Both the position numbers and the translations under genes were made by a program. From Monocercomonoides exilis PA203 (lineage: Eukaryota > Protista > Preaxostyla), in the NCBI GenBank assembly GCA_001643675.2, contig LSRY02000089.1, positions 1-33,875 of the forward strand: a stretch of 33,875 bases of DNA, written 5' to 3'. Below, piece by piece: positions 1 through 33,875 of the stretch; position 1 is the first letter of the stretch; each line of letters starts with the position of its first letter. The notes under the pieces were generated by a model, which was given only the letters and a program-made list of their open reading frames with translations, was not told the DNA's origin and did no database searches.

Positions 1-328
1 AAACAAATTTTCACTTTTTTTTTTCACATTCAATATAACAACTTGTTTATTTTTAATGAAAATTTCATTTGTATTAATAGCAAAAACAAAAAGATTTGAA
101 AACAAATAATTCAAGAGTTTTCAGAGAAAAATTAAAATTGCTTTCAAAAATCGTTTATATCGATTACAACACCTTTGAATTAATTAATTGAATAAAAACA
201 ATTTTTATTATTTGAATCTTTATTTATTAATTAATTTTCATGAAAAAATAAATTATTTTTGATCAACTTTTCGTTAAAATTTCAAGTTTTTTTCTAATTC
301 TCATAGTCCCGCTCCAATTCTGTTCATT

Positions 329-2304
329 TCAATCGTTGAATGACTTTTCCTTGATTTCTTGCAATTCTAACTTTTTTGAATGCACTTCATATGTGTCATT
401 TTCAGACTTCTCATCTTTCGTAACGTATTTAGAAACAGCTGTTCTCCACGCTTTTTCTTCAATAATCTTGTTTCTTCCTTGTTTGTTTTTCATCAACTCC
501 AAACACCATATCAACTTTCATCCTTTTCCTGAACAATCTCCTCACTCCCTTAGTTGCAAATCTATCACTCACTCCTCCATCCCATTCATCTGCGAATTTG
601 ATATTATGGAAAACTTCAGGATTCAGAAGGGCTTTCTCCACAACTTCACCTCCTTCAGCTTCTGGGTTGCCAACTCTGTTCGCAACAATAGCAGCAGATA
701 TAGCGTTCTTCGCATATCTCTGCTGAACTGCTGAATTGGGAACCCATCCCACCACTGCAGCAGTTTACATACAAGTAGAATCTCAGTCATGCGCATTCAA
801 ACCAGTTGCAAGAAGTGCTGAACACTTGAATCCACTTCTTAACGAATGAAAGGAGAATAAATTGCTTGGATACCCAGTGCTCCTAGCCCTCATTCTTAAT
901 CTCAATGACATCGAATCCCGTCGAATGTTCCATATCCTCCTCTCCTTCTGCACCTCATCCAAAACTCAATTATCTCTTTGATGCAGATCCAAATTGAAGC
1001 ACCTTTTAAAATGCTCATTCAACCAAAACAACGGAATAGTATTCGATTTTTCTTCCAATTTCCCTTCCAATGAGATATCATGATTCCATCGATGATTGTC
1101 TTTGGTTACTCTGAATTTAATTTTCAATACTTTCGTATCTTTCCCTGCTGCATCAACAAGAACTCCAATGTCAGATAACAGAACGTTAGACATCGTGATC
1201 GCTCAAGCACCTGTCATAACTGCAACAAGCCATAGAGATGCTTCTTTTTTTGTCTGGATGAAGATTGCTCGTATGATCAATTATCCTTTCAACATCCAAT
1301 AAAAGGCACGGTTCCTTGCCTGTTCCATTCGGCTTCACTCCTTTATCAACGCGTCCTTCCTTTATAACAAGAGATATCGCATCCCTCACGTCTTCTGACA
1401 ACCTCTGTCCAGTAATTTCCATATTTATACGCTTCAAACTTAATGCGAAAACATTATCCACCGTATCTCGAGTATAAATTCTGCTTCTGTAGTCGAAACG
1501 CAAAAATGAAGTGACGTTCTTATCGTCCAACGGAATAGCTTCATTTCCTTTAATTTCGCAAAATGCTTCATAAACTTTTAGAACCCATTCATGTCTTTTG
1601 AGGGTTGATTCGTAGGAAATAGCACTTAGCTCATTAAATACATAAAGTTCTTCAGCCGACAAGGATTTGATCTTCCTCATTGTATCTCATTCATTCACAG
1701 CACGATTAACTATCGGTGTGAGTGCTGGACTAGAAATCTTTTCACAACCTTCAGATGTTATTTGTTTCGTTTCTTCATACAAGTTTGACACTCTTGAATA
1801 GTCAAACAAACTGTATCTTACATGCTTCAATTCCAAAACAAGGAGCTTTAAAGATTCAATTTGAATGAATATTCATTCTCTTCATCATGACCGTCAGATA
1901 GCTGCATTGAATCCTTTTGTTTTTCCTTCTCCAGTTTGTCTCAAAGATTCATCTATCCCCATTTCTTGCACAATGGCTTTCATTTCTGAGTTTAAATCTG
2001 GATCAAATGGCTTCTTAAACATCTAATTTTGAATCCTCTTTGGAGAAGGAACTACGATACACTCAATTGAACCCACAAATTACTCACAATCCATTCCTTC
2101 GAAACGAAGAAATCCTCTTATGCACTCGACATTCATTGGAAATGGACGGAAATACAGAGTTTCATCGTAAGTAAAATAAATTCTGATTTCCTGTGTGTGC
2201 TTTTTTAAAGTCGATGAAGAATAGTGACGAGGTTCCACCATATATTGATGAATTTTTTCGATTTGAATCCCATTTAAACCTCTTTCTAGAAAAGCAGGAC
2301 GCAT
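329..2304 (-). pseudogene. Decayed tyrosine recombinase (phage-integrase fold; Crypton-like DNA transposon)
   Basis: Manual translation across ORF fragments gives the YR catalytic set in order: LWLVAVMTGA*AIT (the Arg position is TGA at 1203-1205, probably from CGA), RVTK, FSFHSLRSG (HxxR, 837-848) and VVGW...QQRY (Tyr 714-716). N-terminal core-binding-like region STLKRHEWVLKVYEAFC...PLDDKNVTSFLRF. There are several in-frame stops and a frameshift in the T run near 1245-1251. Confidence 0.88.
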
Positions 2305-3221
2305 TTTGACTCTGCTGAGTGATATGTTTTGTTCCTCCAGTTCTTTTGATATGTTGATAAAATTTTATGTCTCATTTTCTTTCTTTTTTTTTTTTAAAAA
2401 AAATTCATCTTTTTGTTTTAAATCTTCAGTTTTTTTCATTTCATTTTTAAAAAACAAAGAATTCCTTGAGATAATTGATATTTTTTTTTCTCAGAAAAAA
2501 TGAACAAGTTTCGTAATATTTGCGTGTGATGCGTGATAAAACAAAAATCTTTTGGCATGTGATTTCCGAATCCACATCATCATCATCCAAATATTTTCGA
2601 CTATTCATTTTTTTATCTTCTTCTTTTTCTTCTTCACTTTCATCTTCCACTTTTCTTCGTTTGAGTCCGCATTCTTAAATGAATCCTTTTCTCTCTTCCT
2701 TCTTTGTGCTTTCATTTTCGCTTTCTTCTTCGCTGCTCGTTCCTTCTTCCATTTCTGAGACAAAGACTGAATGGTCATTGTCAACACGTTTAACTTTTGT
2801 CGACAATTCTCCTAGCCACGCTTCCTTTACTATTTTATTGGTATCCTGAATCGTGGCATGAGGGATCATGTCATATTCGCCATCTGCATCGTCATATATA
2901 ATTTCATACGATTCTTTCACTTTATGTAAATGAAAACAAAAAGGAAAAGAAGATTAATTATTTATAAAGATAAAAAAAAAAGTTTTCATTTTTCATCTTC
3001 ATAGCTATTCATAACTGACCTTATTAACATTTCTTACTCGTCAGTTTGGTTAGATATGCAATCTTCTTCTTCCTGCATATATTTATTTATTTATTTTTTT
3101 AACAGAATTCCCTCATTTCATTTTTAGATCAGTTATTGTTAATTTTTGGAAAAACAGAATTGAAAAATAACAAAGTTAAAAATTGAGTATTCTTTTATTT
3201 TGATTTGTCAAAATTTTTATG

Positions 3222-3431
3222 AAAAGTTCCTTTTGTTTCATTTTCAAATCAAATTAAAATTTTATTTTTCTATCACATTTCTGTTCACACTCACGAAACT
3301 TAACTAAAATGGAAATATAAACATTGTTGAAATATTGTTTTCATAACATCGAAATCAAGTGATTGGGAAAAGAAAATTGATTGAAATATGAAATTTTTAT
3401 TCTATTTGAAAATTAAACAAAAGGAACTTTT
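3222..3431. repeat. Long imperfect inverted repeat (arms ~3222-3294 and ~3359-3431)
   Basis: aaaagttccttttgttt (from 3222) is the exact reverse complement of aaacaaaaggaactttt (ending 3431). The ungapped alignment extends ~70 bp with scattered mismatches. Confidence 0.8.
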
Positions 3432-3432
3432 A

Positions 3433-3471
3433 ATTAATCACATTTTCCATAATATGGAAAATGTGATTAAT
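3433..3471. repeat. 39-bp palindrome (19-bp perfect arms, 1-nt centre)
   Basis: attaatcacattttccata-a-tatggaaaatgtgattaat. Confidence 0.92.
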
Positions 3472-3908
3472 GAAGACAACTATATTGAATCTGATGAAGA
3501 TTTTGGAGCAGGAGATTGGGCAAGCGCTTTTGAATATGAGCCTTAGATATTTTTCTTATTTGAATAATATCATTTTAATATGTTTTTTCATATTTTCTAA
3601 GCTTTTTTAAAAACAATTCTGTCACGTTTTCAATAAAAATTCAAAAATTTGTTTTCAATCAATAAAATTTTTTTAAAGAAATTACACCACCAAAACATTT
3701 CAGCAATTTTAAATACTCAAAAATATATCTATAATATAAATAACATTATAAAATAATTATTCAAATTTGAACGCTCTAAGACATCCGTATTATGCTTGTT
3801 TGCGCGCAAATAAGTGTGTGTTTGTAAATTGAAGAAGAAAAAGAGAGCCCATAACAATATATCTGGAGTATTTGAAGCGGGCTTATCTTGGACAGAGTGC
3901 ATCAGGGA

Positions 3909-6900
3909 TGCTGCAGGCAGGGCAGAAGGAGTGCGCAGCGGAACGGCGGGAGGCGGCGTGGGTCGGGGAGAAAGACGAAGCAGTGAGCACGATTCAAGCG
4001 CTTGCTGAGCATTCTTTGGCTCACGCCGGTCTGTGTGGATTCCGCCATTTTCTTTTGTGGTGCGGGACGCGTCCGGGAAAGCAAACACCGCCACGCTCGG
4101 GTGTCTGAACCGGTGCACGTGCAGGGTGGGGAGAGGGGAGTTTTGCATTCACCTTTCATTTGTCATCACGCGGCTGTGCCGGGTGCCGTGCTTCAACCCC
4201 TGTCGTGGCAGCGGGGTTCACAGGGGCGAGCTGGCAGCGGTGGTGGACGGGTATTTGGCGCAGAAGATGCAGCCGGTAGGCAGTTTGGGGCGAGGAGAAA
4301 AGGAGGAATTGGGAGAGGTGCAGCAGCAGGCGCTGAGCGAAACGACTGTGTGCATCCTGTGCCAGCAGCGGCTTGAGCGGAGGCAGCGGCTGAGCTTCTG
4401 CCGGTATGGGTGCGGGCTGAGTGTCCATTGGGGGTGCATTTTGTTGTGGCAGTGCTTCCACAAAGGGGCAGGGCTTGCTGTGTGCTGCCCGTACTGCGGG
4501 GCAGCGTGGGATCCGTATGAGAAGAAGGCAGCGCGGGGTGGGCCGTCGCCGTTTGTGCATGGAAACACGAGGTGCAGTGTGTGCGGGATGGCGCCGATCA
4601 AAGGGCCGGAGCTGAGGTGCAGTGTGTGCCGGGGTTTGGGATGTGTGTGCCGTGCTTCAAAAGCGGGGCGCACGGGCAGCACACGCTTTTGTGCCGGGAC
4701 TGGGCAGAGGGCGAGGCGCGGGTGATTGAGGCAGCGAAAGGGAAGGGGAGAGGGGCAGGGCCGGAGCGGGCATTTCCGCTGACAGCAGAGCTGATTTCGA
4801 AGGTGTTTGACTATGTGCATCCGCCGCCGTCGGACGAGACGCAGGCGCCGTCGTCAGACACGCGAGCTTTGCCAAGCGGGGTGCGGACGAGTGCATGCTG
4901 TGCCGGCAGGCGCTCTTGGGGAAAGGGGGAGCGGGAGGGGAAAGCAGAGGAAGCGGGAAGGAAGGGGCATCGCTGCGGCAGCTGGCGTGCGGCCATGTGT
5001 TCCACTCGGAGTGCATTGACCGGAGGCTGATGGTGCGGGACGAATGCCCGATGGACCACGAAGCAGCGATCGAATACAGCCATCTTGGAGAGAGCAGCAG
5101 CCGAAGCGCAAGTGATGGTGGGGGCAGGGAAAGGGAAGGGCGCAGGCGCAGCTGATTGGAGCAAAGGAGGAGGAGGAGGAGAAGAAGAAGGGATGAGCGA
5201 GCAGCAACAGGCAGTGTTTGTGCAGCATCCGCAATCGAGAGGATGGGGCAGCAGCAGTCTGCCTCGGATAATCCCTGGGGTTCATCAATGTCTCTGGCAG
5301 GCACGTCATCAGCGCTGCAGGAGGCATCTGAAGGCGAGTGGAGCGGCGTGTGGGATGGTGGAAGGGGAGGCACTTTGGTGGACCCAGCACTGCTTTTGGC
5401 GGACTCGGTGCCTTCTTCGCCATCTTCGTCGCCTTCGACGTCGCCTTCTCTTTCATCTTTGTTCTCGCACTCTTTTGAGCTGTTTCCGCCATCGTCTGCA
5501 CTTGCCCTGCGCGACCCATTTCTGGCACGGCGGGATGTGTTTGGGCGAGGGGTGAGGCAGGGTGTGTGCGTGAAGCAGGCACCGAAAGGGAAGGTGGCAA
5601 AGGGATGGACGCTGAGCAGGCAGGCGGGAGAAGAGGCTGGAAGGCGCAGGAGCGGAGAGAGAGATGGGAGCAAAGGCCGAAGCAGGAGCCGAAGCAGGAG
5701 CCGAAGCAGGAGCAGGAGCAGAGAAAAGAGGAGGAAAGGAAGGAAGGGGGCAGGTGTTGGATATGAATCAAAAGGGAAAGCAGAGGAAAGGAAGGGAAGC
5801 GCAGAAAAGAGGTGGGGCAATACGCGTGGTGGCACAGGATCGTGTGGAAAGGGGAGATTTGGAGGTGCACAGAACAGAATGGGAGGAGTGGCACGAGAAG
5901 AAAAGAAAGGATTGGAAGGGGAAATGGAGGAGACAGCAGGGGAAAGGGGAGAGCTGGCAAGAGATGGTGGAAAAGTGGATGAAAGAGAAGAGGGAGGAGG
6001 AGATGGAAGAGGAGAAGGAGGAGGAGGAGGAAGGAGAGAAATGAAAGAGGAAGAGGAGGAGGAAGAAGAGGAAAAAGGAGCAGGGCATGGAGTGGGGAGA
6101 GAAAAGAAGGATCAGGAGAGGCACTCAGAGAGCAGAAAGGGGGAAGAGAAGAAGAGGAAGAAGAAACAGAAGCAAAAGCAGAAGCAGAAGAAGAGGTTTG
6201 AAGAGGTTGGGATTGAAAGCAGGGCATTTGGAAAAGCAAAGCAGCAAGGAATTGGGCTTTTGTTGCGAGGCAGGCTGATTGAAGGGCAGGGGAAAGGAGA
6301 GGCAGGAGACTGGAAGGGAGGAGCAGGGAAGTGGAGCAGCAGGAGTCAGGCTCGGGGTCAAAGAGGAGCAGCCATTTCTCCGTTTGGCAATGGGAAAGAC
6401 GAGCCGAGGAGCACAGTGCCTGCTGTGCGGTTGCTGAGCACTCCGAGGAGCACAAGACTGGGGTGCTCAGGGTGGAGCCCTGCACCGACAGCGAAACAGG
6501 GTGTTGGGGCGTTGAAGGGCTTGCCGAGCGGTATTGATGGAGTGGGTGGATCAGGGAGAACTGAAAGAGGGGTTGAAAGGAGGGGGTTGAAAGAGCAAAA
6601 GGCAGGGACGGTGGTGGAGGAGAGGGAGCTGGGCAGGGCGAAGACGGACAGGGGAAAGGGGGATGTCAGGAAGCTGAGCAGCATGCAGACAGAAATGTCT
6701 CCGGCGATTATTCGGGGATTGTTCCACTTTTTGTTGGGAAAGCAGCGAGGGGCGGGATGGGAAGGTGCGAGGGGAGAGGAAAGGGGAGAGCAGAAGGAAG
6801 GGAGAGGAAGAAGGGAGAAGGCTTTGAGGGAGGAGAGGAGAGAGAAAGCCAGCAGAAGAAAGAAAGAAGAAGAGATTGAAGAAGAGAATGAAGAGGAGAT

Positions 6901-8982
6901 TGATGTGAATGTGGGAGAAGGAGATGGTTGGGGAGGAGGATGGAGAAAAGACAGGCAGAGCATAATTGTTGAAGCAGGAAAGTGTGAGCACAGAAAGGAG
7001 AGGAAAGAGGAAGGAGCATCGACAGCAGTGACAGCTGCTCCCTTTCCATTGCCGTTTGGAAAGTCGTCTGAGGAAGGATATCAGGAAGAAGCCCAGGCAG
7101 GCAAAAGGCGGGAGCTGGAGGCCTGCTTGGGTGGTTTGGGTGGATGTGGTGAGTCTGGAGGGAAGCGGCCAAAGGTGGAGAGGTGTTTGGGGCAGGATGA
7201 GGGAGAGTGGGGTTTTGAGGGGCAGCACGGCCAGATCCGGCAGGGCAGGACAGTGCAGTTGCATTGCGGCGGAGAGAGTGCATTTGTTGGAGGAAGCATG
7301 CAGCAGAGACAATGGCTGGGCGGTGCAGAGCAGAAGAGAGGGAAAGAGGCAGAAAGAGCATGGAAGCGGCCGAAATCGCAGGGGGATGCGGGTCTGTGGG
7401 AGGAAAGCGGGAGTGTGGCGATTGATGGGGTGGATGCAGAGCATGGCAAGGAGAGGCCAATGGGTGGGGTGGGAGAACGGTTGGGTGGAGGAGGCCGGCC
7501 GCTGCGGTGGCTTCGTGGCTTGCCCCGAAACAGGTCGGCACTGCCATGGTCGACGCCTTCCAGCTTGGCAGCCTTGAATTCCGCAGGTGCTGCTGTGGGT
7601 GAGCGTTCTTTGGTTTGTGCTCCATTGCATGACGCGCAAGCTGAGGCACCGCCGCATTTATTGCCCGACATCTCATCAGCACAGCATGGGCCTGTTGCTG
7701 GCAGGAAGGATGGGCGCAGGAGAATGGAAGTGCAAGTGGAGGAGTCGGGAGATGGGAGCTTCTGCTCCGGCACACAGACAGCACAGATGCCTCAGCGAAG
7801 AAGGGGAGGGTTGGGGAGCAGCATGCTGGCAGCATCAACTGGGCCAGGCGCGCCGGCCACAACTCCAGTGGAAGAAGTGGAGGATGGGATGGAGATGTTG
7901 TGGAAGGAGGAAGGAGGAGGGGACTTTTGGAGCGAAAGAAGGAAAAGGAGGGGAAAGAGGAAGGAGAGATTGGAAGAGGAGGAGGAGGAGAGAGAAAGAT
8001 CTGAGGTATTGCCGTTGGGGCACAGAGAATGGAGCAAGGCAGACGATGGAGACTCGGTTGTTGTGGAAGAAAGCGATGGGAGAGAAGGGTGCTTGAGCGA
8101 GGGCGCGAGAGCAGGACTCGGATTGGCCAGGCTGAGTGGGGATGGGGCTGGCGAGTCGGAGAGTGTTCTGCCACTGATGCAGCACACGGTGCAGGGTGTG
8201 GATGCTGTGTTGCACAACGCTGGCGAAGCAATTGGAGCGGAAGCAGGAGCTGGATGTCTTGCCTCGTCTAACAATTCGCCAAAGGGGGAGCATGCTTCGA
8301 GCAGCTTTCAGCAGTCATCATTTGCTTCACTGGTGGAGAAAAGCGGCTCAGCTGCGGATGCAGGTGCATTTGGTGAGCAACATCTGTGCGTGACAGGCTG
8401 CGGTGAAGAGCGCGTTCTGGAAGTGGGAGCATTTGGAGAAGAGAGAGGAGGAGAAAGAGGAGGAGGAGAAGTAGAAGGGCAGAGCAGGGTGAGAGGAATG
8501 GGAGATAGAAAGGCAGCTTGTCCTGTGTCTGCTCTGGGCACAGCTGATCGGCAGAAGCGGGCGAAGCAGACGAAGCAAACCGGATCGCAGACACCTGGAA
8601 GAAAGGGGCCAAGCAGCTTGCACCTGCTTGCAGACGAGGTGTGCCGGGTTCCACCGCTCATTCAGATGCGCCAGCTTCTCCGCACCCCCTCGCACAGTCT
8701 TCTCAAAACGCTTTCTTCCCCTTCGCTTTCGCCTTCTTCGTCGTCGATACTGCCGCTGGCCAATGCACAGGGTGCTGGAGATCTGAGTGTTGTGGGCAGA
8801 ATGGTTGGGTTGGAGCGAAGCAAGTGAGCATTTCGAATGTGTTTTTATTCTGTTTATATTTTTTTATTTTTGCATTTTTGCATTTGTATTTTTGTTGCAG
8901 GGCATCTGCCAAAACAAAAAGTGAAAAAAAAATGAAAAGAAAAGAAAAGAAATATCTGCATTTTTATGTTTTCTTTTCCTAA
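3909..8982 (+). CDS. ZSWIM2: ZSWIM2/MEX-like E3 ubiquitin ligase (SWIM-RING-ZZ-RING) with a long low-complexity C-terminal tail
   Basis: SWIM (CTC...FCIHLSFV), RING (CILCQQ...FCRYGCGLSVHWGC...CPYC), ZZ (HGNTRCSVCGMAPIKG..RCSVC/PGFGMCVPCFKSGAHGQH) and RING-H2 (CMLC...LACGHVFHSECID...CPMD) occur in ZSWIM2 order. Frames are joined by apparent frameshifts at ~4030, ~4630, ~4880 and ~5120-5190. Linkage to the 5156-8827 ORF and a terminal intron at 8824-8900 (GTGAGC...TTGCAG) are inferred. Confidence 0.78.
5677..5720 (+). repeat. 12-bp tandem repeat (ccgaagcaggag)x3 encoding an RS dipeptide tract
   Basis: Directly visible; translates as RSRSRSRSRSRSR in the 1223-aa frame. Confidence 0.85.
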
Positions 8983-9055
8983 AATGCCTTCAAATCAAAT
9001 GGGATTTCTGCAAATGCTAAAAACAAAAGCAAAGCATGGAAGGCAACTCAAAATT

Positions 9056-12000
9056 CTAATATGAAGACAGTTCAGAGAAACGCCTGCTGGCGCCACTCGA
9101 CAAAGCACAGCACTTTCTCTGCTTGCGCGAAAAACACGACTTCTGAAATTCTCCCTTCTCTCCTCTTCCCTCTTTCAAATCACCCTTTTCTTTCTTCCCC
9201 AAAGTCCTCTTCTCCTCCTCCTCCTCCTCCTTCTTCTTCTTCTCTTCCTCCTCCTCCTCCATCATCAATGCCCTGTCTGCTCCTGCTGCTTCCGCTCCCA
9301 ACCCATGGAGAGCTCAAATCCACCCCGCCTTCCCCTCTGCTCTGCTTTTCTTCTGTCGCTCCCTCTTCCCTCATCTCTTCCATTTCCTTCTCCTTCTCCT
9401 TCCTCTCGCCTCCCGGGTGTTCTGCCCCAAGCAGCGCCGGTGCTGCTGCCAGCGACGAACCCCGCCATCCGCCGCCTTCGCATACCGCCTCTCCATCTGC
9501 ACCCCCGCCGCCTCCACCACACCCCAAACACCACTGCCACCCCCACCACACACGCCCCGCACACAATCGGCACCAGCACAAACGCCACATCACCTGCTCC
9601 CCGCTGCCTGCTGCGCCCTGTGCTTCATTGCTGCTTGTGCCATTTGTGCTGTTCGTGCTGTTCGTGCTGTTGCCCACACACTTGTTCCGCGCCAGCTGCT
9701 GTTCTGCTGCCGCCTCTTCCTCGCTCTCCGGCACAAAGCACAGCGGACTCTTCACACTCGGAATCCGGCTGCACAACCCTCGCGAGTTCTCGTAATACCC
9801 CGACTCGCACCCCGCCGACACGCACCCTGTCTCGCAGAACTCCCCCGTCGCCTCGTCCACCCCGCGCCCCAGCACCCGGTGCGCCTCCCTTCTGCTCTCG
9901 TATCTCTCGCACACCGAAGTCGATTGTGCCGTCAACGATGAAAATGAAGTGGATGAAGTGGATGAATTGAGTTGCGTGAAGTGTGCTTGATGTGCTGCCT
10001 CTCCTCCTCCTCCTCCTCTGCCGCTGCCTCTGCCTCTGCCAAGCCGCCCGGCTGCGCATTCTGCTGTCTCTCGCACCTCCCACCTCGCCAGCCGCTCCAT
10101 CCCCTGCCCCACCCCCACCGCCACCCGCAGCCGCTCCTCCACCTCCATCGCCAAAGGCGTCACTGAACACAGCACCACCACATCCGCCCCACACACCTTC
10201 AGCTCCAGCGACTCTGCCTCTTCCCCAACCCCAAAGCTCAGCGTGTCCTCCATCCCCACGACACCGTCTGCCCCTCCCGCAGCAGCCTCGCCGGCAGCAT
10301 CCCCTCCGCGTTCTCCCCATACTTCGCTGCTGCAAGCGCCCGCACCTCCTCCTCGTCCACCGCTCCCCCTCCGCTGAACGACCCCACATCCACATCCCCC
10401 TCTGCATCTGTCGGGTCTGCCCCTATCACCGCCACCTTCGCCAGGTGCCGCTCCGCAATGTGCTTCACAAACTGCCCACATACCCCTCCGCAAAGCCCGT
10501 CGCTCACCACCATCACATGCTCCGCATCAAACAGCCTCTCCCCGCCCCACTCCACCGACGCCGCCCACTTCCCAAACAGGTCGCTCTCCTCCCTGTTCAG
10601 CGCATACACCCGCGTCCACACACGCTCCCGCCGCACCGCCCCGTCTCCACTCCTCCTCCCGCACCTCCTCCTCGCTCAGCCACTTCTCTTTCTTCTTCTG
10701 CGTCTCATACTCCACCGCCTCCACCCCGCCGTCTCCTGCCAGCCCCTCTGCCACAAGCATGTTCCCCATGCTCTTCACAAACCTCTCCCGCCCATACAGC
10801 GGATACTCCCCCGGAAACAGCACATGCAGCAGCCCCCGCCCCAGCCCTGCTGACCCCCCCGTGTTCCCGCGCACATCCACCACAACACGCACCTTCCCTG
10901 CCTCTCCTTCCCTTTTCTCCCCCTTCTCCCCCTTCTCCCCTTCCTCCCGCAGCCACCGCAGAGTCTCAAACACACTCGCCACAAACTGCTTCTCGTCTTC
11001 AGGGCTGAACGAGTCCACATTCAACACCCCAATCCGCTCCGATTCAACATAATATGCGCTGAACGCCTCGCTCTCATACAGCACTGTCACATCCTCCTCT
11101 TCCGCCTCACTGCCTCCACCTGCTGCATTTTCCCCTCTTTTCCACACCAATCCAATGCCATCTCTCTGCTCCCCAACGCTCCTCCTCTTGCCTCCTGCTC
11201 CTGCCTCTCGCCCTTCACCTGAAATGTTCAGTAGCGCATGCTCGTTGCCTCCTCGCCTGATCCTCAGCCGGGGCAGTCGCTGCTTCGTCACCCTGTATTT
11301 CCCGTTGCTCCCTGTTCCCCAGCCTCCGCTCCTCCGCTCCTTGATGACAAGCGCTGATCCTCCGCCTTCCCCAAACTGCGTGGTGTTCAGATGGTTCTGC
11401 GCTCTTCCCCCTGTGTTGCCGCAGTCCCGCAGTGCTGCTGTGCCCAAACGCCTGCGCCCCACGCTTCCCTGCTCCAAAAGCACTTTCTCGGAAAACCGCA
11501 CGTTCGCTGCTGCGTTAGTCGCTCCCCGGCCTCTGTGGCCCTGCTGAGCCTGACTCCTCGTGAAGTTCAGCCTGCCAAACGCATGCCCCATCAGCGTCTG
11601 CCGCGTGATCTCCCGCAGCTTCCTCTGCTGCCTCCGCTCGCTTTCCCCAACAACTGCCCTTGCAGCCCCCGCTCTCCCCCTGCCCCTGTGCTGCGCACCC
11701 CAATTCGACAAGGCTGCTGCCTGCTTGCTGCCTCCGCCCTGCGTGTCTGTCCCGTTCGCACTCTCCTTCAGCGGGCACAGCCGCGTGATGTCGTAGATGT
11801 CCGCCCCCGACATCCCGTACATCATCCAGCTCGTCTCCCGCACCGCCCCCTCCCCGTCCACATACCGCACCCGGATCGTGTCCGACTCCGGCCTCCTGAA
11901 CAGCCCCGCCAGCCGATACGAGAAATACATCTGCAGCGCTGCATTCACCCGCGCTGCCCGGCTCCGCGACATCATCACGTTCTCGTCTGCCCACCGCGCG

Positions 12001-12675
12001 ATCGTCTCCCACGGCTCCTCCGCCCTGTACCCTGCCCCGTCGTACGAGATGTTCACAACCGCGCAGTCCCGGATGTCCTCCACCAGCCCCCGATACAGGC
12101 ACGCCTCAAACAGCGACTCCATCGCCCCCGGCACCGCATACACCGCCCGCGGCTGCCCCGTCTCCTCCTCATACGCAATCTCAAACGAGTACGGGCTGAA
12201 GTACCCGTAGTAGTTGTAGCACGGCATCGTGTACATCGTGTGCGGATCCTTCAGCCGCGACAGCGCTGCCCCAACATCCATGTGCTTCTTGTACCCGCTC
12301 CGGTACTGCACCTCCCCGATCCGCTCCAGCTCCCCCACCACGTCGAACGACAGCCCGCTGTACGGCGCCGGCAGCGCCAGCACCCGGTCCCGCAGCGCAT
12401 ATCCCTCCAGATACTTCTTCACCGTCTCCACCAGCTCCCCGAGCTCCTCCACCTGCACACAGCACAGCGCGCCGCAAACATCCATTTTGGTGCATCAGAC
12501 AGCAGACACACTTCCCGCTGAACAGCCACAAACCAAAAACTCAAAAAAATAGAACACAAACCGGATAGTTGTCCAGGCACTCCGCCAGGTACGACGCCGC
12601 CACAAACTCTGTCGCATTGATGTCGCAGTAGCGGCACTGCACTGCGGCTGCCAGCCACACCAACGCCAAATACAT
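9056..12675 (-). CDS. Type I membrane peptidase S41 family protein (CPAF/fungal S41-like), possibly catalytically inactive
   Basis: Signal peptide MYLALVWLAAAVQC. Intron 12453-12561 joins CLDNYP|VEELGEL. Motifs LSRLKDPHT, IGVLNVDSF, VVVDVRGNTGG and VVSDGLCGGVCGQF, then a Cys-rich stalk, NST sequons, a TM helix (VAFVLVPIVCGACVVGVAVVFGVWW-RRR) and a charged tail. Several apparent homopolymer frameshifts (~10635, ~10255, ~9590). Confidence 0.8.
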
Positions 12676-12899
12676 CCTGCTGCAGAAAATTCTCTTTGCT
12701 GAATCGCTTGATATATTTTTATGGGCAAGTGACGCAAAAAATGAAGAAAATATTTGAATAATAATTTTGTTGAAGTGCAAATCTCCCTTGCCACACTTTT
12801 CAATTTTCCTTCCATTTTTCTGCACCATGTAATTGTGCAGGCCTTGTTTTTGTTTTCGATTGTGAATAACTTCACAATAAAGAAAAATAAAATAAAGCA

Positions 12900-13700
12900 T
12901 GTTTGGAGAAATAGGAGGTCCGCATGCAGCAGAGATGAGCCATTGGTGCACTGCTTTGTGCGACCAAGCACTGCAGCTGCATCGACAGAAGCTTGCTCTT
13001 CGCCCCCAAGTTCGCCTTTTCTCATCATCCTCTGATAATCAAAAGAAAAACCACACACACCCCCCACGACAATCCATCAGCATCCGTCCTTCCGGGCATC
13101 TCCATTTTTTTGGTGTCTTTGGCCGCGATTCTCTCATGGCTGCAAGTTGCACAACAAGACTGTTTCTCATTAGCCCTTTCTTCTGCATACCTTTCCCGAT
13201 TTCCCCAATCGCAAAATCAACTGCTATCATCGCGCTTCCCGTGCACAAAACCTCTCGCAAAAGCCAGAACACTCCTGCTGCAAACATGCTCCTTCCCTCC
13301 CTTTGCTTGTGGTGCGGCTGCTCAATGCTCCCAAACCGCCTCTCGCACATCATCCACAAGATGACAAAGCCTTCAAAACACCTCCAAACAGTCACCAGCC
13401 ATCCCCATGCAATATTCATATGTCTCTCTCTCTCCCTTGTGCATTTCACATTCTTCTTCTTCTTCTTCCATCCCTCCCTTCTCGATGCTTCTTCCAGTTC
13501 CTGTGCTGCCTTCCCAGCAGATTCCCAGTTTCACCAAAAACCTCTCCTCCGCATCCCTTCTCTTCGTGCAGCCTCATCATCACAAACGCATTCTCCCTGA
13601 CCGATGGACAAATCCCATCACGCTCAGATGCCCCTGCTGGCACTTCAGCATTTCGGCCTCATCCTCCATCTGTCTTCCTTTTGTCTTCACACTGCTCATG
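12900..13700 (-). CDS. Possible hypothetical protein (fragmented)
   Basis: GC-rich segment with the purine-rich minus strand typical of coding strands here, bounded by AT-rich spacers. No recognisable domain and no continuous frame. Confidence 0.25.
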
Positions 13701-14349
13701 GAAACGAACACAAAAAAAGCAAGAATGAATAAAAATCAGAAACAAATCATTTGAAAATGATGCTGAGTGAAGCGCAGACTCGTGCTGGCAAAACACGCTT
13801 TCAGCCCTCCTTTGCACCCCCCGCACACCAGCTCAACTGCATCCTCATTTATCTGTGCTTTGCCTGCCCAACGCAATCACACAGCAACAATGCCATTTCC
13901 CACCATATCCCTGTCTCACCAGCAACAACTCGTTTTTTTTTTCTTTTTCTTTCATTTTTTTTACCTTCATTGCAAAGTCATGCCCGCTCCACAAAATATC
14001 TTTGTTTTTCTCTCTCTTACTCAAAAAGACAGCCAAGGAGAAAGTGAAATTCCTTTTTCTTTCACAATCAATTTTTTTCCCTCACTTTTCATCATTCAAC
14101 AGAGCGCAATCCTGAAACATCAAGCAAGCACAAACACTTGTCTTTTTTCTGATTCATAAGAATACAGAAAAAGACAAACACAAAAGACTCTAAATATTCG
14201 AAAGGGAATTAAAAGTGAACAATTTCAGTTTTTTTATTTTGCAATCATTTTTCGTGAGAAAATCCTCCAGCGCAATGTTCTTTGTGTCGTCTCTTTCGTT
14301 CCATCTTTCGCTCAAAAATAAAAAAAAAAATGTCTGATCTTGTTTATTG

Positions 14350-17300
14350 ATGAGTAATATTTATTTGGCTGCTGGAAATGAGATCAACAAGAAGGAACAA
14401 CAAGACAGCGCCTCCGATATTCAAGGTGTTTGCTGCTGGCTCAGACGTGATTCTCATTTTCTTCTTTGTTTTTTATTTTTTGTGCAACTTGGGGGCTGGC
14501 TGATGGTGCAAAACTGGATGATTTTGTGTTTTGTTGATGCTCTTGCTGTGGGTGGGGCTGCTGTGCAACGGAAATGCTGCATGGGGAACGCGATGCAGGA
14601 TGCAAAAGTGGAAGAAGTGAGAGACGAGAGTTTGCTTGTTTTGCAGGAAAGAATCGGATTTTGAGCTTTGAGCCTTTTTCATTTCAATGTTTATTTTTTT
14701 GGTGCAGCGATTAACGCGCTGGAGAGGCTGACAGAAAAGCTTCAGTATTTGTGTTTTTGTGTTTGTTCATGGCGAGTTTTCAGAGGGCGGAAGTTTGGGG
14801 CAGGCGAGCTGGCTGGCATTTCGAAGGAGATGTGTGATTTGCTGTGGCGATGTGTCGGAAGGATGGAGAGTGTTCCGGCGTATATTCTGCGCAACGTGCT
14901 GCACTGCGGGAAGGTGGTGCTGAGCGCGGGAGCGGACGACAGGGTGGCAGCCAGCTATGTGCGTGCAATGGCGCTTGTTGTGGATGTGAGGTCGTATCCA
15001 GTGCAGCACCGGAGGCTGAGGTTGGAGGAGGTCCAGCTGACGGCGCAAGAAAAAAGGCACGTGAAATCACCGCGCGGGAAGGAGAAGCAGCAGACGAAGA
15101 CGGTTTTGACGTCGGATGTTGTAGGGTCGCCGCTGCTGCAAGAGGTGATTTTTGATGGGGAAGTGGTTCCGGCAGTTGTGGAGCGGATCCACGCAGCAGA
15201 AAGCGAGGAGGCGCTGAGTGCGCTGGCCAAGGTGGTGTTGGGGTTTGTGAGGATCGCAGACCAGGCGGGGCTTGCGGCGATGGTGGGGCAGCACATTCTG
15301 GACGGGATCGACACGATTCTGATGCGGTGCCAGGAGAGGGCAGGGCTGATTGATGCGGTCGAAGCGCTGCAGCTGGTGTTCGCTGCCAGGACAAACATCA
15401 CCCTGATGGCGTCCAATGGGTGGGGGAAGGCATTTGAAGAGCACTGCTTCGAGGGGGTGCTGACGGAGATTGCGGTGGGGAACAAGAGCCGAGGGGTTGC
15501 GCGGGAAAAGATAAATCTGAGAGCTCCGTATTACGAAAGGGTGGTGGATGTGGAGCTCGAAGAGGGGCGTGAGAGGTTCGAGGAGGAGGATGTGGGAAAG
15601 CTGGATGATGGGGAGTCCGTGACAGAGCAGGCAGCAGACAGCGGCAGGGGCACAGAGGAAAGCAAAGGAGAGAAAGGGAGAGCAAAAGAGGGAGCGAACA
15701 GGAGGCAAAGGGAACAGAAGAGGAAAGGGGGGAAAAGTGCAGCAAAGGAGAAGGAACGTCTCAAGGCGAAGTGGAAGCAGAAGGGAGGGAAAAGGAAGCA
15801 AGAGGAGGGGAGAGTGGCAGAAGTGCAGCGAAAAGAACAGCGTCTCCCATTTTGTGTGCGTTTGGAGGCGGCGTGTGCAGTTTTGTGGGAGAAGGATCAT
15901 TACAGATTCAATTTGCCTGTGAAGAAGCTGGCAGGCGTGCTGGTTGAGGGCATTGCGCTTCCCGAAGGAGCAGAAGCAGAATACGTGAAGCGAAAGCAAA
16001 AGCTTATGGAGAGTGAAAAGAGCAGATTGAAGAGGGAGGGCAGCGAGATGGATGTCAACATCAGGGAAAGAGACGGTGGTGATGGCGAAGCAGAGGGAGT
16101 GTTGGAGAGCAAGCTGAACATTCCCCACATCTACAATTGCATTTATTGCCTGAATGTTTTGTTTTCTGACTGGGGTTTGACTTGCTTGTGTTGTGTTGTG
16201 TTGTGTTATGATTTTGTTGAGGCATGTTTATTCAGACACGAAGTATTATTGCGGGACAGTGCGCAAGGCTGAGGCGATGCCTGATGAACAGCTGGAAGCA
16301 ATTGTGAACAAGCTGTTGCGGCTGAACAGGCATGCCCCACTGTCAAATTGCAATTTCGATTTTTTCTTTTTCTTTTTTCTTTCTGTAACTGCCCTCGAGC
16401 AGGTTTCCGGACAAACTGTTCTTCAGAATGTCGAGTCACTGCCTTGAAAGCATCTGCATGTTGTATCGGCAGCAGATGAAGCGGCTGTATGGCGGAGTGT
16501 TTGAGCAGCGGCTGATGGAGGAATTGGATGAGGTGGAGATGGAGATGGAGAAAGCGGCAGAGGCTGGGGGTGGAGGGGCAGACAGCGAGGAGTACATAAA
16601 CATCTATTCCCAGGAGTACATGCGGTCCATCTGGGAAGAAGCGCCGTTCAGCTCCATCCGGGAGCCAGTGGTTGGGGAGTACGAGTCGGTTGCTGATTAC
16701 ACGCTGGACAAGATGCAACTGCTGAGAATGTCTTTTCTGGAGAGACGGACGCTGCAGTCAGACATGTCGTCGGTGTTCTGTTGCAGCAGATTGGGCTGGT
16801 TGCACGGCCGGTGGGTCAACAGAAACCTGGTGTCGGTGCGGAGGCAGCACAGCTCGTGGGCAGCGCTGCGCTTCAACCACACGCTGAGCTGTATTGCTGC
16901 AACGTGTGCTGCGCAAGATGCGAGCAGCGACGATGTGGTGACGCGGCCGTTCTTCAGGAGGCTTGTTGGGCGGCTGGTGCGCCCTTTTGCGCTTCAGGTG
17001 CCTTTTGGGGTGGGGTCGCTGTCGAGTGTCGCATACCAGCAGCACTCGCTGGAGTCTGTGCAGAGCACGATCGACCTGTTTGCGCTGGAGGTGCTGACGA
17101 ATGTGGAGAAAGAGCTGGGGTTTGTGTTTGAGGAGGGGTATGTTGGTGCTCTGTTTGGGCGGCTGGCTGGGAGCATGGAGCTGAACAGCCACGCGCTGTA
17201 TGTGGCTGTGCAGGTCATCCGGGAGACGTGCATTGCGTTCATGAGGGCAGACCGAGAAGCGAGGGTGAAGGCAGCTGGGGTGTTGAACGCGAGCATTGCT

Positions 17301-17921
17301 GAGTGGAACAGGCATGGAGAAGGGAAGGAGGCAGCAGGGAGGCGGGTCTTCCTTCAAATTGCTCCGTTTGAGCTTGTTTCTGTGATTGGCGCAAATATGT
17401 GCTGGGGAGTGTATGGGCAATGCTTTGCAGCCGACTCCACAAAACATGGCAGCAGGTGGAAGCAGGTGGGTTGCTTGGAGAAGTTGGAGAAGGGAAAGAA
17501 GTTGGAGAAGTTGGAGAAGGGGGAGAAGGGGGAGAAGGGGGAGAAGGGGGAGAAGGGGGAGAAGGGGGAGAAGGGGGAGAAGGGGGAGAAGGGGGAGAAG
17601 GGGAAGAAGGGGGAGGATGTTGGGGTTGTGCTGCTGCGTTTGGTGGATGATACGATTGAAGAGCGTGGGATTCGCGACTGTGTGGAGGCCACGCCGCAGC
17701 ACAATGATGTGCAGCTGTTCTGGCGGTGCTCGGGGAGCCTGCCCTCGAAAAACCGGGTGCAGCAGGCGTCGCTCTATTCTCGCGGGAAAGTGTCCGATGT
17801 GGAGGGACTGCCATATGCAGAGTTCGTGCCGATTCCCTCGGATCCTTTGTCTGCTCCTGATCCCGAGGCTTTTCGCCAGGCGAATTACCGCATGGTTTTC
17901 CTTTTCAATGTCGCGAATTAG
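14350..17921 (+). CDS. Multi-exon hypothetical protein with an ARM/importin-alpha-like helical segment and a (GEK)n repeat
   Basis: Long ORFs 14668-16272 and 16428-17921 with coding-like G/A bias, separated by T-rich intron-like stretches. The segment LQEVIFDGEVVPAVVERI...HILDGIDTIL...AFEEHCFEGVL resembles ARM repeats. Exon limits are approximate. Confidence 0.6.
17475..17618 (+). repeat. 9-bp tandem repeat (ttggagaag/ggggagaag) encoding LEK units and (GEK)9
   Basis: Nine perfect ggggagaag units at 17520-17600, flanked by variant units. Confidence 0.95.
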
Positions 17922-18549
17922 ATGCTGGATAAAGAGTGATTGATGGGGAATTTCAGCAAACAAGGCATCATGAAATGGCATGGACATTCGAGTGTTTTGG
18001 ACGTTTATTTTTCTTTTTCATAAGTCTTTATTTGCAAGCGTTTTGATTGCAATATTTTTTACAATTGGTTCCACTACTGGAGTTGCATTTCAGTTGTTTC
18101 TGGAAAAGTATTTTTGTATCTTTATTTCTTTCTTTCTCGTTTGTTTGTTTGCATGTTTATTTGTTTTTGTGTTATTTTCTTGTTTTTTCGCACTTTGTAA
18201 GTGTGAATGTTTGTTCTTTTTATTTTTACAAAAACATCTGTAATTTTCCGAAGGCATTCAAGCAGAAGTGTGCCTGGTCTATGTTTGTGTTTGTGTTTGC
18301 TTTTTTTCTTTTTCCTTTTCCTTTTGTTTGGGCTTTTTTTTGTTTGTTTGTAAAACTTCACTCAAGGCTCAACTGTATTTATCTCTGGCAACAACAAGCA
18401 ATTGCCCTTTCAGTGGGAGTTCACTTTCGGACACATTCATTCGTTTCTATTCCTTTAAAGCCTGGGGGGAAAAAGACAGAAAAAAAAGAAATGGAAATGG
18501 AAATGGGAAAAAAAATATGCAAAAAATCCTGTGCTCTTCTTTCTTCTTC

Positions 18550-21500
18550 TCACACACGCTGCCGCACGCGCTCAAACACTCCGCCTCCGAGCGCAACAAC
18601 TTCAAGCGCTGCCACCCCAACGCAGAACACCATCCCGATCCACAGCGCTGCGTCTTCCCCCACATACCCTCCCAGCACATCCATCACCACTGCAAATCCT
18701 CCCACCCAGCACAGAAACGCTGCTGTCACCCCTATCAGCAGTGTCTGCACCCACACCAGAAATGGTTTCGAAGCATGTCAATGCCAACACATCAAAGCAG
18801 AACAACAAAAATTTCAATAAAAAAAGAAATTTGAAAAAAATATAAAATAAAATAAAATAAAATAAAATGATATGAACGTTCATTAGCATTCCGAAGAATG
18901 CAAAAATCAATACTTTCTTCCTTTTTCTTCTTTCTCGCAAAAGAAAACAAAAAATGAAAGTTATCAAACATGAAGCACACCTTCCAAGGCAGCACAAGAC
19001 AAAGCAGCAGCCCACTCGCAAATTCACCAAACAGGAGCACAATGCTGCTCAGCGCAACATTGTCGCTTCCCATCCCCACAAACAGACACACACACACCTC
19101 CAGCACACGCATGCACACGCTCACTCCAACACACTCGCTCCCCATCCCCACCCACTCCATCCACTTCAGCAGACCCTCCTTCCTTCTCCTTCTCTTCATC
19201 TTCATCTTCATCTTCATTTTCTTCTTCATCTTCATCATTTCTTTGTTGCTTTCTCTCTCTTTCTCTCCCTTCCCCTTCTCTCTTGTGCAACTGCAGCATT
19301 CCTCGTCTTGTGTGCTGCCGCTCCTCTGTTCCCATCCACCCTCAACTCCCAGCGGCAGCCCCAGATCCAGCCCCAACGCCCCCAGCTCATCTGCCTCTCC
19401 ACCCAGCACATGCCTCATCACACCCCCAAATCCGCCCCCTTCTCCTTCCTTCCTCCCCTTCCTCTGCTTCCCCTGCCACTCCCACCACGCACAGCACACC
19501 CCGCGCACCCCCTCCCACACAACTGCTGCTGCCACACACAGCCCGCACACACTCGCCCCCACACGCTCTGCAACTCCCCACCTCTCCCACCTCCCCCTCC
19601 CCACATACTCCCCAACAGCCCCAACACACCCAAACACACACACAAACCACACCCCTTCCCACACAACCATCGTCATCCATATCCCAACACGCATCCCGCA
19701 CCTCCCTGACATCTCATGCCCTTCTTCCTTGTTCCTTTTCCTTTCTTCTTCTCCCTGTCTCCCTCTCCGGCAGCCTCTTCGCTTCTTCTTTTCTTCAACT
19801 CTCTCCTCTTCATCCTCTTTTTCTCCCTCTCCCCTGCCTCTCCCCCCACCCACAACTCCCACCACACAGCCACAGCCCCACCGCACACCACAACAACACA
19901 CACACCGTCGCCCCAACACAAGCCCCATACACCCCCACGCTCCACACATCAACCTCCCCATCCGAAATCGACCCCACAAATGATGCCATCTCCTTGTTCT
20001 CCGCCACACACCATTCTCCACACACCCCCCACCTCTTCTCCCCAACAACCATTTCCGCTCCCACGCCTTTCCCCTTCAGCGTCACCCAATCCACAATCCT
20101 CTCCCACGTCCTCCTTTTCCTCTCTCCCTCCCATCCACCCCTTCCATCCCATCCACCCCATCTCCCTCCTCTCTCCTCCACAACCCTTCCCCCCTCCTTC
20201 CCCAACCACATCTCCAATCCTCCTCCTCCTCCTTCTCCTCCTCTTCCTCTTCCCACAAACCCTTTCCACACCCCAGACACCACTGGCACATCCATCCCAA
20301 ACAGCGCTCCGCCACACCGCCGCATGAACATCCCAATCACAACCGGCATCTCGCTGTATTTGCACAGCGACAGCACACACACCACACGCGCCATGTGCAC
20401 ACACAGCCCACCCAGCGCCACACACCTCCTCATCCCAACATCCACCCCTTTCAGCCTTGTCAATATTTCCTCCTTTCTTCCTCTTCTTTTAACTCTTTGT
20501 TCCGCCTTCTCTTCTTTTTTGAGTTCCTCACTCATCATCTGCTTCGTCTCCCCCTCCTCTGCCACTGCCAATGCCACTCCTTGTTCTTCCAAGCTCACAT
20601 AGCTCTTCCTCAGCGGAGCGTGCACAGAAGATGAGTGAAATGAAAGAGATGATCGTGATGATGATAATGCCGATGAAGACGAAGAAGAAGAAGAAGATGA
20701 TGATGATGAAGATGCAAAAGTTGGAGAGATAGCAAATGATGTGGCTGCAAGATGTGATGGAGTTGAATCTGGCGAAAGAGACGAAGCTGTTTTTGCTCCA
20801 TCTGTGGTTGCTGCAACTGCTGTGCTCATTGGAGTAGATGCCGGCGGGAAAGGCGATGCTGGCAACGAGGATGATGCGCATGAAGTGCTTTGATTGAATG
20901 GAGTGAAAGAAGCAAAAGAAGCGAATGAAGAGTGTGAAATGCGTGTTGTGTGTGTTGAACATTTTGTGGATTGTGACTGAAATGATTGAGGTGTTTTGAG
21001 TGAAGTGAACCCTGTTGACAGCTTCGGCGAGTGTGCATCTCGTCCAATCCCTTTTCCTCTTCCCAATGCAATCTCTGTTCCCCTCTTTCTCCACCTCTCA
21101 TCTTTCTCCCCTTTCGTTTCTGTTCTTTCCTCTTCCTCTTCATCATCCTCATCTGTTTCCTCCTCATTCATTTCATGTTCCCCTCTTTCTGGCTTCTCCT
21201 CTTCCCTTCTGCTTTCATTCTCCCACAAATTTGGCGTTGACACTTCTCTCACATTCGGAACCCTTCTCTCTCCTTCTTCTTTCTTCATTGTTTCTTCTTC
21301 TTCCTCCTCCTCCTCTTCTTCTTCTTCTTCTTCCCTCTTTCCATTTGCACCCATCTGTATCGTCTTCATTTCTCTTTCATTCCTCCTCTTTCTCCTTCTC
21401 TTTTCTTCGCTTTCTTCGCTTTTCTCTCTTTCATCATCCTTCTTTTCACAATCTTCTAATTTCCTCTCTTCCTTTTCTTCTTCTTCAACTTCTTCTTCTT

Positions 21501-22290
21501 CCTTCGCAGCCTCTTCCTGAAGCTCCTCCATCAGCCACTCTCTTTTGCTTTCTCCTTCACACACAACCACTCCAACTCCAAGCACGCTTGCAAGCACACA
21601 CACCCCAAACACACACCCCACCCACTCCATCGCCTTCTCGCTTCTCCTCAACCACCCATCCTCATTCTCTTCTTCTCTCATAACTCCATCTTCTCCATCT
21701 TCTCCATTTTTTCCTCTCCCCGTCTTCTTTCTCTCCCCTTCTTTTCCTCTTTCTCCTCCCATTTGCCCTCGCTTCCTCCTCTCCGCTTCCACAGCATCTC
21801 CACAATATGCCCCTTCAAATCCTCTTTTGCACACACACACTTTCTTGTCTCTTTCTTCCTCTTTTTCTCTCCCCTCGTCTCCATCCCAATCTCTTCTGCT
21901 TGTGAAGTGCCTCTTCTTCACGGACACACACCTTCCTCCATTCCCACAATCCGAGTTCCGGCTGCACCGCCCGTCTTCCCATTCGCATTCTCGTCCGCCT
22001 CTCTGTCCACCGCATTGGCACTCCGCTGGCGATAGCTCTGTTGCCCTTCCGCATCCAAACACCCCTGACGAGCAGTTCGACAGCCGAATTCTGCTTCTCT
22101 CTTCTCTTTCTCTTTCTCCTCCTCCTCCTTCTTCTTCTTCTCTTTCTTCTTCTTTGATCAAGCAGAAGTCTCGTGTTGCCTCTATTCCAATCCCATTGGC
22201 CCAGATCACTCCATCCACAGACACACTCAGCCACACTTTTCTCTCTCTGCAGCCCACACAGCATATCACAGCAAGACACAAGGCAAACAT
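18550..22290 (-). CDS. EGF-like repeats plus a multi-pass membrane domain resembling the fungal Flc/Pkd2 TRP-like C-terminal domain (probably the 3' part of the cathepsin gene)
   Basis: EGF motifs CQCGGQRGGREC and CSRNSDCGNGGRC...CVCKRGFEGAYC, a TM helix, a long acidic/Ser insert, then several TM segments including RVLEVCVCLFVGMGSDNVALSSIVLLFGEFASGLLLCLVLPWK. Intron 18745-18980 joins PWK|TLLIG. Frameshift near 19877. Confidence 0.7.
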
Positions 22291-22407
22291 TCAATAATTC
22301 GCAGCATGTCACAGAATAACATCAAATACAAAAATATGATAAAACAAAAACAAAAATAAAAAATAAAAATAAAAATAAAAAAGAAAAGAAACAACTCATT
22401 GGCAAAA

Positions 22408-23965
22408 TCATCTTCTCTCTTTCTGCACACCTTTTCCTGCTCCACACAGCACCCAGCTGTCTTTCAGTGATGAGAACACACAGACAATCTCTGATGGCGA
22501 CACCCATTCCACCCCCGAAGACATCACATTGTCCAGCCGGCACTGCAGATGAGGCGTCTTAAACATGTTTGCTCCCTTCACTGCAAACCGCGCCTTCACA
22601 TCTCCACACTCTCTTTCTCCTCTGCCCCGACGCTGCTCCACCACATCCACCGAGATCCTGTCTGGAAACACCGATCCAATCTGCACCCTCCCAAACACAG
22701 GCACCATCACCCCATCTCCTCGAGCTCCGCCTGCCTTGCTCCTTGTCTTTCCCCCTTCGACAGCCCATTGCGGCATCTGCACAGAATCCTCCACACTCAC
22801 GCGCGGGTATCCAAACTGCACCTTCTTCACTGCCCCTTCTCGGATCTTGAAAAACCCTTCGTCTCCCCACTGCTTCCCCCACGAATTCACGCACAGCCAG
22901 TACCCAATCTCCTCCGTCTCGTCCTCTGCCCCGTTTCCATCTCCGTCTTCATCATTGCTCATCTCATCCACCACACCCACCTCGATCCTGCTGCTTTTGC
23001 TCCTGTTGCTCTGCCTCCATTCGGCATCTCTTTTCCTCGCCTCTGCCTCTGCCTTCTTCACTGCCAGCGCTGCCTTCCTCCCCACCCGCTCCTTCCCATA
23101 CCCCACTATCCGCACTGAATGCGGAGTCTGCCACTCTCCCGTCTGCTCCACGTAAATCCCCTCTTTGTACTTCGTGAAGTCTTCCCGCACCACAATCGTC
23201 CCTGTCACCGGCCCAAACACAACAAGCTCCTCTTTCACCCGCTCCCTCCCGCTCTTCCCCTCCGCGTCTGCCCAGTGAACGCTCTCCGAAAACACCACCC
23301 CGCTCCCCAGCGCATTCACACATCCCCTCTGGCACTGCCCCTGCCGCCCGCGATACGGCTGGCACACACCCAGCGGCACTCCATCCTCCATCGTCTCCAC
23401 CCACGCCTCTGCTGCCCGCCCGCCCTCGCAGCTGCTCCCGTCTCGGTTGCAGTCCACCAGGCTCTGCGTCGACAGCTCCCCGCGGAACAGCCCGCCTGTT
23501 GCTCGGCACAGTCGCTCCCCAAGCGCCTTCGTCACAGACTCTGCCCAGCAACTGCAAATCATCAAATGGACAAATAAAAAAAAATGCAAAACAATTCGAA
23601 AAACAAATTCTATAAAAACAACAGCGCATATGGTCTCCTTTCTTGTTCCAGGGATCCTCGCTTCGCACCCACCTCCACGCACATTCACACACCTTCCGCA
23701 AGACAGCTGGTTCGATGCTCGCAGAATGCACTCTGGGTGCCTCTCCCGCGGGTCGTAGCTTTCAGGCAGCCTTTCGACAACATACTTGTTTGCCGGCCTC
23801 TCCGCACTCAGCACAGCCTCGCTGTTGTCCTCCGCCCACATTTTCATAAACGGCTTTTCTGGCATCCCCTGCTCCGCAGCACCCGCTCCTTCCACAGCCC
23901 GTGGTCAACAACCCCGTTTCTGCCCCAAGCACCACGGCAATCACTGCCATGATAAGTCCCTTCAT
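22408..23965 (-). CDS. Cathepsin B-like papain-family (C1A) cysteine protease with a C-terminal IPT/TIG-like domain
   Basis: Signal peptide MKGLIMAVIAVVLG (frameshift ~23897), LPESYDPR, NQLSCG|SCWA after removing intron 23552-23692 (Cys 23548-23550), LSTQSLVDC, CEGG, HSVRIVGYG (His 23119-23121), YWLCVNSWG..WGDEGFFKI (Asn 22885-22887). IPT-like IGSVFPDRI...VKGANM...LQCRL...WVSPSEIVC follows. Confidence 0.92.
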
Positions 23966-24354
23966 TTTCTTTTCTGCAATCTCGCTTTTTCAATTCTGAG
24001 TTGCACACGCAGTTGCCTCAGCACAAAAAAGAAAGAAAAATCGGTTTTTCACAATCCCAAAACAATCCTTTTCTCCCATCACTCGCCCCCTCTCCGCCCT
24101 GCGAAGCCTCTCCCCTCGCCTTCTACAGCTCGTTTCATTTCTTTTCTTCTCTCCTCTTATTTTCCTATGGGTAGAAGATCCATTTATTTTTTCCATTTTT
24201 TCATTTTTCGTGTTCACTCTCTTCTCGCTCGGTTAATGCTTAAAATTCTTCAACTCAAACAAAAAATAATAATAATAATAATAACAAAGAATAATTATAA
24301 AAGGTCACAAAACGTGAACAAAAAGCAAATTGATGATTGAGAAACATTTCTATT

Positions 24355-26774
24355 TCACTTCTTTTCCATCTTCCCGAATTTTTCAATCAGGGCATTTGCC
24401 ATTTTGCTGTTCGCTGGAAAAGCCCTGCTCGAACATCTCGTCCGGCACAGCTGCGTCCTCCATTCACGCTTCCTTCTCCTCCCCTCGTTCCTCATCGCAC
24501 CTTTCTTCCAATTCCTCTGCTTTTGGCCAGCCTTTTCAACCTCTCCTCCACTGCTGTTCCTTTTCTCTTCTTTTCCTTTTCCCTCCATCACTTCCTTCTC
24601 CTTCCCTTTCTCTTGTTCCTTTGCGCCTCTTCCGCTCCCTTCCTTGTCCCTGCCCCAGCCCCAGCCCCACCCCATCCTCCTCTCCTCAGCTCCTTCGCTT
24701 TCGCTTCCTCTTCTCTTCGCTTTGCTTCCTCTTCCTTCTTTCTTTTCAGCGCCTCTTCCGCTCGCCGGAAAAGACCCCGCCCCAAAAACCCTCGTGGCAG
24801 CGGTGGCCGGTCTCTTGCGCTGCCTGTCCACACTCTCGACTGCACCGCCTTCTTTGCCCTGCTTCTGCCTGTGGTTGGCTGCTCCTCTTCTGCTGAGGCT
24901 GCTCTTGCAGTCGTTGAAGACTGGGAATGCATTTCTTCTGTCCTCTGCATGCTGCTCTTCTCTTCTTTTCTCTCCTCTTTTCTCTCCTCTTTCTCTCCTT
25001 CCCTGCCTGCCTCTCCTCCTCCCACGTGTTGAGCGCACTTCCTTCCCAAACACAGGCGGCCTTTCTCTCAGCGACAGAGGCAAGCACACCTCCATCGCAT
25101 TCTCCCACACTCCTTTCGGAGTATTTGTTCACAAGCGCCACACCAACATCACTCTCCAGCTCCTTCCTCCTCCCCTCGCTCACCCACCCAGCCCATCTTT
25201 TCCTCTTTCTCCTTTCCCTCCTCTTTTTTCCCTTTTCTTCTTCTTCACCATCTTCTTCTTCTTCTTTGGCCGCTGCTGTTCTCCCTCCATTCAGAGACAA
25301 AAGATACTCTGCCACTCGCCGCAGGCTCTTCAGCCGATCCATCTGACAGGTGGGGAAAAAGGGAAAAAAGAAAAAGAAAAGCAGGCACATACAAAATCCA
25401 TGTCAAAAATAGGGTCAATTGTTCGGAGATAAAAACATGAACATAAAACTCATCTCAGATTCTCACTCTCTTCCTCTCTCTATCCCTCTCTCCATTCTTC
25501 CTGCCCCACACCTTTCCCTCTTCTGCTGTTGTCCTGTTCGTCACCATCGACACAATCTGTACTGCCAGAAACCCAAACACAAACAGCCCCAGAATGATCC
25601 CGTAGAGCCCAAGCGCCACACACCCCGTCTTCTCCCCACCACAATCTGCAGCAGCTTGCTCCACCCCATCCCGCTGCTCCGCACCCCCAGCACCCGCAGC
25701 CTCGCCGGCACCCACAGCCGCCGGTCCACCAGCCACGCCCCAATCACCCCCATGCTGCTGATTCCCATGCACATCGCTGCCACCCCGTTCACAAACAGGA
25801 ACAGCAGAAAATACCGGAAGTTCCACTCTCCGATGCATGTGTTGAACCACGGGCAGTGGTGGTCCCGCTTCGACACACACCTCCCACACATTGAGCAGTG
25901 CTGCGACCGCGGTGGCCTGCTCGTTCCAGCCACGAGCCCCACCAGAAAAAGAAATGAAAAATAAAAATAAAAATAAGAAAGCAATTATAAATATTAATTT
26001 GAAAAAATGAACGAAAAAAGACTTCGTCGAAGGCTGATTCACACCGAGGCAGCTTGCACACGGGACACATCTTCTCTTCGCTGTAGATCACATTATCGTA
26101 CGGGAAGCACCGGAACAGGTCCTCCACGTTCCCAGCCGTCACAAACCCTGGGTCTGAATAGCACGTCACGAAAAACAGGACAACCGCCAGCACAGCAAAC
26201 AGCCCGCAGAACGCACTCACACCCGCAAGAGCCACACAGTCAGCCAAAGATCCTGCAAGTTCAGCCCAAACAAAAAATACTCGAAAAACAACTCGCATAC
26301 TTCTGCACGCTGTCCCAGAAGAAGTTCGGCACGTGCGGGCACACAAACACTGCCCACCCGCCGATCATCCCTCCTGCAACAAGAACATAGAAGATCTGTC
26401 TTCCCGCCCAGCCAACGCACCGCACCCAATTGAAGCAAAAATTGAAGCAAAAATTGAAACAAAAAGAGCATAAAAATCTTCCATTTATTCGTCTTTTCCT
26501 TCAATGCTGCGGGGCACACACCTGAACAATCGGATTCCTTTCCGCCACCAAGTAGTGCACCATCTTCCCGCAGGTTCTCCGCCCCTCATCCTTCGATGGC
26601 GGCGCTGGAGCGCTTTCTGCGCGTTTTCAAAGCTTCCGCACGTCAGCCACTTGAACGCTCGCCCCCACACCCCCGACCGGCACCCCAGCGTGCCGCCGCA
26701 CAGATACACCACAAACAGCCCCAGCACCCCAATGCTCCCCACAAGCACCGCAAAACACCAAAACTGATTTCCAT
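24355..26774 (-). CDS. DHHC palmitoyltransferase (Swf1/ZDHHC4-like), multi-exon
   Basis: YSDPGFVT...CPVCKLPR|[40 protein letters not shown], flanking TM helices and a C-terminal [12 protein letters not shown] motif. Introns near 25927-26043, 26395-26520 and 25350-25530 (approximate). Several homopolymer frameshifts. Confidence 0.9.
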
Positions 26775-27002
26775 GCTTTTTATTCTGGGAACAATAAAAA
26801 TGAAAAATATTATATTTTTATCTTCTTCTTCTTCTTCTGAGGATAAACTTGAAAGAAATTGCGTGAAATGTATTGAGGTGAAGTGGTCTGAAATGAAGTG
26901 AAATGAAATGAAGTGAAGTTGAATAACATTACCAAGAAAACAATAAAAGCTTTTCACAAATACATTTTATTTCCATTCTCCAATTCATCTCCAGTGGTGC
27001 TT

Positions 27003-29228
27003 TCACTGTCCCTCAATCGCCCTTCCACGCTCAGCAGCGTCTGCTTCCTTCTTTCTCCTCGTCTCCTCTTCTTCTGCCTCCTCCTCCTCTGTCTGCCAAC
27101 TGTCCTCCTTCTCGTTCCACCCCATCCACCTCTTTCCCATTCCTTTCCCTTTTCTCTTCCCTGGCCCTCTTTTCCGCGCCTTCCGCAGTCGGAGGTCGAT
27201 CACATCATACACCCACAAATAGAACACACCTGGCGGCGACTTCTTCAGCCGCTCTGCTTTGCCTTCTCCCGCTCGAACGCCAACCTCTTTCTCCTCCTCC
27301 TTCTCTCTTCTTCCATCTGCCTGCTTCTTCTCCTTCTCCGCTGCACACGCACAGCGGCACAACTACTCCACATCTCACATCTTCCTCGTTCCCATTTCCA
27401 TTTCCATTTCCATTCACATCCTCGTGCTCTCCACATTCTCCACATTCTGTTCCCATTCTCATTCCCTTTCCTCCTGTGTCCCACACATATGCTGGCACTT
27501 CCAGTCCACTGCCCTCTCCAAAGCCATTGGTGCTGCTCCATTTGTCCCAAAACGGGTCTCTGATTCGCTCTGCCCACTCTCCTTGTGTTTCTTTCTCTTT
27601 CCTCTCCCTCTCCCTTTCTCTCCCTTCTGATTCTTCTTCTTCTTCTTCTTCTTTTCTTCTTCTTCCCCATTCGCACTTACAGCTTTCTTTCTTGTTCCCA
27701 ACACTCGCTTTCTTCGTTTTCCCATCTGCCATTTCGCTTCTTCCCTCTGTCTGTCTTCCTTCCTTCCATTTCTCGCTCCGTCCCTTCTCCTCTCTCTGCA
27801 CCGCTCTCCGCTCTTCCGCTCTTCCTCGTCTCCACAAACTCCTCCACCCTCTCACCCCCTTCTTGCCCACCCAAACGCCACCACCACATCCACATCCACT
27901 CCTTCTCCTTCTCCTTCTCCTTCTCCTTCTCCTTCTCCTTTCTTATCCCCTCCAAAATATCTGTCTGCTTCTGACTTCCTTTTCTCCTCTTCTACCTCTG
28001 CCTCTTTCCTTCTCACTTCCTTCAACATCTGCTGCAGCGCTTTCGCCTCCTCCTCTCTTTCCTTCTCTCTTTCTCTTTCTCTTTCTCTTTCACTTCTTCC
28101 TATGCTGTATTCTTCAGCATTCCCAATCTCTCCAGCCCATCTGCCTGTGCATTCCCTCACTCCATTTTCCAGCTCTTCTGCTGTTGCTCCCCTCCACTTC
28201 TCTCTCCACTTCCTCTCCACACCCATCTCGTTCGCCTCTCCCGCCTCCTCCACTTCCCCAATCACTGCATCCTCCTTCAGCTTCTTCTCCTTCAGCTTCT
28301 CCTCTGCTCTGTCCCACATCTCTTCTTCCGCCTCGTCTGCAGCCCACCTCTTCCGCACCCACACTCCAAACACTCTCTCAAACTTCTCTGCCTCCAAAAT
28401 CTGCTCCTGAACCAGCCGCCTTCGCTTCTTCTCCCACTCTCTTCTCTCTGCATTCTCCGCCTGATTTCTTCTTCTTCTTCTTCTTCTTCTTCTCTCTGTT
28501 CCTTCTTCTTCTTCCTCTTCTTCTTCCTCGCTTCCTGTTCTTCCTGTCCATCCCAGTGAATCCAACATCTTCTTGTCCTCTTCTCTCCACTTCTCCTCCA
28601 GCGCCACTCGCTCTGCCTCTCTCAGCCCACTCTGCTTCCTTCCATCAACCACCACTGCCACCTCCGCTGCCACCCTCCCCGCATCGTGTGCGGCATCTCC
28701 CACCAGAATCCTCTCCACAACTTCGCCCGCCTCCCTTGCTTCCTCGTCCTCCTCATTATCATCTTTTTCATTTTCTTTATCTTTATCTTCATCTTTCTCC
28801 ACCTTCTCATCCATTTGAAGTTCTGTGACTCTCTTTGCCATTTGAGCTTCATTCTTCCCATATTCCCCTTTTCCACAGGCATCCATCCTTTCTCCCATCC
28901 TTGCCTTCCCTTCGAAGATGCTTCCGCTTTCCCATTGCAGTTCTGCTCCGCTGCCCAGCCGTGCCGCCTCCTTCGCACTCTTCCAGCTTTGCATCCCCAG
29001 TCGTCGATCCTTTTCAGTTCCTCCGCTCCGCAAGCTGCTCTGTTCAGGAAAATCCTCTGTTTGTGTTTCTTTTGCGTTCCAGCGCCCGAGCTCTCCCCAT
29101 CCAAAAGGCGTGGAAGACTCCTTCGCGTTCGACTGCGTTCTATCTCCGCTGAAGCGCGTTCTCCCTTCACTCAAGTTCGCCATCTTGTCCATTCTGTGCC
29201 CTAAGCTCGAAAACCCTCCACAGCTCAT
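27003..29228 (-). CDS. Hypothetical Glu/Arg/Lys-rich coiled-coil protein
   Basis: 458-aa ORF 27852-29228 plus downstream fragments to 27003 with coding-strand purine bias. No recognised domain. Confidence 0.55.
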
Positions 29229-29621
29229 GGATTCTCTTATCCTAGTATTTGCGCTGTTTGTGAAAATATTTGGTATTCCAGCATTATTTTCAATTTTTAT
29301 AAGTTACAAATCGAACGACAGATTATAAATTTTAATTTCAATCTACATAAAAAGATCATAAATACAAATTACAAAAATTGTTTCAAAAATGTTCCAGAAA
29401 AATAATTATTGATACAACTCTCTTTCTATATGGAAGTTGTAATATTTTCTGAGAGCAACGATGAATAATGTGGAAAAAATAATAACATATCGTTATTTTT
29501 TATCATTATCACATTAGTAACTCAATAAATAACAACAATTTTTTTATATCATGATATTTTTCTCAATGAAAGAAACAAGCTTCTATTATATGATCATTAC
29601 CATAGATTAAAAAGGATATAT

Positions 29622-29956
29622 ATGGGTTTGTGTTTTTTCAAATTCAAAGAGTTTAAAAATCATTGTTTTAAAATATTTATTAAAATCATTTGAATGTTTA
29701 ATATTTGTTATTTTTAATTGGTTATTTCGAATGACATTTGTTTGTTTATAGGAAAAGTTCACGGAGCTCTTTCTCGAGCAGGAAAGGTTAGAGATCACAC
29801 ACCAAAAGTTCCAAAACAGCAACACAAAAGAAGCCTACAGGAAGAAATAAGATTCGTCTTCTGTACAAGAAGAGATTCACAAATGTTGTTGTTGGTGCAA
29901 GAAAGGAAGGTCCAAACAAGCAAAAGACCAAAGGAGCAAATGCAAACCTTCTTTAA
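29622..29956 (+). CDS. RPS30: 40S ribosomal protein S30 (eS30), with no ubiquitin-like fusion
   Basis: Exon 1 ATGG (29622-29625), intron 29626-29751 (GTTTGT...TATAG), then GKVHGALSRAGKVRDHTPKVPKQQHK/KKPTGRNKIRLLYKKRFTNVVVG..GPN. One A is missing in the run at 29826-29829. TAA stop at 29954-29956. Confidence 0.93.
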
Positions 29957-30732
29957 ATTGCTTTTATTTTAAAGGCTCGATTTGATTCAAGAATTATAAG
30001 AATTATTTGAACGTGCACTATTTTTTATCAAAGTGATATTTGAATTTTATTAATAATTTACTCTAATTGGTGAATCTTTACAAACCAAAATTATTGGCTA
30101 TCTATTATCTTTCGAATATCTAAAAATATGATGGATACATTTTTCAAAAAAAAATATGTTTTAGTTCATTTTTTGAAGTAATAAAAATTGCTATCCAAAA
30201 ACTAATTTTTAAAAGATGAAAGTTTTGTAGCATTAAAGTGTTTGTGGAAAATGAAGAAAACAATGTTTTTGTTAAGTGAAAGGGATAGTTTTTAACGTTT
30301 TGAATTCAGGATTTATGTAAATTTATGATTTGTTTTTTTTTTTTTTTTCAAAAACAATTTTATTTATGTTGTCATTTGGAAACAACATTCTTGATATTTT
30401 CATTTTTAGCTTCAAACAGCGAAATGATATAAAGAAAAAAGGTTATTTGGGACAAAATATTTCGCTTTATGAATTTTGTTCCATTCTTCTCTAACAAATA
30501 TTTATCTCAATTCTTGAATTTTTCTGAAATTATTTGCATTGTTACGGTTGATTTATAATGAAATGATTGTAGAAAAGTTTGGAACGAATCTCAGTTTTTT
30601 CATAATTGCAAAAATTTTGCCCCATTTGGATTGAATATACCACAATTTGTAAAAGAATTTCAGAAATAATATTGACAGATAGGTATTAATTCTTCTTCAC
30701 TCAAAGGAATTCTGAAATCAGTTAACAGAAGT

Positions 30733-31185
30733 ATGAATCCAACCGAAAAAGATGAATATGAAAAATTGAAAATCCGACAGTCAACTTTTGAACAATTTTT
30801 GGATTTTGAAGTTATCCTGGAAAAGAACTGGCCAAACTATTCTGAAATCCAAAAATATTATGATCACGAAGTTTTAAATTTTTCTGGACAGAATTTCATT
30901 TGCCATAGAAAAAGAGTTCGGCAAGGCTTAATAATTTCATTGTTACACCCTGAACTTCATTATCTAAAAGAAGAAAATGAATTAATAAGATTGTTACAGT
31001 GTGCATTGGAGGATTCGGATGAACTGACATTTTTGCTTGGAGTATTTGTGTTTTATTACATCAAGACTGGAACTATCGCATGTTCAGTTCTTGAAAAGCT
31101 TTTTCCAACGAGTTTGAAATGGATTGATTCCAATGGTTTGTTCAGTTTTTATAAATGTGGCAATTTTATATTTGTGTGGTGTTAG
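30733..31185 (+). CDS. Hypothetical protein (AT-rich, possibly one exon of a larger or decayed gene)
   Basis: 150-codon ATG-initiated ORF in very AT-rich DNA with plausible composition. No motif recognised. Confidence 0.35.
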   Translation: MNPTEKDEYEKLKIRQSTFEQFLDFEVILEKNWPNYSEIQKYYDHEVLNFSGQNFICHRKRVRQGLIISLLHPELHYLKEENELIRLLQCALEDSDELTFLLGVFVFYYIKTGTIACSVLEKLFPTSLKWIDSNGLFSFYKCGNFIFVWC

Positions 31186-31604
31186 TTCTTCGGAAATTTG
31201 AGCAAAAAACAGTGATAACCGAAGATACACATTTATCAACTTGAACCTCCGTTTCGTGTAAAAGAGGTTTTTGTTTTTGTGCTTTTTATTTACGCATTTA
31301 TGCATTTTTTTATAACGCTATCTTTAATTATTACAAATCAGAAATAAGACCTCCATTATTTTTTAGAAGGATCAGTGTACCAATCGAACAAAAGCTTTCA
31401 GTTTTACGGAGTTCAACTTGATGATTATTTTCACTTTGCAAAGCAAGATACTAATTGCAAAGAATAAAACTGATTATCGTTGACTGTACTCTTTCTCCAA
31501 GACAAAATTCAAATATTGAATAATGAAGAAATTGTGACTTCCAAAATTTTTTGAATGTGGATTGAATGTCAATAAACACAAATTTTTAAATTGAATGTAC
31601 AATC

Positions 31605-31798
31605 GTTCTTCTTCTTTTTCTCTTTCTACACCATTTTTTCCTTCTCAATCAAATTCATCCTCTTCTTCTTCTTCTTCTTCTTCTTCTTCATCTTCTTTTT
31701 CTTCTTCTTCATCATCATCATCATCATCTTCATCTTCTTCTTCTTCTTCTTCTTCTTCTTCTTTTTCTTCTTTTTCTTCTTTTTCTTCTTTTTCTTCT

Positions 31799-31830
<32 letters not shown>

Positions 31831-31910
31831 TTCTTCTTCTTCTTCTTCTTCTTCTTCTTTTTCTTTTTCTTTTTCTTTTTCTTTTTCTTTTTCTTCTTTT
31901 TCTTCTTCTT
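31605..31910. repeat. (TTC)n / (TTTTTC)n microsatellite-like tract
   Basis: About 300 bp of ttc/tca/tttttc units. On the minus strand it could encode a poly-Glu/Asp/Lys tract. Confidence 0.9.
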
Positions 31911-32359
31911 CCCCTCTTCTGCATTGCCTACAGCTTCAACTCGTTCTGTTATGAATGCAACCGTTTTGAAAAATTCTGTAACTTTATGTGTAATTTTTCA
32001 AAGATATCATTATCAATTTAAACATTTTTTCTCATGCAAAAAAATGGGGGGAAAAAACGATGTATTATCAATGAATCTTTTTAAAATCCTGTTATATAAA
32101 TTTTTGTTAAAATTAAAATAATTAACTTTGCAATTTCAAATATATATATATATATTTGTTTCTTGGAAGTTTAGGTTTTCCAATATTTTTCAAAAAAATC
32201 AAAATTGAAATTAATCAAAGTTAGGCTAAATATAGAAAAATAAATAGGGTGATTTATAAACCCGAATATTTTTTTGAAAACCCGAACAAAAAATAAATGA
32301 ATTTATTTTTGTGTATCGTGTATTGATTTTGTTTAAAAAAATATTAATAATAAATATAA

Positions 32360-33875
32360 TCAACAAGCTCTCGTTTCACAATTTTTCGAGTATTTCTTTC
32401 TTTTTTCATCATCAGAAAAATCATCATTTAAAATTTTCAATGTTTTGAATATTCTTTTTCGGTTTTTCATCTTCAAACAAAGCCTTTTCAATTTCAACAT
32501 TATCTTTTTCTTCATTTTTGACTCTTTTCTTTCATCATTTTCTTTTTTCCATTCTAATAAAAATTCTTCATCGGTAATTAATTTTCCAAAATAATCAAAC
32601 CTTTTTGTTCTTTTCTTTAGAGTCACGGAAGGTTCTTTTGGCAGCTTGGCTAACACTTCGTGCCACTGATGTGACAGTACTCCGCTCTTCGCAAATGAAG
32701 ATTTTATTGTTGAAGGTAACAAAGAAGTTTGCAAAGCTTGTGGAAGCACATCAGCCAGTGCTTCTCGTCGCAAAACAACAGAAGAAGAAGAAGGCGCTTC
32801 ATAATTAGCATTTATTGTCTTTTTAAAAACAGCAAATACACCACGATCCAAAGGCTGTGCGATGTGAGTGGTATGGGGCACGAAGGTGACAACATCTATT
32901 GAAGAGTCGGCAAACCTTTTCCATAAGTCAGGCTGCGCTCTCGATGAATGCTAATCAAGAAGGAGAAGGCAACGTTCATCACTCTTCTTCAAAGTTTCTC
33001 TTCTTTGTGTGATCCCTGGAAGCAACACTTCTTCAGCATATTTGAGAAATAGCGCTTCAGTCATCCAGCCTTCATTTTCACCGCAAACATCCAACCGCGA
33101 ACTCAAAACAAGGCGCAGTTCATCAGGTAATTTGTGACAAGGCCACAGAACGACGCTTTTTAGGGAGTATCCATCAGCTGCACTTGCAATGGCGAGAGTT
33201 GCATAAAGCATGTTCATTGGCGTTTTGGAGAAACCAGCAGGCACGTCGAAAGGATTGAAAACAAGAGTCGAGAAAGAATCAGAGAGTCCAAGAGAAGATT
33301 CATCAATATTGAAGAGGAGAGAGTTAGAATAATGATGCGGATCATGAAGGTTTTGTGGAAGAGTGTAAAACGGAAGAAAAGTTTGTTGATTTGATGCAGA
33401 GAGCCTTTGGATGTCGACGTTTCGAGGGTGTGAAGCCTTAAGCTCGGGGTTCCTTTTGGTGTATTGATAGGGATATGCTTTAGAAATGTTCACTTCTTCA
33501 TCTTCTTCATCAAACTTGTCTTTTTCCTATCATTGATAACAGTGTTCATCTGAATATATAAAAATAGATAAATACAACAAATTAAAAATTGTGACAAACT
33601 AATTTCCTCATTTGCGCAGCATTGTAACTTGTCCCACTTTCACATTCGATTTTAAGCACTCCAAATATAGTTTCCTTTTCTTCCTGATTGAATAATTCTG
33701 GTCTTCCATTTTCCCTGCCTTCCTTCCTTTCCACAGCTGTAACTGCCCTATCAATTGCCGAGCGAGTAAAATTCTTTCATGTTTGTAGCATCTGCAACCC
33801 GAGCTTCTCCATTTGCGACAATTGTTGTAATACGTTCAAATCTGTTTTCAATATGCCGATATTGAAATGATCTCA
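32360..33875 (-). mobile_element. Decayed pogo/Tc5-type (DDE_1, CENP-B-related) transposase, 5' end beyond the window
   Basis: HTH-like GRPELFNQEEKETIF..., then LFNIDES, ASAADG, GWMTEALF, CLLLLD*HSSR (in-frame TAG at 32951-32953) and VPHTTHIAQPLDRGVFAVFKK: the three catalytic Asp motifs of DDE_1. A further stop lies near 33778. Confidence 0.9.

Follow-up and report, generated by a model that had tools for sequence, protein, structure and literature searches.

The cathepsin reading frame and the reading frame downstream of it form one spliced gene of Monocercomonoides exilis. This gene lies on the minus strand of the window, by which we mean the whole 33,875-nucleotide stretch of DNA analyzed, and it has four exons with ~1,621 codons once assembly indels are corrected. 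The public model MONOS_13756 (KAH7814885, here P0001), to which the window matches at 100%, is labeled "putative cathepsin B2", comprises 472 amino acids, and ends at the stop at 22408. It is the truncated front part of the longer gene. Taken as a whole, the evidence makes it probable that the locus is a single four-exon gene encoding a membrane-anchored cathepsin B of ~1,621 residues, of which MONOS_13756 covers only the beginning. The gene is organized as follows:

23693 to 23965, minus strand: exon 1, which begins coding at the ATG at 23965 with a short hydrophobic signal peptide, continues into a short pro-region, and carries the oxyanion Gln (23707-23709) together with the start of the CGSCWA motif.
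23552 to 23692, minus strand: intron 1, 141 nt, GT..AG; the joint 23551-23693 is found in all four RNA runs.
22431 to 23551, minus strand: exon 2, encoding the cathepsin B-like catalytic domain and the first TIG-like strands (~22431-22701).
22247 to 22430, minus strand: intron 2, 184 nt, which holds the annotated stop (22408-22410) and the downstream ATG (22288-22290).
18981 to 22246, minus strand: exon 3, ~1,090 codons, from the last TIG-like strands into the tail, of which it encodes the first six or seven hydrophobic segments.
18745 to 18980, minus strand: intron 3, 236 nt, GT..AG, phase 0; the joint 18744-18981 is found in RNA runs X2 and X4.
18550 to 18744, minus strand: coding part of exon 4, 64 codons that encode a further two hydrophobic segments; stop at 18550-18552.

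The RNA evidence consists of short contigs from four runs (X1-X4) of one study, and no record spans the whole gene. The sequence-only reading of this DNA had proposed that the two frames are joined through an intron with the donor AAAG|GTGTGC. This donor, which places the exon end at 22431 and the intron start at 22430, was used in four of the four runs. The intron body was AT-rich (GC 0.30), in line with the T-rich body described earlier, and it ends in GGGCTGCAG, with the AG at 22248-22247. The suggested similarity to other local introns was also borne out, as the introns at 23692-23552 and 18980-18745 have the same AAG|GTGTG...TGCAG| appearance and are spliced out in RNA. The contigs that bridge the protease and the downstream frame have one flank of 94 nt and another of 215-294 nt. 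No contig from any run lay over 22251-22430, and the contig depth inside the intron was zero. The depth figures are fully explained by exon sequence; thus, the last seven annotated codons, with the stop at 22408, and the internal ATG at 22290 are covered by no contig.

The acceptor was not the one that had been predicted. The proposed in-frame AG at 22246/22245 was absent from the listed RNA joints, and the first AG was used instead. In run X1, 22431 was joined directly to 22246, which is out of frame and gives EREKCG followed by a stop. In runs X2-X4, 22431 was followed by six additional bases and then by 22250, which keeps the frame (three of the four runs). These six bases are accounted for exactly by the 10-nt segment GCAGAGAGCA, which lies at the 5' end of exon 3 in only one assembly copy of the locus (C17) and is absent from the other three (the window, C74, and C84). 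When the C17 segment is present, use of the first CAG keeps the frame and gives …GAGK-E-SSRERKVWLSV…. Use of a second acceptor 10 nt downstream, or transcription of a copy lacking the 10 nt, would yield an mRNA that stops six codons past the junction, and such an mRNA might encode a minor soluble form of the protease.

Elsewhere in the gene, RNA contigs were found over exon 1 (23693 to 24099), on many parts of exon 3, and over the exon 4 region (18400-18746), where they showed zero differences from the window. The 3' UTR extends to at least 18400. The frame is kept from exon 3 to exon 4 (phase 0). Contig coverage was missing over 19546-20118, the region of the frame correction described below.

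The locus is present on four contigs (the window, C17, C74, and C84) with differing indel errors, and the RNA agrees with a mosaic of these copies. Exon 1 of the window is one G short in each of two G-runs, which leaves the ATG of the signal peptide (23965) out of register with the protease by 2 nt. RNA contigs show one additional base each after 23865 and 23911 (plus-strand positions), and copy C74 adds one base at both G-runs; both C74 and P0001 are in frame. Thus, one added base at each of the two G-runs brings the signal-peptide ATG back in frame with the protease. The predicted signal peptide is present in exon 1, but in the window its ATG reads into the protease only after the G-runs are corrected. 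Since the frame stays open across intron 1, this intron is not apparent from the raw open reading frame; its removal restores the CGSCWA motif, the same as in P0001. In exon 3, the window carries one extra G near 19846-19847, where C17, C74, and C84 all have fewer. This extra G accounts for the false end of the long downstream frame at 19810, and with one G fewer the frame break disappears. The inferred frame of exon 3 contained 0 stops, while the other two frames contained 18-24 and shuffled sequences a mean of ~50. In general, the inferred frames had 0 stops, whereas the alternative frames had 2-24 and shuffled sequences 11-50. Exon 4 is the exception, in that its 0 stops in 64 codons do not reach significance (shuffle mean 2.4, P(0 stops) 0.085). 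The exons are unusually GC- and G-rich relative to the M. exilis genome.

The protease domain matched Peptidase_C1 (PF00112) with 121.2 bits in a Pfam search (cut-off 20.7). The top 23 sequences among the PDB matches were all cathepsin B or cathepsin B-like (E 3.6e-24 to 8.9e-21), and cathepsins H, X, L, and S ranked lower. The motifs NQLSCGSCWA, PHSVRIVGYG, and YWLCVNSWG align with the corresponding motifs of procathepsin B (1pbh), and this alignment places the complete Gln/Cys/His/Asn set, as the sequence-only reading had it, at the following positions:

23707-23709, minus strand: Gln.
23548-23550, minus strand: Cys.
23119-23121, minus strand: His.
22885-22887, minus strand: Asn.

Judged by this intact catalytic set, the protease appears to be active. 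The His and Asn are separated by a low-complexity insert of ~60 residues. The stretch between the aligned blocks that corresponds to the occluding loop has ~28 residues as compared to ~51 in 1pbh, which suggests that the loop is shortened or absent. Single-sequence AlphaFold2 modeling of the protease gave a pLDDT of 33.5, too low for a usable model.

The junction between exons 2 and 3 appears to fall inside a folded domain. The end of exon 2 matched the TIG profile (PF01833) with 14.6 bits and an E value of 0.033, below the cut-off of 20.9. The match covers profile positions 19-64 of 84 and ends near the end of exon 2. The 30 residues past the junction, searched separately from the exon 2 part, gave no TIG match. 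When the two exon-encoded halves were co-folded as two chains, they reached an ipSAE of 0.75 in three runs, with a contact agreement of at least 95% and a partner pLDDT of ~80, while the best of three controls scored 0.02. Among solved complexes, 51 of 78 reached 0.75, as did 2 of 108 mismatched pairs. In the co-fold, the LQCRL and VWLSVSV strands made the tightest contacts with each other. The model thus points to an Ig-like/TIG-like domain that is split by intron 2, with its last two strands encoded downstream of the intron. The earlier proposal of an IPT/TIG fold across the junction is upheld by the co-folding, but the Pfam match is partial and stays below the cut-off.

Exon 3 encodes, in order, the last TIG-like strands, an acidic linker, a Cys-rich/EGF-like region, transmembrane helix 1, a low-complexity region, and the tail segments:

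~22153-22246, minus strand: putative last TIG-like strands, from the co-fold model.
~21802-21969, minus strand: Cys-rich region and EGF-like unit, assigned by cysteine pattern.
~21559-21630, minus strand: predicted transmembrane helix 1, from a hydropathy scan.
~20431-21558, minus strand: low-complexity region, acidic and Ser-rich, ~375 residues.

Direct reading of the sequence identified the six-cysteine pattern of an EGF-like unit, which ends in C-x-C-x(2)-G-[FY]-x-G-x(2)-C (CSRNSDCGNGGRC ... VCVCKRGFEGAYC); its C3-C4 loop carries ~30 residues of charged insert. The Pfam matches were split and weak: EGF_2 (PF07974) scored 14.1 bits against a cut-off of 22.1, and EGF (PF00008) scored 10.1 against 21.5. 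The EGF-like unit proposed earlier is therefore backed by its cysteine pattern but not by the profiles, and we treat it as a candidate. The tail, which is rich in Gly, Val, Cys, and Trp, contains ~nine hydrophobic segments in the hydropathy scan, several of them with an internal acidic residue; it is repeat-rich and of extreme composition. Outside the protease core, searches of the M. exilis genome and of two protein collections (5.8 and 1.84 billion sequences) found no homologues, so conservation lends no support to the coding status of the tail.

The sequence-only reading had taken the tail for a TRP-like (Flc/Pkd2, PF06011), channel- or carrier-like domain and suggested that the protein could be a receptor or channel that is gated by the protease or processes itself. 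In layout, the predicted product of the fused gene broadly resembles fungal Flc/Pkd2 proteins, and the ~nine hydrophobic segments, several with an internal acidic residue, do follow a large extracellular part. A TRP/Flc/Pkd2 domain would be expected to have ~9-10 helices, but the count seen here is not specific to that family. None of the pieces of the tail matched PF06011 or any other membrane family in Pfam at E ≤ 10, and a protein language model (Atlas) gave the tail a low recognition value (749) and named no family for it. A PF06011 search over all six frames of the whole genome was also empty, which is weak evidence since control genomes gave no match either. Furthermore, an additional transmembrane helix and the ~375-residue low-complexity stretch separate the ectodomain from the tail. 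We consider the TRP assignment very unlikely, and a channel or receptor role of the gene product is speculation.

Two further readings dispute that protease and membrane part are made as one chain. If the functional product were exclusively a soluble protease of ~471 residues, the 3.5 kb downstream would be an untranslated, decaying remnant. Such a view can draw on the X1 joint with its early stop, on the missing 10 nt in the window, C74, and C84, and on the low complexity and lack of homologues of the downstream part. Yet three of the four runs carry the in-frame junction, the assembly copies are error-prone, and the RNA matches different copies at different sites. In addition, the downstream part runs for ~1,150 codons without a stop where 16-50 would be expected, and the soluble product would be missing the last two Ig-like strands, exactly those supplied by the long frame of exon 3. 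We find this reading quite unlikely. An even poorer fit is a pair of independent genes, in which cathepsin B2 stops at 22408 and another gene begins with the ATG at 22290. The public models P0001 and P0004 share the end ...GVQKERR, and the downstream frame has an ATG of its own; against this, the segment holding both stop and ATG is free of RNA contigs, and the bridging contigs join the two frames. Searches with the downstream frame in the 5.8 and 1.84 billion sequences returned no protein, not even a self-match; thus, the public models of the lengths searched apparently do not include it. Two separate genes are, in our view, extremely improbable.

The single-gene reading places the annotated stop of MONOS_13756 within an intron, and ~70% of the protein is missed in the public model. 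This corrects a public gene model of a eukaryote that serves as a model for life without mitochondria. The protein would work as a membrane-tethered endopeptidase of the bacterivorous M. exilis, in a layout similar to that of meprin/ADAM ectoproteases. The protease and its stalk would face the cell exterior or the lumen of a digestive vacuole, with the low-complexity stretch in the cytosol and the tail as an extra membrane anchor. A bolder version, which we judge on the whole unlikely, covalently joins an active cathepsin B ectodomain on a TIG/EGF stalk to a lineage-specific polytopic membrane module with a function of its own, such as transport or signaling. In that version, the module was perhaps born from GT-rich repeats, and the choice between two acceptors 10 nt apart switches between a soluble and a giant membrane form.

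The architecture is unusual and lineage-specific; this combination of domains was absent among the best 150 relatives from 1.84 billion representative proteins. M. exilis has 44 paralogues of cathepsin B, a papain-family (C1A) protease (PMC6759080). The gene described here shares with cathepsin B the protease sequence, the catalytic Gln/Cys/His/Asn, the signal peptide, and the short pro-region, and its best solved matches are (pro)cathepsin B. It differs in the occluding-loop region, which is ~23 residues shorter, in the ~60-residue insert between His and Asn, and in ~1,150 further residues with TIG-like, EGF-like, and membrane segments; moreover, its exons are unusually GC- and G-rich for the M. 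exilis genome.

Cathepsin B-like domains combined with EGF-like/Cys-rich modules are also found in the animal proteins TINAG and TINAGL1. These are secreted matrix proteins rather than membrane-anchored ones, and they carry the modules N-terminal to a domain that has lost its catalytic Cys. DEK1-type calpain likewise unites a cysteine protease and a many-helix membrane domain in one chain. However, this is a conserved family whose protease, a cytosolic calpain (family C2), lies C-terminal to the membrane domain, whereas here the membrane part has no relatives and the protease belongs to family C1, is N-terminal, and would be lumenal or extracellular. In the meprin/ADAM ectoproteases of animals, the protease is followed by β-sandwich or Cys-rich modules and an EGF-like unit, and a transmembrane helix leads to a cytosolic tail. 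They are non-homologous metalloproteases that lack a polytopic tail, but the layout is the same, and the working mode, a protease on a stalk at the membrane, is likely to be the same as well.

Parallels in organization also come from the same genome, which encodes cathepsin B with PSI repeats and a transmembrane helix (C13), cathepsin B with a Pro-linker and a Cys-rich domain (C45 and C5), and cathepsin C with a transmembrane helix (C6). These proteins have other accessory domains (PSI; by eye, a Frizzled-like CRD), at most one transmembrane helix, no polytopic tail, and ordinary base composition, and their downstream parts show no sequence similarity to this gene. They nevertheless share with it a papain-family ectodomain that precedes Cys-rich modules, a C-terminal transmembrane helix, or both, which makes tethered cathepsins a theme in M. 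exilis. Together, these genes suggest that part of the large M. exilis cathepsin B expansion works at membranes and not as soluble lysosomal enzymes.

The public protein of the locus, KAH7814885 (MONOS_13756), is annotated as a 472-aa "putative cathepsin B2 cysteine protease" and is 100% identical to the minus-strand frame 22408-23895. The C terminus of this model (...GAGKGVQKERR) lies at the 22408 stop, so that the public annotation makes the protease a gene of its own. M. exilis is reported to carry 44 cathepsin B paralogues (PMC6759080). The gene is adjoined by a 497-codon convergent frame with a long (EKG)n-type repeat (window 16428-17921, plus strand).

RNA contigs from four runs of one study (X1 to X4), which we infer is probably the culture metatranscriptome PRJEB70623 of PMC12308965, were placed on 18400-24100. 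They defined three introns with a common appearance, AAG/GTGTG ... TGCAG/ (slashes mark the splice sites):

Introns of the gene
23692-23552, minus strand: intron 1, 141 nt, GT..AG, RNA joints in 4/4 runs
22430-22247, minus strand: intron 2, GT..AG, RNA joints in 4/4 runs
18980-18745, minus strand: intron 3, 236 nt, GT..AG, RNA joints in 2 runs

Removal of intron 1 restored the CGSCWA motif. At intron 2, the contigs spliced 22431 onto exon 3, which bears out the proposal of the sequence-only reading that the protease and the downstream frame form one gene. Contigs bridging the junction extended 94 nt to one side of it and 215-294 nt to the other, and the depth in the bins 22220-22410 and 22411-22601 was wholly explained by contigs ending at 22250 (or 22246) or starting at 22431. 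No contig of the four runs, in an assembly format that drops rare variants, covered 22251-22430, the interval in which both the stop of the public model (22408-22410) and the downstream frame's own ATG (22288-22290) lie. The RNA support for the gene consists of short contigs from one study, with no single record spanning the whole gene.

In 4/4 runs, RNA contigs also tracked the gene to 22629 and then entered an unrelated locus on another contig (C18:974936-974965, L018). An alternative 5' exon was rejected as their source, as the 19 nt of window 22611-22629 recur identically in the C18 locus, and these contigs are most likely an assembly chimera. Other RNA contigs matched the 3' UTR up to 18551 and then diverged into one of two distinct, unrelated G-rich sequences; such contigs may be chimeras formed at the GAA-rich repeat or other transcripts with a common UTR.

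Four near-identical copies of the gene are present in the assembly, that of the window (which is the entire 33,875-bp contig C90) and the following three:

Further assembly copies of the gene
G000:C74:88609-94695: gene copy on contig C74
G000:C17:8223-14288: gene copy at the start of contig C17
G000:C84:39974-44627: gene copy at the end of contig C84

The copies are 98.6-99.5% identical, and nearly all differences between them are indels within homopolymers or short repeats. Because positions 1-7925 of C17 are collinear with window 9947-18000, the copies are at least partly contig redundancy, and they look like redundant, poorly polished contig ends and not four true paralogues.

These indels bear on the exact acceptor of intron 2. 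The X1 joint runs from 22431 to 22246, the first AG, and in the window sequence reads ...GAGK-EREKCG followed by a stop. The contigs of X2 to X4 carry six additional bases (AGAGCA, gene strand) between 22431 and 22250. Ten nucleotides at window position 22251, GCAGAGAGCA, occur only in copy C17, where splicing at the first CAG yields exactly the X2-X4 sequence with an in-frame junction (...GAGK-E-SSRERKVWLSVSV...). Two origins are possible for the X1 form: a copy without the 10 nt, or the use, in a C17-type copy, of a second acceptor lying 10 nt farther downstream. The acceptor AG at 22246/22245 favored by the sequence-only reading was absent among the listed RNA joints.

At the 5' end, the RNA has a single additional base in each of two G-runs of the window (after 23865 and after 23911), and C74 agrees; with these two bases, the signal peptide, whose ATG lies at 23965, is read in frame, matching KAH7814885. 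Since the RNA matches C74 at the 5' G-runs and C17 at the acceptor, no single copy is fully correct. Further downstream, the uncorrected long frame of the window ends at 19810. The G-run at 19846-19847 is longer in the window by one G relative to C17 and C84, and by two relative to C74, which gains an A nearby. With one G removed, the frame stays open up to the confirmed donor at 18981 (phase 0) and then across exon 4, ending at the stop 18550-18552. As no RNA contigs lie over 19546-20118, this correction is drawn from the other copies and frame logic. A short intron behind the frame break at ~19810-19850 was rejected, the sole GT..AG candidate being ~16 nt long and the copies differing by G-run length. 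The corrected coding sequence thus comprises 4863 nt, or 1,621 codons:

Corrected exon lengths, minus strand
Exon 1: 275 nt
Exon 2: 1121 nt
Exon 3: 3275 nt
Exon 4 (coding part): 192 nt

Every inferred frame was free of stops, as compared to 2-24 stops in the other frames and shuffles averaging 11-50; for exon 4, the absence of stops was not significant (shuffle average 2.4, P = 0.085).

Domain searches were run exon by exon. The protease gave a Pfam Peptidase_C1 match of 121 bits, with procathepsin B and cathepsin B as the best solved relatives, and the catalytic Gln, Cys, His, and Asn, previously noted as retained, all align to solved procathepsin B. The occluding-loop region is ~23 residues shorter as compared to 1pbh, and the His-Asn interval holds a low-complexity insert of ~60 residues. 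A single-sequence AlphaFold2 prediction of KAH7814885 gave an unusably low pLDDT of 33.5.

The C-terminal 79 residues encoded by exon 2 matched Pfam TIG at 14.6 bits, below the cut-off of 20.9, over profile positions 19-64 of 84, with the match ending near the exon end. It had been suggested that a TIG fold is split at the junction, and we co-folded its two parts as a pair of chains, one of 90 residues from exon 2 and the other of 34 residues taken at the start of C17's exon 3. Three runs gave an ipSAE of 0.75, 0.75, and 0.76, as compared to 0.02 for the best control, with contact agreement of at least 95% and a partner pLDDT of ~80; these scores are the model's own confidence and not a measurement. 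Of 78 solved complexes, 51 attained the mark applied, as did 2 of 108 mismatched pairs. Contacts were tightest between the LQCRL and VWLSVSV strands, and the first strand also contacted the IGIEA strand, as expected if an Ig-like sandwich were completed by its last two strands. The two-chain model speaks for the split, and the Pfam match to TIG stays partial and below the cut-off. The proposed EGF-like unit shows the canonical six-cysteine pattern, interrupted by a charged insert of ~30 residues, and Pfam gives it only split matches below the cut-off.

The protease and the downstream frame could be two separate genes, with transcripts ending at the stop at 22408 or starting at the ATG at 22290. 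This possibility is contradicted by the RNA. Alternatively, the functional product might be a soluble protease only. This is disfavored, as 1,150 downstream codons are open and the missing Ig-like strands come from exon 3.

A third alternative concerns the tail of the single spliced gene. The membrane parts start with one clear transmembrane helix, followed by ~375 acidic and Ser-rich residues and then by the tail, which has ~nine hydrophobic segments with a high content of G, V, C, and W, several of them with an internal Glu or Asp. The sequence-only reading took this region for a TRP-like, channel- or carrier-like membrane domain (PF06011), and nothing we found supports this. No tail piece matched any Pfam family at E<=10, PF06011 included, and six-frame searches of the genome with PF06011 and PF01833 gave no matches. 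ESM Atlas returned a recognition value of 749 for the tail, low for a real family, and named no family; for the EGF region, it gave no usable match and no family name.

Relatives of the downstream part were similarly absent. The genome holds no paralogue of it beyond the four copies. Word-based protein searches with the whole downstream frame (swamped by low-complexity words) or with its residues 1-235 returned nothing, not even a self-match, and neither word-based searches nor an exhaustive HMMER search of 1.84 billion representatives gave any match outside the protease core. In the exon-2 HMMER search, matches outside M. exilis were cathepsin cores only, and alignments past about query residue 265 came from KAH7814885 and a second public model with the same C-terminal end (P0004) only. 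Long HMMER matches were rejected as instances of the same architecture, their partners being bacterial Ig-like, WSC, patatin, Hint, VSP-like repeats, and tandem proteases. No description of a cathepsin B laid out in this way turned up in a shallow search of the literature.

The exons are repeat-rich, with a GC content of 0.52-0.61 and a strong G-over-C skew, as compared to 0.37-0.48 GC in other M. exilis cathepsin genes. We infer that the tail may have originated from GT-rich repeats. Across window 4000-29000, coding stretches have a GC content of 0.5-0.65, are strand-skewed with few C on the coding strand, and encode proteins rich in G, V, W, C, E, and R; the other M. exilis loci compared have 0.32-0.39 GC.

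The order of signal peptide, protease, Ig-like domain, EGF-like domain, and transmembrane helix is a type I ectoprotease layout. Because of this layout, the bacterial food of M. exilis (PMC12308965), and the other transmembrane cathepsins B and C in the genome, we read the product as a putative membrane-tethered endopeptidase, which would act at the cell surface or in digestive vacuoles. The low-complexity stretch would then be cytosolic, and the tail may serve as an additional membrane anchor. Among the other cathepsins of the genome, a single-exon cathepsin B-like frame (C13:336662-338611; L016:3163-5112, plus strand) is extended by several PSI (plexin) repeats and then by a C-terminal transmembrane helix, and a protein of the cathepsin C type (C6:660663-662093; L017, plus strand) combines an exclusion domain and Peptidase_C1 with a C-terminal transmembrane helix. 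Two further frames (C45:280737-282875, L014, minus strand; C5:876215-877831, L015, plus strand) join cathepsin B through a Pro-rich linker to a Cys-rich domain that is Frizzled-CRD-like by eye, Pfam matching only the protease. Outside the cathepsins, the layout of the product is like that of meprin and ADAM proteases, with which it does not share ancestry.
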